DNA from: Synergistales bacterium
GTDB lineage: Bacteria; Synergistota; Synergistia; Synergistales; JAFGMB01
DNA length: 64,000 bases
Direction: 5' to 3'
Assembly: GCA_963666205.1 (NCBI GenBank)
Contig: OY762654.1
Coordinates: 2,400,001-2,464,000, forward strand
Part shown: piece by piece, positions 1 to 64,000 of the stretch
How positions within the stretch are numbered: position 1 is the first letter of the stretch
How the letters are laid out: each line of letters begins with the position of its first letter
Position numbers and translations under genes: made by a program
The notes under the pieces: generated by a model
Database searches by the model: none
The model's input: only the letters and a program-made list of their open reading frames with translations
What the model was told of the DNA's origin: nothing

Positions 1-1889
1 AGGTATTTAGCTTCATCTGAAGTGAGTTTCTCAATAGTCTGACTTTTCATTACCCTGGACAGCGCAAGGATCGAATTCAGAGGTGTCCTCAATTCATGGC
101 TCATATTTGAAAGGAACTCGCTCTTGAGCCGGTTTGCCTCCTCAACCTGTTTCCGCTGGTATTCCAGTTCTATGTTCTGTTCCAGAAGTTCTTCCGATTG
201 GGATCTCAACTCGTTTGACTGGGCCCTGAGTTTTTCGGATTGAGATCTGAGTTCCGTATTTTTCTGAGAAAGTTCTCGGGCCAGAAGGTTTGTTTTCTCG
301 TGGTTGATTATGTTTGAAAAAGAAGTATTTATACTGCTCCAGGACAGATTCACAACGTTTTTATGTTCCTGGGAATAGGGCCATACACTGGCAAGGGCTA
401 TGATAGCCTTGACTTCCTTGTCCAGCAGAAGGGGAATGCTTATTATCTCTCTTGGTGGAACGACTCCTGCCGCAGTTTTGAACCTGAACATGCTGCTTTG
501 GGGTATCTCCTTTATAAAAGCGATATTCTTCCGCATAAAAGAAGTTCCGAACTGGTATTCTATGTCTTCTGCTGCAATAGGTTTATCCCTTGCTTCCGGG
601 TTCATTCCCATGGAGGCAATATTTTTGAAGGATTTACCGTCTCCTGTTTTAAGATAGAAGGCACCGATCCCGGATTCTGTTACGTCTACAAGTTTTCTTA
701 TGAGAATATCTGCGAATTGAACTGTCCCTTCATGGGTAACGGCAGTGCTTACTATTCCGGTTATTCCATCCTGTATCCTTATCAGGGATAAAAGTGAATC
801 AGCCATGGTGTTGATAGTCCGGCCAAGAATACCAAGTTCATCAGCCCTGTCAATGTTATTTCTTGCCGTAAGTTCACCATTATCAATTTTTCTGGCTATT
901 TCTGTTATCTTACCGATGGGTTTTGATATACTCCTGGAAATGATAATGGCAAGGGCGCAAGTTCCACTTACAGAGAAAGAAAAAATGATAAGGATCAGAT
1001 GTAGCATTGAATAAATGGGGGTGTAAACTTCTATGAGATCCTGTTTTGCCACGAGTCCCCATCTGGTACGAGGCAGAAAAGTATACGACGAAAGGACTTC
1101 CTCTCCTCGATAGTCATTTTCCCTGATATTACCTGTAGAGCCCTCTTGTGCGCTTTTCACAGAAAGGGTGTTTATCTTAAGTTTAAGGGGAGCATCATCT
1201 GCCCATAAAAGGGGATTCAGAACTGTTCCGTCTTTATCTACAATAAGTATCTCTCCGGAATTACCGAGACCAGGCCTCCTCAGAAGATCGCTGAAAACGG
1301 TGGTTTCCAGATCTATGATACCTGTTATAAGACCATAAGGCTTTTCCATGCCTTCTTCGTGAAGGGGGTGGATCAGGGCCATTACCAGTTTGCCTTCCCG
1401 ATCTTTGTAGACATCAGAAAAAATATCTTTAAATCCCTTCATTGCCATTGACGTAAAGGTTGTAAGATTGGATGGAAGAGTTCCTGTATCCCTATGGGAG
1501 GAAATAAATGTTCCCTCCTCCCCGGAAAGATAAATTTCACTGAAATAATCAGATCGTGAAACCATATCAGACAGGATACCTTCCATCTGCCCTGTCTCCG
1601 AAAGGTTTCTCCTGTTTTTCAACAGCAGGTAGGTTCCCATATCCTTTTTCTCATTGACATTCCCTGCTATGTAAGTCATGTGCTGTGAAATATGGTCCAG
1701 CCAGTTAGCAAGCTGGTTTTTCTGCATATCTCTTACGCCTGCAAGTTTGCTGAAAGCATCCACCCGTATAGATCTCATTCTCTGATCGTAGGTCAATCCC
1801 GTCATTACAATAAGTGGCAGCAGAGAAACTATAACAAACCAGAAGAGCAGCAGGTTGTTTATACTCCTGAACCTTATACGGTTGAACAT
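1..1889 (-). CDS. Membrane sensor histidine kinase (TM-Cache-like-TM-HAMP-GAF-coiled coil-HisKA), runs off the window start
   Basis: Absent from the ORF track because its stop lies outside the window. Manual translation from ATG 1889 (MFNRIRFRSINNLLLFWFVIVSLLPLIVM...) gives a HAMP segment (RADELGILGRTINTM) and an H-box (ANRLKSEFLSNMSHELRTPLNSI). Confidence 0.9.
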   Translation of the reverse strand, partial: MFNRIRFRSINNLLLFWFVIVSLLPLIVMTGLTYDQRMRSIRVDAFSKLAGVRDMQKNQLANWLDHISQHMTYIAGNVNEKKDMGTYLLLKNRRNLSETGQMEGILSDMVSRSDYFSEIYLSGEEGTFISSHRDTGTLPSNLTTFTSMAMKGFKDIFSDVYKDREGKLVMALIHPLHEEGMEKPYGLITGIIDLETTVFSDLLRRPGLGNSGEILIVDKDGTVLNPLLWADDAPLKLKINTLSVKSAQEGSTGNIRENDYRGEEVLSSYTFLPRTRWGLVAKQDLIEVYTPIYSMLHLILIIFSFSVSGTCALAIIISRSISKPIGKITEIARKIDNGELTARNNIDRADELGILGRTINTMADSLLSLIRIQDGITGIVSTAVTHEGTVQFADILIRKLVDVTESGIGAFYLKTGDGKSFKNIASMGMNPEARDKPIAAEDIEYQFGTSFMRKNIAFIKEIPQSSMFRFKTAAGVVPPREIISIPLLLDKEVKAIIALASVWPYSQEHKNVVNLSWSSINTSFSNIINHEKTNLLARELSQKNTELRSQSEKLRAQSNELRSQSEELLEQNIELEYQRKQVEEANRLKSEFLSNMSHELRTPLNSILALSRVMKSQTIEKLTSDEAKY

Positions 1890-1928
1890 TTTATTCCCCC
1901 TGGATATTTAACTTATGGATCGGGAATA

Positions 1929-2777
1929 CTAGTAAAGCTTCCTGTATATTCTGCATGAACCCAGAACCTGTTCAAATTTCCCCTGAAAAAGTCCGTGAAG
2001 GGATTCTGCCTCGCCAAGAACCAGATATCCTCCTATGGAAAGAGACTTTTCAAAGTTTTTCAGTATTGATATCTGAGTTTCCGGCGACATATATATCAAC
2101 AGATTTCTGCATAAAATAATGTCAAAATGCCTGAATATGCAATCTGTCGGCACCCTTCTCTCCGAAGAAAGAATGTCATGGATCGAAAAACTGACCATTT
2201 GTCTTATCTCGGGCTTTATACAGTACATATTCCCCGAAAAGTTAAAATATCTTTCCACATGACCCAATTGAACGTATTTCAGCCGTTCGGGAGGATAGCA
2301 TCCATGTTCTGCTGTCCTGAGGGCTTCAGGGTCGATGTCAGTAGCAAAAATACTCCCGGTGAGGGGAGGCAGTCCCCTTTGAGGGAGATCTTTCAGAAGG
2401 ATGGCCATGGAATAGGGTTCCTCTCCGGTAGCACATCCACAGGACCAGATGCTGATGTTCTCCGAACCAGTATCACGCCCTCTCAGTCCAAGACCTGGAA
2501 GGATTTCGCTGGCCATATGGTCAAAAACAACTGGATCTCTGAAAAAACAGCTTACATTGACGGTTATAGCGTCTAACAACAGGTCTCTTTCAAACGGATC
2601 ATAATTGAGATAATCCAGATAATCATTGTAATTACCAAAGCCGAGATCTTTGAATCTGTCATTTATTCTCTTTTCCAGGGAAGCCTGTCTGTATCCTGAA
2701 AAATCAATACCCTTTTCCCTCTTGAGGAGATCCAGAATTGATCTTATCAAATTTTTATTTTCTAAAGACTGATCCAT
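1929..2777 (-). CDS. cheR: CheR-type protein-glutamate O-methyltransferase
   Basis: Motifs GIDFSGYR, TVNVSCFFRD, IWSCGCATGEEPYS, ATDID and FDIILCRNLLIY. Confidence 0.93.
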   Translation of the reverse strand: MDQSLENKNLIRSILDLLKREKGIDFSGYRQASLEKRINDRFKDLGFGNYNDYLDYLNYDPFERDLLLDAITVNVSCFFRDPVVFDHMASEILPGLGLRGRDTGSENISIWSCGCATGEEPYSMAILLKDLPQRGLPPLTGSIFATDIDPEALRTAEHGCYPPERLKYVQLGHVERYFNFSGNMYCIKPEIRQMVSFSIHDILSSERRVPTDCIFRHFDIILCRNLLIYMSPETQISILKNFEKSLSIGGYLVLGEAESLHGLFQGKFEQVLGSCRIYRKLY

Positions 2778-2871
2778 ATTCGGTTCCCATAATATCCTCT
2801 TGAATATATTTTCAGGGTCTGCTCTTGTAACATGGAATAAACAGAAGTCTCAGGTCTTGCATTGTCATAAT

Positions 2872-5382
2872 TCACATGTCTCTTTTAAGATAGGTCAGCC
2901 TCGTCCTGTTCCGGAGCAGAGCTGCCATTTCCTCTCCTGAAAGAGGAGGTGTACAGTAATATCCCTGGTAATAATTGCAGCCCAGGGATGTTATGGTCTG
3001 GAGGTCTTCTGCAGTTTCCACACCTTCTGCAACGATCTTCATATCCAAAGTATGGGCCAGATCAGATATCCCCTTAACGATCTTCAGGCTCTTGGAGTGT
3101 TCAGCCATGTTGGATACGAAGGATCTGTCTATCTTCAGGATGTCAAAGGGGAAATAATGAAGAAAACTCAGGCTTGAATAGCCTGTGCCGAAATCATCTA
3201 TGGCTATTCTTACGCCTTTTTCCTTTAGTTTGGAAAGGATCTCGACCGCGACGGAAGGATTTGTAATGATAAGGGACTCCGTGATCTCCATTACGATATT
3301 CGACGGAGATACTCCCGAAGATTCAATTCCCTGGACTATGTCTGAGTAGATGTCGTGATCCGTGAAGAGGGGAGCGGACATATTAATGGACATAAAGAAA
3401 TCTTCATTCGGGAAAGCCTTGTTCCATTCTGCGAGCTGGTAAAGTGCTTTTTCCAGTACGATCTTCCCGAGGGGCAGGATGAGTCCCGTCTCCTCGGCAA
3501 GGGAAATAAACTCCCCAGGCATTGTCACCTGTCCGTCCTTTCTATGCCAGCGGGCCAGGGCCTCGAATCCGACAAATCTGTTATCAGTTGTGGAGATTAC
3601 GGGCTGGAAATATACATGGATCCGCTTCTCCTCGATGGCCTGTCTGAGTTCTGTTTCCATGATAAGCATATTGTTCTTGCCTTCCATGAGAGAAGCATTA
3701 TAAACAGCATGGTTTCCCCTGCCTCTGGCCTTGGCCGCGTACATTGCCCTGTCTGCATTGGCCAGAAATTGAGAAGCGCTTTTACCCCCATTATTACTGT
3801 TAACTATACCGATACTTCCTGAAACGTATATCTGTCTGCCTTCGATATTGACAGGCCTGGATATTCCTTCAAGGATCCTCTTTGCGACAATTTCCGCGGC
3901 TGATGGTTTCCCCTTGTTATCAAGGATAATGACGAACTCGTCTCCCCCGAATCTGGAAACCAGGTCAAAGGGTCTGGTCAGGTTGACCAGTCTCTGGGCT
4001 ACAACTTTAAGTACTTCGTCACCTGTTCCGTGACCGAGGTTGTCATTTATGTTCTTGAAGCGATCCAGGTCCAGAAAGAGTACATCGAAACTGCCGTTAT
4101 TATCATGAAGACATCTTTTCAATGCCTTTTCAAGTTTGGATATCATAAGAGTCCTGTTCGGAAGTCCTGTAAGTGCATCATGCATGGCATTGTAACGAAG
4201 CTGCTTTTCAAGATACCGGTGTTCCGTTATGTCATGAAAGAGAAAGACAGCCCCCTCCGACAGGTTCTCCGCTTCCCTGAGAGGGGATACTTTCAGGGAA
4301 AAATGGACAACCTTACCCGAGGAAGAAGTAAAAGATATCTCTCTATCTCGAAGTGGTTCGTTATTGAGAAAGTCTTTCCAGTTATTACCCCCACCCCCGT
4401 TTATCATTGCCAGTACACTATCTATGTGCATATTTACAAGTTTTCCTGCGGGACAGTTCAGAAGGGAGGTAAGCGCCTGGTTAACATCCTTTATTACCCC
4501 CTCGGCATCAACAACGATAACCCCGTCGTGCATGCTGTGCAGTATATTCTGAAGATCGTCTCTCGATATGGTCGTTTCTTTTATCGTCATTGCCATATTC
4601 TGCAGGGATCTTGCAAGATCTCCGATCTCGTCCCTATGATCGAAGGGGATATCGATGTTAAATTCTCCCTTCCCGACTTTTTTAATCAGTCCGGAAAGGA
4701 TACTCACAGGTTTGGTTATTCTGTTCGCAACAGCGTAGGAGGAAAGGAGTACGAGCAGGAAAAGGACAGAAGCCACGAGAAACAGAAACCTCAGGTTTGA
4801 AAGAAAAGTTTCCCGGTCCGTTGAAATCAGGACTGAATTAAGGCTTTCCAGTGCTGTATTCACGAACTGGCTGGAACGAATAAGGCAGACACCTCCGGAA
4901 GGTACCCCGCCAAGTCTTATGGGGGCCACGGCATAAAGAAGAGTTCTGTCCTCGTCCCATTGCAGGTTCCTTGTAGTTATATCGCCAATGGAGAAGATGT
5001 CCTTGATATTTTTCCGGGAGGAGGTACTGCCTGAACCATCGGAGATGATATTTCCCTGGTTATCGAAAAGGCATGCATAAACGGTCTCATTATCGTTCCT
5101 TACAGCCTTAAGGCTTTCCCTTATGGAATTTTTGTCCTCTTCTGCCATGTATGTGGAGATATCTCTGGCAATATTTTCTGCCAGAGAATCGCTCTTGTTT
5201 TCAAACTTCTGAAGCAGGGATGACCGTATGACTGCGAAAGTGAGGTTACGTGTATCCTGAAAGGAGTCGCTGAAATTAGAGAACAAAACAGCTGTTACGA
5301 TACAGAAAGTCGTAATTACCAACGCAAGTATAAGGAGAAAATTTCTGTCACGAATTCGCATATTAAGTACCTTCCTTGCCAT
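2872..5382 (-). CDS. Membrane diguanylate cyclase/phosphodiesterase (HAMP-PAS-GGDEF-EAL)
   Basis: Two TM segments, HAMP, PAS, HDALTGLPNR, RPFDLVSRFGGDEF, FEALARW and DDFGTGYSS. Confidence 0.95.
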   Translation of the reverse strand: MARKVLNMRIRDRNFLLILALVITTFCIVTAVLFSNFSDSFQDTRNLTFAVIRSSLLQKFENKSDSLAENIARDISTYMAEEDKNSIRESLKAVRNDNETVYACLFDNQGNIISDGSGSTSSRKNIKDIFSIGDITTRNLQWDEDRTLLYAVAPIRLGGVPSGGVCLIRSSQFVNTALESLNSVLISTDRETFLSNLRFLFLVASVLFLLVLLSSYAVANRITKPVSILSGLIKKVGKGEFNIDIPFDHRDEIGDLARSLQNMAMTIKETTISRDDLQNILHSMHDGVIVVDAEGVIKDVNQALTSLLNCPAGKLVNMHIDSVLAMINGGGGNNWKDFLNNEPLRDREISFTSSSGKVVHFSLKVSPLREAENLSEGAVFLFHDITEHRYLEKQLRYNAMHDALTGLPNRTLMISKLEKALKRCLHDNNGSFDVLFLDLDRFKNINDNLGHGTGDEVLKVVAQRLVNLTRPFDLVSRFGGDEFVIILDNKGKPSAAEIVAKRILEGISRPVNIEGRQIYVSGSIGIVNSNNGGKSASQFLANADRAMYAAKARGRGNHAVYNASLMEGKNNMLIMETELRQAIEEKRIHVYFQPVISTTDNRFVGFEALARWHRKDGQVTMPGEFISLAEETGLILPLGKIVLEKALYQLAEWNKAFPNEDFFMSINMSAPLFTDHDIYSDIVQGIESSGVSPSNIVMEITESLIITNPSVAVEILSKLKEKGVRIAIDDFGTGYSSLSFLHYFPFDILKIDRSFVSNMAEHSKSLKIVKGISDLAHTLDMKIVAEGVETAEDLQTITSLGCNYYQGYYCTPPLSGEEMAALLRNRTRLTYLKRDM

Positions 5383-5550
5383 GATGGTAGACTGTTTGGG
5401 TAAGGAATATATCAGCTCGACGATTCTTGCATTAATATATGTAAAAGAATACTATTCTTCTAAAAATCATATTACTTCAACTCAGGTTAAAAAACAAGTA
5501 ACAGTCAGCTTTTCTGGAGGTCTGGTACATTGGACGAGGAAGATGGAGAA

Positions 5551-6843
5551 ATGGATGATCTGACTGCTGTACTGAATCTTATCAGAGGTATCTCATATTC
5601 AGGTAAACCGGCGTGGCTGGTCGGAGGAGCGGTAAGGGACATTGTACTTGGAACGCTTCCTGCTGACTGGGATATTGTAATAAAAACGGATCTGGAAGGA
5701 ATAAAGGTTATCTTTCCTGATGCCGTATGTGTGGGCAGGAATAGAAAGCCTGTCTGCCATACCAGTTTTCATGGTCTGAAACTTGAGATCTTACCTCTTC
5801 ATGGAGAGGATATTCTTTCAGACCTGGCTGTAAGGGATTTTACGATTAATGCCATGGCTATGGATTTCGAGGGAGAACTTATTGACCCCTTTGGCGGTTC
5901 CAGGGATCTGGAAAAGGCTGTTCTTCGTTTCACGGGAGATGCTTCAGAAAGGATAGAGGAGGATCCGGTACGGATTTTGCGTATGTGCCGGTTTGCATCA
6001 TCTCTAAAACTTTTTATTCCCGGATCAGATCTTATTGCAGCAAGGAAGGACGCACATCGCATTCGGTCCGTTCATTTGGAAAGGGTGGGGATGGAAGTCC
6101 TCAAGGGAATCAAGGGAAGATGTGCGGCATTTCTGGCACTTGTTGATAGTTCAGGTCTTACCGTGGATCTTTTCCCTTTTCTGGAGAAGGTAAGATATAT
6201 ACCCGCTTCGGGGGACAATAATTCTGAAACCGGAGGAAACTTCCATCACATTTTGAGGATGATGTCATTTATTCAAAAGGGAGAATATCCTGGTGAATTC
6301 TCTCCCTGGGTTCTCTTTCTGCCCTTTTTTTCAGGTAAAAAAGACAAAAAAGAAGCCGCCAGAATGGCTCGCGACCTTATGGTCCGATGGGGGTGGCCTC
6401 TATCGATCAGAGAAGAAGTTATTTTTTATGCCGGGCATATATGCTCCCTTTTCCAGCCTCTGGATGGAAAAGGCCTCTACCGGATCTATAAAGATATGCA
6501 GAGGAGGGGAAGGGTGGATCTATTCCTGGCAGCCAGGCTCTTTCTGGATGCTCTTCCGAAAAGTACTGGTTGTTTTTACATTCCCGGCATGAACAGTAAC
6601 CGGATCAATATGAAAAAAATATTTCCCTTGCTCAACTGTAAGGAGATCTTTCTTTCATGTGGAGATATTTCAAGGATATTCTCTATTCCGGAAGGTCCTT
6701 TGCTGGGAAAACTTCGACAGGATCTGGCCTTCAGCATATCGGAAGGTAAGATCAAGACCAGGGATGAAGCCCTGGTCTTGATCGAAGAACAGATAAAAAA
6801 GACAGGCTCAAGAAATATTAAGGGCTGCTGGACGGGTTTCTGA
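5551..6843 (+). CDS. Class II tRNA nucleotidyltransferase (CCA/poly(A) polymerase family), probably CC-adding type
   Basis: Motifs GGAVRD, DWD, DLAVRDFTINAMA and EEDPVRILR. ATG at 5551 preferred over the upstream TTG. Confidence 0.85.
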   Translation: MDDLTAVLNLIRGISYSGKPAWLVGGAVRDIVLGTLPADWDIVIKTDLEGIKVIFPDAVCVGRNRKPVCHTSFHGLKLEILPLHGEDILSDLAVRDFTINAMAMDFEGELIDPFGGSRDLEKAVLRFTGDASERIEEDPVRILRMCRFASSLKLFIPGSDLIAARKDAHRIRSVHLERVGMEVLKGIKGRCAAFLALVDSSGLTVDLFPFLEKVRYIPASGDNNSETGGNFHHILRMMSFIQKGEYPGEFSPWVLFLPFFSGKKDKKEAARMARDLMVRWGWPLSIREEVIFYAGHICSLFQPLDGKGLYRIYKDMQRRGRVDLFLAARLFLDALPKSTGCFYIPGMNSNRINMKKIFPLLNCKEIFLSCGDISRIFSIPEGPLLGKLRQDLAFSISEGKIKTRDEALVLIEEQIKKTGSRNIKGCWTGF

Positions 6844-8755
6844 TGGGAATACCTATGGTCGCCCCGAAATCCCAGTCCTCTTCGTCAGTATATACTGCGA
6901 AAACTGTTGCATTGAGGAAAGACCCGGGAATGTAAAGGCCGATACCTGTCTCCCATGGCTCCTCCAGAGTTTTAAAGCTGTCATCCAGCAGATATCCCTG
7001 GGTGAAGAAAATATCACCATTGATGGTACCCCACCAGCTCTCTGTGAGTACCTTTCGTAAGGTAGTTTTCCACCATGCTGTATTTTCTCCGGCAAGAGGG
7101 TGATCAGCAAGGGAATGAAGCTCTTCTCTTGCACCAAGGTAGGCCCGTGAATAGGGATTGCTCATATCTCCAGCGAAAAGGCCTCCTTCAAGGATGATCT
7201 TTGCCAGGGTTCCGCCTATCTGGGCAACGCCCTTGAACTCCATTCTTCCCATGAGGATATCCAGATCTCTCCAGTAAATATCTGTCCTGACATATATACC
7301 CCTGGTAGGATCCAGGGCGTCATCCAGAGTGTTGTAAATGATATAAGCTTTTGGTCCTATGTAGCTGTCTTCTCCCTGATCGCTGTCGAAATATTCAGAT
7401 GTAAGACCAATTCCAACCCTGAAGTGACCCAGAAGACTCCTTTCTGTGAAGTCCAGAGCGTATCTTTCCCACCTGGTGGCGGGAGCATTTGACGGATCAA
7501 ATTCCCTGTGACGGACAGTGAATGAATATTCTGATCTTTTCCGCCATGTCTCTCCAGCGTTCTGGTAGGCGAACTTCAGGCCCCATTCTCTTCCCAGAAT
7601 AAATTGTCTGAGAAGAATGTCACCATCCTCAAGAAAGTTTCTCGTTATCAGGTCAGCAAAAAGATAGTTCCGATCGTGGAAGGAAGAGTAATAACCTCCG
7701 AATATGGTTTCATGCTTGTGATCGTTCTGTGCTTCGTAATAGAGAAGATCCGGGATCCAGTCTTCAGGAGTTTCCCTTTTTTCTGTTATGATCTGCCTAT
7801 CCGGTATGGCCGGTGAATTCTGAGCAAGAGACCTTATTTCCCCAATCTGTTTCCTGGTCTGGCTTTCACCTGTGGCTATAATGGTTGCGAAGTCGGAAGT
7901 GCTCAGCATGGGGAGTCCCCCCACATCAGGTCTTATCAGGATGTCTGCTCTGTGACGGTCTATCTCAAGGTCCCGGGCTGTCATTATATTTATGCTCTGG
8001 TCAAGAACATCTACTATGGATCTTATCTGACCAGGTTCCTTGTTCTCTGAAGATATATCCACAGCTACTACAGGATAGCCCGGGAATATTTCTTTTGCTA
8101 TCCTCACGGGCAGATTTGCCACCAGCCCCCCATCTACGAGAAGGCGGTTTTCAATCTTCCATGGTTGGAAAAGACCAGGTATGGACATGGAAGCCCTCAT
8201 GGCTTCGGCAAGGCTGCCGGAACGGAGTAAAACCGGTCCACCCTGGTAAAGATCTGTGGCTACCGCAGCGAAGGGAATGGGAAGTCTGTTGAAGTCGCTG
8301 ATATTTATGCATGGAGAGGTTATCTCTTCAAGTTTCCTGAGCAGCTTGATCCCGCTCAGTCCACCCAGTGGACCAACAACTTCCCCTTTCTCGTTAAGAA
8401 AGACTCTGCCTATAGATATTGATTCGCCATAGTCTTCTACCCCGAGACGCGAAAGAGAAGGTTGGGTCCGGTCATAGAGAAGGCTTCTCATGTCGAGGTC
8501 CATTACTATTTCCTCTATCTCTGAAGGATTATAACCGCAGGCAGCCACTCCTCCGATTATAGATCCCATACTCGTTCCTACTATACCTGCTATGGGAATA
8601 TTCTCTTCAGCCAGGACCTTCAGTACTCCCACATGTGCAAAGCCCCTGGTGCCACCTCCTGAGAGGGCAAGAACAATTCCTCCAGCCATGCATAAAGAAG
8701 CAGAGTAGAAAAACACCAATATTGTCGCAAAAAGGATTTTAACCGTTTTTCTCAT
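6818..8755 (-). CDS. Patatin-like phospholipase with signal peptide and C-terminal Omp85-like beta-barrel (PlpD-like)
   Basis: Signal peptide MRKTVKILF...; patatin motifs LSGGGTRG, GTSMG and DGG; C-terminal amphipathic beta-strands with YNTLDDALDPTRG. Confidence 0.8.
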   Translation of the reverse strand: MRKTVKILFATILVFFYSASLCMAGGIVLALSGGGTRGFAHVGVLKVLAEENIPIAGIVGTSMGSIIGGVAACGYNPSEIEEIVMDLDMRSLLYDRTQPSLSRLGVEDYGESISIGRVFLNEKGEVVGPLGGLSGIKLLRKLEEITSPCINISDFNRLPIPFAAVATDLYQGGPVLLRSGSLAEAMRASMSIPGLFQPWKIENRLLVDGGLVANLPVRIAKEIFPGYPVVAVDISSENKEPGQIRSIVDVLDQSINIMTARDLEIDRHRADILIRPDVGGLPMLSTSDFATIIATGESQTRKQIGEIRSLAQNSPAIPDRQIITEKRETPEDWIPDLLYYEAQNDHKHETIFGGYYSSFHDRNYLFADLITRNFLEDGDILLRQFILGREWGLKFAYQNAGETWRKRSEYSFTVRHREFDPSNAPATRWERYALDFTERSLLGHFRVGIGLTSEYFDSDQGEDSYIGPKAYIIYNTLDDALDPTRGIYVRTDIYWRDLDILMGRMEFKGVAQIGGTLAKIILEGGLFAGDMSNPYSRAYLGAREELHSLADHPLAGENTAWWKTTLRKVLTESWWGTINGDIFFTQGYLLDDSFKTLEEPWETGIGLYIPGSFLNATVFAVYTDEEDWDFGATIGIPIRNPSSSP

Positions 8756-8941
8756 AATATCTCCCATCGGATCCCAAATTCTGAAATAAGGCCTCTGGAC
8801 AGTGTTCTGGGTGAATATTTCCAGTTTATATAGTGAATGATTAATTTGACAAAATTCAATAAAAGTATAGCAGATCAGAGAAGTGCAGTGAAAATAATCT
8901 GATTATCTGTCTCTATTTCCCAAATCAGCTTCTAAAAACGA

Positions 8942-8977
8942 AACCCCCTACTTTTTCAGAATATCCGGTAGGGGGTT
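8942..8977 (-). terminator. Intrinsic terminator downstream of gyrB
   Basis: 10-bp inverted repeat AACCCCCTAC/GTAGGGGGTT followed on the minus strand by a T-rich tract. Confidence 0.65.
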
Positions 8978-9031
8978 AATATTGGTCAGTTTATTCCTTA
9001 TCCTGTATGAGATCTGTATATTGAGCTGATA

Positions 9032-11142
<2,111 letters not shown>

Positions 11143-11259
11143 GCCTTTTCACCTCCGGTAATTCTTGATACTGCAACCGATATATTATACCAAACTTTCG
11201 ATTATCACAGGTTTTTTCTTTTATCCAAACCTGATTAAGTACCCATTAGGGAGGTAAAA

Positions 11260-12159
11260 ATGTCGATCATAAGGAGATCTGCCATCAAGAGAAAGTTATA
11301 TAAACTGTTTTTGTACCTGAAGGGAGAGGTCCCTGTCCTTTTCAACGCAACCCTTGGAACGTCCCTCCAGGCTCTGGCTGTTGTCATGCTGATAATGCCG
11401 AATAAGTTTCCGGATCTTGGAGTCACGGGTATAGCGGTGCTTTCAAACTATGTATGGGGTATCTCTCCCATATGGATAATAGCAAGCGCTAATTTCCTGT
11501 TGCTTATGTGGGGATTGAGAACCCTGTCTCCAAGATTTGCTATCTGGACCATATACAATGTCGTACTCTTTACCGTTCTATTGAAGGTCTTCGAGTTCAT
11601 ACCGGTTCCGGCACTGGACGATCGATTCATGGTTGCGGTTATTGCGGGAGTTATGAAAGGCATAGGTTCGGGTCTTATTTACAGTTATGGTGTTTCAGGC
11701 GGAGGTACGGATGTTCCCGGCATGGTCCTGCGTAAGAGGTATGGGATCGAGATGGGGCAATTCAATATATACATCAATTTTGCGATTCTAGCCCTTTCCT
11801 TCTTTATAGTAGGTCTTGAAGCTGTCATTTATGGAATGGTGGCGGTCTATACAATGGGGATTGTTTCGGATAATACCCAGAGATCATTTAACAGAAGGCG
11901 CCAGGTATTCATAATAACAAGAAAGCCCCAGGAGGTTTCCCGCTATATCATAAAAGAACTTAACAGGGGAGTGACCCTTCTGGAAGGAAAGGGGGGCTAT
12001 ACAGGTCAGGAAAGGGCTGTCCTCATGGCTCTTCTTGCGCCAAAACAGACAGCTTTTCTGAAAAATTACCTTTCAGATCTTGATCCCCATGCCTTTATGT
12101 CCGTCAGTGATGCATCTGAGGTGTTAGGTAAGGGCTTTAAGGCATGGAAATCTCTGTGA
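11260..12159 (+). CDS. YitT family membrane protein (DUF161/DUF2179)
   Basis: Motifs GVTGIA, SGGGTD and LNRGVTLLEGKGGYTG...DPHAFMSVSDASEVLGKGF; GGGAGG RBS. Confidence 0.9.
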   Translation: MSIIRRSAIKRKLYKLFLYLKGEVPVLFNATLGTSLQALAVVMLIMPNKFPDLGVTGIAVLSNYVWGISPIWIIASANFLLLMWGLRTLSPRFAIWTIYNVVLFTVLLKVFEFIPVPALDDRFMVAVIAGVMKGIGSGLIYSYGVSGGGTDVPGMVLRKRYGIEMGQFNIYINFAILALSFFIVGLEAVIYGMVAVYTMGIVSDNTQRSFNRRRQVFIITRKPQEVSRYIIKELNRGVTLLEGKGGYTGQERAVLMALLAPKQTAFLKNYLSDLDPHAFMSVSDASEVLGKGFKAWKSL

Positions 12160-12172
12160 GGATTTCTGAAAT

Positions 12173-12220
12173 TTATGGGAGGGGCTCTCTTAATCTCCGT
12201 AAGGGTGACCCCTCCCATAA
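12173..12220. terminator. Hairpin between convergent yitT and alcohol dehydrogenase genes
   Basis: 12-bp inverted repeat TTATGGGAGGGG/CCCCTCCCATAA with additional internal pairing. Confidence 0.65.
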
Positions 12221-12223
12221 GAT

Positions 12224-13384
12224 CTATTTCCGGTTATAAAGATCTTTCATAAAGGATAAATAATCTTCCCTGTTCATGGGTCTGGGATTATCCTTGTTGC
12301 TGCCGTTCTTCGCAGAGTTGTCAGCCAGTTCCTCCATATCTCCCTCTTTTATTCCGAGGCTTCTGAAAGAAGGTAGTTCGACGTCCTCAGCCAGTTTCTT
12401 TACTGCTTCCACTGCCTTGAGAGCTCCCTCTTCTTCAGATCCAAAGCTTATCCCCATAGCCTTGGCAACCCGTGCGTATTTTTCCTGGCAGTAGTTCATA
12501 TTGTATTCCATCATAGGTGCCAGAACTACTGCATTGCAGACTCCGTGGGGGGAATCATATTTGGCTCCCAGGGCTTCAGCGATACAGTGAACCGCAGCTA
12601 CATCTGAATGACTGAAGGCAATACCAGCCATGGTGCTGCCTAGAAGCATTCCGGCCCTTGCTTCAAGGTCTTCCCCGTTGTCAAAGGCTCTCTTGAGATA
12701 TTTGGAGATCAGTTCTATGGCGTAAAGGGCAATTGCGTCCCCGATAGGTTCAGCATTTTTCGCAGTATAACCTTCAATAGCGTGAGTCAATGCATCCATT
12801 CCAGTCGATGCGGTGAGGGCTTTAGGCATTGAAAGGGTCAGTTGAGGGTCCAGAAGAGCTACTCGAGGTCCGATAAGCGGGCTTTTGATGGTAAATTTGA
12901 AATGTTCATTTGTATCCGTTATCACTGATCCGAAAGTGACCTCACTCCCTGTTCCGGCAGTTGTGGGAATGGCAATTATGGGTAGTACTTCTTTCCCGAT
13001 CCGGGACCGGTCCTGGTAGTATCTGGAGTTCTCTCCCTGGACCGCTACTACGCTTATAGCTTTTGCGCAGTCGATGGGACTGCCTCCTCCCACCGCAAGA
13101 ATGCAGTCAGAGCAGTCTTCCCGAGCTAGAGATGCACCCCTTTCAACGTTATAGTCCTTTGGATTAGGCTCCACCTCTGAGAATCTTGTCCAGTATATCC
13201 CTGATTCCCTGAGCTGTTTCTCAATTGGATCAAGTATGCCACTCTTCTCTATTCCCGGGTCCGTAACCAGCAGGATTCTTTCAGCTCCCATTTCTCTGAG
13301 ATAATGGACCAGTTTTTCTGAAACGCCGATCCCGTATTCCATCTTTGTGGGCAGTTCAAAATCAAAATTACTCAGTAATGCCAT
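12224..13384 (-). CDS. Iron-containing alcohol dehydrogenase
   Basis: Motifs GGGSPID, PTTAGTGSE, DALTHAIE and H...HG. Start set at MALLSNF after GGAGGT. Confidence 0.93.
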   Translation of the reverse strand: MALLSNFDFELPTKMEYGIGVSEKLVHYLREMGAERILLVTDPGIEKSGILDPIEKQLRESGIYWTRFSEVEPNPKDYNVERGASLAREDCSDCILAVGGGSPIDCAKAISVVAVQGENSRYYQDRSRIGKEVLPIIAIPTTAGTGSEVTFGSVITDTNEHFKFTIKSPLIGPRVALLDPQLTLSMPKALTASTGMDALTHAIEGYTAKNAEPIGDAIALYAIELISKYLKRAFDNGEDLEARAGMLLGSTMAGIAFSHSDVAAVHCIAEALGAKYDSPHGVCNAVVLAPMMEYNMNYCQEKYARVAKAMGISFGSEEEGALKAVEAVKKLAEDVELPSFRSLGIKEGDMEELADNSAKNGSNKDNPRPMNREDYLSFMKDLYNRK

Positions 13385-13454
13385 CGATAAAACCTCCATT
13401 GAAAAAGGATATTGTGTGTTTCTGTTATGCTGGATCTGGTCCCTGGTCAATTTG

Positions 13455-14087
13455 TCATAGAGCCAGAACCAGTTTTTCTGCTTTCATAAATACAACACCG
13501 ATATTTTCCAGTTCCTTCTGTCCCCTGGGGTATATGTGGGATATGGCATCTTCTATGGCCACGATCCTGTAGTCCCTCTCACTGGCTTCATAGATTGAAG
13601 CCCTTGGACAGTTGGGGAAATTAAAACCACTGAAAGCAAGTGTATTAACTTTCATCTCCCTGAGAAGAGAAGAAAGGGGAGTCTGGTAAAAAGCTCCGAA
13701 ACGGGGTTTGTAAATAATGAATTCGTATGGCGATATCTTCTGGATACCTCCACCTAGAAGAACTTTTTCATCAAGCATGGTTTGAGATGAAGGCAGAAGT
13801 TCTTCTGCTATCTGAACCCCTTCTGAACCAGGGCGTAAAAGACCTGAGCCGCCTTCTATTGATGCTCTTCTGCACAGGTCTGCGTTACTCCCGTCTTCTT
13901 TATAGATCCTGACTATGTGTATAACGGGTTTATTGAGAATACGGAAAGTCCTCACTGCCTTTGAGATAGAAGGCAGTACATGAATCTTTTCGTCCCTTTC
14001 CTGTGAGTTTTCGGAAATAAAATCCCTTTGCACGTCTATGGTGATAAGGGATATGGACATAAAATCAGGTTCGGTGTATCCATTCAT
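13455..14087 (-). CDS. Cysteine hydrolase (isochorismatase family)
   Basis: Catalytic triad motifs IDVQRDF, YKPRFGAF and FPNCPRAS. Confidence 0.88.
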   Translation of the reverse strand: MNGYTEPDFMSISLITIDVQRDFISENSQERDEKIHVLPSISKAVRTFRILNKPVIHIVRIYKEDGSNADLCRRASIEGGSGLLRPGSEGVQIAEELLPSSQTMLDEKVLLGGGIQKISPYEFIIYKPRFGAFYQTPLSSLLREMKVNTLAFSGFNFPNCPRASIYEASERDYRIVAIEDAISHIYPRGQKELENIGVVFMKAEKLVLAL

Positions 14088-14506
14088 TTCATATCCCGCA
14101 GTTGTTCTGCCCTTTCTGTTGCTTTGTCCATCAGTGCTATCCTGTTTACCACGGCCCTCTCGAAGGTTCCCGTAAGGATTTCTCCGAGGGCGTCCCTGGC
14201 AGATATGTCAAAAAGTATCTTGTTCCCTTCTATTGAACGCAGAACAACTCTGAAGGTCACTCTTGTTCCAAGCAGGCTCGGCTCGTCATGGGTTATGGTG
14301 AGGGATCGGCCTATGGTAATAAAACCCTCGGGAAGATATTTGTCCGTTACCTTTGTTGATGCTTTGACAAAGGTTTCTACGCATGCCGAAGTGGAAAGAA
14401 GCTGGTTTAGATAGACAGACTGATTACCTACTGTATCGTCCATTTCAATAACCTTGTTGACCTCATAAGATTCCCCCGGTTTGAGTATTTCCTTGAGATC
14501 GAACAT
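14084..14506 (-). CDS. Hotdog-fold thioesterase (FlK-like)
   Basis: LLSTSAC..., TIGRSLTITHDEPSLLG and GEILTGTFERAVV pattern; AAGGAGG RBS before MFDLKEIL. Confidence 0.75.
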   Translation of the reverse strand: MFDLKEILKPGESYEVNKVIEMDDTVGNQSVYLNQLLSTSACVETFVKASTKVTDKYLPEGFITIGRSLTITHDEPSLLGTRVTFRVVLRSIEGNKILFDISARDALGEILTGTFERAVVNRIALMDKATERAEQLRDMK

Positions 14507-14601
14507 TATAAACCCTCCTTTAAAGATCAGCATGTAAATAACGATCTATATCTATGTTCTTATTTTACATTAAAGCAGTACATAATAAAATAATATCAGT
14601 G

Positions 14602-17600
14602 TTACATTGTGTCCCAATGAAGGGGGCATTTGTTTCTGAAGGGACAGGCGTTGCATTTTCCCAGTTCAGGTTCAAAAGGACCATTTGCGGCCTTTTGTGC
14701 GCTTCGTCGGATATCTTCCTCTATTTCTTCCATGCCTCCTCCGGGCATAGCGATCCTTTCAGTTTCGATCCCTTCCCGGAGGTGGATCAGTCTCAGGTCT
14801 ACAGGCAGATCCCTATCCCTCAAAGCGTGATATGCTGTCCAGCCGTAGAAGAGCAGCTGACTGGTATAAAGTTCCTCTGGAGCCTTTTCCTGGGCAGTTA
14901 TCTTGTAATCCCTGATATGAATTATATTGTCCTTTTCCCACATGAGATCCATGGCACCGGTGAGTAGGGGACCATGGTCCATCCTGATCCGAAAAGGCAG
15001 TTCCCGATTTAATACTCCCTGGCAGAGGAGGTCTTTTAAAGTTCTTCCTGTTTCGGATACTGAAAGGTCCCTCAGCCATTTTCGAAGGGTCTCCCTGCTG
15101 TCCGGCTTTTTCCACTCCGGCAGAATATAGACAGGTATCCCGGTTTCAACACTGTTGTGTCCCATTACTGTCAAAGGCAGGTAGTTTTCCAGCCCATCCT
15201 CTGACAGGTCCCATTTCTGGAGTATCCAATGGGCAAGGTTCCCCAGATCAGACCCTCCCGGACCATCTGCTCCAGGGAGTTCCCACTTGAGATCCCTTCC
15301 CTGACGGTGTCTCATCCTCCATGCCAGAGGGCAGAATTTAAAGAGACTGTAGGATGTGGCACTTAACCTGGCCAGATATTCCTTCCCCTTTACCGGTCCT
15401 TGCACAAAGGTTCTTTCTTTCTGTTCAGAAACTCTGATATTTTGTTTTTTAGCTGTTTTTACCCTGTCTGTGGCAAGGGGAAGATCCGGAAAGATCTTTT
15501 CCCATATCATTGACAGCCATGTACCATCTCGCGGTTCTGGCTTTTCTCCGTCCTTTGCTTCCAGGGTTGCGCAAAGGAACAGAGAATCCCTTGCCCTTGT
15601 GGCGGCGACGTAGAACAGGCGCTGCCATTCTTCCAGCTGTTCCTGTTTTTCCATCATTGCCGCGAGTACAGGAGAAGACGGGGTATCCTTGTTATCAGAT
15701 GCGATCCCATCGGGGTATCTGGAAGGAGTGACGCCAAGAATTGCCGATGGATCAAGACTGGTTCCGTGACTTCTTTTTCCAGGGAAATACTCCATTCCCA
15801 TTATTGCCAGAACGGGGAATTCGAGTCCCTTCGAAGCATGGACTGTCATTATCCTGACAACATCATCCTGTTCCCCTGTGAAGTCGGCATCTTCCATGGC
15901 TATACCTCTTCCCATGGATCCGCGAAGGTACTCGGAACATCCTCGCAGATCATTGCCCATAGCACTTTCATATTCCCTGCTGATATCTACGGCCTTCCGA
16001 AGATTCGCAGCTGCTTTCTTCCTTTTCCACGCGGGGAAAGCCTTAAGCGTATCAGCTCTTGAAAGTATAATGGAAAATACCCTTGAAACACCCTCCAGTG
16101 TGGCTATCCGTCTCCATCCTTCCATCTCCTGGAAAAGAGAGGAATTCACGTTCTGCAGGATCTCTGCGAGATCTTTTCCAGTATTTCTCTTCTCTTCAAG
16201 AAGCTTTCCAGTCTTCTCAAGGGAGAGACCTGAAAAGGGTGATGAAAGAAAGGATGTGAGGGCTGTCTGATCCCTTTTGTCAGCCAGATAATCGACCAGG
16301 GAAAGGAGGTCCTGAACCTCACTTCGGGAATAATAGCCCAGGCTGCTCTCAAAATAGCAGGGAATGGACAGGTCTTCTATGAAGGCTCTTTCAAGGGCAC
16401 TGTACTGGTTTCTTGTCGGCACGAGTATAGCCATATCCCTCCACTGGAGAGGTCTCAGCCCTTCTTCTTTTTTATCCCAGATAAGAGTGCCCTTTTCCCT
16501 TAGTTGCATTAATTCCCGCCCCAGCCTCCTGGCAAGATCAAGTCTCTTCTCCTCAGCAGGTGTTCTTTCTTTCCCTGATGTATAGAATTCAACAAGGACC
16601 TTGAGGGGAGGGGTCTGGATTTCCTGCCTTCTGCTGTGCCAATCCATGGTAACAGGGCTTTGAAGATGCTCATAAGGATGGATCAGGTCTCTTCCCAGGC
16701 CCTTTTCCCATATTTTGCCGAAGATAGAGTTTATACCCTCCAGAACTTTCCCGCTGCTACGGAAACTGACATCAAGGTTTATGTATTTTCCCTTTCCTTG
16801 TAGAGCTTTCTGTATATATTCCAGGAAAATGGAAGGTTCAGCATGCCGGAACCGGTAGATGGACTGTTTCAGATCGCCCACCAGGAACATGGCAGGAGAA
16901 CCCCTTTCCCAAATGGTCCTGAGAAGGATCTCCTGAAGTCTGTTGGTATCCTGAAATTCGTCAACAAGGACTTCCCGGAACCTCTCTGACATACTCCCGG
17001 CCTGAAGGGCTTCAATGGATCTGGAGATCATATCGTCGAAGGAGATCAGACTCTTCTTTCTCTTGTATTCTTCCCAGATCTGCCATAAAAGAGATGAAAC
17101 CTCCAGCAGTGTTTCTCTGGTCTGCCTGTCTCTTCCGTCAATGCCATGAACCAGGACTTCGCATAATCTGATATGTTCGGAGTATTGATTACGGAACTCT
17201 GATACTGAGCATTCCAGCTCCTGTGCTATTTCCGCTGCCGCTTTTCCGGAAGCGCCCTTCAGAGCTTCCATAAGATCGAGGAAAAACAGAGGCAGATCTT
17301 CCCTTTGTGGTTTTTCCTCTCCCCATTTTGAGTGAACACCCCTGAGTTTCTCTGCCAGTTTAGTCTTGCTTTCAAGGAGTATGGGCAGTCCAGGAATCAG
17401 TCCCCCGGAACCTGACCAGCGTTGCCATTCTTCTTCAAAAACAGTTGAGTATATCTCCCTGACTCTGGCCAGGGCTTCCTGGTCCCTCTTCTCCAGATCT
17501 TTGGAGAAAGACCAGAGGTCCCCGGGGTCTTGTCCTCGACTTGCCCATAGGGATAATATCCCCCTTGTCAGTCCGGTGATGCCCCTTGCTCCATAGCTGT

Positions 17601-18183
17601 TTACCAGGTCTGTCAGAAAGGGTTTATCGAATATCTGTTCCTCTCTGGATGTCCATATTCCTCTGACTCTTTTTTTAAACCAGCGGTTATCCAGAATGTC
17701 CAGTTGTTTTTCTACTTCCCGCCAGAGTTCTTCTTCCTCCGGGGTGCTCACTGGTCTTGATTCAGGGTCAAGTTCCAGGGACAGTCCCCCTTCCCTTATC
17801 ATCCTCAGGGAAAAGGAATGAAGGGTGGAAATAAAAGCTTCGTCCATTTCTTCCCGGGCTTCTTCAAGGAGAGGGGACAGTGATGGCACTAGAGAGGCCA
17901 CCTTTCCCAGGAGATCCCTTATCCTGTCTTTCATTTCCAGAGCGGCTTTTTCGGTAAAAGTAAGGGTCAGTATCTCCTTTACCCTTGCCTTTCCTGTGGC
18001 GATTGCCCATACAAAACGCCAGGCCAGGGTCCATGTTTTCCCAGTTCCTGCCCCCGCACTTACTACCACCAGAGGATCTTCAGCCATGATTGCTTCCCTC
18101 TGTCCAGGAAGGGTGGTCTTTTCCAGCAGGACTGTAAGTTCCTCTATGCCTGTAACTGTTTTTTCCCTGTCAGTCCCTATCAT
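14602..18183 (-). CDS. addA: AddA-like UvrD-family helicase with C-terminal PD-(D/E)XK nuclease
   Basis: Motifs SAGAGTGKT, LTFTEKAA, VDEFQD, VGDLKQSIYRFR, MTVHASKGLEF, FYVAATRA and DYK. Start placed at MIGTDREK, overlapping the addB stop. Confidence 0.88.
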   Translation of the reverse strand: MIGTDREKTVTGIEELTVLLEKTTLPGQREAIMAEDPLVVVSAGAGTGKTWTLAWRFVWAIATGKARVKEILTLTFTEKAALEMKDRIRDLLGKVASLVPSLSPLLEEAREEMDEAFISTLHSFSLRMIREGGLSLELDPESRPVSTPEEEELWREVEKQLDILDNRWFKKRVRGIWTSREEQIFDKPFLTDLVNSYGARGITGLTRGILSLWASRGQDPGDLWSFSKDLEKRDQEALARVREIYSTVFEEEWQRWSGSGGLIPGLPILLESKTKLAEKLRGVHSKWGEEKPQREDLPLFFLDLMEALKGASGKAAAEIAQELECSVSEFRNQYSEHIRLCEVLVHGIDGRDRQTRETLLEVSSLLWQIWEEYKRKKSLISFDDMISRSIEALQAGSMSERFREVLVDEFQDTNRLQEILLRTIWERGSPAMFLVGDLKQSIYRFRHAEPSIFLEYIQKALQGKGKYINLDVSFRSSGKVLEGINSIFGKIWEKGLGRDLIHPYEHLQSPVTMDWHSRRQEIQTPPLKVLVEFYTSGKERTPAEEKRLDLARRLGRELMQLREKGTLIWDKKEEGLRPLQWRDMAILVPTRNQYSALERAFIEDLSIPCYFESSLGYYSRSEVQDLLSLVDYLADKRDQTALTSFLSSPFSGLSLEKTGKLLEEKRNTGKDLAEILQNVNSSLFQEMEGWRRIATLEGVSRVFSIILSRADTLKAFPAWKRKKAAANLRKAVDISREYESAMGNDLRGCSEYLRGSMGRGIAMEDADFTGEQDDVVRIMTVHASKGLEFPVLAIMGMEYFPGKRSHGTSLDPSAILGVTPSRYPDGIASDNKDTPSSPVLAAMMEKQEQLEEWQRLFYVAATRARDSLFLCATLEAKDGEKPEPRDGTWLSMIWEKIFPDLPLATDRVKTAKKQNIRVSEQKERTFVQGPVKGKEYLARLSATSYSLFKFCPLAWRMRHRQGRDLKWELPGADGPGGSDLGNLAHWILQKWDLSEDGLENYLPLTVMGHNSVETGIPVYILPEWKKPDSRETLRKWLRDLSVSETGRTLKDLLCQGVLNRELPFRIRMDHGPLLTGAMDLMWEKDNIIHIRDYKITAQEKAPEELYTSQLLFYGWTAYHALRDRDLPVDLRLIHLREGIETERIAMPGGGMEEIEEDIRRSAQKAANGPFEPELGKCNACPFRNKCPLHWDTM

Positions 18184-21097
18184 CCTGGATTTCTCCTTCC
18201 GGGTTTTCCTGTCTTCTGCATATTCCTGAATAGGGGCAGTACCTGCAGGATTCCGAGTTATAATCGGGAATGAATTCCCCCCTCTTGATGTGACCTGCCA
18301 TTTCACCAAGATGATATTCGGCTTTCTCCAGTTTTTCGTCCAGGGATATGCCCTTCTTTGAAAGGCCCAGGTATTCAGCTGTTGGAACATCACAGGAGGA
18401 TCCTGTTATTCTTCCGTCTGCGTGACAGAGATAGCCGTAACCGCATATTCCCGCAAAAGGACTATTACTGGTATGAGAAGCTTTTTTGAGGAGCAGACAG
18501 TAGGCTGCCAGTTGCATGCTATTCCTGAATCGGGAACTGTTGCCGCTTTTGTAGTCTATGACCACAGCACTGCCTTCATCAAGGATGTCCAGCCTGTCAA
18601 AACGTCCTCTGAAAATTACTCCATCTATCTCCAGATCGGGGAGCATCCCTTCCAGGACAGGAGGGAAATCCTTGTTTCGGATGGAACTCCCTTCCATCCG
18701 GTCCTGAAGATCACCAGCCTTGGAAAGATCTGCTTCAAATCTTTTCAGATGCCTTCTCAGGGATGGGTCGGAGAGAAGTTCCGGATAACATTTCTTCAAA
18801 GATCCTTCCAGGAAAGTTCTGGAAATATATTGAAGTGATCCGCCCTCATCGACGTATTTTCTCCAGGTGGCTTCCCATATCCTATGGAGAGCTATCCCTG
18901 ATTTTATTCTGTCAAAACCGATGCGGGTCTTTTCTTCCATCCTTAATATATGCCTGCAGTAATATAGGAAAGGACAGGCTATCCAGTCATCTATGGAACT
19001 GAGGTGTACTATCCAGGCTTTTTCTTCAGGTTCTATCCTTGTGAGGGGAAGGATACGTTCCTTAATTGATGATGGATAATATCCCAGTTCTCCTACTTCA
19101 ATTCCCTTCACATGTATTTCGGTGTCAAGGGGGAGAATACGGTTCAGGCCTCTGGTTATCAGCTTCCCATTCCCGGCTGTATTTGAAGCCCAGAAGCTAT
19201 TCCCTTTTTCAAGAGACCTTTCCAGAAATGGTGAAGCTGAGAGCGGTCTTCCTGAAGTATCGGTTTCAGGCCATGAAAGAAGGCTGAGATCCTCTCCACA
19301 AGCAATTATTCTTCGGAAAAGGTACTCTTTCTGCCTTCTCAGTTCAGGAACAAGGGGCAAATGGCCTTCCCCAAGGTCCAGGCCGGAATGAAGAGCCTCT
19401 TTTCTCGAATCGGGAAGAAGATCGGTCTCTCTCAGAGTTCCAGGCCAGTTTCCTGTAGAAACACCGGCAAATATCCACAACCTGTTTCTGGCCAGGACTG
19501 GAGGAGTTCCGGGATACACTTCTATGGAATCGCCTCTCGAAGGGGCATTCCAGATTGTGGATGTTTCAGCCCATCTGCGGAGGAATTCGAAGGCCTTGCT
19601 ACCCGTAAGGATATCTTTGCCTGCAGGGCCTATATTTTCAACAAGTTCGCTTATGGAAACCAGCTTTTCTTCTGTTTCCCTGATAGCGGCATTCATTCTT
19701 CTGCAGGTTTCATCAAGTTCCTGCATTTTCATAACGTAGGAGGAGATCTTCATTTCCGATCCCGTATCAATGAATAGATCTCTCAGAGCCTTCAGTATTT
19801 CTGCTGCAGTTCCACCTTCACTAAGGGTTTTGCTGAAAGCCTTAATGGCTCCGAAAGAAACTGTAATCAAGGGAGTATCCAGGGAAGAAATGAAATTGCA
19901 CCATTCATCTTCTCCAGATGGATTTACTGCCTCAAATCTTTCAACCGGGAAATAATCTCCACAGAAAAAGGGTTCCTGAAGAAGTCTGGCTGTTTTACTG
20001 GAGGGCCAGTCATTCTGGAAAGATTCCCAGACTCTCCCCGCGAGTTCCCAGAGAGGGGTCCGGGAAACAGTCAGACCCTCCAGAAGTACAAAGGGAAGTT
20101 CATATCTTCCGAAAACTTCCTCAACCTGCCGGATGTACTCGGGAGGGCAGGTCATGGAAATATATCCCCAGCCGGGAAAGGAAGTCCCGCTATAATTCTG
20201 GAGTTCTCCAGTGGAATTACTCCATAGAACCAGTTCTCTTGCAATTGTCTCGATTTCCAGTCTTCTGTCCCCACCTTGAATGGGAATAACTTCCAGGGGA
20301 GAGTTATCGCTGATGTTTACTGTTTTTTCTCCCTCGAACTGACTCAACACAGTGTAGGCTTTTTTCACTCCTGTCTGGGGTGTGAATATGACAAGGTCTC
20401 CGGCCTTTTGAGAAAGGGTCCTTACCAGCTTCAGCTGACTGTGGTTAAAACTCAGGAACCCAGTGAAGATGAAGGATCTCCTTTTTATCCATTCAGACCC
20501 TTCAGGTCCTGTGTCTATGATATTCCTTGTCAGTGTGGCTATCTGAGCACTGTCACAGAGTCCATGTCCTTTCAGATAGTTGAAATAGAGATGATAAGCT
20601 TTGCACAGGATCCCTTCCGGTTCTTTGTCGTGTTCGCATTTACCCTCGCCGTTACAACAGGAACATCCCATTATTTCTGAAAGGCTGGCCGGCTCAATTT
20701 CTTCCCGCATAAGATCGCGGAGAGAGTCTCCCAGTCGTGAGGCAAAACCCTTCTGCTTTATCCCTGGAAGATGGCACGAAAAATCTTCATCTTTCAGCAT
20801 ATTGTCCAGGATGTGTTGAATGATAAGCCAGTGGTCTGGAGGATCTATCTGTCTCCGGTGGTAGGGAGTTGATGGAACGCCATTCTGTATTTCCCTGAAA
20901 AGGTCTCCCCAACGCCATATATGGGGAAAAGGGATACCTATTCCTCCCTTTTCGAGTAACATTTCCTTGAGTAGTTCCATGTCTGCTCTTGTAGGAACCA
21001 CGAAGATCTTTTCAGAGGTTGCCCCCTGACCTGTCCAGGCTTGATGGTTCAACTCTTCAGATAATTCCGAGATCCTGCGATAAGTAAAGATATGCAT
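18170..21097 (-). CDS. addB: AddB-like subunit: degenerate helicase plus PD-(D/E)XK nuclease
   Basis: C-terminal CPF..., RGRFDRLD, IDYKSG, QLAAY and CRYCPYSGIC; lies directly upstream of the addA-like gene. Confidence 0.82.
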   Translation of the reverse strand: MHIFTYRRISELSEELNHQAWTGQGATSEKIFVVPTRADMELLKEMLLEKGGIGIPFPHIWRWGDLFREIQNGVPSTPYHRRQIDPPDHWLIIQHILDNMLKDEDFSCHLPGIKQKGFASRLGDSLRDLMREEIEPASLSEIMGCSCCNGEGKCEHDKEPEGILCKAYHLYFNYLKGHGLCDSAQIATLTRNIIDTGPEGSEWIKRRSFIFTGFLSFNHSQLKLVRTLSQKAGDLVIFTPQTGVKKAYTVLSQFEGEKTVNISDNSPLEVIPIQGGDRRLEIETIARELVLWSNSTGELQNYSGTSFPGWGYISMTCPPEYIRQVEEVFGRYELPFVLLEGLTVSRTPLWELAGRVWESFQNDWPSSKTARLLQEPFFCGDYFPVERFEAVNPSGEDEWCNFISSLDTPLITVSFGAIKAFSKTLSEGGTAAEILKALRDLFIDTGSEMKISSYVMKMQELDETCRRMNAAIRETEEKLVSISELVENIGPAGKDILTGSKAFEFLRRWAETSTIWNAPSRGDSIEVYPGTPPVLARNRLWIFAGVSTGNWPGTLRETDLLPDSRKEALHSGLDLGEGHLPLVPELRRQKEYLFRRIIACGEDLSLLSWPETDTSGRPLSASPFLERSLEKGNSFWASNTAGNGKLITRGLNRILPLDTEIHVKGIEVGELGYYPSSIKERILPLTRIEPEEKAWIVHLSSIDDWIACPFLYYCRHILRMEEKTRIGFDRIKSGIALHRIWEATWRKYVDEGGSLQYISRTFLEGSLKKCYPELLSDPSLRRHLKRFEADLSKAGDLQDRMEGSSIRNKDFPPVLEGMLPDLEIDGVIFRGRFDRLDILDEGSAVVIDYKSGNSSRFRNSMQLAAYCLLLKKASHTSNSPFAGICGYGYLCHADGRITGSSCDVPTAEYLGLSKKGISLDEKLEKAEYHLGEMAGHIKRGEFIPDYNSESCRYCPYSGICRRQENPEGEIQDDRD

Positions 21098-21253
21098 CCT
21101 ATCAGCTCCGTAGGTATTATTATTTCTATTCTACCAAGTACAGTAAAAAAGGTTTGGAAAATATTTATAATTTACAGGATTTGATATATACTAACGTTAA
21201 ATAGAAAAAGCTTTAGCATGCGATTGGGATAATCTTTATTTGAGGTGATGTGT

Positions 21254-21646
21254 ATGTCCAGACGTGCGGTCCTTGTTGTAGTTCTTGTTGTTCTGGTAGT
21301 AGCAGGTTTTACCTTAATAATCGGTAAAGGAACGTCCTGGTTCAATGCCTCCTCTGGTCCGAAACTTGAGATTGACGAAGATGCCCTGACCCAGATGAGC
21401 GGGAGTGGAAACGAGTTTTACGTAAGACCGGGCAGAGCAGGCTGAGGTGCTCCGCTGCAGGCGCTCGTGAAGCGTGGAAAACCCGGAAAAGATCCGGACA
21501 GTTATATTCAGTGTAATTCAGGAGACATATGTCTGTGGGTTCCAGGAGATCTTGAGTTCAGGGATAATCTGGTCCATGTGATCCTTGACAAGGGCCGGGG
21601 CAGGAAAATATTACTTGTAGAAACTGCACTTCTGTCTTCTCAGTAG
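21254..21646 (+). CDS. Putative selenoprotein 1 (130 aa, Sec at codon 64), HesB/IscA-like 'CC/Se motif'-type fold, N-terminal hydrophobic anchor
   Basis: The frame stays open for 66 codons after TGA 21443-21445 (GAPLQALVKRGKP...VETALLSSQ, TAG 21644-21646). The read-through part is homologous to the neighbouring gene, and a SECIS-like hairpin is present. Confidence 0.85.
21461..21475 (+). promoter_or_regulatory. Candidate bacterial SECIS of selenoprotein 1
   Basis: Stem GCGCU/AGCGU with loop CGUGA; 20 nt separate the UGA from the loop. Confidence 0.7.
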
Positions 21647-21749
21647 GACTTGAGTAAATTCAGTAGTTTTCCGGTTCTGTCATTAGCTTTTTAGTTGTAG
21701 AATGTTCTGAAGAGATTGAGTTTCTATTCTTTTGAAAGGAGAAATATGC

Positions 21750-22133
21750 ATGAAAAACAAACTGTTATTGTTGTTAGTTGCCGTGATAATTGTATTCACT
21801 ATGATCCTTCCTGCGATGAGTGCAGAGGATCTTGTGCTTGATATCACTTCTGTGGCAAGGGCTGAAATGGCTCCGCAGGGGTATGAGTGGTTCGTAAAAC
21901 CCGGTACATATCAGGGTTTCTGAGGAGAACCACTTTCCGCTCTGGTTCGGAGCGGCATGCCTGAAAAGCCGGAACAGTTCAACCTTCTGACTGAAGAGGA
22001 TATGAAGGTCTGGGTACCCAAGGGAATGACATTCCAGAACAATCTTGTAAAGATAATAGCCCTTCCCTATAAGGGGAAAAAAGTTTTAAAGGTTTCCACT
22101 GCCCAGACCATGGAGGGTGAAGGCTGCGATTAG
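21750..22133 (+). CDS. Putative selenoprotein 2 (127 aa, Sec at codon 58), paralogue of the preceding gene, with signal peptide
   Basis: AAAGGAG RBS; MKNKLLLLLVAVIIVFTMILPAMSA leader. The frame stays open for 69 codons after TGA 21921-21923 (GEPLSALVRSGMP...VSTAQTMEGEGCD, TAG 22131-22133), immediately followed by a terminator. Confidence 0.87.
21937..21955 (+). promoter_or_regulatory. Candidate bacterial SECIS of selenoprotein 2
   Basis: Stem CCGCUCU/GGAGCGG with loop GGUUC; 20 nt separate the UGA from the loop. Confidence 0.75.
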
Positions 22134-22142
22134 TGTGTCAGT

Positions 22143-22182
22143 AATGAAAAGGGGCGGGTCTTCTGACTCGCCCCTTTTCATT
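22143..22182 (+). terminator. Intrinsic terminator closing the two-gene selenoprotein unit
   Basis: 18-bp stem AATGAAAAGGGGCGGGTC-ttct-GACTCGCCCCTTTTCATT, 9 nt after TAG 22133. Confidence 0.85.
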
Positions 22183-22272
22183 CTGATGTAACAGGAAATA
22201 TTTCTTTTCATTTTCATATAGTTGGATCCCTATTATAATGAGGCGATAATTAATTTAAAGGCGGTGTGCTGT

Positions 22273-23040
22273 TTGAAATATCTGAGAGCAAAGATCAGGG
22301 GAGAATTAGTGGAAGGTATCACCGAGGGCTTGACTAGTGTTAGAGAGATAAAGGGTAATGTTTTTTCAGATTATGAATTTTCGGGAAGAGATTTTCTTCT
22401 CTCTGATGTAGAAAAGTTTCTTATCCCTGTTAACCCTTCTAAAATAGTTGCGGTTGGTCTTAATTACAGGGCTCATGCTGAAGAAACGGGTATGAAAATA
22501 CCTGATGAACCCCTCCTTTTCCTTAAACCGCCAAGCTCTGCCATAGCTCATGGTGAGTCGATTGTCTATCCTCCACATATGACGGAAAGGGTGGATTACG
22601 AGGCCGAGCTTGGTATTGTAATTGGGAAGACATGCCGAAACGTTCTTCCGGAGAAGGCAGAAGAGTATATCCTGGGTTATACCTGTTTCAATGACGTTAC
22701 TGCCAGGGATCTTCAGAGCAGGGATGGTCAATGGACCCGGTGTAAATCCTTTGATACCTTTGCACCCTTCGGACCGTGGGTTTCCATGGGAATCGATCCA
22801 TCGAACCTGGATATCAGACTGGTACAGAACGAAAAAGTTGTCCAGCATTCATCTACTTCGGATTTCATATTCAAGGTTCCCTTTATCGTAAGTTACATTT
22901 CCAGAATAATGACCCTGAATCCGGGAGATGTTATAGCCACCGGTACTCCATCAGGGATCGGTCCCGTTTCCATAGGAGATGTTCTCAAAGTCCAGATCGA
23001 AAATATAGGGGAACTTGTAAATACAGTGATTTCACCCTGA
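22273..23040 (+). CDS. Fumarylacetoacetate hydrolase family protein
   Basis: Motifs KIVAVGLNYRAH, VDYEAEL, NDVTARDLQ, KSFDTF and ATGTPSG. TTG start at 22273 assumed. Confidence 0.92.
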   Translation: MKYLRAKIRGELVEGITEGLTSVREIKGNVFSDYEFSGRDFLLSDVEKFLIPVNPSKIVAVGLNYRAHAEETGMKIPDEPLLFLKPPSSAIAHGESIVYPPHMTERVDYEAELGIVIGKTCRNVLPEKAEEYILGYTCFNDVTARDLQSRDGQWTRCKSFDTFAPFGPWVSMGIDPSNLDIRLVQNEKVVQHSSTSDFIFKVPFIVSYISRIMTLNPGDVIATGTPSGIGPVSIGDVLKVQIENIGELVNTVISP

Positions 23041-23094
23041 TCTCGATATATTTATCACGAAAAAGGAAAGCCATAAACCAGAGGAGGGAAGGCA

Positions 23095-24993
23095 ATGAAG
23101 TCTTTGGGTGAAATTCTTCTCCGCAATTCGTCCTTTGAAGAAATAGTCATAGGCAATACAGCCATTGTAAGGGCAATGATAGAATCGGGAGTGAGGGTGG
23201 TTACAACCTATCCGGGTTCTCCAACTCCTGAAATCGCATCAGCGGTCCTTTCAATACCGCAAAAGGACCGCCCCTTCTATTTTGAATATTCAACCAACGA
23301 GAAAGTGGCAACTGAAGTGGCCTTCGGGGCTTCACTGAACGGGCATCTGACATGTGTGTTTTTCAAAAGCGTTGGCCTGAATGTTGCTGCTGACAGTTTT
23401 GTCCAGCTTGGACATATGGAACTTACGGGGGGAATGGTAATAGTACTCGGTGATGATCCGGGTGCAAATTCTTCCCAGAACGAACAGGATAACCGGCACT
23501 ATGCTCACATGACCTACACCCCCCTCTTTGAACCCGCTACACCAGCTGAAGCCTATAAAATGTTCATTGAGGCTGCCTCGATTTCGAAAAAGCGCAGAAT
23601 GCCTGTTATGGTAAGGATGACAACCCATGTCTGTCATGCTAAACAGAAAGTCCTTTTTTCACCCTGGAAGGCTGGAAAACACTGTGATATGCCCCGTTTC
23701 GATCCCGCCAATGGTCCCTACATACCCATCGCTAAGGCAGCGCTGGATATGAAAAAAAAGGCAATTGAAAAGCTCCGGAATTTTCAGGAATATGCGGAAA
23801 AATCTCCATCCAACGGCATTGATGACAATGGAAATCGGGCCAAAGGCATAATTACAGCTGGCCTTCCCTACCTTTCCATAATTGAAATCCTGGAGGATGT
23901 TTCTGAAAAACCCGATATCTTAAAACTCGGGCTGGTTCATCCCCTTCCAGGAGAAAGAATCGCCGGATTTTTAAGGGAACATGCCGAAATAATGATAATA
24001 GAGGAACTTGATGATCTTCTGGAAAGGGAGATCAAGTCCATAGCATATGAAAAAGGTATAAATACAAGGATCATAGGGAAAACATGTGATGAGGACTGGA
24101 TAGGAGAATATACTCCCGACAGGGTTGCTCCCATTATGGACCGTGTCTGGCCTGCAATGGGCATTTCTGTTGAAGATGTGTCCCATATCCCACTTGCTCC
24201 CAGACCTCCCCAGATGTGCCCCGGATGCGGCCATCGATCTGCCTTTCATGCCATAAAACAGGCCCTTTCGGAAAAAGATATAACTGTAGCTGATATAGGT
24301 TGTCATACCCTGGGTTTCCTCCCGCCATATAATATGGGACAGGTTCTGCTCAGTATGGGGCATTCAACGGGAACTGCATCAGGATTGTCTCTTTTCAATG
24401 ACCAGAGGAGGGTTGTCGCTTTTCTTGGCGATTCCACCCTCTTCCATGCAGGTATCCCTGGCATAATCAATGCCGTTTTCAACAGTCACAACCTGACCCT
24501 TGTCATAATGGAGAACGGTACTACAGCCATGACAGGGCATCAGAACCATCCTGGTTCCGGCGCAAATGCAAGGGGTCCAGTCATGGCCATATCCATTGAC
24601 CGGATGCTGGAGGGGCTTGGTGTTACAAGCATCAGAAGGATCGATACTTATAGCCAGGGAAAACTTACCAGTATGATTGAGGAAGCCTTGGCAGAAAAGG
24701 GTTTCAGCGTGGTCATAGCATCCCATCCATGTATGCTCAAGTTCACCAGGGAACAGCGCAGAAAACCGGGTTTTATCAAGAAAACTGTAGAGATCGACCA
24801 GGATAAATGTACCCTTGCCCGAAGCTGTGTTGCTGAGTTTGCATGCCCATCCTTTCAGAGATTGGACGATGGAACGATAAGGGTGAATCCCGAACTCTGT
24901 ATCGGTGATGCTTCGTGTATCCAGACCTGTCCGTCAAAGGCCATCGGGCTGAAAAAGCCTTCTGTTTCGCGAGAAGAGGGTGATACCGAATGA
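23095..24993 (+). CDS. iorA: Indolepyruvate:ferredoxin oxidoreductase alpha subunit
   Basis: Motifs YPGSPTPEI, STNEKVATE, GDDPGANSSQNEQD, CPGCGHR and GDSTLFH; C-terminal ferredoxin domain. Confidence 0.92.
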   Translation: MKSLGEILLRNSSFEEIVIGNTAIVRAMIESGVRVVTTYPGSPTPEIASAVLSIPQKDRPFYFEYSTNEKVATEVAFGASLNGHLTCVFFKSVGLNVAADSFVQLGHMELTGGMVIVLGDDPGANSSQNEQDNRHYAHMTYTPLFEPATPAEAYKMFIEAASISKKRRMPVMVRMTTHVCHAKQKVLFSPWKAGKHCDMPRFDPANGPYIPIAKAALDMKKKAIEKLRNFQEYAEKSPSNGIDDNGNRAKGIITAGLPYLSIIEILEDVSEKPDILKLGLVHPLPGERIAGFLREHAEIMIIEELDDLLEREIKSIAYEKGINTRIIGKTCDEDWIGEYTPDRVAPIMDRVWPAMGISVEDVSHIPLAPRPPQMCPGCGHRSAFHAIKQALSEKDITVADIGCHTLGFLPPYNMGQVLLSMGHSTGTASGLSLFNDQRRVVAFLGDSTLFHAGIPGIINAVFNSHNLTLVIMENGTTAMTGHQNHPGSGANARGPVMAISIDRMLEGLGVTSIRRIDTYSQGKLTSMIEEALAEKGFSVVIASHPCMLKFTREQRRKPGFIKKTVEIDQDKCTLARSCVAEFACPSFQRLDDGTIRVNPELCIGDASCIQTCPSKAIGLKKPSVSREEGDTE

Positions 24994-25565
24994 AAAGATT
25001 TGACATATACCTCACAGGAGTGGGAGGGCAGGGAATAGGCCTGCTGAGTGAAACTATTCTCAGGGCGGCTGATCACGGGAATATACCTGTCAGCGGAGTG
25101 GATACCCATGGTCTTGCGCAGAGAGGCGGCATGGTAGTATCCCATGTCCGCCTGGGAAGGACAATGACAACCCCTCTAATAAGAAGGGGCAGGGCTGATC
25201 TTGTCGTAGCCCTGGAAAGGACTGAGGCGTACCGGGCTCTTTACAGTCACGCAAAACCTGGAGGAACGCTGGTATATTACGATACCAGCTGGCAGACCCT
25301 GAGTGCCCGTCTGGGGAGAGAAGATGAGGTATCCAATTCTCTTCTTGAAAGGGAATGTCTGAAAAGAAAAGTGAACCTTCACGGGGTAAGGATTGACGAT
25401 CTTGAAGATTACAGGATGCAGAATATGGTCCTTCTGGGTAAAATAGCATCCCTTTCGCTTATTCCATACCTGGATAAGGAACATTATGTCGAAGCCATGA
25501 ATGACCTCATGACAGGTACAATCCTTGAAAAAAATCTGGAAGTTTTTCGAAAAATAGCCGGCTAA
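24990..25565 (+). CDS. iorB: Indolepyruvate:ferredoxin oxidoreductase beta subunit
   Basis: Motifs GVGGQG and HGLAQRGG; 4-nt overlap with iorA. Confidence 0.9.
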   Translation: MKRFDIYLTGVGGQGIGLLSETILRAADHGNIPVSGVDTHGLAQRGGMVVSHVRLGRTMTTPLIRRGRADLVVALERTEAYRALYSHAKPGGTLVYYDTSWQTLSARLGREDEVSNSLLERECLKRKVNLHGVRIDDLEDYRMQNMVLLGKIASLSLIPYLDKEHYVEAMNDLMTGTILEKNLEVFRKIAG

Positions 25566-25588
25566 AGATCTCGATTGATCTGATCCGG

Positions 25589-25611
25589 GGCGGTCTTCGG
25601 GCCGCCTTTTT
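25589..25611 (+). terminator. Intrinsic terminator after iorB
   Basis: GGCGGTC-TTCG-GGCCGCC followed by TTTTT. Confidence 0.8.
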
Positions 25612-25713
25612 CATGCCTGGGAGGTTGAGTCTGTTCTTACACTTTGCCTTTTTTCTGAATTTAGGGTAACATTCCCCAAACAGTAACCACAACCTTTGTA
25701 ACGGGGTGATCCT

Positions 25714-26340
25714 TTGATAAAAGCAGTACTTTTTGATTTCGATATGACCCTTGTAGACAGCAGTTTTGCCATCACTGAAGCAATGAACGCCATTGCAGAG
25801 GGGGAGGGCTTGCGGTTTCTCTCCAGGGAAGAGGTCCTTTCAGTGATAGGGCTGCCCATACATGAGTCATGGGAGAGGCTCTGGGGGCGTTTTGATCCAT
25901 CATGGGTAGACAGCTACAGAGCAACCTTCAGGGAGAAGGAGTATGCCGGGATCATACCCTTTCCCAACACCCTGTCCTTTCTTGAGCACCTTATGGAGAG
26001 GGAAATAGTTATGGGTGTCGCTTCAAACCGTTCAAAAGTGAGTGATGCAGTTGAAGCTGTGGGATTATCTCAATATTTCCGCTGTACCCTGGGAATCCTG
26101 GATGTGGATAAGGCCAAGCCCGAACCGGATATGATCCTTAAGGGAATGGAGATGCTTAATGTTTCTCCCGAAGAGACCATATATGTTGGTGACACTGAAG
26201 CCGATATGATATCCGCGAAGTCAGCAAATGTACGTGGAGTTGGAATGACCACAGGGAATTTTGACCATAGAGCGCTGACCAGTGCAGGGGCCTGGAAAAC
26301 CTTTTCAGACCTGGAGGAGGTACTGACCCTTTTTGAGTGA
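25714..26340 (+). CDS. HAD family hydrolase (phosphoglycolate phosphatase-like)
   Basis: Motifs FDFDMTLVDS, KPEPD and YVGD...D. Confidence 0.9.
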   Translation: MIKAVLFDFDMTLVDSSFAITEAMNAIAEGEGLRFLSREEVLSVIGLPIHESWERLWGRFDPSWVDSYRATFREKEYAGIIPFPNTLSFLEHLMEREIVMGVASNRSKVSDAVEAVGLSQYFRCTLGILDVDKAKPEPDMILKGMEMLNVSPEETIYVGDTEADMISAKSANVRGVGMTTGNFDHRALTSAGAWKTFSDLEEVLTLFE

Positions 26341-26370
26341 TCTTTCTGCGGTGGAAAACGGGGTTTTTAC

Positions 26371-26405
26371 AAGAGGGGAGTCCTTACAGGGCTGTCCTCT
26401 TTTTT
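26371..26405 (+). terminator. Intrinsic terminator after the HAD gene
   Basis: Imperfect stem AAGAGGGGAGTCCT-tac-AGGGCTGTCCTCTT followed by a T-run. Confidence 0.65.
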
Positions 26406-26549
26406 GTTATTCACACTGATATAGATTTTACACCTTACCATGGCATAGTTTTATGGGATAATAAAAAACAACAGAGCGGAGAAAACTCTTTCTGATCCTT
26501 AAAGCGGATCTGAGGGAAGATCTTTTTAGAAAGGAGAGATATTATCCTG

Positions 26550-27029
26550 ATGTCCATGAAGATGATCCTCAAGCTCCTTGCAAGTCTGTTTCTTTGTCTT
26601 GGGGCAGGCTGGGCAGGTTCCGTTTTTACTCGAGATGCGGTTATTAACTGGTATCCTGAACTTCTCAAACCTGCTTTCAACCCTCCTGCCTGGGTCTTTG
26701 CTCCCGTCTGGACTGTTCTCTATTTACTTATGGGTATAGCTCTTTTTCTTGTGTGGAAAAAGGGGTTTTCCACATTTGGTGTCTCCACTGCGGTTACAGT
26801 CTTTCTTATCCAACTCGTTTTCAATGTAGCATGGTCCGTGGTCTTTTTTGGTCTTCACTCCATACTCGGAGGTCTCGGGGTTATTGCCTTTCTATGGCTT
26901 CTAATAGTCCTGACCATATATGTTTTTGCACCTGTATCAGTTATGGCGGCATGGCTTCTCGTGCCCTATCTTATCTGGGTTTCCTTTGCTTCGTTTCTCA
27001 ATCTTTCCCTGTGGTTTCTTAATGGATGA
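26550..27029 (+). CDS. tspO: TspO/MBR family tryptophan-rich sensory protein
   Basis: Motifs WYPELLKPAFNPPAWVFAPVWTVLY, WSVVFFG and LLVPYLIWVSFA. Confidence 0.92.
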   Translation: MSMKMILKLLASLFLCLGAGWAGSVFTRDAVINWYPELLKPAFNPPAWVFAPVWTVLYLLMGIALFLVWKKGFSTFGVSTAVTVFLIQLVFNVAWSVVFFGLHSILGGLGVIAFLWLLIVLTIYVFAPVSVMAAWLLVPYLIWVSFASFLNLSLWFLNG

Positions 27030-27150
27030 GGGAATGGACCTTTTGAAATGGTAATACCATATCTGGTATACTTTTTGACCTGAAGACAGACCTGAACATT
27101 ATGTCACTTCAGATGGTAACAAAAGAAGATACATCGATTGGAGTGGTTTT

Positions 27151-28983
27151 ATGAAATCCGGTAACAAAGAGCCTAACAGGCTCATAAACGAAAGATCCCC
27201 CTACCTCCTGCAGCATGCCCATAATCCGGTGGACTGGTACCCATGGGGAAAAGAAGCATTTCAGAAGGCCAGGGAGGAAGATAAACCGGTTTTTCTATCC
27301 ATAGGTTATTCTACATGTCACTGGTGCCATGTCATGGAAAGAGAATGTTTTGACCACCCTGAAGTAGCAGAACTTATGAACGATGTCTGTGTCTGTATCA
27401 AGGTGGACAGGGAGGAAAGGCCTGACCTGGATGGGAATTTTATGGCAGTCAGCCAGGTCATGAACAACAGCGGGGGCTGGCCCCTTAATGTTTTTCTGAC
27501 ACCCGATGGAAGACCTTTTTTTGCAGGAACGTACATACCAAGGGAAAGGAAAGGGCAAATACCAGGTATGATGGATATCTTTCCAAGGGTCAAATGGCTC
27601 TGGTCTACCCAGAGGGAACAGATCCTCCAGTCTGCCGAAGGCCTTGTGGAATCTCTCAAAAAGGGTTCTTCCCTGGAGCCCGGAGATATGCCTGATCGTG
27701 TAGTTATAGATAGCTGTTTTAAGGAACTGGAGAAAAATTTTGATGAAGAATGGGGAGGGTTCTTTTCTGCACCTAAATTCCCCATGCCTGGTATTCTCCT
27801 GTTCCTGCTTCAGTACTGGCAGAACTATGGTGATGTGAGATCCCTTGAAATGGTTGAAAAAACCTTAACCAGAATGAGCCTGGGAGGTATATATGATCAT
27901 CTGGGCGGCGGATTTCACCGGTATTCTACAGATGAAAAGTGGTTCCTGCCTCATTTTGAGAAGATGTTATATGACCAGGCTCTTCTCATGGTGATCTATA
28001 CCAGGGCCTTTGCAGTTACAGGAGACCCCCTTTTCAAAAGGACTCTGGAAGATATAGCCGGTTATGTATTGTCCGATATGACATCTCCAGAAGGTCCTTT
28101 TTACTCGGCTGAAGATGCCGATAGTGAAGGAGTAGAGGGGAAATTTTATACCTGGGAACAGGGTGAAGTAATCAGTGCTTTAGGGGAAGAGGGGGAGTTT
28201 TTTCTCGAAATATACAACGTCGAAAAGGGCGGGAATTTCGATGAAGAGAGCTCTGGTAAAAAAACGGGTTCCAATATCCTGTTCAGGGAGAAAAGATTTA
28301 CAGAAATAGCCACTCAGAAAAATATCCACGAAGAGGAGATCTGTAATCTTATTGACCGTAACAGGGCAGATCTTCTTAAAGTCCGTAATGAAAGGGTAAG
28401 ACCCTTTAAAGACGACAAGATCCTCACGGACTGGAACGGACTGATGATAGCCGCTTTTGCATATGCTGGAAGGATATTGGGTAATATCGATTATATTAAC
28501 AGGGCTGAGAAGGCTCTTGACTTCTTCCTGCGAAAAATGAAAACTCCCGAGGGCAAACTTTTTCATAGGTATAGGGATGGAGAAGCTGCTGTTGAAGCCT
28601 TTCTTGATGACTACGTTTTTATGGTCTGGGGAATAAATGAAATATTCAAGGCTACCCGGAAGGAAGAACTCCTTCTTGAGTCCTTAAAGTTTATGGATAC
28701 CATGACCGTTCTTTTCTGGGATAACGAAAAAGGAGGTTTCTATGCTACTTCCGAAGGCTCTGAGGACCTGTTCTTCAGGAGGAAAGAAGCCTATGACGGG
28801 GCTATTCTTTCAGCCAATTCCGTAGCCATGGATAATTTCATTGAACTGGCAAAGCTTACAGGTAAAAATGAATTTACAGAGATGGCCAGGGTCATAGCGA
28901 GAGCCTTTGGACAGCAGGTAAGGCTCCTGCCTTCCTCCCATTCTTATCTGCTTGCCTCGGTGATGAAAATGGAGCATATCTAA
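27151..28983 (+). CDS. YyaL/SSP411-family thioredoxin-domain protein (DUF255 plus six-hairpin domain)
   Basis: Motifs [48 protein letters not shown] and DDKILTDWN. Confidence 0.92.
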
Positions 28984-29609
28984 AGAGACCGGCTTCCGCC
29001 TGTCTCTTTTTTCTCCTTCTTTTTATGAAAAATAAAGTATGTTCCTCCAAGGGCAAAACAGAAAAGGATCAGGATAATGGTTAACCTGTGAAGGTATATG
29101 TTTAAAAGGCTTTCACTGGAACCTACGGCGTAACCCAGAACTGCCAGGATCAGGACCCAGATCCCTGAACCCAGGGCTGTGAAAATGGTGAATTGAATAA
29201 GGTTCATCCGGGCAACACCGGCTGGTAGTGATATATACTGTCTTATGCCAGGAAGGAGTCTCCCGATCAGGGTGCTTATATGCCCGTGTTTCTGAAAATA
29301 TTCCTCAGCCTTGTCAAGGGTGCGGGTTGAAACAAGAAAATATTTTCCATACCTGTTGAAAAAGGGTCTACCGACCTTCAGGGATATCCAGTAATTGAAA
29401 AGGGCGCCCAGAAGGCTTCCAAGGATACCCGCAATGATTACGAGAAAAATATTCATCTGTCCTTTGGAAGCCAGGTATCCGGCAGGGGGAATGACCACTT
29501 CGCTCGGAAAGGGAAAGAAGGATGACTCAAGGAACATCAGGCAGACAATACCCGTATATCCCAACTGACCAATTGTGTTGACAAGCCACGAAACAAGTGT
29601 TGAAAGCAT
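28980..29609 (-). CDS. DedA family membrane protein
   Basis: Motifs [13 protein letters not shown] and [16 protein letters not shown]. Confidence 0.92.
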
Positions 29610-29685
29610 TATTTTCTCCTAAAATCCCTATCTATAGGGGCGGGCCAGATAATTTTAACATGGCATCTTTGCTTTTAGACTGTCT

Positions 29686-30516
29686 CTACCATTTTTCAAC
29701 GCTTTCCGCCAGATCAAGAGCAACACTTACCCAGCGTCTCATCTCCCTGAAATTATTTCCTCTGAAAACAACTGTTCTTCCATCTTTTCTCATACAATCC
29801 GGGATGACAGCGACAGCATCGCACTGGCTTGAAAGCTGAAAGGATATTTCCAGTTCATAGGGAAGGTCCGGTTTAAAGAAGGGCTGATTTCCCTCATGAA
29901 ACAACTTCACAGCTTCCATGGCGCCAAGTCTTATTTTTTCCCATGTTTCTTCAGGAGAGAGAAGGTTACCGCAGAACTGTCCTCTTCCTGTCTTGACAAA
30001 GGCTGTTATAACCTTTTTTCCAAGAAATTCCTCCGCCTCTGTACAAAGGGCACGATCCCCCGTAGCAAATATAACAGGAACACCGAAATCAGAGCAGAGA
30101 GCAGCATTAAGTCCCAGCTCACCGCATTTCCTGCCATTTAACTTTATGCTGTGGGCAGAAATATCTACAGTGTGGTCCAGCATAGCCCCGGCAGTACCAG
30201 CCATGGCATGATAGCCTATAAAAAAAGCAGCATCGCATCCTGACACTCCTTCCATCATTCCAAGTTCTTTAGGTGATCCGCTTATAAGCTCCATACCCCT
30301 GGGAATTGATCTGACGTCCAGGTTTATCATCCTTGAATGTGCATCATTGATCATTATTTCTGTAACCCCGGCATCTTTTGCTCCCGCAACAGCTGCCAGC
30401 AGATCATGTTCCTGCATTTTTCGGCCGAAGCTGTACTCAGGAGAACCTGCCTTAACCTGAGATGGATTGACTATCCCTGTGGCTCCCTCCATATCAACGC
30501 TCATATAAAGTTTCAA
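29686..30516 (-). CDS. M55 family D-aminopeptidase (DppA-like)
   Basis: Motifs YMSVDMEG, NDAH, GYHAMAG and DHT. TTG start after GGAGG. Confidence 0.9.
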   Translation of the reverse strand: MKLYMSVDMEGATGIVNPSQVKAGSPEYSFGRKMQEHDLLAAVAGAKDAGVTEIMINDAHSRMINLDVRSIPRGMELISGSPKELGMMEGVSGCDAAFFIGYHAMAGTAGAMLDHTVDISAHSIKLNGRKCGELGLNAALCSDFGVPVIFATGDRALCTEAEEFLGKKVITAFVKTGRGQFCGNLLSPEETWEKIRLGAMEAVKLFHEGNQPFFKPDLPYELEISFQLSSQCDAVAVIPDCMRKDGRTVVFRGNNFREMRRWVSVALDLAESVEKW

Positions 30517-30605
30517 AACGCAACCCTCCATATTGATTCTGAATTTCCGATCAGCAAGTATCGATCCGGAGATGCGACATTAGGTAGAACAGCGATCAGG
30601 AGTTT

Positions 30606-31952
30606 TCAGGAGCATCCCTTCCTTAGATATTCCATTTCACCCCTGAAAAGGAACAATGCCACTATACATGCTCCAATGTCTGCTACCGGGAAAGCGACCC
30701 ATATACCCTCAAGCGCCCAGATCAGGGGAAGCACAAGAACCAGGGGTATAAGGAAAAAGATCTGCCTGGCCATTGAAAGCATGAGGGCAGGTATGGCTTT
30801 CCCTATGGCCTGATACATGCCGGATGCCATTACCTGGAATCCTACAACAGGAAGTCCCAGTGCTATTATCCTGGATGCGTGAGAACCGATCTTCAATACT
30901 TCCGGGTTTGATGTGAATAGGCTCAGGATCCATGAGGGGAAAAAGAAAAGAATGCCGAAACTGAAAAGACAGATGGCAGTTGAAACTATTATCGCAAGCT
31001 GAATAGCTCTTTGAACCCTGCAGTATTTTTTTGCCCCGAAGTTATAGCCCACTATGGGAAGTAACCCCTGTACTATGCCAAAGATGGGCATTATGGCCAG
31101 CATCATGAGTCTTCGTATTATTCCGAAGGCCGCGATGGCCATATCTCCACCATAAATAGCAAGACTGTGATTCATTATTACTGCTGTAAGGCTGGCTGCC
31201 CCCTGGCGCATGAAGGCAGATGCTCCTATGGCGAATGTTTCCTTCAGTATGCCGAGGTCAGGGTAAAGATCTTTAAGACCTGGCCGCAGGCTGCTCCGCA
31301 GGGAAAGGAAATACCAGGCAAGCCACAGGGCTGTGCATCCCTGTGAAATAATGGTTGCATATGCAGCACCCCTGACACCCATATGAAAAATAAAAATAAA
31401 AACGGGATCGAGGATAGTGTTTACCCCCGCCGAGATAAGCATTGTCATCATTGCGAATTTTGCATTGCCCTCAGCCCTGACCACATTGTTGGATGTGATG
31501 GAAAAGGCAAAAACCACAGTTCCGAGAAAGATTATGGCCATATAGTCCGAGGCGTAAGGTAGAATATCCTTTGTTGCCCCGAAAAGTAAAAGGATAGGTT
31601 CCAGCCAGACAAGGCCAACAACTGCAATGACAAGACTGAGCAGGATCACTGTTCCTATCATGTTTCCCAGAGTTCTGTTAGCCCTGCCGTATTTTCTGGC
31701 ACCCAGACTTCGGGAAATTATGGAGGAACCACCGATACCTATGGTCTGGGCAATGGCCATTATTATCATCTGAAGTGGAAATGCAATTGACAGGCCGGCT
31801 ATGGCAAGAACCCCGACTCCTCTTCCTACAAAAAAAGTATCAACAAGATTGTAGGTAGCCTGAACCATCATCCCGATCATTGCCGGAGAGGACAGCCTGA
31901 AAAGCAGGGAACCGATTCCCTCATTTCCCATAAAATCAGATCTGTCTGTCAT
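30606..31952 (-). CDS. MATE family efflux transporter
   Basis: Motifs YNLVDTFFVG and NTILDPVFIF...GVRGAAYAT; 12-TM pattern. Confidence 0.92.
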   Translation of the reverse strand: MTDRSDFMGNEGIGSLLFRLSSPAMIGMMVQATYNLVDTFFVGRGVGVLAIAGLSIAFPLQMIIMAIAQTIGIGGSSIISRSLGARKYGRANRTLGNMIGTVILLSLVIAVVGLVWLEPILLLFGATKDILPYASDYMAIIFLGTVVFAFSITSNNVVRAEGNAKFAMMTMLISAGVNTILDPVFIFIFHMGVRGAAYATIISQGCTALWLAWYFLSLRSSLRPGLKDLYPDLGILKETFAIGASAFMRQGAASLTAVIMNHSLAIYGGDMAIAAFGIIRRLMMLAIMPIFGIVQGLLPIVGYNFGAKKYCRVQRAIQLAIIVSTAICLFSFGILFFFPSWILSLFTSNPEVLKIGSHASRIIALGLPVVGFQVMASGMYQAIGKAIPALMLSMARQIFFLIPLVLVLPLIWALEGIWVAFPVADIGACIVALFLFRGEMEYLRKGCS

Positions 31953-32161
31953 TGAAATACCCCCGATCATCTGCCTTAAAGTATAGCAGAAACACCTTTT
32001 TTCCCTACGCCTTCAGCCTGCTTTAACAAACTTCAGAACTTTCACTCTGGTATCTTTAACGTGAATAGAACTTGTCTTTTCTTTTTAGCATTTAACAGCT
32101 ATAATGCCACAACTGCCGTATAATGAAACACAACTTATGCTTCAATTCTGGAGGACAATTA

Positions 32162-32836
32162 ATGGCATCAATGAATTACTGGGACCACAACGTAGATCTG
32201 AGGATCGTTTCATGGTTCCCCCTGGGCAGAGACTACAAGCCTGTTTCCATAAATGCATATCACAGTAATGTTCTGGAGAACATTGCCAGCCTGTCTCTTG
32301 ACCTGGACAGTGAGCTGTTCTGTCTCACAAGTCTTAAAAGCGGTTATGTCGGTTCTCTCCTGAGGGATAACATGCTTATTCCTGGTAAGGATATAAAGGT
32401 TGACCTGGGTTTTACCATGGTTTTCGGTTACTCACATAAAATGGAATCCCTTCTTTTCAGCCTGCTGAAGGGAATCCAGGGTATAAATGGAGGCATTACG
32501 ACATGTACGTTGTGGAATAATGATCTCTTCCTCGACAGTTTTAAATCAATAATACTTGTTAGTACAAATCCCCTGTTCGATGAAGAAAGTTTCTTTACTC
32601 TTCTTGTAAAGGCTATGAAAATCGTCTCTGATGCAAGTTCATCCATGACCTATTTTGCAGAAAAATTCGGTTACACCAGGTTCTTCATACCCTTTGAAAC
32701 TGACAATCCTACCAGTCTTCAGATATCCCGTTACCTCTATGAGATGGAATTTGAGGAAACTCGAAAAACAGTAGGACCTTCACCGGAGAGATCCCTCCCT
32801 GAAGTAATTGGCCTTATGCTCAAGGAGGAGGAATAG
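32162..32836 (+). CDS. Hypothetical protein
   Basis: Long ORF in otherwise unoccupied space with a GGAGG RBS; no motif recognised. Confidence 0.7.
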   Translation: MASMNYWDHNVDLRIVSWFPLGRDYKPVSINAYHSNVLENIASLSLDLDSELFCLTSLKSGYVGSLLRDNMLIPGKDIKVDLGFTMVFGYSHKMESLLFSLLKGIQGINGGITTCTLWNNDLFLDSFKSIILVSTNPLFDEESFFTLLVKAMKIVSDASSSMTYFAEKFGYTRFFIPFETDNPTSLQISRYLYEMEFEETRKTVGPSPERSLPEVIGLMLKEEE

Positions 32837-33296
32837 GGTCAGCAAGGAGTATATTAAAATTAAGTTTAAAAAATGTGTCCTGTGAAGGGATTTTACCTCA
32901 GTGGAATTCAATTCAGGTACAGATCTGGCAGGGAGTTAAGGTTATTATCCTGGTTTTCCGGTTTCATGGAACGGGGTAACCTTTTACCTTACTACCCATC
33001 CCATCACAGGTTTGTACCAGGATTATTCCATCCAGGCCTCCAGGATCGATCAATTGCCATCATCATGGAGTTAACATAGTTCACCTCCCTTTTTTTTTTG
33101 ACATCTTTATTGCAGGGCGTGCAATTTTATGGTTATTCCTGTACAATATCCTTTTGTTGCATAAACTGCCAAAAAGAGTTATCCTATTCTAACACTCCGC
33201 AGTATGCAGTCTGAATTTCTATCCAAACATTCAATATTTGAGATTAAGGGTCAAAAATTCAACGCTAGTCTAAAAACTGGAGGGAAATTACTGCCT

Positions 33297-34442
33297 ATGG
33301 ATATCAAGGACGATAATAACACCCAGCAACTTGATGCCAGGGAATTTTCCAATGAAGATCTCATAGGTTACATGGACAAGATCCGTGAACTTATCCATGA
33401 GGGACGGGAAAAGGGTTTTGTAAGCCAGAAGGATATTGAAAAATTTATTCCCATTGAGATCTGGAGTACGGAGATCCTCGAAAATGTGGTTACAAACCTT
33501 ATGGAACTGGGAATAAGGGTCGTAGAGGAAGAGAAGGAAGAAGAGGTTGTAAGCGGAGAAGCTTCCCTTGTCGAAACAGTGGAAGATTCGGAACTTGGAA
33601 AGCTTGACGATATTCCGCTCACAGACCCTGTACGAATGTACCTGAGAGAGATAGGTAAAGTACCTCTTCTGAGCCCGGCTCAGGAGGTGGAACTGGCCAA
33701 GAGAGTTGAGGCAGGGGATCCCCTTGCCAAAAAGAAGATAGTCGATGCCAACCTCCGCCTTGTGGTAAGTATAGCCAAGAAATATATTGGTAGAGGAATG
33801 CTTTTCCTGGACCTGATCCAGGAGGGTAACCTTGGCCTTATCAGGGCAGTGGAAAAATTCGATTATCGCAAGGGATTCAAGTTCAGTACCTACGCAACCT
33901 GGTGGATACGCCAGGCCATAACCAGGGCCATAGCAGACCAGGCCAGGACTATAAGAGTTCCTGTTCACATGGTGGAGACCATCAACAAGATGGTAAGGAT
34001 CTCAAGACAGCTGGTCCAGCGTCTGGGCAGGGAACCCACAGATGATGAAATAGCAGCGGAAATGGAAATTGAGGAGGGCAAGGTGGAAGAGATCCGCCGT
34101 ATTGCCCAGCTCCCTGTTTCCCTGGAAACACCAATAGGAGAAGAGGAAGACAGTCAGCTAGGAGATTTCATTGAGGACAGAGATCTTCCGAGCCCTGAAG
34201 AGTCTGCAGCGGGTCATCTTCTGCGGGAGCAGATCGAGGAAATGCTTGGAGCTCTTTCAGAGAGGGAAAAGGAAGTCCTCCATTACCGCTTCGGACTGGA
34301 AGACGGACGTTCCTATACCCTGGAAGAAGTGGGTAAACGTTTCGGTGTAACCCGTGAACGAATACGCCAGATCGAGGCCAAGGCACTCAGGAAATTGCGC
34401 CATCCCAGCAGAAGCAAAAAACTGCGCGATTTCCTTGATTAA
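33297..34442 (+). CDS. rpoD: Primary RNA polymerase sigma factor
   Basis: Region 1.1 present; [50 protein letters not shown] and TRERIRQIE. Confidence 0.97.
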
Positions 34443-34460
34443 AAATAACAATACATAGAG

Positions 34461-34482
34461 GGGAGGCCGGCAGGCCTCCCCT
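34461..34482 (+). terminator. Hairpin terminator after rpoD
   Basis: GGGAGGCC-ggca-GGCCTCCC followed by TTGTT. Confidence 0.7.
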
Positions 34483-34502
34483 TGTTATAACAGAATTTTT
34501 CT

Positions 34503-34524
34503 ATAGGATGCGCTTCAGCGCATC
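34503..34524 (+). repeat. REP copy 1
   Basis: ATAG-GATGCGC-TTCA-GCGCATC, identical to copies flanking the RAYT gene. Confidence 0.9.
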
Positions 34525-34531
34525 AAAAAAC

Positions 34532-35713
34532 TTACATCGATACCATGGCCAGGATCTTTGTAAAGGTCACCATACAGATTATAGCTACCGGGTATGTCGC
34601 CCCGTACCCGGCTCCACATTCTTCCCCTCCTGTGGCATCAATAGCTGCTCCCAGCCCTGGAGTGCTTGTCATTGCTCCACATATGGCGCCTGCAAGAAGG
34701 ATCCAGTTTATTCTGAAGACGTACCTTCCGATAAAGAACCCCGCCAGCTCTGCTCCCAGTGCTGCCAGAAGACCTATGGCCATTATTGCCAGACCATTCT
34801 CACTCAGTGCTTCCAGAACTTTAGGTCCGGCCATCAGACCCACCACGGCGAGGAAGTAGGCAAGAGATAGGGAACGGAGGGCAGAAAGGGTACGGTGATC
34901 CATTCTCATCGGAAAGGGACCAAGTCTTCCCATGGAACCGAAAACCAGGGCGATTATCAGAGCTCCGCCGGTTGTCCCCAGGGAAAGTTTTCCGAGACCG
35001 GGAAGATTAACTGATATTTTCCCGAAGGCTACTCCGCAGACTATGCATATTACGAAGGATAAAAGGGAAAAAGAGAGGGATTCTCTTTTGGATTCTCCAC
35101 CCTCATCTGAAACCGGGTGGAAAGACCTTTTCAGTTCCTCCCTTTCCTTCTCAAGGTCGAAATGGAAAAGAGAAGGAGCCAGTTGAACGAAAAGTACAAC
35201 AGCTATTACGCCAAAGGGATAGGCAATGGTGTACCCGATGGTTACAAGAGGATTTCCTCCCGTTGTTTCCAGGGCTGCGCCAAGGCCTGGCGAACTGGTG
35301 AGTGCTCCAGTGTATGATCCTGCAACAAGAAGGGGATCGATACCTCCGCTTGAGGCCAGTATACTGCCAAGGAAAAAGGTTATAAGGGCACCCACGGAGG
35401 TGACCACAATTCCCAGGATTATGAACTTTGCGCCGTAGTGTTTTACCACGGTCACTATATCCTCAGATGCCAGAAGTCCTACTGCGACGACAAAGATAAC
35501 AAGATTCCATGTGAAGTAGGCATAGGGGACAGTAAAACCCATAAGTCCCAGAGCCAGGCCAGTGAAAAGGGCTCCTGATGTTCCTAGACCTATTCCACTG
35601 ATCCTTATCCTGCCTATCATGAGTCCGGATGCAACAGCCAGGCTCATTAGAAAAATATGATTCTCGAACAGTTCTGCGATGTAATCCAAAATGCTTCCCC
35701 CGTTTATTATCAT
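34532..35713 (-). CDS. AspT/YidE/YbjL-family permease (duplicated TM domain, no TrkA-C domains)
   Basis: Duplicated motifs GALTSSPGLGAA and GAMTSTPGLGAA, each followed by GY(T/G)(I/A)xYP. Confidence 0.85.
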   Translation of the reverse strand: MIINGGSILDYIAELFENHIFLMSLAVASGLMIGRIRISGIGLGTSGALFTGLALGLMGFTVPYAYFTWNLVIFVVAVGLLASEDIVTVVKHYGAKFIILGIVVTSVGALITFFLGSILASSGGIDPLLVAGSYTGALTSSPGLGAALETTGGNPLVTIGYTIAYPFGVIAVVLFVQLAPSLFHFDLEKEREELKRSFHPVSDEGGESKRESLSFSLLSFVICIVCGVAFGKISVNLPGLGKLSLGTTGGALIIALVFGSMGRLGPFPMRMDHRTLSALRSLSLAYFLAVVGLMAGPKVLEALSENGLAIMAIGLLAALGAELAGFFIGRYVFRINWILLAGAICGAMTSTPGLGAAIDATGGEECGAGYGATYPVAIICMVTFTKILAMVSM

Positions 35714-35966
35714 ATAGGTGACATTATATAGCAGTTAACCACCATATCTCCATAGTCATACAATTCCAGCAGCCTGAACTTTCTGTTAAGATATCATTAT
35801 GACAGAGTTTTTGTGAAGTGTTTAATAGTATGGTTTTGAGTGCCTCTAAATACTGTGGAAATAAGACTTGCTTCTGCGCGATTTAATGGCAATATAATTA
35901 ATATATGAAAGATCCGTTCATCAGGACAATGACAGTATCTTACTGTCTGGTCGGCTCCAGTTTTGT

Positions 35967-35988
35967 ATAGGATGCGCTTCAGCGCAAC
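35967..35988 (+). repeat. REP copy 2
   Basis: ATAGGATGCGCTTCAGCGCAAC (one mismatch to consensus). Confidence 0.85.
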
Positions 35989-36086
35989 AAAAAAGACCAA
36001 TTTTAATGTTTTTCCCAAAATAGCACATCCAAAATTAAGTTGTTTTTGTGATGGCAAAATTACCTGTTTTTTTTCGAGGTGGTTAA

Positions 36087-37112
36087 ATGTCTACTTATTC
36101 AGAAATTCAGGAGAAACTCAGATCCATGCCCCGTAAATGGCTGGTAACCGGTGCTGCCGGTTTCATTGGTTCTAACATCGTTGGAAAACTCCTCGAACTT
36201 GACCAGACAGTTGCAGGAATTGATAACCTTTCCAGTGGATACAGAAAGAATATCGACCAGGTGCTGGACTGTATTACCTCCGAACAGGCAGCCCGCTTTA
36301 CCTTCATTCAAGGCGATATAACCGATCTGAAAACCTGTGCATCCGCATGTAAGGATATTGAAAATGTCCTTCATCACGCAGCCCAGGTAAGTGTTCCAGC
36401 CTCCGTCGAAGACCCTTTATACAACAATAGAGTCAATGTTGATGGCTTCCTGAATATCCTTGCCTCCTCAAAAGATAGCGGGGTAAAAAGGGTGGTATAT
36501 GCATCTTCAAGCGCCGTTTACGGAAATGACCCGGAACTTCCAAAACACGAAGAAATGAAATGTAATCCCATTTCCCCTTATGGACTCACAAAACTTATGG
36601 ATGAAATGTACGCACGTTTCTTTTTCGAAAGCTGTGGACTGGAAACAGTTGGCCTCCGTTATTTTAATGTCTTTGGCCCGAGGCAGGACCCCGATGGAGC
36701 CTATGCCGCGGTAATTCCCAAATGGATCTCGGCATTTATGGATGGGAAACAGCCCGTAATATACGGAGATGGAGAACAGACCCGTGACTTCTGTTATGTG
36801 GAAAACGTAGTGCAGGCCAATATCCTGGCTGCCTGTTCAGAGAATGGAGAAGCAGGAGGAAATGTCTTTAATGTTGCCTGTGAAAGGTCTATGGATCTTA
36901 ACGAACTCTTCGTTCTCATAAAGGAACATCTATCTTTGAGAGATCCGGATTTCGAAGCTGTAATGCCCAGGTATCTTCCACCAAGGACAGGTGATATAAA
37001 ACACTCCTGGGCAAGTATCGAAAAGATCCGGGAATATCTTGGATACGAGCCTGTCCATTCAGTATCAGAAGGCCTTGCAGCGGCACTGGACTGGTATATG
37101 ACAAATCTGTAA
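36087..37112 (+). CDS. WbpP/TviC-like UDP-HexNAc(A) C4-epimerase
   Basis: Motifs WLVTGAAGFIGS, YGLTK and LRYFNVFGPRQDPDGAYAAVIPKW. Confidence 0.85.
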   Translation: MSTYSEIQEKLRSMPRKWLVTGAAGFIGSNIVGKLLELDQTVAGIDNLSSGYRKNIDQVLDCITSEQAARFTFIQGDITDLKTCASACKDIENVLHHAAQVSVPASVEDPLYNNRVNVDGFLNILASSKDSGVKRVVYASSSAVYGNDPELPKHEEMKCNPISPYGLTKLMDEMYARFFFESCGLETVGLRYFNVFGPRQDPDGAYAAVIPKWISAFMDGKQPVIYGDGEQTRDFCYVENVVQANILAACSENGEAGGNVFNVACERSMDLNELFVLIKEHLSLRDPDFEAVMPRYLPPRTGDIKHSWASIEKIREYLGYEPVHSVSEGLAAALDWYMTNL

Positions 37113-37197
37113 CAACAAATAGATCTGTACGAAAAAATATTTCCTGGTATAAGCTTCCATGTGAAGTTATTACAGGAACAGCAGGAGGTCCTGATAG

Positions 37198-38175
37198 ATG
37201 ATCCTGGTAACAGGAGGAGCTGGATACATAGGAAGCCACGTTGTTCTCGAACTTGTAAGAACAGGAAAGGAAGTTATCGTTTTAGATAACCTGAGCCGGG
37301 GCCATAAAGAACTTGCCTTCGGAGATGTTTTTGAGGAGGGGGACCTGCAGAATTTTTCATTCGTAGATCAAGTATTTAAAAAATATAATGTCGAAGCAGT
37401 TGTCCATTTTGCCGCCAGCAGCCTGGTCGGTGAATCCATGACAAGCCCCGAAGATTATTATTACAACAATATCTTTGGATCCCTCAATCTCCTTCGGGCC
37501 ATGCGTATGAACGATGTGCACCGAATAGTCTTTTCATCTACTGCAGCGGTCTATGGAGAACCCGAAAATATCCCCATTTCAGAATCGGAAGAACTGATCC
37601 CGACAAATGTTTATGGAGAAACCAAGCTCTTCATAGAAAGCATGCTTGAAAGATACAGTCATGCCTATGGTTTGAATAGTATAGCTTTTCGGTATTTCAA
37701 TGCTGCGGGCGCGGATGCTGAAGGAAGAACAGGAGAGGACCATATCCCGGAAACACATCTTATCCCCATTATCCTGGATGTAGCTCTGGGCAAACGAGAG
37801 AACATTACTGTCTTTGGAAATGACTATTCCACTTCCGATGGGACCTGTATAAGGGATTACATTCATGTTACTGACCTTGCCAGTGCCCATGTCCTTGGTC
37901 TTGAAAAACTGCTTTCAGGACAACAGGGGAGGAACAGTTATAACCTGGGTAACGGAAAGGGGTATTCCGTATTCCAGATCATAGAAAGTGTCAGAGAGGT
38001 TACTCAAAAGAAAATTCCAGTAGTGGAAGGGAAAAGAAGGCAGGGAGATCCGGCAGTTCTTGTTGCATCATCAGCAAAGGCTGAAAGTCAACTTGGCTGG
38101 GTCCAGAAACATACCGACATAAAGGAGATCGTCTCCACCGCCTGGAACTGGCATCAGAGACGTTTTTCTAAGTGA
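37198..38175 (+). CDS. galE: UDP-glucose 4-epimerase
   Basis: Motifs GGAGYIGSH, FSSTAAVYG, YGETK, RYFNAAGA and DGTCIRDYIHV. Confidence 0.93.
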   Translation: MILVTGGAGYIGSHVVLELVRTGKEVIVLDNLSRGHKELAFGDVFEEGDLQNFSFVDQVFKKYNVEAVVHFAASSLVGESMTSPEDYYYNNIFGSLNLLRAMRMNDVHRIVFSSTAAVYGEPENIPISESEELIPTNVYGETKLFIESMLERYSHAYGLNSIAFRYFNAAGADAEGRTGEDHIPETHLIPIILDVALGKRENITVFGNDYSTSDGTCIRDYIHVTDLASAHVLGLEKLLSGQQGRNSYNLGNGKGYSVFQIIESVREVTQKKIPVVEGKRRQGDPAVLVASSAKAESQLGWVQKHTDIKEIVSTAWNWHQRRFSK

Positions 38176-38319
38176 TTTACGTGAAAATGGTGTAAATATT
38201 CATAGCCAGGGAAATCATCATGCATGAGCAGGTATTAATACAGGATGGGTTTACACCCATCCTGTATGTTTTTAAATGTCCAATAGTCCGCCCGGATCTG
38301 TTCAGGACTGTCAAAGACA

Positions 38320-39873
38320 CTAATCGCCCTTCTTTTTCAATCCCTTCATCCATTCGATACGGTAAAGATCCTGTCTTCTGCTCTGCAGGTTCCGTACGCT
38401 TCCTGTCTGCCTGAGCTCCTTTATAAGGTTGACGTCCAGATCCGCGATAAGGGTCATTTCCGTATTTGGTGTTGCTTCCGCGGCAATGGCATCATGGGGA
38501 AAGGCAAAATCAGAAGGAGTGAATACCGCAGCCTGGGAATACTGAATATCCATGTTCTCGACTTTGGGTATGTTCCCCACGCTTCCACCGATGGCGACGT
38601 AACATTCATTCTCTATTGCTCTTGCCTGGGAACACCGCCTTATCCGCAGGTAAGCATTTTTGGTATCAGTCCAGAAGGGGATAAAGAGTATGTTCATTCC
38701 CTGTTCGGCCAGATAGCGGGGAAGTTCAGGAAACTCCACGTCGTAACATATAAGGATGCCGATCTTTCCCACATCTGTATCGAAAACCTTCAGCTGATCT
38801 CCTCCCTGCAGACCCCAGAATTTGTATTCATCAGGAGTTATATGCAGTTTGTACTGCTGGTCCCATGTTCCGTTCCTCCGGAGAAGAAAGCAGACATTGT
38901 GGAGTTTGTTATCCTTGTATTCCGGAACGCTACCTGAAATGATATTTATGTTATAGCTTACCGCCATCTTGAGAAGTTCCTCTCGAAGACTGTCAGTATG
39001 TTCAGCCAGCGATCTCATGGCTTCTGCCGCATCCTCCTGGTCGTAATGGGCTATCAGGGGCAGGTTGAATAGTTCAGGGAACATTACAACATCTGCGTTA
39101 TAGCTGGCCAGAACATCTACAAAGAATTCAACCTGGTGAAGAAATTCCTCAAAGGAATCAAAAAGTCTCATCTGCCACTGCACTATACCTATCCTTGCGT
39201 AGGTCTTGACCCTGGGAATAAGCCTTTTCTTTTCCTCGTAGTAAATGTTATTCCATTCAAGGATCACTCCCACTCCCCTTGACTCTTTATCTGCCGGCCA
39301 GTAATTCCTTGCGACCTTCTTGAAATGAAAATCATTGCTCAGCTGAAAGGTAAGGACCGGATCATTTATCTCCCGGTTCTTCACCTGGAGGATGTATTGC
39401 CTGGGAGTCATTTCTTCTGCATATTCCGAATAACCCGGTATTCGTCCTCCTATGATGATACCCTTGAGGTTCAAATTCTCTGAAAGTTCTTTCCGGGCGT
39501 CATAAAGACGTCTGCCCAGCCGCATTTCCCGGTAATCAGGATCGACGAATATGTCTATCCCGTAAAGAAAATCCCCGTCGGGATCGTGGTTCTTTAGCAT
39601 TCCGTCACCAACGATCTGGCGGTAAGTATGATTATCACCATAACTTGCGTAATCAATAATGAGGCTCAGAGCTGCTGCAGCAACCCTTCCACGATCATCT
39701 ATACATATCTGTCCAGCCGGAAAGCGGCGGATCATGGAATTGAACTGTTCCTGAGTCCAGGCTCCTCCCATGGAACCGTAGACCTTGTCCATTATCCTCT
39801 TTACATCCTCGTAATCCCCTTTTCTCAAGGGTCTCAGGTTTAAGAGGTATTCGTCCTGTATCCTGTCTGTCAT
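38320..39873 (-). CDS. Bifunctional GNAT acetyltransferase / carbon-nitrogen hydrolase (YhcX-like)
   Basis: N-terminal GNAT (VDPDYREMRLGRRLY) and C-terminal nitrilase-fold triad (FPE, YKLH, ICYDVEFPE). Confidence 0.9.
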   Translation of the reverse strand: MTDRIQDEYLLNLRPLRKGDYEDVKRIMDKVYGSMGGAWTQEQFNSMIRRFPAGQICIDDRGRVAAAALSLIIDYASYGDNHTYRQIVGDGMLKNHDPDGDFLYGIDIFVDPDYREMRLGRRLYDARKELSENLNLKGIIIGGRIPGYSEYAEEMTPRQYILQVKNREINDPVLTFQLSNDFHFKKVARNYWPADKESRGVGVILEWNNIYYEEKKRLIPRVKTYARIGIVQWQMRLFDSFEEFLHQVEFFVDVLASYNADVVMFPELFNLPLIAHYDQEDAAEAMRSLAEHTDSLREELLKMAVSYNINIISGSVPEYKDNKLHNVCFLLRRNGTWDQQYKLHITPDEYKFWGLQGGDQLKVFDTDVGKIGILICYDVEFPELPRYLAEQGMNILFIPFWTDTKNAYLRIRRCSQARAIENECYVAIGGSVGNIPKVENMDIQYSQAAVFTPSDFAFPHDAIAAEATPNTEMTLIADLDVNLIKELRQTGSVRNLQSRRQDLYRIEWMKGLKKKGD

Positions 39874-40028
39874 TTCTCTATCACTCCCTTAAAACAGAGC
39901 AAATAAATATTCGTTTCCAGAAATTGTATCATTCAGCTCAAAACACTACCCATGTTCGTAAGATATATAACCTTGAATTGATCTTAGTAGAATAGGCTTA
40001 AGCCCATCTCTATCAAGCCCAGTTAAAA

Positions 40029-40050
40029 ATAGGATGTGCTTCAGCGCATC
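40029..40050 (+). repeat. REP copy 3
   Basis: ATAGGATGTGCTTCAGCGCATC, identical to copies 5 and 8. Confidence 0.9.
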
Positions 40051-40150
40051 GTCGGGAAACTTTGCGACTTGGCAGTGAAAGTGGTTTATGGGGCTCAATC
40101 TGCCTTCGGGTTTCAATCCAAAATCCAAAATTGGCGATCGAAAATTGATC

Positions 40151-42154
40151 TTACCATCCACCGCCGCCTCCACCACCGCCTCCACCGCCGGAGGAACCAC
40201 CTCCGCCGAAGGCGGAACTCGACCCCGGAGGTGTTGATGCAGAACTGATCGCTCCCGAAAGCCCATGGCTAAGGCTCGAGGCAAAACTGTCCGAACCATA
40301 GAAAAAATAAGGTCCTGGTCCAACGTACCATCCAGGCTGGTAATTCGAAACTTCCAGGACATGGGAGAACCTCTCTGCCCATTGTTTTTCCACATCCAGG
40401 GCAATGGCATAGGGCAGCATCTTTTCGAACTGTTCTGGTGTATCCTCGGGCATATCCACCTGGGCAAAGCGTTTGATCCGCTCCCTTTCGGCAGTCCTGA
40501 GATACATCTCGAATCCTTCGAGCTTATCCATTATTGTTCGCCCTATGGGGGTGTAATTCTTCATCCACCTGGCGAAAAGTACATTCAGAACCAGGGCTGC
40601 TATCATGGCCAGGGCAAAATAGATCGAAGTCGATCTTGCCATGATACCCATACCTGCCACCTGACCGAAAATAAAGGGAATGGAAAAAGCTCCCATAAAT
40701 ATGCCCCTGAAGATGGCGCTTCCCTTGTTTTTCTGAAAACCCTCTCTCAATGCCTTGTACACTCCATAAACAAGTGCTGAAACTCCCACTGTCCACATGC
40801 TCAGCCATGCTGTCATGAATCCGAAGGCCGCTATGTTCCCTCCCGAGTTTGCCAGGAAAAGACCGGCTCCGCCCATGATCAGGATGGTAAGAGCTATTCC
40901 GGTTACTACGTAGGGAATATTCTTCTTAACCAGGGGCAGGCAGTAACCTTTCAGGTCACCTACAAGGAATTTCTTTGCTTCTCTCAGAGCTTCCCGGCTC
41001 GACTGGTTGATCACCAGGGTATTCCCATAGGGGAAGAGCAGGCTCAGAAAACTGCCTTCCATCATGTTAAGACCCTCACCCTTCTCGGTTCTTTTAAGAA
41101 TGTAGGTCTTGTCGGTTATCCTTGACCTGAACCGTTTCAGACTGCCCAGATGCCCATTTGCAAAAGTCCCTTCGTTGTAGTAAGAAAAGGCGCTGCCCAG
41201 TTCTTCAATAACCAGGTAACCCCGAACTGCCAGATCTATTATGGTGGATGTGAAAGCCTCGTCGGCATAGCCCTGGTTAACAAGAAAAGAGGCAGTAGCG
41301 GGGTTAACTTTCTCAGGAGGATAGAACAGGGGAATGATCCGTCCCGGCCGGAGGTCCTTGCCGTGGAGGAACCACACCGTAAGGTAATAGGCAAGAACAA
41401 GTATTATGGCCAGGATAGGTACATACCTTCCCACCAGTGCCATGTATTTGCCCCTGTTCATTGCCTTGTAATAACTCTCATCAGGGATCACATATCCCTT
41501 GGGCCATGCGGCAGCGATGGTAAAACCTTCTCCGGGCAAAAGGATCCTTGTGGTACTGAACTCGGCCCTGTTTCCATCAAAAGCTCCGGTACCGGCCCTT
41601 TCCTTTGAGCCCATTCTGCCGGTGAACCAGATTATATTCTGCAGGGGAGTTCCTTCAGGAAGAGAAATAGAAGCTGAAGCCTTTTCAATGGGAAACTTCC
41701 ATCCGTTGCCTGTAACGTTCCAGTAGAGTTCATCGTGGTCTTCAAAAAAGCCCAGCTGACCGGTGGTTTCATAGGTAATGGAATAGGTATGGCTGCCTCT
41801 GGGCACGATGGTGTCAGCATCTCCTATCCTTATTCGCACCCCGTTCTGCTGGTTCGTGACTTTGTATGCGACGGCAACCCCGTCGAGGTAGACATCAAAA
41901 ACCCTGAAACCCACCTTGACCGTATTGCCGTCCCGATCTTTGTAAGTAGTGGGAAAGTCGCGATAGATGCCATGGGTTATATTGACGTTCTCAACATTAA
42001 CGGTTATATCCTCTGTAACCGTCATTATCCCGCCCCTGTCAACCTGGATACTGCTATGGAAGGAACGGATAACCTCCATTCCCTGAGACAGGGAGGGGAG
42101 GAAAAGCAGGGCAAAAAATAATCCAAGGCAGATAAACAGCCGTTTATAATTCAT
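40151..42154 (-). CDS. DUF2207 domain membrane protein
   Basis: Motifs HDELYWNVTGNGWKFPI and FEKMLPYAIALDV; Gly-rich tail ending in W; adjacent to lemA. Confidence 0.9.
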   Translation of the reverse strand: MNYKRLFICLGLFFALLFLPSLSQGMEVIRSFHSSIQVDRGGIMTVTEDITVNVENVNITHGIYRDFPTTYKDRDGNTVKVGFRVFDVYLDGVAVAYKVTNQQNGVRIRIGDADTIVPRGSHTYSITYETTGQLGFFEDHDELYWNVTGNGWKFPIEKASASISLPEGTPLQNIIWFTGRMGSKERAGTGAFDGNRAEFSTTRILLPGEGFTIAAAWPKGYVIPDESYYKAMNRGKYMALVGRYVPILAIILVLAYYLTVWFLHGKDLRPGRIIPLFYPPEKVNPATASFLVNQGYADEAFTSTIIDLAVRGYLVIEELGSAFSYYNEGTFANGHLGSLKRFRSRITDKTYILKRTEKGEGLNMMEGSFLSLLFPYGNTLVINQSSREALREAKKFLVGDLKGYCLPLVKKNIPYVVTGIALTILIMGGAGLFLANSGGNIAAFGFMTAWLSMWTVGVSALVYGVYKALREGFQKNKGSAIFRGIFMGAFSIPFIFGQVAGMGIMARSTSIYFALAMIAALVLNVLFARWMKNYTPIGRTIMDKLEGFEMYLRTAERERIKRFAQVDMPEDTPEQFEKMLPYAIALDVEKQWAERFSHVLEVSNYQPGWYVGPGPYFFYGSDSFASSLSHGLSGAISSASTPPGSSSAFGGGGSSGGGGGGGGGGGW

Positions 42155-42170
42155 AAACCTGCCCCTGATA

Positions 42171-42722
42171 TTAAAATCGAACTTCCGGAACAGCGCGGGC
42201 TTCCTCTCCGGCCTCGAAATATTCCTTCTTTGTGAAACCGGCCATTCCGGCTATTACCGAATTGGGAAATACCTGTATGGTGTTGTTGTAATCCCGAACA
42301 GAACCGTTATAATAACGCCTTGCCATCTGTATCTCGCTCTCCAGGTCCGAAAGGGTCTGCTGAAGCTGGAGGAAGTTCGTATTGGCCTTCAGTTCAGGAT
42401 AGTTCTCTGCCACCGCAAAGAGGGTCTTCAATGCACCCGTCAGGGCATTTTCGGCAGTAGCCCTTTCCTGGACCGTTCCGGCACTTGTTGTACTTGCCCT
42501 TGCCTCTGTGACCTTCTCAAAGACATCCTTCTCGTGGGAGGCATATCCCTTCACAGTTTCAACAAGATTTCCCACAAGGTTGCTCCTTCGCTTGAGCTGA
42601 ACATCGATCCCGCTCCAGCCCTCCTCGGCCAGGTTCCTCATCCTGATCATCCGGTTGTAGATACCGATAAAGAAAAAAGCCGCCAAAGCAACTATCGCAA
42701 CAAATACAAGCAAAGCCAACAT
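42171..42722 (-). CDS. lemA: LemA family protein
   Basis: Motifs WSGIDVQLKRR, AVAENYPELKAN and ARRYYN. Confidence 0.93.
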   Translation of the reverse strand: MLALLVFVAIVALAAFFFIGIYNRMIRMRNLAEEGWSGIDVQLKRRSNLVGNLVETVKGYASHEKDVFEKVTEARASTTSAGTVQERATAENALTGALKTLFAVAENYPELKANTNFLQLQQTLSDLESEIQMARRYYNGSVRDYNNTIQVFPNSVIAGMAGFTKKEYFEAGEEARAVPEVRF

Positions 42723-43030
42723 TTCGGGCACCTCCACAGACAGTATTTCTAATATTTATATCACGGATAGGGAAGGGTAGTACAGGTTTTACGAAACCTT
42801 CAAGGATAATATTTCTCTTTCGAACTTGTGCTTGGATCTAAACGAAAAAATAGCAACTCAGCAGACCCATTAAGCTATGAGAAGTATTGTAAGATCATAC
42901 ATAAAGAGGATTTTTCTTCATGATTATGGGTATTTGATGCAGAACGAGGAAATTGTACCCGTTACATGATAACATTATCAGTTGTACTCAACGAAAGTCC
43001 CGTATATTATTTTTCCTATGGAGGAAACTT

Positions 43031-44122
43031 ATGAATAAGACAGCTCTTATCACCGGAGTCACGGGTCAGGATGGAGCGTACCTGGCTGAATTTCTTCTGA
43101 AAAAAGGCTACGAAGTCCACGGAATAAAGAGGAGAAGCTCCATATTCAACACCCAGCGTATTGATCACCTCTATGTGGACCTTCACGAAGAAGATCCCAG
43201 ATTCATACTCCACTATGGGGATCTTACAGATTCCTCCAACCTGATCCGAATAATCCAGGAAGTCCAGCCTGATGAAATATATAACCTTGCAGCCCAGAGC
43301 CACGTCCAGGTATCCTTCGAGGAACCCGAATACACGGCCAATTCAGATGCCCTTGGAACCCTGAGGATCCTTGAAGCCATCCGCATCCTGGGCCTCGAAA
43401 AGAAGGCCCGCTTTTACCAGGCATCCACCAGTGAGCTCTATGGCAAGGTCCAGGAAACACCACAGAAGGAGACAACACCCTTTTATCCAAGGAGTCCCTA
43501 CGCTGCAGCAAAACTCTATGCCTTCTGGATAACGAAGAACTACCGGGAAGCCTATGACCTCTTTGCCTGCAACGGCATCCTCTTCAACCACGAATCGCCC
43601 ATCCGGGGTGAGACCTTTGTAACCCGCAAGATCACAAGGGCAGTGGCACGGATAAAACTGGGCCTGCAGAAAAAAATGTATCTTGGTAACCTCAACTCCA
43701 AAAGAGACTGGGGCTTTGCCAGGGACTATGTTGAAGCCATGTGGCTAATGCTACAGCAGGATAAGCCCGATGACTTTGTTATCGCAACAGGTGAGACCCA
43801 CATGGTCCGTGAATTTGTGGAGTTAGCCTTTAAAGAGGTAGGCATGGATATCAAGTGGCAGGGTGAGGGCATAAAGGAAAAGGGAATCAATGTCGAAAGT
43901 GGAGAAGTGCTGGTCGAAGTTGATCCTCGTTACTTCCGCCCCACCGAAGTTGAACTGCTGCTGGGAGACCCCACCAAGGCAAAGACGATATTGGGGTGGG
44001 AACCAAAGGTGACATTTAAGGAACTTGTTAAACTTATGGTGAAGAAGGACCTGGATCTCTTCAGGATGGATATCCTCTGCAAAGAGGCCGGCTTCACCGT
44101 CAACCACCATTTGGAAGAATAA
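43031..44122 (+). CDS. gmd: GDP-mannose 4,6-dehydratase
   Basis: Motifs [31 protein letters not shown] and RDWG. Confidence 0.96.
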
Positions 44123-44211
44123 CAACCTGCAAAGTCAAGACGTGTTTAACACGGTATCTCTGCGGTAAAAATAGATTTTCAGTGGTTGTCTTTTCTGGAG
44201 GGATTATATAA

Positions 44212-45141
44212 ATGGATAAAAATTCAAAGATCTACATCGCCGGGCACCGGGGCCTCGTCGGCTCCGCTATAGTCCGCAAGCTCCAAAGCCTCGGCTACAC
44301 CAATCTTCTTACCCGAACCAGCAGGGAACTGGATCTCCGCAATCAGGCAGCCGTTGCTGAGTTCTTTGAGCAGGAAAAACCTGATTATGTCTTTCTTGCA
44401 GCTGCCAAGGTGGGCGGCATCATGGCCAACAGCACCTATGGAGCAGAGTTCATATACGACAACATAATGATTCAGACCAATATAATTCATAACTCCTACA
44501 AAAGTGGTGTAAAGAAGCTCCTTTTCCTGGGCAGTTCCTGCATCTATCCCAAGTTCGCCCCCCAGCCCATGAAGGAAGAATATCTCCTGACCGGAGAACT
44601 TGAACCAACCAACGAACCCTACGCAATTGCCAAGATAACGGGCATCAAGATGTGCCAGGCCTATAACCGGCAGTATGGTACCAACTATATATCCGTCATG
44701 CCCACAAATCTTTATGGTCCTAACGATAACTTTGACCTCGAAACCTCCCATGTACTACCAGCCATGATCCGCAAGTTCCACGAGGCTAAGCTCAACAACA
44801 GTCCTGAAGTTGTCCTATGGGGTACAGGTTCTCCCAAACGTGAGTTCCTACATGTGGACGATCTTGCCGATGCCTGTGTATTCCTCATGAATAATTACGA
44901 CGGAACAGAGATCGTAAATATTGGCACGGGAGAAGACCTGACCATCAAGGAACTTGCCGAGATGATAAAGGATATTGTTGGTTTTGAAGGCAAAATAACC
45001 TGGGATAGTTCGAAGCCTGATGGAACGCCGAGGAAATTGCTGGATGTTTCGAAGCTTAAAGAAGCTGGTTGGTTTTATACAGTACCCCTGAAGGAAGGGA
45101 TAGAACAAACCTATGAATGGTTTAGAAATTCTGTTAAGTAG
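44212..45141 (+). CDS. fcl: GDP-L-fucose synthase
   Basis: Motifs [28 protein letters not shown] and KPDGTPRK. Confidence 0.96.
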
Positions 45142-45466
45142 GCATCTGATAAATAAGATACTGAATGATTTATGTTTCATTTGACAGGCCTTTTTGTAAA
45201 GCTGATTTCTTTAATGTTTGTATATAGTGGTCAACCTGTGAACCCAGTGAAGCAAGCTCCTAAATCTAGCACACATTCCTTGGTCTTGCATCAGAATGAG
45301 TAGTGTCGTTTTTATTTTAACTAGTCTTGTGTTGGTTTGTTGAATATCGAAAGCATAGTTTTAACTACATTATTAACAATAGAAACCTTTTAAGGAAGTC
45401 GTAATTCTCAAATATTGGTATGGTAATTACAAATATTCAAAAGTCTTGGAAGGGATACTATCAATA

Positions 45467-46798
45467 ATGTTATCAAGGTTAGTACTATTCATAAAAAAAC
45501 CTTTCATTCGTAATGTAACGATGATAGCTACTGGAACAGCAATGGCGCAAATAATTAGCGTTTCATTTGCGCCAATTATAACTCGCCTTTATGGTCCTGA
45601 AGCTTTTGGTGTGTTAGGTGTATTTAGTTCTATAGTGGCAATTTTTACACCCGTGGCTGCATTAACATATCCTATTGCTATTGTTTTACCCTCCCAAGAT
45701 TCGGATGCAAAGGGATTAATACGCTTATCTCTTATTATTGCTGCGTTGATTGCTGTGTTAATGATAGTATTATTGTTAATATTTAACAATCCATTTGTGC
45801 ACTATCTTAAAATTGAAGTCATTGAACCATATCTGTTTCTAATACCCCTAGCCATGTTTTTGGGTGCTTGCCTACAAGTTACACAACAGTGGCTTATTCG
45901 TAAAAGACAATTCAAAATACGAGCGAAAATAACTGTCATTCAATCTCTTATCATTAACAGTGTCAAGACTTTTATGGGATTCATTAATCCCATTGGGGCG
46001 GTATTGGTCCTGGTCAACACCATAGGCACAGCCCTTCATGCATTAATGCTTATGTGGAGTGTTTCTAAAGTTACTAGTCAAGAAAGAAGACAGAAAAATG
46101 AAGAAGATAGGACACCATCTTTATGGGCGCTTGCTAAAAGTCATCACGATTTCCCATTATATAGAGGACCACAAGTCTTTATTAACTCCATCTCTCAAAG
46201 CTTACCTATACTTATGCTCTCGGCTTTTTTTGGACCTGCAGCAGCTGGTTTTTATAGTATAAGCAGGACAGTGATGGGTTTGCCTTCTCGTTTGATAAGT
46301 CAGTCTGTGGGTGATGTGTTTTATCCCCGGATTACGCAAGGGGCGCATGATAATGAGAATATTACCAGATTAATTGTGAAAGCAACTCTTGCTTTAGCTG
46401 CGATAGGGATTGTTCCCTTTGCTATTATTGTTGTTTTTGGACCTTGTTTGTTTGAATTCCTATTTGGTTCAGAATGGATTAAGGCTGGAGAATATGCTAG
46501 ATGGTTGGCCCTATGGTTATTTTGGGGATTTATAAATAAACCGAGTGTGATCGCTATACCGGTTTTAGGTTTGCAAAAAGCGTTACTGATTTATGAAATA
46601 TTCAGTACTGCTTCAAAAATTCTGGCCCTTTCGATTGGGTTCTTTATTTTTTCTGATGATGTTATAGCCGTAGCATTGTTCTCAATATTTGGTGTTTTTG
46701 CTTACGCTTATTTAATATTATGGGTTGTTTCTAAAAGCATGTATTATAAAAATAGATGGATAACAGGTGGATCCAAGAATGAAAAAACAGGTAGATAA
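45467..46798 (+). CDS. Wzx-type polysaccharide flippase
   Basis: PIITRLYGPEAFG motif, multi-TM profile and low GC. Confidence 0.85.
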   Translation: MLSRLVLFIKKPFIRNVTMIATGTAMAQIISVSFAPIITRLYGPEAFGVLGVFSSIVAIFTPVAALTYPIAIVLPSQDSDAKGLIRLSLIIAALIAVLMIVLLLIFNNPFVHYLKIEVIEPYLFLIPLAMFLGACLQVTQQWLIRKRQFKIRAKITVIQSLIINSVKTFMGFINPIGAVLVLVNTIGTALHALMLMWSVSKVTSQERRQKNEEDRTPSLWALAKSHHDFPLYRGPQVFINSISQSLPILMLSAFFGPAAAGFYSISRTVMGLPSRLISQSVGDVFYPRITQGAHDNENITRLIVKATLALAAIGIVPFAIIVVFGPCLFEFLFGSEWIKAGEYARWLALWLFWGFINKPSVIAIPVLGLQKALLIYEIFSTASKILALSIGFFIFSDDVIAVALFSIFGVFAYAYLILWVVSKSMYYKNRWITGGSKNEKTGR

Positions 46799-47408
46799 AA
46801 CACATTACCAATTTTCTCATTATGTGAATAAACGGCGATGGATAAGTATCTGGCATCAGGTTGACGAAGTTATTTCTCTGGCACCAAGAAGTGTATTAGA
46901 AGTTGGACCTGGTCCGGGGATTTTTAAACAAATTGTAACTGGTTTAGGTTACTGTGTTGAAACTGTCGATATAGATTCAGATTTACAACCTGATCATGTG
47001 GCATCAGTTACAGCTTTACCGTTCTCAGATGGTGAATTTGACTTAGTCTGTGCATTTCAGATGCTGGAACATCTGCCATATGAAGAATCTAAAGTTGCAT
47101 TTAAAGAAATGGTAAGAGTGAGTAGGAAAAATTTAGTTATAAGTCTTCCTGATGCTAAATCATTGTGGAGATATATTTTTCACATCCCGAAATTAGGCGA
47201 CGTAGAACTTTTTATGCCAAGACCAAGGCTAATTCCTCTAATGCACGAATTTGATGGGGAACATTATTGGGAAATAAATAAAAGAGGTTATGCTTTATCT
47301 AGGGTAATAAAAGATTTTGGTAGTTGTGGTGCCCACTTGAAGAGAACTTATAGAGTGAAAGAGAACCCATATCATAGGTTTTTTATCTACAAAAAAGATA
47401 AAATATGA
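46779..47408 (+). CDS. Class I SAM-dependent methyltransferase
   Basis: Motifs VLEVGPGPG and LPFSDGEFDLV...LEHL. Confidence 0.88.
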   Translation: MKKQVDKTHYQFSHYVNKRRWISIWHQVDEVISLAPRSVLEVGPGPGIFKQIVTGLGYCVETVDIDSDLQPDHVASVTALPFSDGEFDLVCAFQMLEHLPYEESKVAFKEMVRVSRKNLVISLPDAKSLWRYIFHIPKLGDVELFMPRPRLIPLMHEFDGEHYWEINKRGYALSRVIKDFGSCGAHLKRTYRVKENPYHRFFIYKKDKI

Positions 47409-47749
47409 TGTGTAAGATGAAAGAAATAATATTTTGAATAAGCATAATTGCAATAGATAGGGAAAATGAAAAAATATTTAAGTAAATTCTCAAAGAGAGG
47501 ACTCAAGAAAACGAAAAGATCTTGAGGTTATGACTGGAGGGGGTCCTCAAAATATGTCATGGAAATGTTTTTTGAGGTCGAGGTTATGAATCTTTAAAAT
47601 AGACAGTTAGTTCGCCATTGAAATCAATCGAGGAAGTCTGGATGGACATTAACGCAATCGAAATATCAAAAAGGAAAAGGCAACAAATGTGTTCAGGAGT
47701 ATATGCAATAATTTCAGATTAGTTTTATTTTTGAAATGGAGGTTTTTAT

Positions 47750-49000
47750 TTGAAAATCCTTCACGTTATTGCAGGTGATCTCACTGGCGGGGCTGCAAGG
47801 GGAGCATACTGGCTGCATCAAAGCCTTTTATCAATTCGTGTAGATTCTTCTGTCATTGTCCAAAAAGGGCAATATAATGACCCCACAGTTTTTTCTATGG
47901 AAACTAATACAATGAATAAACTAGGCATAAGGCTTATTTCAAAGATTAATTCAAAGATTAATTCAGCCCCCTTAAGATTTCTATATCAAGATAGAAAAAA
48001 GACTCCTTTCAGTACTGGGTTTGGTGGAAATGATATCAGACAGCATCCAGCTTTTAAAAGTGCGGATATAATCCATTTACATTGGATAAATGCCGGAATG
48101 ATAAACTTTAAATTATTAAAGAGTTTTCATAAGCCTATTATATGGACTATGCGTGATATGTGGCCTTTTACTGGAGGATGTCATTATGCTCTTGATTGTG
48201 ATAAATATGAAGATAGATGTGGCGCTTGTCCTCAATTGAATAGTGATTATCAATATGATCTTTCCAGATGGATATGGAAGAGAAAGTGCTCAAATCTTCC
48301 TGAAAGCCTTCATTTAGTTGCAATAAGCAATTGGCTGGGAGATGTTGCTCAAAACAGTTCAATTTTTTCGAATTATCAAGTTAAGGTTATCCCTAATGGT
48401 ATAGATATAAAGGTGTTTAAACCAGTTGATAAGATACAGGCTAAGAAAATACTGAACTTACCTTTGGATAAACCAGTAATTCTTCTTGGAGCGAAGAATG
48501 TACATGACAGCTATAAAGGTTTTCCTGAGTTTATCAAAGCAGTTGATTTCCTGAGAGATAAGGACTTTCATTTTGTATTATTTGGAAAGGTTGATTGTGG
48601 TGTTTTAGATAAAGTTCAAATACCATATACTAACCTAGGATCTTTCCAAGATGAACTAGCTTTAAGATTAGTGTATAGTGCCGCGGATGTTTTTGTTGCG
48701 CCATCTATACAAGAAGCTTTTGGCAAAACTTTGGTAGAATCAATGGCCTGTGGAACCCCAGTAGTAGCTTTTAATGCTACTGGTCCTAAGGATATTGTTA
48801 CTCATAAAGAAACCGGTTACCTAGCTACGCCTTTTGAACCTGAAGATCTTGCACGTGGAATTAAATGGGTCCTTGAAGATGAAGAACGAAAAAAGTGCCT
48901 TTCCCAAAAGGCCAGGGAAAAGGCAGAGATGTGTTTTGATGTTAAGCAGGTTGCACAACAATACTTAAAGCTGTATGAAGAAGTTCTTGGTTCAGATTAA
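47750..49000 (+). CDS. GT4 glycosyltransferase (WcaC-like)
   Basis: Motifs DIIHLHW, DMWPFTGGCHY and EAFGKTLVESMACGTPV. Confidence 0.9.
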   Translation: MKILHVIAGDLTGGAARGAYWLHQSLLSIRVDSSVIVQKGQYNDPTVFSMETNTMNKLGIRLISKINSKINSAPLRFLYQDRKKTPFSTGFGGNDIRQHPAFKSADIIHLHWINAGMINFKLLKSFHKPIIWTMRDMWPFTGGCHYALDCDKYEDRCGACPQLNSDYQYDLSRWIWKRKCSNLPESLHLVAISNWLGDVAQNSSIFSNYQVKVIPNGIDIKVFKPVDKIQAKKILNLPLDKPVILLGAKNVHDSYKGFPEFIKAVDFLRDKDFHFVLFGKVDCGVLDKVQIPYTNLGSFQDELALRLVYSAADVFVAPSIQEAFGKTLVESMACGTPVVAFNATGPKDIVTHKETGYLATPFEPEDLARGIKWVLEDEERKKCLSQKAREKAEMCFDVKQVAQQYLKLYEEVLGSD

Positions 49001-49119
49001 AAATGTTACCGTTAATTGAAATATCAGGAAAAACTATGGACGAATGGGTTTGTGCCGACAAATTATACTTCTTATTTTGGGAGTTCATAAAATCACTTTT
49101 GGAAGGTTGGGTTTAATCG

Positions 49120-49941
49120 TTGGAATTAAAAAATGACTTGGATTACCCCCTTGTTAGCATTATAACTGTTACGCTCAACTCTGAAAAAACAGTTAGAGAT
49201 ACTATCGAAAGTGTCCTTAACCAGACTTATAAAAACATCGAATATATAATCGTCGATGGCTGTTCCTCCGATAAGACCCTGGAAATAGTCAATGAATATA
49301 AAGGATCTATTTCCAAGATTATATCGGAACCTGATTCGGGTATCTATGATGCTATGAACAAGGGGATAAACTTGGCGAGTGGTGAATATATAGGTATTTT
49401 GCATTCTGATGATACTTATGTTTCTGATGCTATTGAGTCTGTCGTGAATGCTTTTCTTACGGATCCTTCTGCTGATATCCTCTATGGCAATATTCTTATG
49501 TATGATGAAAAATACGGAATATCATGCAAACTTTTTCCCGAAAAATTACCAATGCTTCGTCTGAAAATGGCAATCCACCATCCTTCATCTTTTATAAGAA
49601 AAGAAGTCTATTGTGTAATGGGCGGTTTTTCTTTAAGGTATAAAATTGCTGGTGACAGGGAATTTATGTTAAGAGCATTTGAGCAAGGATTTTCTTTTTT
49701 ATATTTGAATAAAGTCCTTGCTCATATGTCTTTTGGGGGGATGAGCGATGTAAGATATGTTCTCACAGCTTTTGAAGATTTATCTCTCTCATTTAAATAT
49801 AAGGGTAACATGATTCGATCATTATTTCTTTTTTTTCAGAAAGTTCTTTCTGTAAAAAGGCCTATGAGATTGTTTCTTGAAAAAATCGGTTTAGACTATT
49901 TTGTTAAACTCCATAAACAGAGAATTCTAAAAAATAAATAA
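49120..49941 (+). CDS. GT2 glycosyltransferase (WcaE-like)
   Basis: Motifs VSIITVTLN, DGCSSD, SEPDSGIYDAMNKG and HSDD. Confidence 0.9.
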   Translation: MELKNDLDYPLVSIITVTLNSEKTVRDTIESVLNQTYKNIEYIIVDGCSSDKTLEIVNEYKGSISKIISEPDSGIYDAMNKGINLASGEYIGILHSDDTYVSDAIESVVNAFLTDPSADILYGNILMYDEKYGISCKLFPEKLPMLRLKMAIHHPSSFIRKEVYCVMGGFSLRYKIAGDREFMLRAFEQGFSFLYLNKVLAHMSFGGMSDVRYVLTAFEDLSLSFKYKGNMIRSLFLFFQKVLSVKRPMRLFLEKIGLDYFVKLHKQRILKNK

Positions 49942-49954
49942 CTTTCTAATAAAA

Positions 49955-51094
49955 CTATTTTATAGTGGCAGCAATAATTTTATGTATTCGGGATTCGAAA
50001 ATTTCAAATGAATAGTTATTTTCCCAGTATTTTAGAGCATTTCTTGACCATTGCTCAAGGATTTCGGGGTTTCTTATAGCTTGCTTTATTGGTAATACCA
50101 TACTTTTGATATCGTTGACATTCCTGCCATAGGAGTCACAATCGTCATAACCCTCTAGTCCAAGTTGAGTTCCAATTACTGGAGTTCCACAGCTCAGAGA
50201 TTCCGCGACTCTAACCTTCATACCACAACCGAACAAATCAGGTAATATAAATAGTTTTGCATTATTGATTAGAGTCGTGATGTCTGTTGGGTTTGGAAAT
50301 ACTTGTACGGATGGTAAATTTAAGCATTTGTCTAGGAGAGTATTCCCAGGGTTTCTTCCTGCGATTGAAAGATTAATTCCCAAAGGAGCTAATTCTCCCC
50401 AACAGATATTTAAAAATTCTAAAATGGAATTTTCATTTGATATACGGTTAAGGCCACCAATGTACAATAAGTCCAAGGGTCTAGATATTAAAGGGTTATT
50501 TGTGCGGTTCATTTTATTAAAAGTGCATACAGAGTGAAAAAAAACCTTTTCACTGGGAATCGTTCCGTAGATTTGTTCAATACGTCTAAGGTCACCTTGA
50601 TGTAGGGCTAGAATAATATCCGAATATTTAAGTGTTATCCTTTCCGAAATGTGAGATGTGTAAGAAAGGAAATTTTTTCTCAGTCCCTTATTATTTACCC
50701 TTTGATAGTCTTGTTCTACATTGTGGATGCAAGAAATTACAGGAGGAAGAGAGTGTCCTTGATTGAAAACAAATCCGCAAAGAGTGGATTCAATAAAGAT
50801 AAGATCATATGTTTTGATTTTTGGTAGGAATACTTTCTTAAACCGAGCGTAAATCTTTGTTGCGTTGAAGGTCAATAGGGAGTAAACCTTATCAGATATT
50901 TTGCTACTCACGATTTCGACCTTCGCTATTTTATCGCTATAACTTTCAAATAATTCTGAATTTATGGCAGGGCATAGAATGTCTATTTTATTTGTCAGTG
51001 GAGAAGAAGCAAGGCTTAGCAAATTAGCTGTAGCATGCATCCCGCCACCGTAATCATATGATAAGGGGTAAGGAGTAATATATAAAATATTCAT
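49955..51094 (-). CDS. GT4-like glycosyltransferase
   Basis: GCGMKVRVAESLSCGTPVIGT motif. Start at MNILYITP after GAGGTG. Confidence 0.8.
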   Translation of the reverse strand: MNILYITPYPLSYDYGGGMHATANLLSLASSPLTNKIDILCPAINSELFESYSDKIAKVEIVSSKISDKVYSLLTFNATKIYARFKKVFLPKIKTYDLIFIESTLCGFVFNQGHSLPPVISCIHNVEQDYQRVNNKGLRKNFLSYTSHISERITLKYSDIILALHQGDLRRIEQIYGTIPSEKVFFHSVCTFNKMNRTNNPLISRPLDLLYIGGLNRISNENSILEFLNICWGELAPLGINLSIAGRNPGNTLLDKCLNLPSVQVFPNPTDITTLINNAKLFILPDLFGCGMKVRVAESLSCGTPVIGTQLGLEGYDDCDSYGRNVNDIKSMVLPIKQAIRNPEILEQWSRNALKYWENNYSFEIFESRIHKIIAATIK

Positions 51095-51174
51095 AATTGT
51101 ACACCTCTTCAATATATATTCTTCTATACGTTTAAGATAAACTGGGAAAAAGTGCAATCAGGGAACATCAGATC

Positions 51175-52302
51175 TTAAATACACGTGTTAAGACAACATT
51201 TTACAGTTTCCTCTGCACATTTAACCCATGAAAATCTCTTTGCATTGTTTGTTCCTCTACTGGTTAACTTTTTTCTTATCTTTTCATCCGCAGATATTTG
51301 AATAAGAGCCTTTGTCCAACCTTCTTGATCTTCAGGTTTAATCAATAAAGCAGCATCTCCTGCAACTTCAGGAATAGAGGTGCAGTCTGAAGCGACAACA
51401 GGAGTTCCGCATTGCATTGCTTCAAGAATTGGTAATCCAAATCCTTCGAACCTTGAAGGAAAAACCATTGCTGTTGCCAGCGTCATGACTCCGAACAGTT
51501 CTCTTCTTGTTAGATAACCAAGGTGAATTACTCTGTCTTTAATACCGAGTGATCTAATTCTGCTTCCAATAAGTTCCCATCTTTCGTCCTTGTACCCAGA
51601 AAAGACAAGGTTGCATTGTTTATCCTTCATTATTTGTAATGTATCTGAAAAAGCATTGAGCAGCATTAAATGATTTTTATGTGGTGCTAACATTGCAGGG
51701 TAGTAAAAAAAGTTTTGTTTAAGCTGGAATTTATCTTGAATCTCCTTGAGATCAGAAGCGTTAATTGAAAATTTGTCTGTTATGCCTTCATATACAGTTT
51801 TGATTTTATTCTCTTCCAGTCCATAGTTCTCGATTATTCCTTTTCGCGTAAAGTCGGAAATAGCAATGATCTTTTTCGCTTTTGCGAAAGAAAGTCTGAA
51901 TAAGATCTCTCTTTGCATATATTTTGCTTTTGAAAAATAAGATTTCAAATATTTATGTTGAAGGTCATGTACAGTAATAACTTGAGGAATATTTGCTTGA
52001 AGTAATGGTACGCCAAAATTTGCTGGAGAAAAAAGGATATCGACTTTATAACTCTGGCAAAAGTTTCTCAAGAGTATATTTTCTGCTAAAACCCTTCTCA
52101 TTTGGTTGAATGAATGGTTGAAAACCTTAACTATCTCCAGATTTTCACTAGAGTTGAATGTTTGTGATGCTTCAGTTCCACAGAAAAGGATCAAGGTTAC
52201 CTCAGTGAACTTGGAAAGTTCCTTGATTAGTTCCCTGATATATATTTCAGAACCTCCTACTTTCCCGGGTCTGAGGTAAAGCAGGTTAACTCCTATTCGC
52301 AT
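51175..52302 (-). CDS. GT4 glycosyltransferase
   Basis: Motifs TVHDL, PHKN and EGFGLPILEAMQCGTPV. Confidence 0.9.
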   Translation of the reverse strand: MRIGVNLLYLRPGKVGGSEIYIRELIKELSKFTEVTLILFCGTEASQTFNSSENLEIVKVFNHSFNQMRRVLAENILLRNFCQSYKVDILFSPANFGVPLLQANIPQVITVHDLQHKYLKSYFSKAKYMQREILFRLSFAKAKKIIAISDFTRKGIIENYGLEENKIKTVYEGITDKFSINASDLKEIQDKFQLKQNFFYYPAMLAPHKNHLMLLNAFSDTLQIMKDKQCNLVFSGYKDERWELIGSRIRSLGIKDRVIHLGYLTRRELFGVMTLATAMVFPSRFEGFGLPILEAMQCGTPVVASDCTSIPEVAGDAALLIKPEDQEGWTKALIQISADEKIRKKLTSRGTNNAKRFSWVKCAEETVKCCLNTCI

Positions 52303-53539
52303 TGTTTTTCTCCTGTATATTCCTTGGGCAACGTATATTATCTACTACCATGGAACAGAGGTTTCTTCTAGTCATGGACATCTCTATAGATGTTTGTGCT
52401 GGAGATTCCAAGTCGTTTGTTTTCTCATCTCCATAGATAGCAAGTTCTTCGAGATAAGAGATAAAACCTTTGGTGTCACCGTGTTCAATGTTTTTCCCAA
52501 TTTCATTTCCAGTAACTAGACGAGATAAATGAGAATCATCCGGACCAAGCGCAATAATTGGTCTGCCGACTTTCATAGCTCCATATATTTTACAGGGATG
52601 AACAACGCCCACCATTTCATTTCCAATTGATACAACATGTACATCAGCGGCGGAAAGACTGTATTTCAAATGATCAAGAGGCTGGTAGGGTAGGGAAATG
52701 ATATTTTTTGCTCCTGATCGTATCGCTTCTAACACGTTTATCTTCCCCTGGCCTCCACCAATAAATACAAATACAAAACGGTTATCCTTTTCAAGTTCCC
52801 TGGCTGCATCAATAACCGTATCTAATGGGTTTACAGGGCTGTGATTACCGCTGTACATGATAACGAACTTGCCCTCCAGTCCATGTTTCTGCCGAAAGGG
52901 ATTTTCTGAATGAGGAATGGATTCAATATAATTGTCCAGCGGCCAGAGTGGTATAACTGACAGTTTATCGGAAACATCCATCTTACTGTTGAGTGTCTTT
53001 GACATTTCTTCATCGAGAGTAATGATCTTGTCTGCCTGTTTGAGTATGGAGCGGTTAAAAACATTGAACACCTTTGAGATAAATGAATTTTCAGTGGTTT
53101 TCCCCATCCTGATAAGTTGGTCAGGGTTTATGTCCATTGCCCAGAAAATAACCGGTATATTCTTCAACTTCGAGAGTATAGACCCGAAAATGGAAGTCAT
53201 AGGCGGAACGGTTGTAATAACTATTTTATTGATACTACCCATAAAAAGGGTTACCAGGAAGGCCTGAAAAAGAAAGGACAGCTGTCCTGCAAGTCGAACA
53301 ATAATTCTTTTTTTCCCAAAAGAGGAGAATGAAAGCCGTCTTACTTCCACTCCGTCAAGGATTTCATGCCGAGGGAATATCTGGGAGGGGTCATCATAAC
53401 CTTCTCTTGAAGTCAGCACAAGTACCTTTTCTCCACGCTCCACCAGTTCCCTGGCAACATCAGCAAGATACTGGCCGACAGCTGCAGGGTCCGGTTCATA
53501 AACCTGACAGATAAATAGGATTTTCCTTTTCGTCGTCAT
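52286..53539 (-). CDS. GT4 glycosyltransferase (WbuB/WcaI-like)
   Basis: Motifs YEPD, YSGN and VHPCKIYGAMKVGRP. Confidence 0.85.
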   Translation of the reverse strand: MTTKRKILFICQVYEPDPAAVGQYLADVARELVERGEKVLVLTSREGYDDPSQIFPRHEILDGVEVRRLSFSSFGKKRIIVRLAGQLSFLFQAFLVTLFMGSINKIVITTVPPMTSIFGSILSKLKNIPVIFWAMDINPDQLIRMGKTTENSFISKVFNVFNRSILKQADKIITLDEEMSKTLNSKMDVSDKLSVIPLWPLDNYIESIPHSENPFRQKHGLEGKFVIMYSGNHSPVNPLDTVIDAARELEKDNRFVFVFIGGGQGKINVLEAIRSGAKNIISLPYQPLDHLKYSLSAADVHVVSIGNEMVGVVHPCKIYGAMKVGRPIIALGPDDSHLSRLVTGNEIGKNIEHGDTKGFISYLEELAIYGDEKTNDLESPAQTSIEMSMTRRNLCSMVVDNIRCPRNIQEKNNANRS

Positions 53540-53558
53540 GTACTATATGTTGTTCCCT

Positions 53559-54569
53559 TCATTTTTTAATAAGATCTTCAGTTCGATACCATAAATAGAA
53601 TAAAAAAATGTATAGAGAAAAGCCTTCTATTCCAATAGAATCAGGGATATATCTGAAAGAGATTATCAGTAAGATCGTTATCATTATGTTGACTATTGAA
53701 ATTCCAGAGGTTGCCTGCAAGTGTGAAAACCCGCTCTGAACCAGCTTCTGATACCCATGTTCCCTGTGGGCTTCGGTAAACTTTTTCCCCTGCCATATCC
53801 TTTTTACCAGGGTGGCCGTAGCATCTACAATAAATACAGATAACAGGGCCATCCAGGCTATCAGGGGTACCTCGGTCATATTTTCCGAGGCCAGAGCAAT
53901 GACAGCAAAAGTATAACCCAGAAAGCCGCTGCCCACATCGCCCATGAATATTTTTGCGGGGGGCCAGTTAAAAACCAGGAATCCGGCCGCTGAAGTGGCG
54001 AGTATTAGACAGAGTATTGCCATTGAAGTATTTCCTGAAATAAACAACAGCAATGCAGCTCCACCGCTTACTGTTACTGCTTCTCCTCCTGCAAGGCCAT
54101 CGATACCATCCATGAAATTATACAGGTTGGTCATCCAGACTGTCCCAAGAACTGCCAGTGGGTAGCCCATCAGTCCCAGGTGAAGGGTAGTGAAGCCAAG
54201 ATTCATGGAAGGGAAACCGCCGAGCCAGTAAACAGCCCACAGGGCGGCGGCAAAATGGACAGAGATCCTTGGAAGCACGGGAAGGCATTTATGGTCGTCC
54301 ATCCATCCCATAAATGCTATAAGTCCTCCTCCAAGTAGTGCCAGCATTAATTTCATACTTATTGCTGACGTCATTCCCATGAACAGGACAGAACACAGAA
54401 ACACCAGGACGATCGCAAGTCCTCCGCCCCTCGGGATGGGAACAGTATGGGAACTCCTGCTGTTAGGGATGTCCATGATCTGCCTGGATATGGCATATTT
54501 TCTTATAAAAAAAGTCAGTGTAAGGCTTGCGATAAAAGTAAAAAATAGATAAAGGAATAAAGCGGGCAT
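53559..54569 (-). CDS. WbpL/WecA-like undecaprenyl-phosphate HexNAc-1-P transferase
   Basis: Motifs PNSRSSHTVPIPRGGG, GWMDD, NFMDGIDG, KIFMGDVGS and AHREH. Confidence 0.9.
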   Translation of the reverse strand: MPALFLYLFFTFIASLTLTFFIRKYAISRQIMDIPNSRSSHTVPIPRGGGLAIVLVFLCSVLFMGMTSAISMKLMLALLGGGLIAFMGWMDDHKCLPVLPRISVHFAAALWAVYWLGGFPSMNLGFTTLHLGLMGYPLAVLGTVWMTNLYNFMDGIDGLAGGEAVTVSGGAALLLFISGNTSMAILCLILATSAAGFLVFNWPPAKIFMGDVGSGFLGYTFAVIALASENMTEVPLIAWMALLSVFIVDATATLVKRIWQGKKFTEAHREHGYQKLVQSGFSHLQATSGISIVNIMITILLIISFRYIPDSIGIEGFSLYIFLFYLWYRTEDLIKK

Positions 54570-54570
54570 T

Positions 54571-55530
54571 TCAGTCTGCCTTTGCTTTGAACCAGCTACA
54601 GGTTTCCCCTAAACCTTCTTCCAGTGTGAAAGGAGGGGTCCAGCCGAATGATCCTCTGGCTTTTTCTGAAGATACCTGGAGAGAACCAAGTACTTTTTCT
54701 GCTTCTCTTCCTTTGCCCAGAAGCTTTGCTGCCAGGAAGAGCAGGGGGGGTGGAAATGGAAAGAGAAGTTCAGGTTTCCCAAATCCTTTCCTCAGCTTTT
54801 TCAGAAGCTCTGTTGTGGAAAGGTCAGGTTCATCAGAGATATGAAAGATATTATTCCCGGCATCGGATTTTTCAAGCAGATGGACTACAGCATGGGCCAG
54901 GTTTTTTACAAAGATGACACTTCTCATGTTATTCGATGATCCCAGTGGAAGGGGTATTCCCGCTGATGCGATTTTCAGAAGCCTCTGGAAGTTTCCCTTT
55001 ACCTCCGGTCCGAAGACCAGGGGTGGTCGAATAATAACGTATTCCATCCCTTCTCCTTTGGAGCAGAGCTCAATAAGGAGTTTTTCCGCTTCTAGCTTGG
55101 TTTTGCCGTAGTTATCCTCGGGGAGGGCAGGAAAATTTTCATCCAGGGGGGATGTGGATCTTTCTCCTATGGCCTTTATGGAGCTCATGAAAAGGAACTT
55201 TTTTATCCCGGATGAGAGGCAGGCCTTAGTCAGATTTTCCGTCAGATCGACATTGACCCTCTTGTAATCCAGATAGAGATCATGTCTCTCGAGGTCAGGG
55301 GTGTGAGTCCGTGCTATGAGATGGATGACATGAGTTATTCCCTGAAGGGCTTTATGCCAATCCTGGACTGAATAAATGTCTTCCACAATCAGGGGAAGAA
55401 CTTCTGAAGGGAGGAGTGATCCGGTTTCCTTATCCCGTACAGCTCCAGTTACTGTCCATCCCCGGGAGATCAGTTCGCTGCATACGTGCCTTCCTATAAA
55501 ACCGTTAGCACCGGTCACCAGGACCTTCAT
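54571..55530 (-). CDS. WbpK/WbpV-like NAD-dependent UDP-sugar 4-reductase/epimerase
   Basis: Motifs TGANGFIG, SSIKA, YGKTK and RPPLVFGPEVKGNF. Confidence 0.82.
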   Translation of the reverse strand: MKVLVTGANGFIGRHVCSELISRGWTVTGAVRDKETGSLLPSEVLPLIVEDIYSVQDWHKALQGITHVIHLIARTHTPDLERHDLYLDYKRVNVDLTENLTKACLSSGIKKFLFMSSIKAIGERSTSPLDENFPALPEDNYGKTKLEAEKLLIELCSKGEGMEYVIIRPPLVFGPEVKGNFQRLLKIASAGIPLPLGSSNNMRSVIFVKNLAHAVVHLLEKSDAGNNIFHISDEPDLSTTELLKKLRKGFGKPELLFPFPPPLLFLAAKLLGKGREAEKVLGSLQVSSEKARGSFGWTPPFTLEEGLGETCSWFKAKAD

Positions 55531-57428
55531 CAGTATCTCTCCATGGATGGCCCTGATCCTGCGGTGGCCTTTGGAATCATGCTGATATCTGATGTGGAGT
55601 TGAATCGGCAGTGGGGCACCAGTTTTTCAAAAGCCCTGTATATAGCTGCTCTATCTCCTCTATGGGCGGAGGCAAAAAGGTCTTCCAGATGGTCTTCCAG
55701 ATGGTCTGGCAGATTGGGATTTTTTGCGAAAAATATCTTGTCATGTTTCGTGGCAAGGGTGCCTTCCTCGGCTGTAAGGAGTTCTTCAAAAAGTTTTTCA
55801 CCCGGGCGTATTCCGGAATAAACTATATCGATATCAACAGAGGGCTCAAAGCCTGAAAGCCTGATCAGGTCCTTTGCCAGGTCCAGGATCTTTATGGGCT
55901 TCCCCATGTCAAGGACATAGACAGTTCCGTTTCCGTTCATCCCTCCCGCCTGAAGGACAAGTTGTACCGCTTCAGGAATGGTCATGAAGTATCGCTGCAT
56001 TTCAGGATGGGTAACAGTAACGGGTCCGCCCCTCTGGATCTGTTCCTTGAACATGGGCACAACGCTTCCCCTGCTTCCAAGAACATTACCGAACCTCACG
56101 GAGATAAAGGCCTGTCCGGGCGATGCCCTTTCTGCTCCCCGGCGGACGACCATTTCAGCGACCCTTTTTGAAGCGCCCATTATGGATGAAGGGTTCACAG
56201 CCTTATCTGTGGATATATTTACGAAACGCTCTACTCCGGATTCCAGTGCACATTGAACAAGGTTTTTTGTGCCGCCAATATTATTGAATATAGCTTCATC
56301 GGGATTATTTTCCATCAGGGGGACATGTTTATGGGCGGCGGCATGAAATACAACCTGAGGACGACAGGATTGAAAAACCCTGCGGGTCTTGTCCATGAGC
56401 CGGACGTCGCTGATCACTATCTTGTAGTCAGCCTCGGGATAATCCCGTTTCAGCTGGTTCTCAACCTGGAAAAGGCTGTTCTCTCCTCTGCCCAGGAGCA
56501 CTACGCGTAGGGGATTGAAATTCAGCACCTGTCGGACAAGTTCCGAGCCTATGGACCCTCCGGCTCCGGTGATCAGTACGGTCTTGTTATCCAGGTAATC
56601 TGCTATTTCTTCAAGGTGGAGATCCACAGGTTCCCGCCTGAGCAGGTCTTCAACTTCCACTTTGCGTATGTTTGATATGGTTACTTTACCTGATACAAGT
56701 TCATGGAGTCCTGGCATGGTTCTGAATGGCACCCGGGCCTTTCTGGCGAGGTCCATAACATTTCTTGTTACCTCTCCCGGAACGGAGGGCATCGCTATAA
56801 GGATTTCAGATACATCTTCATCTTTAACTACCTGGGGGAGGATGGCTAGTTCTCCAAAAACGGGAAGTCCCAGAATGTTGATGTGATGTTTGGTGGTGTC
56901 ATCATCCAGAAATCCTATAGGGATCATCCCTGATTCTGGATGTTTCATCATTTCCTTTGACATCATTGTTCCGGCTTCACCTGCTCCTACGACGAGAACT
57001 CTTCTGGTTATACGGGGGAGGGGTGATAGGCCGGTTTTTTCATGGTAAAGACGCCAGGCAAGTCTGGCGAAACCCATAAAAAACAATGTTAGAAGCCCAT
57101 CTATGGTGGGTACGGATCTTGGAACTCGAAGAAAAGTGTGCATAAGGAATATGAGAGTTGACTGAAAAAGGATGAAGATACCGCATAATTTTATAATACC
57201 GGTCAGGTCCTGGATGCTTGAATAACGCCAGAACTGTTTGTTTACCCGGAACTGGTTCATAAGGATCGCTTTCAAGGGGAGAGAGACCAGCAGATATATT
57301 CGCATGGATTCCTGGAAAACAGAAAGATCTCCACCGAGCCTCAGCCAGAAGGCAAGGAAAGATGATGTCAATCCGAGGAAAATATCAAGAATAAATTTTG
57401 CAGTTAACATGTGTTTTGCCTTTATCAT
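55530..57428 (-). CDS. WbpM/CapD/PglF-like membrane UDP-GlcNAc 4,6-dehydratase
   Basis: N-terminal TMs; GAGEAG, TGAGGSIGSE, HKHVPLME, STDKAVNP and RFGNVLGSRGSV. Start at MIKAKH after AAGGAG. Confidence 0.92.
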   Translation of the reverse strand: MIKAKHMLTAKFILDIFLGLTSSFLAFWLRLGGDLSVFQESMRIYLLVSLPLKAILMNQFRVNKQFWRYSSIQDLTGIIKLCGIFILFQSTLIFLMHTFLRVPRSVPTIDGLLTLFFMGFARLAWRLYHEKTGLSPLPRITRRVLVVGAGEAGTMMSKEMMKHPESGMIPIGFLDDDTTKHHINILGLPVFGELAILPQVVKDEDVSEILIAMPSVPGEVTRNVMDLARKARVPFRTMPGLHELVSGKVTISNIRKVEVEDLLRREPVDLHLEEIADYLDNKTVLITGAGGSIGSELVRQVLNFNPLRVVLLGRGENSLFQVENQLKRDYPEADYKIVISDVRLMDKTRRVFQSCRPQVVFHAAAHKHVPLMENNPDEAIFNNIGGTKNLVQCALESGVERFVNISTDKAVNPSSIMGASKRVAEMVVRRGAERASPGQAFISVRFGNVLGSRGSVVPMFKEQIQRGGPVTVTHPEMQRYFMTIPEAVQLVLQAGGMNGNGTVYVLDMGKPIKILDLAKDLIRLSGFEPSVDIDIVYSGIRPGEKLFEELLTAEEGTLATKHDKIFFAKNPNLPDHLEDHLEDLFASAHRGDRAAIYRAFEKLVPHCRFNSTSDISMIPKATAGSGPSMERY

Positions 57429-57556
57429 TAATATCTCCTTAAACATTTTAGAGAAGTCCATATATCGAAGGGGATCAGGATCTGCCAGTTGCATGATAAC
57501 CTGGTTTTCTTCAGTATACAGTAAAAGAAGATGCTGAACATGATACTTCTTTCCAG

Positions 57557-57611
57557 CATTATAAATAACAAAGCAGGGAACAGTGAAGTCCCTGCTTTGT
57601 TATTTATAATG
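57557..57611. terminator. Perfect 23-bp inverted repeat downstream of the ferredoxin
   Basis: CATTATAAATAACAAAGCAGGGA-9 nt-TCCCTGCTTTGTTATTTATAATG. Confidence 0.75.
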
Positions 57612-57642
57612 AATGGATATGTTATGTCGAAATCTGGAATTG

Positions 57643-57819
57643 TTAATCCTGGGTGATAGCCTCAACGGGACATACGGGTACACAGCTTCCGCACTCAATG
57701 CATTTGTCGGGTTCTACTTCGGCTTTGCCATCGATCATTGAGATCGCTTCTACTGGGCACACGCCTACGCAGGCTTCGCAGCCTACACATACATCCTTGT
57801 CTACAACAGCTTTTGCCAT
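57643..57819 (-). CDS. 2x[4Fe-4S] ferredoxin (58 aa)
   Basis: Motifs CVGCEACVGVCP and CIECGSCVPVCP; GAGGAGG RBS. Confidence 0.95.
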   Translation of the reverse strand: MAKAVVDKDVCVGCEACVGVCPVEAISMIDGKAEVEPDKCIECGSCVPVCPVEAITQD

Positions 57820-57969
57820 AAAAGATCCCTCCTCTGAAATTTCTCTGACAGACTGATTATACTTTATTTTCCATTTCCAGGGCAAACAGGTTAAAGCTGC
57901 CTCACCGCAAAGACATATCTATTTTGGACCGGGGAGCAATCCCACAAACATGATGTAATGACAATTACT

Positions 57970-58040
57970 GATGCGCTGAAGCGCATCCTATGATTCAGAG
58001 AAGGAAAAAGAACCTGATATAGGATGTGCTTCAGCGCATC
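57970..58040. repeat. REP doublet downstream of the RAYT gene (copy 4, 57970-57991 minus; copy 5, 58019-58040 plus)
   Basis: Two inverted 22-nt ATAG REPs separated by 27 nt. Confidence 0.92.
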
Positions 58041-58046
58041 ATAGGT

Positions 58047-58595
58047 CTATTCACCAAACTCATCGTCAGTATTGAGAGGTGAATAAGGATTCCATTCCTC
58101 ATCGTAAACACCTGTCTGAACATATTTCCTGAAAGTTGACCATTCCCATTCACCTGGTTTTTCAGTCAGTCCATGTTTTACCGGGTTGTAATGAATGTAG
58201 TCAAAATGTTTTATGTAATCTTCTTCAGATATTATGACATGCTCCCAGAACCGTCTTTGCCAGTATCCGGATTCTCTTCTTTTAGCTCGGCTTTCTGATG
58301 CTGGTTTTTCCATTTGTTGATGTTGGGCAAACAGCCTGGAGAAACGTGACTTTATTGAGGCCCAGCGAAGCCCGGATCTTTCATCTTCTTCCGGTAGAGT
58401 CCAGATACAATGGAGATGGTCAGGAAGGATACAAATCGCTTCGAGATCAAATGGGTATTTTTGATGTGTCTTTCGGATACTGGATCGTAACGTATCCACA
58501 GCGGGCCTGTTTGAAAAAAGGGGCATCCGGTTATAGGTAACAACAGTAAAAAAGGATGTTTTCCCTTTCATATGAATTCTTCGGTAATCTGTCAT
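58047..58595 (-). mobile_element. REP-associated tyrosine transposase (RAYT/TnpA_REP, IS200-like Y1 HUH)
   Basis: YafM-like N-terminus MTDYRR...FFTVVT; HUH motif ILPDHLHCIW; WQRRFWEH; YIHYNPVKHG; flanked by REPs. Confidence 0.92.
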
Positions 58596-58614
58596 TTTTA
58601 TTCAGAAGCCTTCT

Positions 58615-58766
58615 GATGCGCTGAAGCGCATCCTATAATTTTATGTTTTAAAACAAGACCTGGCGGTTATTCCTTGTGATGTGTTGAAAACTGTGATGCA
58701 CAGAAGCGCATCCTATCCAACAGGTAAGAATAGGATAATAAGTCATAGGATGTGCTTCAGCGCATC
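58615..58766. repeat. REP triplet upstream of the RAYT gene (copy 6, 58615-58636 minus; copy 7, 58695-58716 minus; copy 8, 58745-58766 plus)
   Basis: Three 22-nt ATAG REPs; copies 7 and 8 are inverted and 28 nt apart. Confidence 0.92.
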
Positions 58767-58788
58767 TTTACAGTTGTAATTTTACGAT

Positions 58789-59805
58789 TTACTTTGACCA
58801 GTAGATGTTTGGTGGATATTCGGGTTTGGGGTCACGGGTCAAAAGCTCTTTGAGCTTCTCCTTTGGAGAGACGCCCTGGTAGAGAATGGAGTTGACCGCC
58901 TGAGCTATTGGCAGTTCCACCTTGTATTTAGATGCCAGTTTTACCATAGCTTTTACTGTGTAGGCTCCTTCGGCCACCTGTCCCAGTTCCTTTTTGGCCT
59001 CTTCAAGACTCTTTCCCTCTCCAAGGGCCATACCAAGGCGGAAATTCCTGGAATGGAAGCTGTAACATGTGACCACAAGGTCTCCCACTCCTGCCAGTCC
59101 GGCGAGAGTGAGGGGATGGGCCCCCATCTTCGCTCCCAGGCGCATGATCTCAGCGAGACCTCTGCTGACAAGGGCAGCGGTTGTATTATCTCCCAGCTCC
59201 ATGGCGCGAGCCATACCAGAAGCTACTGCTATGACGTTCTTTACTGCCGCTCCTACTTCCACCCCTGCCACATCGTGACCGGTGTAAACCCTGAAGACGG
59301 GGCCATTCATGAGTTCCTGCCAGTGCAGAGCTTCCTTTTCTATCTCGGAGGCAACTACTACTGCGGTGGGCATTCTCTGTATGACCTCTTCTGCATGGCT
59401 TGGTCCTGAAAGAACTGAAAATGGTACTTCGGGCATTATGTCTGCAGCGATTTCGCTGATCCTGGACATGGTGGATATCTCGAAGCCCTTGGCGGCATTA
59501 CACAGGTGAAGGGGTTTGAGTTGCCTGGTCCTGAGTTCGCTGATTACCTCCCTAACGGCCTGGGTCGGTACTACGAAAAGCCAGTTTTCGGAATGATGGG
59601 CCGCTTCTGTAAGATCGGTTGTAGCCCGAATTCCCTTTTCGAGGGGATGATTGTTAAGATAACCGGGATTGAAACCGGATTCGTTGATAGTCTTAACGTT
59701 TTCTTCTTCGATGCTCCACAAAAGGACATCGTGGCCGTTCCTTGCAGCAGTGTCAGCAAGAGCTGTACCCCAGCTTCCTGCTCCGAATATGCTTAGTTTT
59801 GCCAT
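58789..59805 (-). CDS. gpsA: NAD(P)H-dependent glycerol-3-phosphate dehydrogenase
   Basis: Motifs GAGSWGTALA, LSGPSHAEEV, KNVIA and GDLVVTCYSFHSRN. Confidence 0.95.
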   Translation of the reverse strand: MAKLSIFGAGSWGTALADTAARNGHDVLLWSIEEENVKTINESGFNPGYLNNHPLEKGIRATTDLTEAAHHSENWLFVVPTQAVREVISELRTRQLKPLHLCNAAKGFEISTMSRISEIAADIMPEVPFSVLSGPSHAEEVIQRMPTAVVVASEIEKEALHWQELMNGPVFRVYTGHDVAGVEVGAAVKNVIAVASGMARAMELGDNTTAALVSRGLAEIMRLGAKMGAHPLTLAGLAGVGDLVVTCYSFHSRNFRLGMALGEGKSLEEAKKELGQVAEGAYTVKAMVKLASKYKVELPIAQAVNSILYQGVSPKEKLKELLTRDPKPEYPPNIYWSK

Positions 59806-59839
59806 GTTTACCTTCCTTTCGAGTGTCTTTTAAAAGAGT

Positions 59840-61003
59840 TCATTTCCCCGTTTTGCGGGGGAGGGGAGTAATAACGGTCACCAGTGTTCCGGCGATAATT
59901 ATAACGCTTGCAGCCCAGAATGCGGGAACCAGAGAATTTGTTATGTCTCTGAGATATCCTGAGATTATGGGTGCAATTATGGCGGAGGTCATCACTGTAC
60001 AGTTGAAAAAGCCGGATGCCGCGCCCATCTTCCCGGGGTATCTTATACTGACGATATCTCCCATCCAGGCCACCATTACCGATATTATGGCAGAGTTGCT
60101 GAGCATTCCGTATATCATCAGGGTAATTATAATACCGGGAAAGGAAGTTACCCTTGAAAGGATGAAGATCATGATCGCTGAAAGAGGGAATACCAGGATT
60201 GTAACTATTTTCCTGTTCGTCCTGTCGGATAGCCGTCCCCAGAAGAGTCCGGCCGGGATGGCAGTTATTGCCAGAAGTCCTGTGAAGAGTCCGGCCTGGG
60301 AAAGGCTGAGACCCCTTTCGACTTTCAGGAATGTGGGTCCCCATGTCATGGCCACCCAGAATCCGTAAAGTGATGTGAATGTGGCGAAATTTATTTTCCA
60401 GAGGTCCATATCCCTGAAAAGGGCAAGATAGTCTCCAAGGTTTGGTGTGTTGGGATCCTTGATGGATGGGAGCATTTTATGGAAGATGGCTACCATAAGT
60501 AGTGTAGGAATAGTGAGTATGAGAAATGGTGCCTTGTATGAGCCCAGGCTATTGTATATGGGGCCGCTCATGGTCATTCCTATCAGCATTCCCAGGGCCA
60601 TTCCTATTCCTATAGTAGCTGCGCTGAATGCCCTTTTTGAGGGGGAAACCACCTGAAAGAGGGTGCCGAAACAGGTGGGGTAGTATGCGCCTGCTCCCAT
60701 ACCGGAAAGGGCAGAGAAAAGAAGGAGAAGATAATATGAATTTCCCAGAGTACCCAGTCCGAGCATTCCAAATCCTGCTATCACGAACATGAACATCATA
60801 ACCTTTTTCAGTCCCCATCTGTCCCCGGCAAGTCCGGCAGGGATCTGCATTATGACGTAGGTAAGGAAATAGGCGCTGGTAAGGGAACCGGCCTGGGCCG
60901 AGGTCAGAGAAAGGTCTTTTGCTATCACGGAAAGTAAAGGATACAGGCAGGTCCTGTCGGAATAAAGAACAGCCCAGCCAAGCATAAGCGCAAAGAGCAT
61001 CAT
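59840..61003 (-). CDS. MFS transporter
   Basis: Motif A copies GLAGDRWGLK and GRLSDRTNRK; 12-TM pattern. Confidence 0.9.
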   Translation of the reverse strand: MMLFALMLGWAVLYSDRTCLYPLLSVIAKDLSLTSAQAGSLTSAYFLTYVIMQIPAGLAGDRWGLKKVMMFMFVIAGFGMLGLGTLGNSYYLLLLFSALSGMGAGAYYPTCFGTLFQVVSPSKRAFSAATIGIGMALGMLIGMTMSGPIYNSLGSYKAPFLILTIPTLLMVAIFHKMLPSIKDPNTPNLGDYLALFRDMDLWKINFATFTSLYGFWVAMTWGPTFLKVERGLSLSQAGLFTGLLAITAIPAGLFWGRLSDRTNRKIVTILVFPLSAIMIFILSRVTSFPGIIITLMIYGMLSNSAIISVMVAWMGDIVSIRYPGKMGAASGFFNCTVMTSAIIAPIISGYLRDITNSLVPAFWAASVIIIAGTLVTVITPLPRKTGK

Positions 61004-61226
61004 AAGTATGATCCACCTCCCAAATGCAGCTAATATAACACGAAAATGTGACCATTAACGTTTCTTTCAGCTAAAAGGTTCTGTAGATGTTAAAATTATG
61101 ATGAAAGTTCAAATCAGGTATTGTCAATAGCAATAATTCTGGCTTAAATTAAGGAAATGAACGATCTGCAATTTTCGCCGAAAACATGAATCCATGAACA
61201 TCGATCTTATCCTGGGAGGGATGGCT

Positions 61227-62366
61227 TTGGCGAACGAAGAATCTTCAGGACTGCATTACATTAGAGAAAAGGTCAACAAATTCATCGAATACAGCATAGA
61301 TAATATTTCCTACATTCGTCAGGATGAACTGGACAGATTTCCCGAAACCCAGAATGAGCTTTCCAGGGTAAGTCAGGAACTCGAGGATCTGGAAGCTGTG
61401 ACGGCTCAGGCGAGGAAGGAATATGAAAAATTCCGTGCGAGTCTCCTTGATACAAGCCTTTCATCCAGTACGGAGATCGGGACCGATGATTACAACAGGG
61501 GCGCCCATCTTCTTAAAATGCTCACTACCTTTGAAGAACGGAAAAGAGATCTGGAAGAACAGGAAGGCATCCTTTCCAGCGAAGTTGAGAGAATAAAGAA
61601 ACTGATGTCCGCAAGCGTAGAGATGGCAAACAAATTCCGTCTTGCTCTAAGGGTAATGGGGGCGGATATGGAAGAACTGGAGACCGGTTCGGGAACGGAT
61701 GTCCAGTCCCTTGTGCATGCCTACAGGATAGCGGAGAGGGAGTCCATGAGTCTTGCCCGGGACCTTCATGATGGTCCTGCCCAGAAACTGGCCAGTGCTG
61801 TTCTTCTTGTCGAGCTTGTTGAGAGGATGATAAAGTCTGGAGATATTGAAAAGGCTCTTGATGAGCTTCACCAGATCACAGATCAGGTGAGGGAAGCCTT
61901 GTGGGACACAAGATCCTTCCTTCTCCGTCTGAACCCCAAGGGTCTTGAATATGGTCTTGACCTTGCTCTGAAACGTTTCATAGATCAGATAAGGATAATT
62001 TCCGATACAGAGGTTGTTCTGAGCAGTAAAGGGGAATTTTCAGTTTTATCCCTTCCGCAGCGCTCCAATATTTTCAAGATAATCCATCAGGCAGTTATGA
62101 ATGCTGTTCAGAAGGGAAAAGCAAGAAAGGTGCAGATATTTCTGAACGGAGGAAGAAAAACATTATACGCCAGGATCATCGATGACGGGGCCGGGTTTGA
62201 AGTCGAAGAAGCGATAAAACAGGCCAAGGAGAGGGGGTCCTTCGGACTTATGAACATGGAGGAACGGACCCGTATCGCTGGAGGGTCCATCAAGATCGAA
62301 AGTTCCCCTGGCAAGGGTACCCATATATCACTTGAGATACCAGTATCGGAGGCGGATTTGTTTTGA
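61227..62366 (+). CDS. DegS-like cytoplasmic sensor histidine kinase (HisKA_3)
   Basis: N-terminal coiled coil without TM; LARDLHDGPAQ, IDDGAGF, GLMNMEER and SSPGKGT. Start uncertain (61194, 61221 or 61227). Confidence 0.88.
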   Translation: MANEESSGLHYIREKVNKFIEYSIDNISYIRQDELDRFPETQNELSRVSQELEDLEAVTAQARKEYEKFRASLLDTSLSSSTEIGTDDYNRGAHLLKMLTTFEERKRDLEEQEGILSSEVERIKKLMSASVEMANKFRLALRVMGADMEELETGSGTDVQSLVHAYRIAERESMSLARDLHDGPAQKLASAVLLVELVERMIKSGDIEKALDELHQITDQVREALWDTRSFLLRLNPKGLEYGLDLALKRFIDQIRIISDTEVVLSSKGEFSVLSLPQRSNIFKIIHQAVMNAVQKGKARKVQIFLNGGRKTLYARIIDDGAGFEVEEAIKQAKERGSFGLMNMEERTRIAGGSIKIESSPGKGTHISLEIPVSEADLF

Positions 62367-63037
62367 GCGTATACCGAATTGTTCTTGCAGATGACCATAA
62401 ACTTTTTCGAGATGGACTTGAAAGACTCCTTAATCTTGAACCTGACGTTGAAGTAGTCGGAAGGGCTGATAATGGAGAAGAAGCCCTTGGAGTGGTAGAA
62501 GAGAAAAAACCGGATATTCTCCTTCTGGATGTTCATATGCCAATTATGGGTGGTACAGAACTGGTTAACGAACTTAATAAAAGGGGAATAGACCTTAAGT
62601 GCATAGCCATAACTGCCTTTGATGACGAGGAGCATATTGCCCAGCTTTCACAGGCTGGAGTGAGTGGCTATGTTCTCAAGACATCAGGTTTTACCGAAGT
62701 CCTTGCCGCTGTACGTTCTGTTGGTAAGGGGTTCCCCTATGTAGATCCGGGTATCGCCCAGAAACTGCTTTCTCCAATGAAAAAAGGTGAAGATAAAACA
62801 GATCTGTTCAAAGATCTTACCCTTAGAGAAAAGGAGTCCCTTTACTGGTTATCCCAGGGTCTTAATAATACAGAGATATCCGAAAAAATGATCCTTTCCG
62901 ATAAGACCGTGAAAAACCATCTGAGCCATGTAATGCGAAAACTGGGTATCCAGGACAGGACCCAGGCTGCCATACTTGCATGGAAAATGGGCCTGGCCAA
63001 GGTGGATCCGGAGATCTTCAGGGAATCTGAAGATTGA
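62363..63037 (+). CDS. DegU/NarL-family response regulator
   Basis: Motifs ADDH and LLDVHMP; LuxR-type HTH LTLREKE...TVKNH; overlaps the kinase stop. Confidence 0.93.
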   Translation: MSVYRIVLADDHKLFRDGLERLLNLEPDVEVVGRADNGEEALGVVEEKKPDILLLDVHMPIMGGTELVNELNKRGIDLKCIAITAFDDEEHIAQLSQAGVSGYVLKTSGFTEVLAAVRSVGKGFPYVDPGIAQKLLSPMKKGEDKTDLFKDLTLREKESLYWLSQGLNNTEISEKMILSDKTVKNHLSHVMRKLGIQDRTQAAILAWKMGLAKVDPEIFRESED

Positions 63038-63117
63038 AGATAAAGAATGAGGCATTGCTGCCATATTTCTTTTGAAACCCTGAATATGAGATTTCAAACA
63101 GAGGGAGGAAGAGAAAA

Positions 63118-64000
63118 ATGTTTGTAAAACAGTTCTTTATCAAGGGCATAGCCCACAGTTCCTATCTTCTGGGAGCCAATAAGGTCTGCGCTATTGTGGA
63201 TCCGAGCAGAGATATTGATATTTACCTTGAGGCAGCTGAAGAAATGGGTATGAAGATAACCCATATCCTTGAAACCCATCTTCATGCGGACTTTATCTCC
63301 GGCCACATGGAACTTGCAGAAGCTACCGGAGCGAAGATCTACGCACCCCTTTCAGGGGGTTGTGCCTTTGAGCACGAAGCTCTGAAGGAAGGGGATACCT
63401 TTCAGATAGAGGATATGAAGATAGATGTCATCGATACTCCCGGGCATACTCCTGAAGGTATGTGTTACGTAGTTACTGACCTTGGAAGGGGAGAGGAACC
63501 AGTCGCTGTTTTTACGGGAGATACTCTTTTCGTTGGGGATGTTGGAAGACCAGACCTTTTTCCCGGTATGGCAAGGGAACTTGCCTCGAAACTCTATGAC
63601 AGCCTGCATGAAAAAATACTGAAACTCCCCGATTTCTGCGAAGTATATCCTGCCCATGGGGCCGGTTCCCTGTGCGGAAGGGCCATGGGAGCCAAGAGGA
63701 CAAGCACCATAGGCTACGAAAAAAAATATAACAAGGCTCTTCTCATCGAGAACAGGGAAGAATTTATCATTTCTCTAACCACAGACATGCCAGCTGCTCC
63801 CGACCATTTTGCACGTTGCAGCGATATTAACAGGCAGGGACCGGCGACAACTTCAGATCTTCCAGTTATGATGCCAATGAAACCCCAGGAAATGAAAAAG
63901 TTCATCGAGACCCGGGATGCAGTCGTTCTGGACTGCAGATGTTTTGAAGCCTTTGGCGGGGCTCATATACCTGGGGCATTTTCCATTGATTTCGGAGGCA
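63118..64000 (+). CDS. MBL-fold hydrolase / rhodanese fusion (persulfide dioxygenase-like), runs off the window end
   Basis: Absent from the ORF track. Manual translation gives MFVKQFFIKGIAHSSY...ETHLHADFISGH...TPGHTPE...GDTLFVGDVGRPDL...YPAHGAGSLCG, then a rhodanese start (VVLDCR...AHIPGA). Confidence 0.9.
   Translation, partial: MFVKQFFIKGIAHSSYLLGANKVCAIVDPSRDIDIYLEAAEEMGMKITHILETHLHADFISGHMELAEATGAKIYAPLSGGCAFEHEALKEGDTFQIEDMKIDVIDTPGHTPEGMCYVVTDLGRGEEPVAVFTGDTLFVGDVGRPDLFPGMARELASKLYDSLHEKILKLPDFCEVYPAHGAGSLCGRAMGAKRTSTIGYEKKYNKALLIENREEFIISLTTDMPAAPDHFARCSDINRQGPATTSDLPVMMPMKPQEMKKFIETRDAVVLDCRCFEAFGGAHIPGAFSIDFGG

Follow-up and report, generated by a model that had tools for sequence, protein, structure and literature searches.

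The original work on the SECIS element of Escherichia coli fdhF is said to be that of Liu et al. 1998. Zhang and Gladyshev's general model of the bacterial SECIS (bSECIS), which PMC13188914 repeats with its Fig. 2, describes a stem-loop in the coding region downstream of an in-frame UGA, with a loop of 3–9 nt on a stem of 4–16 bp. According to the same paper, a G in one of the first two loop positions is usually followed by G or U, the spacing is 16–37 nt and the energy does not exceed −7.5 kcal/mol. According to PMC8659212, the fdhF element carries an apical GU (G23/U24, counted from the U of the UGA) and a bulged U in its 5′ arm, and its stem starts 11 nt after the UGA. The organism named on the related genome L001 belongs to the Synergistetes, in which 13 of 14 sequenced genomes use Sec (PMC5029168). 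The BSepDB paper (PMC13326102) shows in its Table 1 the selD SECIS of Acetomicrobium mobile DSM 13181, a species that shares its genus with the organism named on L001 and whose genome is not that of the window. At the protein level, the NF041239 CC/Se motif family is a known selenoprotein family with the motif CxxU (PMC13188914, Table 1), and for the HesB-like selenoprotein TIGR01911 the motif UxGP is listed (PMC13188914).

The window analysed here, meaning the whole stretch of 64 kb, contains two neighbouring genes with an in-frame UGA followed by a short hairpin. We consider it about 75% probable that each hairpin forms the apical core of a bacterial SECIS element and that the elements lie within the coding regions of a tandem pair of paralogous selenoprotein genes.

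Two tandem genes and their in-frame UGA codons

The genes, their UGA codons and the downstream end of the pair are located as follows.

21254..21646, forward strand: gene 1, 130 codons, predicted Sec at codon 64, translated with TGA read as U
21443..21445, forward strand: in-frame UGA of gene 1 (predicted Sec codon), Cys column in homologs; TGA kept in L001 at 3694–3696
21750..22133, forward strand: gene 2, 127 codons, predicted Sec at codon 58, likewise translated
21921..21923, forward strand: in-frame UGA of gene 2 (predicted Sec codon); database N-terminal fragments end ...PGTYQGF; TGA kept in L001 at 4172–4174
22151..22184, forward strand: terminator-like G+C-rich hairpin and then a T-rich run, 3′ of gene 2, GGGGCGGGTC / GACTCGCCCC with loop TTCT; found by eye, and not among the results of the terminator consensus scan

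Gene 1 is preceded by a GAGG ribosome-binding site (21242–21245) and encodes a hydrophobic N-terminal segment; similar database fragments begin MSRR.... Gene 2 has an AGGAG ribosome-binding site (21737–21741), an N-terminus resembling a signal peptide (…ILPAMSA/EDL, by eye) and a C-terminal Cys. The two genes are tandem paralogs with 39% identity over 90 aa (E = 4e-20), and their alignment spans the UGA. Past the in-frame TGA, both frames stay open into conserved protein sequence. Genome-contig pattern scans yielded 27 matches and no relatives in the first round, the patterns being too specific, and 34 matches with one relative, L001, in the second. In this genome, which is 91.2% identical over 8.2 kb, the two TGAs and the two stems are retained; the ortholog of gene 1 is intact there, and that of gene 2 is 86% identical.

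In the alignment, the UGA column is occupied by Cys in four full-length homologs (P0012, P0017, P0019 and P0024). All 15 N-terminal database fragments, one of which is the window's own, end at the residue before this column, and eight C-terminal fragments begin just after it. A word-index search with the gene 2 protein (P0002) gave one match, and tblastn of P0002 and P0012 against plasmids gave none. The 1399-aa protein P0013, with four matched stretches, was rejected as a relative; it is a repeat protein with only a GEYxFxVKPGTY-like strand motif in common.

The UGAs could also be real stops, the locus then consisting of four short genes or two decayed pseudogenes with no recoding. Public gene calls do divide the relatives into N- and C-terminal fragments, and TGA is a normal stop in the window and the commonest one, ending 20 of 45 complete ORFs. 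However, the break falls at a single column, aligned with Cys, in every one of the N-terminal fragments, and sequence conservation continues in the same frame through the two halves, both from one paralog to the other and in L001. In addition, inspection by eye showed neither a start codon nor a ribosome-binding site in a conserved position from which the C-terminal halves could be translated separately, and the predicted single-domain fold crosses the UGA. Real termination at these codons is therefore considered extremely improbable.

The NF041239 profile matched P0002 with 23.9 bits (E = 3.3e-5), under the curated cut-off of 40, and did not match the gene 1 protein (P0001). Two relatives recruited by the window's own profile, P0019 (56.7 bits) and P0024 (47.8 bits), are above this cut-off. 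NF041239 is the nearest named relative of the window proteins and has the reactive Cys/Sec in the same column, but the window proteins have no Cys three residues before the predicted Sec (RAGU, QGFU) and lack the CxxU/CC motif. The window proteins form a divergent branch beside a known (seleno)protein family, distantly related to NF041239.

The AlphaFold model of the gene 2 protein (pLDDT 84.7) features a single-domain fold spanning the UGA, with the Sec position in a loop between two strands. Its best Foldseek matches were the A-type Fe-S carriers IscA (1x0g_A) and SufA (2d2a_A), with probabilities of 0.99 and 0.97, TM values of 0.42–0.50 and E values of only about 0.014–0.018. The Cys homolog P0017 matched the corresponding profile PF01521 weakly (E = 0.027). 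The PF01521 and TIGR01911 profiles had no match to the window proteins at E ≤ 1, and a PDB sequence-profile search returned no relative, the only match being a chance one at E = 0.09. The window motif, U-G-[AE]-P, differs from the one listed for TIGR01911. Both gene products are small proteins with a hydrophobic N-terminus, for which an IscA/HesB-like fold is predicted. The N-terminal hydrophobic export/anchor segments are absent from the cytoplasmic-looking Cys forms. Among the literature matches listed for NF041239 or Acetomicrobium/Anaerobaculum selenoproteins, there was no description of an exported U-G-[AE]-P subfamily.

Hairpins downstream of the UGA codons

Two candidate SECIS cores follow the UGA codons.

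21461..21475, forward strand: gene 1 candidate SECIS core hairpin, 5 bp GCGCU/AGCGU, loop CGUGA, GU at 21467–21468; −5.2 kcal/mol
21937..21955, forward strand: gene 2 candidate SECIS core hairpin, 7 bp CCGCUCU/GGAGCGG, loop GGUUC, GU at 21945–21946

With +1 as the nucleotide after the UGA, gene 1 pairs +16..+20 (21461–21465) with +26..+30 (21471–21475) around a loop at 21466–21470. Gene 2 pairs +14..+20 (21937–21943) with +26..+32 (21949–21955) around a loop at 21944–21948; if G21 and C25 are paired too, an 8-bp stem with the loop GUU results. A GU occupies +22/+23 in both genes, and G22/U23 are present in all four sequences when the two L001 orthologs are included. The preliminary description had placed the two hairpins at an identical distance from the UGA, with +16..+20 paired to +26..+30 around a 5-nt loop and GU at +22/+23, and this was confirmed letter for letter.

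Both hairpins resemble the bSECIS model in being stem-loops in the coding region just 3′ of a predicted Sec UGA, with open frames and Cys in the UGA column of homologs. The sizes are within its limits: a loop of 5 nt on 5 bp in gene 1, and 5 nt on 7 bp or 3 nt on 8 bp in gene 2. The G stands second in the 5-nt loops of gene 1 (C-G-U-G-A) and gene 2 (G-G-U-U-C), and the spacing from the UGA is 20 nt to the 5-nt loops of both genes and 21 nt to the 3-nt loop of gene 2. The gene 2 loop has the exact form N1-G-[G|U]-N-N2, G21 and C25 being able to pair, whereas the loop-flanking C21 and A25 of gene 1 are unable to do so. The energy limit is passed by gene 2 (−10.8 / −12.2 kcal/mol, pair probability 1.0). 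The gene 1 hairpin alone is under-stable at −5.2 kcal/mol, and passes at −10.2 kcal/mol when lower stems are added. Its counterpart in L001, at −7.4 kcal/mol, also falls short of the limit; the only stem change in that genome is G-U to G-C, and the single loop-closing change retains a G-U pair.

The likeness to the fdhF element as described in PMC8659212 consists in the apical GU (G25/U26 here in the same numbering), a span of about 38–40 nt and a possible lower pairing from right after the UGA. The window stems differ from it in being contiguous, with no bulged U in the 5′ arm, and in starting 13–15 nt after the UGA (+16 and +14); the upper stem of gene 1 is also shorter. The A. mobile selD SECIS likewise has a short lower stem by the UGA, an internal loop and an upper stem, as well as a tiny loop starting with G and then G/U. 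When parsed by hand, however, its 3-nt loop is GGC and occupies +18..+20, at a spacing of 17 nt; the 9-bp stem contains a single bulged U, in its 3′ strand, and the element has neither the GU nor the +16..+20/+26..+30 register.

Pairing was counted over the two window genes and their two L001 orthologs, which represent only two independent lineages. In the +16..+20/+26..+30 register, 20 of 20 cells are paired, and registers shifted by 1 to 3 columns have merely 20–60% of cells paired. RNAalifold on the four sequences returned this same hairpin as the consensus. Of the five pairs, one has both partners replaced (G-C / U-A), two have a single partner replaced (G-U/G-C and U-A/U-G) and two are invariant, so the earlier account of one fully compensatory pair and two wobble swaps holds. 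The observed covariation was matched by column shuffling in 83 of 500 trials.

The codons GCN-CUN-GUN of an Ala-Leu-Val motif make up the 5′ arm and the GU, both of which are largely dictated by the protein; the motif is conserved in Cys-containing relatives too. It may be asked whether the hairpins are a by-product of coding A-L-V-[KR]-[RS]-G in G+C-rich codons, with no RNA function and with any Sec insertion relying on another signal. The Cys forms P0012 and P0017 and the Trp forms P0018, P0022 and P0023 carry AALV as well, followed by K/E-S/G. Near 501 of the 2379 TGA triplets of the window (21%; both strands, any frame) there is a hairpin of one form or another that has 5 bp or more and a G in its loop. 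The total folding energy is unremarkable against shuffles (60-nt folds, z = −0.04 and −0.23, no excess stability), and the MFE of gene 1 does not stand out from those of its synonymous resamples (1289 and 1815 of 3000).

The exact arrangement is rare. Five pairs in the +16..+20/+26..+30 register follow 23 of the 2379 triplets, and the register plus GU at +22/+23 only 2 of 2377, which are gene 1 and gene 2. With the protein held fixed, full pairing is rare among synonymous choices: 5/5 pairs arose in 21 of 3000 trials for gene 1 (0.7%) and in 107 of 3000 for gene 2 (3.6%), and 7/7 pairs for gene 2 in 46 of 3000 (1.5%). The codons are thus observed to be biased toward the stem. The MFE of gene 2 over +12..+42 was reached by only 24 of 3000 resamples. 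Furthermore, the 3′ arm lies on variable residues (Lys-Arg vs Arg-Ser), and the arms differ in both letters and residues yet stay complementary, one double change included. A pure coding by-product is accordingly regarded as very unlikely.

A second gene 1 hairpin (+38..+52) was rejected as a SECIS, having an A-A mismatch in L001, no early loop G and a spacing of more than 37 nt. A comparison of the entire window with Rfam at gathering thresholds gave no match, and region 21380–22020 had only chance matches at E ≤ 10.

A competing fold in gene 1

The region directly after the gene 1 UGA can be folded in more than one way.

21446..21483, forward strand: gene 1 extended region, with possible lower stems +1..+3/+36..+38 and +6..+8/+31..+33, and an alternative longer fold with the 5′ arm +6..+13

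The longer fold and the short hairpin are mutually exclusive. The former is the MFE structure at −12.1 kcal/mol, versus −10.2 kcal/mol for the short hairpin with lower stems, and the probability of the short hairpin in free 42-nt RNA is 0.04–0.06. After removal of at least 9 nt following the UGA it becomes dominant (P = 0.87–0.99), and on folding from +10 onward it has P = 0.87–1.0 in all four sequences. The RNA folding that had been proposed as a check returned the short hairpin for gene 2 and as the RNAalifold consensus; the gene 1 hairpin proved weak and outcompeted in free RNA.

The SECIS that acts in gene 1, and conceivably in gene 2 as well, might instead be a longer interrupted stem from right after the UGA, with the 5-bp hairpin as a minor conformer. 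This stem comprises the pairs 1-38, 2-37, 3-36, 6-33 to 10-29, 12-28 and 13-27, and its large apical region contains G22/U23. It is the gene 1 MFE structure in both genomes (−12.1 and −14.0 kcal/mol), with pair probabilities of 0.70–0.94. Over the four sequences, 44 of 48 cells are paired and two pairs are changed on both sides; the paired fraction was matched by only 21 of 500 shuffles, and all 12 pairs of gene 1 appeared in only 33 of 3000 synonymous resamples. In L001 gene 2, synonymous differences at +9 and +33 each add one pair. In the window gene 2, however, the longer stem has virtually no stability (−0.2 kcal/mol, with 9 of 12 pairs and a probability of 0.00, against 1.0 for the short hairpin), and RNAalifold favours the short hairpin. 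Eight of the 12 pairs involve positions +1..+10, a segment expected to lie within the ribosome at UGA decoding because the minimal SECIS spacing in E. coli is 11 nt (PMC8659212). The longer stem is thus judged quite unlikely to be the functional element.

Proposed reading and its scope

SECIS identity remains the most likely explanation of the two short hairpins, as the preliminary description had it, given the Cys in the UGA column, the stem-favouring codons, the conservation in L001 and a loop, stem, loop G and spacing within the limits of the model. As each gene combines an in-frame UGA with an ordinary bacterial-type hairpin, gene 1 and gene 2 are probably selenoprotein genes missed by annotation.

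By analogy with the E. coli paradigm, SelB with GTP and Sec-tRNASec would bind the small apical loop, in which G22/U23 are exposed, on a stem of 5–8 bp. Since the stems start 13–15 nt after the UGA, arrival of the UGA in the A site would place the hairpin at the mRNA entrance, and Sec would be inserted in place of termination. In gene 1, the ribosome would unfold the competing structure, which uses +1..+13, as it approaches, and no structure other than the hairpin would then be available; this ribosome-dependent refolding is likewise a proposal. The hairpin was presumably inherited from the common ancestor of both genes, with the 3′-arm codons chosen to stay complementary to a 5′ arm and GU written in the Ala-Leu-Val codons.

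A further suggestion, which we hold tentatively and consider rather unlikely as a whole, is that the Ala-Leu-Val motif (GCN-CUN-GUN) is a ready-made half SECIS, in which the 5′ arm and the GU of the loop already stand at a suitable distance from the reactive Cys codon. All that a switch from Cys to Sec would still require is a complementary 3′ arm on the next two variable codons, and the SECIS of gene 1 would in addition be hidden in the longer fold until the ribosome opens it. If true, this would explain the alternation of Sec, Cys and possibly UGA-as-'W' forms in an exported IscA/HesB-like family and make the family a natural model for SECIS origin.

Returning to the SECIS reading, the hairpins are very probably ordinary bacterial SECIS elements in unannotated selenoprotein genes, and they do not define a special rule for the organism. 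The compact organism-specific consensus proposed earlier is not supported. Because gene 1 and gene 2 are paralogs, their identical spacing and shared letters are inherited and not independent, and the 5′ arm and GU coincide with the Ala-Leu-Val codons. Nor is an extension of such a consensus to the organism as a whole supported: the gene 1 hairpin alone fails the −7.5 kcal/mol limit, and the A. mobile selD SECIS differs in spacing, loop and stem, so that the consensus would miss it. As a means of finding more selenoproteins it was also unproductive, a covariance model built on the four sites finding nothing else in the window or in L001. For SECIS biology this carries a caution, as a consensus derived from two paralogs mostly repeats their common codons. 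The gene pair is nevertheless a clean small example of a stem maintained by synonymous and compensatory change over a protein motif.

The practical value lies in annotation. Gene 1, gene 2 and their public relatives are now split at the UGA into unnamed fragments of 49–75 residues, and would properly be read through it. The full-length selenoproteins would then have about 130 residues, N-termini of the export type and a predicted IscA/HesB-like fold. Within the 64-kb window, none of selA, selB, selC and selD is present, and no further selenoprotein gene was identified. Other UGA-interrupted genes in the window are limited to three short candidates at 57428–57958, located beside an IS200-like gene.

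Tandem genes with in-frame UGA codons

Two small unannotated genes lie in tandem on the forward strand, each interrupted by an in-frame TGA (21443 and 21921) and each carrying a hairpin shortly after it. The probability that these hairpins are ordinary bacterial SECIS cores in two selenoprotein genes is estimated at about 0.75.

Features of the locus, with TGA read as Sec
21254-21646, forward strand: gene 1, ATG to TAG, MSRR...RPGRAG-U-GAPLQALVKRG...
21750-22133, forward strand: gene 2, ATG to TAG, MKNK...KPGTYQGF-U-GEPLSALVRSG...
21254-21330, forward strand: hydrophobic export/anchor segment of the predicted selenoprotein of gene 1
21750-21824, forward strand: hydrophobic export/anchor segment of the predicted selenoprotein of gene 2
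21443-21955, forward strand: span from the in-frame TGA of gene 1 to the end of the hairpin in gene 2

The two genes are paralogous: their products share 39% identity over 90 residues (E 4e-20) in an alignment that passes through both UGAs. Direct reading of the sequence revealed a Shine-Dalgarno-like site 8 nt ahead of each ATG and a hydrophobic N-terminus in both products. That of gene 1 is a long hydrophobic stretch containing RR, and that of gene 2, judged by eye, looks like a cleavable signal peptide ending ...AMSA. After gene 2 (22151-22184) lies a terminator-like element, read by eye: a G+C-rich 10-bp stem-loop with a T-rich tail, absent from the output of the consensus terminator scan. 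The 103-nt gap between the genes has nothing similar, and co-transcription of the pair is therefore possible. Adjacent genes are addA/addB-like on the minus strand; downstream follow an FAA-hydrolase gene and genes resembling iorA/iorB. Searches of the 64-kb window found no tRNA, no Rfam element and no known selenium gene.

Sequence comparison provides good evidence that the in-frame UGAs are Sec codons. TGA is the commonest ordinary stop in the window (20/45 ORFs); the genome is therefore not recoded. A HMMER search of 1.84 billion representatives with a profile of both proteins returned 18 matches, and a second search added more; one candidate, P0013, was rejected as a chance motif match. 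All 15 N-terminal database fragments, one of them the window's own, end one residue before the UGA column, and the eight C-terminal fragments start directly past it. Full-length relatives have Cys in this column (P0012, P0017 and the CC forms P0019 and P0024) or Trp (P0018, P0022 and P0023, GRGW-ASYYAALV, all from short public contigs). TGG and TGA differ by a single base. The Trp-column relatives may genuinely carry Trp, or a gene caller with a different code may have rendered UGA as Trp. The colinear locus L001 belongs to a MAG that bears the label Acetomicrobium hydrogeniformans; it is 91.2% identical to the window over 8.2 kb and carries both genes with both TGAs retained. The phylum Synergistetes is described as rich in selenoproteins, Sec use being reported for 13 of 14 genomes (PMC5029168), and the SelD of Acetomicrobium mobile is listed as containing Sec (PMC13326102, Table 1).

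Hairpin sequences and tests against chance

Counting from the nucleotide after UGA, gene 1 pairs GCGCU (+16..+20) with AGCGU (+26..+30) around the loop CGUGA, and gene 2 pairs CCGCUCU (+14..+20) with GGAGCGG (+26..+32) around GGUUC, the loop GU standing at +22/+23 in both. Between the two stems, one pair is G-C vs U-A, two differ by wobble and two are invariant. On rereading of the sequence, the preliminary description proved correct in its pairings, letters, loop GU, compensatory pair and two wobble swaps.

The hairpins partly exceed chance. Five pairs in the exact register follow 23 of the 2379 TGA triplets of the window, and five pairs together with GU at +22/+23 follow two, namely the gene 1 and gene 2 sites. 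When synonymous codons were resampled with the protein held fixed and the codon usage of the window (3000 trials per gene), full pairing arose in 21 trials for gene 1 and 107 for gene 2, and all seven gene 2 pairs in 46. The gene 1 figure of 0.7% is a fair test, since gene 2 fixes the gene 1 register beforehand. The RNAalifold consensus of the four available sequences (the window and L001 pairs, i.e., two lineages) is the same hairpin. The stability of 60-nt folds is not above that of dinucleotide shuffles (z = −0.04 and −0.23), and 21% of all window TGA triplets are followed by a hairpin that has 5 bp or more and a G in its loop. In 83 of 500 trials, column-shuffled alignments covaried as much as the real one, because it has only four sequences.

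The RNA-level signal sits in the 3′ arm of the hairpin, which codes for variable residues (Lys-Arg, Arg-Ser and, in L001, Trp-Ser). The sole non-synonymous change near the gene 2 hairpin (L001 4172-4211 vs window 21921-21960) replaces Arg with Trp (CGG to TGG, +25), and it leaves the optional loop-closing pair intact as G-U.

Choice of fold and comparison with known SECIS elements

The gene 2 hairpin is thermodynamically dominant, at −10.8 to −12.2 kcal/mol and with pair probabilities of 1.0 (window) and 0.81 (L001). The gene 1 hairpin reaches only −5.2 kcal/mol, with probabilities of 0.04–0.06 for its pairs in free 42-nt RNA, which prefers a longer interrupted stem (−12.1 kcal/mol) whose 5′ side is +1..+13 and which shares the 3′ arm of the short hairpin. 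That this longer stem is the functional structure is improbable. It is largely compatible with gene 2 as well (44/48 cells paired), and the other L001 changes in gene 2, at +9 and +33, both synonymous, each add one pair to it; however, in window gene 2 it is essentially unstable (−0.2 kcal/mol), and 8 of its 12 pairs involve +1..+10. A ribosome on the UGA would hide at least the first 9 nt and leave the short hairpin dominant; in folds computed without at least these 9 nt, it is the dominant structure of each of the four sequences (P 0.87–1.0). For E. coli, PMC8659212, citing Liu et al. 1998, reports that a 17-nt upper hairpin 11 nt after UGA suffices and that lower pairing matters little. On these grounds, the short hairpin is taken as the predicted functional core, and the longer stem is kept as a rival.

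The bacterial SECIS model in the Fig. 2 legend of PMC13188914 has a loop of 3–9 nt, a stem of 4–16 bp, a G at the first or second loop position with G or U as the usual next base, a UGA-loop spacing of 16–37 nt and an energy of at most −7.5 kcal/mol. Both hairpins lie within the limits for loop and stem size, loop G and spacing; gene 2 also passes the energy limit, whereas gene 1 does so only with lower stems (−10.2). A simple hairpin within all of these limits follows 65 of 2377 window TGA triplets. Compared with E. coli fdhF, the GU is two nt further from UGA and the bulged U is absent. Both hairpins are within the known kind of SECIS.

The further proposal that they define a compact SECIS consensus for this organism is not supported, as paralogy, the protein motif and A. 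mobile selD all tell against it. The identical spacing is inherited, because the genes are paralogs without an indel between Sec and hairpin. The 5′ arm and GU are codons of Ala-Leu-Val, a motif kept in Cys and Trp forms (AALV in P0012, P0017, P0018, P0022 and P0023), and much of the shared hairpin sequence is therefore protein constraint. The selD SECIS of A. mobile DSM 13181, as printed in Table 1 of PMC13326102 and parsed by hand, has a 3-nt GGC loop at +18..+20, a 9-bp stem and a bulged U; it fits the general bacterial model, but without the register or GU seen here. The expected sharing of spacing and structure with selD was thus not borne out in this sole independent SECIS compared from the genus Acetomicrobium, which belongs to a congener of L001's labelled organism and not to the window genome. 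A covariance model trained on the four sites scored them at 52–55 bits and recovered no others in the window or L001 (next best 13 bits), and no other supported UGA-interrupted gene was found in the window. At 57428-57958, beside an IS200-like ORF (58047-58595), a 552-nt unannotated gap contains three overlapping short frames, open only with one or two TGAs read through; these are probably chance or transposon debris.

Protein family and predicted fold

Judging by profile scores and a structural model, the proteins are best described as a putative branch of a known Sec/Cys family, divergent and of export type, with an IscA/HesB-like fold, although neither is a member by curated tests. Neither protein has a Pfam match, and the gene 2 product scores 23.9 bits against NCBIfam NF041239 'CC/Se motif family (seleno)protein', below the cut-off of 40, which two relatives pulled in by the window profile pass. 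This family is among the known selenoprotein families in Table 1 of a 2026 review (PMC13188914). Searching the PDB with a sequence profile gave no relative. The AlphaFold model of the gene 2 product (pLDDT 84.7, pTM 0.72) places Sec in a loop between two strands, and its best structural matches are IscA (probability 0.99) and SufA (0.97), with E about 0.01 and TM 0.42–0.50.

The Cys-form relatives P0012 and P0017 are without N-terminal hydrophobic segments and have Cys-rich C-terminal tails instead. Among the tails compared (P0012, P0017, P0018, P0020 and P0022), many contain Cys (GSC, CGSCGGCGG, SGCSGCK), and the gene 2 product ends in ...EGEGCD (22125-22133); these tails recall the C-terminal Cys ligands of IscA-type proteins. 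The gene 1 product has no C-terminal Cys and carries two internal ones (IQCNSGDIC).

Follow-up and report, generated by a model that had tools for sequence, protein, structure and literature searches.

The locus described here raises two questions: whether two adjacent reading frames that appear to end at TGA encode full-length selenoproteins, and what such proteins would do in the cell. The pair was found on the plus strand of a window of 64,000 nucleotides, the whole stretch of DNA analysed, from the complete genome of a Synergistales bacterium (G000). Gene 1 (21254..21646) encodes a predicted 130-residue selenoprotein with an IscA-like domain and without a conserved cysteine. Its in-frame TGA (21443..21445, Sec64, written U64) is followed by 66 codons and then TAG. 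Gene 2 (21750..22133) encodes a predicted 127-residue selenoprotein with a putative signal peptide of the cleavable type and an IscA-like domain, and its TGA (21921..21923, Sec58, written U58) is followed by 69 codons to TAG. Translation with selenocysteine bore out the original prediction that both frames run 66 to 69 codons past the TGA. Putative ribosome-binding sites, GAGGTG (21242-21247) and AAGGAG (21736-21741), were located upstream of gene 1 and gene 2, respectively.

BLASTP aligned the two proteins with 35 of 90 positions identical (39%, E 4e-20), and the two TGAs shared one column. The two proteins had been noted to align on both sides of the TGA, and this was the case; the earlier figure of 24 identities in the 61 positions after the TGA has to be corrected to 25/61, as counted from the BLASTP alignment. 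The Sec site reads RAGUGAP in gene 1 and QGFUGEP in gene 2, and neither Sec has a neighbouring Cys. This feature was called correctly for both genes, but it is not new for the CC/Se motif family, in which a cytoplasmic Synergistota protein of the GGGU type is listed as a known selenoprotein, the only entry so named in supplement file 1 of the deep-Sep study (PMC12013277). The codon of Cys126 in gene 2 (22125..22127) lies within a C-terminal GEGC, a tail retained in 5/5 gene-2 orthologues, and Cys126 is a candidate resolving partner of Sec58. Besides the source genome, the tandem pair was present in two others (G001 and G003), while a further genome (G002) carried the gene-2 orthologue only at the same locus. 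The proposal of an unannotated two-gene selenoprotein unit therefore holds, with the doubling limited to G000, G001 and G003; the tandem pair is not general within the family.

The source genome contains the machinery for selenocysteine insertion. A tRNA-Sec was found, together with selA, selB and selD at 564.7, 364 and 333.7 bits, each over its cut-off, so that all four of the genes proposed for confirmation, selA, selB, selC and selD, are present. The selD gene itself has an in-frame TGA. RF2 was also found, and UGA is thus otherwise a stop in this genome. With gene 2 as query, relatives were detected in 28 of 41 genomes, and a profile of 52 members found matches in 91 of the 201 genomes of the phylum. 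Homologues bearing the source names Acetomicrobium sp. and Synergistaceae suggest that the genome of the window belongs to Synergistota. The loci fetched, a subset of the profile matches from which rows below 22 bits were left out (removing 2 of 17 no-stop matches) and in which duplicates around the site were merged, came to 142 members. In this set, recovered with a profile that was built from TGA-bearing members and may favour TGA forms, the Sec column was TGA in 126, Cys in 8, Ser in 3, Arg in 2, and Asn, Thr and TAA in 1 each, with no Trp. Members with TGA at this one column come from no fewer than ten families in the phylum, and the protein is conserved before and after it.

These results agree with what had been expected of homologues, namely TGA or Cys at this column (134/142) and conservation on both sides of it, and with the Sec machinery they uphold recoding over pseudogenes. 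The opposing reading, that the TGA is a true stop leaving pseudogenes or short peptides, or that it is read as Trp, draws on what protein databases hold. A protein collection keeps the 58-residue tail of gene 2 and the cut relatives as separate proteins, and a word-index protein search returned only fragments cut at UGA (one hit, and four hits in a second search). Among the best 150 hits in a library of 1.84 billion proteins there were C-terminal fragments and full-length homologues, with Cys at the column in 81 and Trp in 13, and one exported member (G004) has TAA at the site. However, one of the 13 Trp entries was traced and proved letter-for-letter identical to a protein whose DNA reads TGA; its cluster consists mostly of forms cut at TGA, and this one entry is therefore an artefact of gene calling or translation table. 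Together with the presence of RF2 and the 126 members with TGA at one column, this leaves the stop or Trp reading largely refuted and extremely improbable. We regard it as close to certain that in both genes Sec would be inserted by SelB bound to a hairpin just 3' of the UGA.

A SECIS-like hairpin was located after each TGA. That of gene 2 (21937..21955) has a stem of 8 bp and the loop GUU, while that of gene 1 (21461..21475) is weak, with a 5-bp stem that includes one G-U pair and GU in the loop, and does not correspond to the minimum-energy fold of its 48-mer. The 48 nucleotides following the TGAs folded no better than shuffled sequences (z 0.26 and -0.45). A hairpin pattern with a stem from +16/18 to +32/34 relative to the TGA, GU in the loop and at least 4 of 5 core pairs was matched in 106/126 Sec members, a figure that is partly circular as the pattern was derived from 25 members of the same family, compared with 328 of 113,898 TGA trinucleotides genome-wide (0.29%). 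Non-Sec members matched in 2/15 cases, or 7/15 if a shift of one codon was allowed. Position +20, a synonymous third codon position, pairs with +30 in Watson-Crick fashion in 119 of 126 members (C-G 58, T-A 56, G-C 5). The mean was 55.7 and the maximum 72 in 2000 column shuffles, control column pairs gave 33-55, and the state of the pair changed about 8 times on the tree. This covariation is an independent sign of the predicted SECIS hairpin, apart from the family-derived pattern.

Several members depart from TGA at the Sec column. The idea that loss of Sec at this column follows loss of the Sec trait was rejected, as selA was present in 16/17 tested genomes with a no-stop member; it was also present in 18/21 tested genomes without the family. 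The exported member with TAA in place of TGA (L035, G004:C138:2459-2827, minus strand) retains the hairpin and both halves, and its TAA would reflect either recent loss of Sec or a mistake in the assembly. Tandem cytoplasmic paralogues with one Sec and one Cys copy were observed in two genomes (L102/L121 in G188 and L105 in G131); the Cys copies keep the hairpin, which suggests a recent change from Sec to Cys. In genus g14, members with Ser, Arg, Thr or Asn at the column (L109, L110, L112-L114, L117 and L118) occur in genomes that keep selA; in 6/7 a Cys follows within a few residues (VCR), and in 7/7 the tail is rich in Cys. In genus g4 the frame of three members (L017, L021 and L022) ends in GSC-TGA-FGG in 3/3, which may be a second, C-terminal Cys-Sec or, equally likely, a plain stop.

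The family and fold of the proteins were then compared with known groups. The only family match for gene 2 was NF041239, the CC/Se motif family (E 3.3e-5, 23.9 bits against a cut-off of 40), and gene 1 gave no family match at E 10. This family was matched by 50/52 aligned members, and a cytoplasmic paralogue in the source genome scored 44.4 bits, over the cut-off; Cys and Sec share one column across the homologous domain. In Pfam, no family was found for either protein, with weak matches to the hydrophobic N-termini only. AlphaFold2 models of the mature domains, with Cys put for Sec, reached pLDDT values of 87.5 for gene 1 and 89.9 for gene 2. By structural alignment the gene 1 model showed the IscA/SufA/DsrR fold (Z 6.8-6.9), and the gene 2 model matched SufA (Z 7.3) and IscA (Z 7.0) over 85-86 residues, values that are middling by the aligner's own note on Z below 8; the next unrelated row scored Z 2.2. 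The top 7 rows of the structural search were all of the IscA-type fold. Foldseek gave no match at E <= 0.001, the best being SufA at 0.015. The best PDB sequence match of the profile was E. coli IscA (E 0.87), with the Sec column on the Cys of TSGCSG. According to the models, both proteins have the IscA/HesB fold. They belong to the CC/Se motif lineage, and Sec is predicted to sit on the surface loop of the Cys that is the first Fe-S ligand of IscA. The HesB/IscA-like link drawn at the outset from the CC/Se pattern is thereby borne out.

The two proteins nevertheless differ from each of these groups. IscA-type carriers have three ligand cysteines in the arrangement Cys-X(n)-Cys-X-Cys, and this set was not found in the window proteins: conserved Cys is lacking in gene 1, and gene 2 has only the one in its tail. 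The predicted fold is common to them and to IscA/SufA/ErpA (PF01521) and DsrR (Z 6.3-7.3, rmsd 3.3-4.9, 85-94 residues), but identity in the structural alignments is only 8-13%, the C-terminal CxC ligands are missing or down to one Cys, and a putative export signal is added. With NF041239 they share homology across the domain and Cys or Sec at the same column; unlike its representatives, which are cytoplasmic and about 95-107 residues long among those examined, they score under the cut-off, lack both CC and CxxU in the active loop and carry a putative N-terminal export signal. The HesB-like selenoprotein (TIGR01911; NF038090, IscA_HesB_Se) belongs to the same fold superfamily, with Sec at the first IscA Cys and a Gly-rich stretch before it; its UxGP motif is absent from the window proteins, which have UGAP and UGEP instead, and the listed examples are without a signal peptide. 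NF038090 gave a weak match in 2/52 members and nothing in the source genome. The HesB-like selenoprotein has no assigned function (PMC11097638).

The putative export signal is the distinctive feature of the pair and was absent from the original prediction. In gene 1 a basic and hydrophobic N-terminal segment covering about residues 1-30 (21254..21343) would be a membrane anchor or a signal peptide judging from hydropathy, and in gene 2 the sequence pattern points to a signal peptide at residues 1-25 (21750..21824). The best mean hydropathy over 13 residues at the N-terminus was 3.7 and 3.4 for the two proteins, respectively. Gene 1 starts with SRRAVL, which resembles a twin-arginine signal without being a strict S/T-R-R-x-F; the G003 orthologue has KKK at this place, and tatC is present in the genome. 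The signal segment of gene 2 ends in VSA, VLA, ALA and AIA in four orthologues, before the mature domain. Across the 142 members, Sec was at residue 32-46 in 82 and at residue 50-75 in 60. These 60 extended members all have K/R within the first 8 residues, and an [AVS]xA site is present in 47/60; neither a lipobox nor a strict Tat motif was found in any of the 60. TGA is kept in 56/60. By simple rules, the pattern of a basic n-region, a hydrophobic h-region and AxA was seen in gene 2 and most of its clade, while gene 1 has the look of an uncleaved anchor. It is quite likely that both proteins gained export signals, gene 1 being probably membrane-anchored and gene 2 probably released to the periplasm.

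A FastTree phylogeny of 159 cores without the extension placed the extended forms in two clades, of 52 tips (support 0.987) and 12 tips (0.994). The 52-tip clade (clade A) holds both window genes, a third exported paralogue of the source genome and Cys forms, and is mostly Sec. One origin or two origins of the extended clades A and B would both be compatible with the tree.

The surroundings of the pair were examined for signs of a transcription unit and of functional partners. A promoter-like site with 9/12 consensus matches, a consensus match only, lies in the intergenic region divergent from addB (21164..21192). A terminator-like hairpin (22143..22182, -32.6 kcal/mol, z -8.1, 0/200 shuffles as good) would close the unit, in line with the original claim of a terminator only after the second TAG; a simple terminator scan listed no plus-strand terminator either after gene 2 or between the genes. 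In one RNA library (X1) a contig starts at 21211, and a contig covering 21899-22176 ends at 22176. The gene 1 TGA was the same in contigs of X1 and X4, and the gene 2 TGA was the same in the X1 contig 21899-22176, with 0 other letters in both cases. The gap between the genes was bridged by RNA-library contigs in 4/4 runs examined, from two marine-sediment studies. The identity of the TGAs in these contigs excludes a sequencing error and does not by itself prove one transcript. Depth in X1 was 97-141 for contigs over the unit compared with 11-24 for the listed neighbours, which is no measure of expression, as this stretch itself served to find the runs, genes cannot be ranked by contigs, and the libraries may contain DNA.

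The flanks (14602-21097 on the minus strand, and 22222-26340 and 27151-28983 on the plus strand) contain an addAB-like helicase-nuclease pair, a FAH-family hydrolase, IorAB and a HAD hydrolase, as well as a gene resembling the DUF255 thioredoxin-domain genes of related loci. Other families have the exported gene within the same gene order. In 11 of 20 wider loci examined in other families, addB adjoins the clade-A gene, as it does in the window, and HAD was found in a 12th; the adjacency to addB across families indicates that the clade-A gene is ancient and has kept its place. These neighbours (addB, the FAH-family hydrolase, Ior, HAD and DUF255) yielded no functional partner, and their conservation is positional only.

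Further candidate selenoprotein genes were observed in the same genome, two of them additional paralogues found by tblastn. One (G000:C1:578,108-578,425, L001/L055, TGA about 578,320) is a cytoplasmic paralogue over the NF041239 cut-off, with the same TGA column and a Cys tail, situated between rluA and two glutamate dehydrogenase genes. The other (G000:C1:1,991,790-1,992,184, L050, TGA about 1,992,010) has the same TGA column and a putative signal peptide. A membrane-anchored thioredoxin with TGA at UxxC (L185:1025-1435, in G000:C1 about 775,070-776,180) was found directly upstream of ccdA (L185:1435-2136), which is followed by a nitroreductase-family gene; the anchored thioredoxin may be another unannotated exported selenoprotein and is a candidate reductant. 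Two frames on the minus strand (G000:C1 about 1,272,171 and 1,272,818) have CAUP at the TGA and a hairpin after it, and they may be a tandem pair of rhodanese-like CxU selenoproteins. A looser genome-wide SECIS scan, which misses gene 1 and the anchored thioredoxin and, like all such scans, is not a selenoproteome, also returned two GrdB-like, an FdhA-like and the SelD TGAs.

What the exported selenol would do was considered next. The explanation that we favour, and hold somewhat short of probable, is a redox or scavenger role in the envelope. An exposed selenol would take up oxidising or electrophilic sulfur and oxygen species, such as polysulfide, disulfides and peroxide, and would then be re-reduced. 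In gene 2 resolution could proceed through a Sec58-Cys126 bond, and CcdA with the membrane-anchored UxxC thioredoxin would be a candidate reductant, the two genes being neighbours in the source genome. Such a resolving Cys is not shared by all: in 19/56 exported Sec members the mature part is free of Cys. Co-occurrence of ccdA was tried as support and was uninformative: ccdA was present in 31/38 genomes with a clade-A gene compared with 135/201 overall and in 1/11 genomes with a clade-B gene, and the distribution of CcdA does not follow that of the exported forms. A chain that leaves the cytoplasm unfolded would not bring a pre-loaded Fe-S cluster with it; for this reason, and because gene 1 lacks the second and third ligands of IscA and gene 2 retains a single tail Cys in their stead, delivery of Fe-S clusters outside the cytoplasm is unlikely.

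The same exported selenol might instead coordinate a soft metal or metalloid (Cu, Hg, As or Zn), in an envelope chaperone, sink or sensor. A single exposed Sec on the metal-ligand loop of the IscA fold and the many members without a resolving Cys would suit this role, the locus is present in marine-sediment RNA libraries, and the exported selenoproteins SaoB and SaoX have been proposed as metal binders (bioRxiv 10.1101/2022.07.06.499078). However, no metal transporter or resistance gene recurs beside the clade-A gene in 20 wider loci, and a CDF transporter was near one clade-B gene only, so that metal binding is possible but on the unlikely side. A different topology was also weighed, in which the hydrophobic N-terminus tethers a cytoplasmic domain to the inner membrane as an A-type Fe-S or iron carrier, like IscA, for membrane-near enzymes. 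The IscA/SufA fold, the mostly Cys-rich tails of the cytoplasmic paralogues (tail Cys in 50/70) and the Fe-S enzyme genes of Ior, often just downstream, are in keeping with such a carrier. The basic n-region, the one hydrophobic stretch and the [AVS]xA site (47/60) form the pattern of an exported protein instead, no conserved Cys in gene 1 and one in gene 2 compare poorly with three IscA ligands, and the unit has its own terminator-like hairpin; a tethered cytoplasmic carrier is accordingly unlikely. Nor do we give much weight to the proteins being envelope carriers or stores of selenium or sulfur (perselenide or persulfide shuttles, or a selenium reserve) rather than catalysts. There are several copies per genome, with 4 in the source genome, Sec is retained in 56/60 exported members, and DsrR, an IscA-like protein of sulfur oxidisers, ranks among the best matches to the fold; one Sec per chain would nonetheless make a poor store, and no gene of selenium or sulfur trafficking adjoins the pair.

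In the literature, 119 prokaryotic selenoprotein families have been compiled, including NF041239 (CxxU, predicted) and the HesB-like family (UxGP) in Table 1 of PMC13188914, whose family list does not name an exported IscA-like entry. The supplement of PMC13326102 gave no match; this paper and PMC1794560 served as background only. Export of Sec proteins has a precedent in SaoB, SaoX and SaoC of the SAO system, selenoproteins with signal peptides that have been put forward as extracytoplasmic metal binders (bioRxiv 10.1101/2022.07.06.499078). The SAO proteins differ from the window proteins in having unrelated folds, CU/CC motifs and a nine-gene operon, and no such operon occurs at the window locus. 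No description of exported IscA/HesB-like selenoproteins was found in the literature searched, and BSepDB, the NCBIfam model notes and Haft and Tolstoy 2025 could list some. The catalogued family and Sec without an adjacent Cys were already known; what is new is a subfamily with the IscA fold, distributed across Synergistota, that is predicted to be exported and retains Sec.

Standard gene callers break these genes in two at UGA, and as a result protein databases do not show the predicted exported subfamily at all. The known role of proteins with the IscA fold is that of cytoplasmic Fe-S carriers, and no function has been assigned to selenoproteins of the HesB-like and CC/Se groups. With Sec retained in 56/60 members, an exported branch, for which Fe-S delivery is implausible, suggests that this fold serves a different chemistry. 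The exported members are small, soluble and testable proteins, and natural Cys variants are available as controls. As a speculative proposal, to which we give limited credence, Synergistota may, probably on two occasions, have turned the Fe-S carrier fold of cytoplasmic IscA/HesB into an exported single-Sec relay for redox or for sulfur or metal in the envelope, with gene 1 anchored, gene 2 soluble and both recycled by CcdA and the anchored selenothioredoxin. If true, this envelope relay would be a function not described for the IscA/HesB fold.
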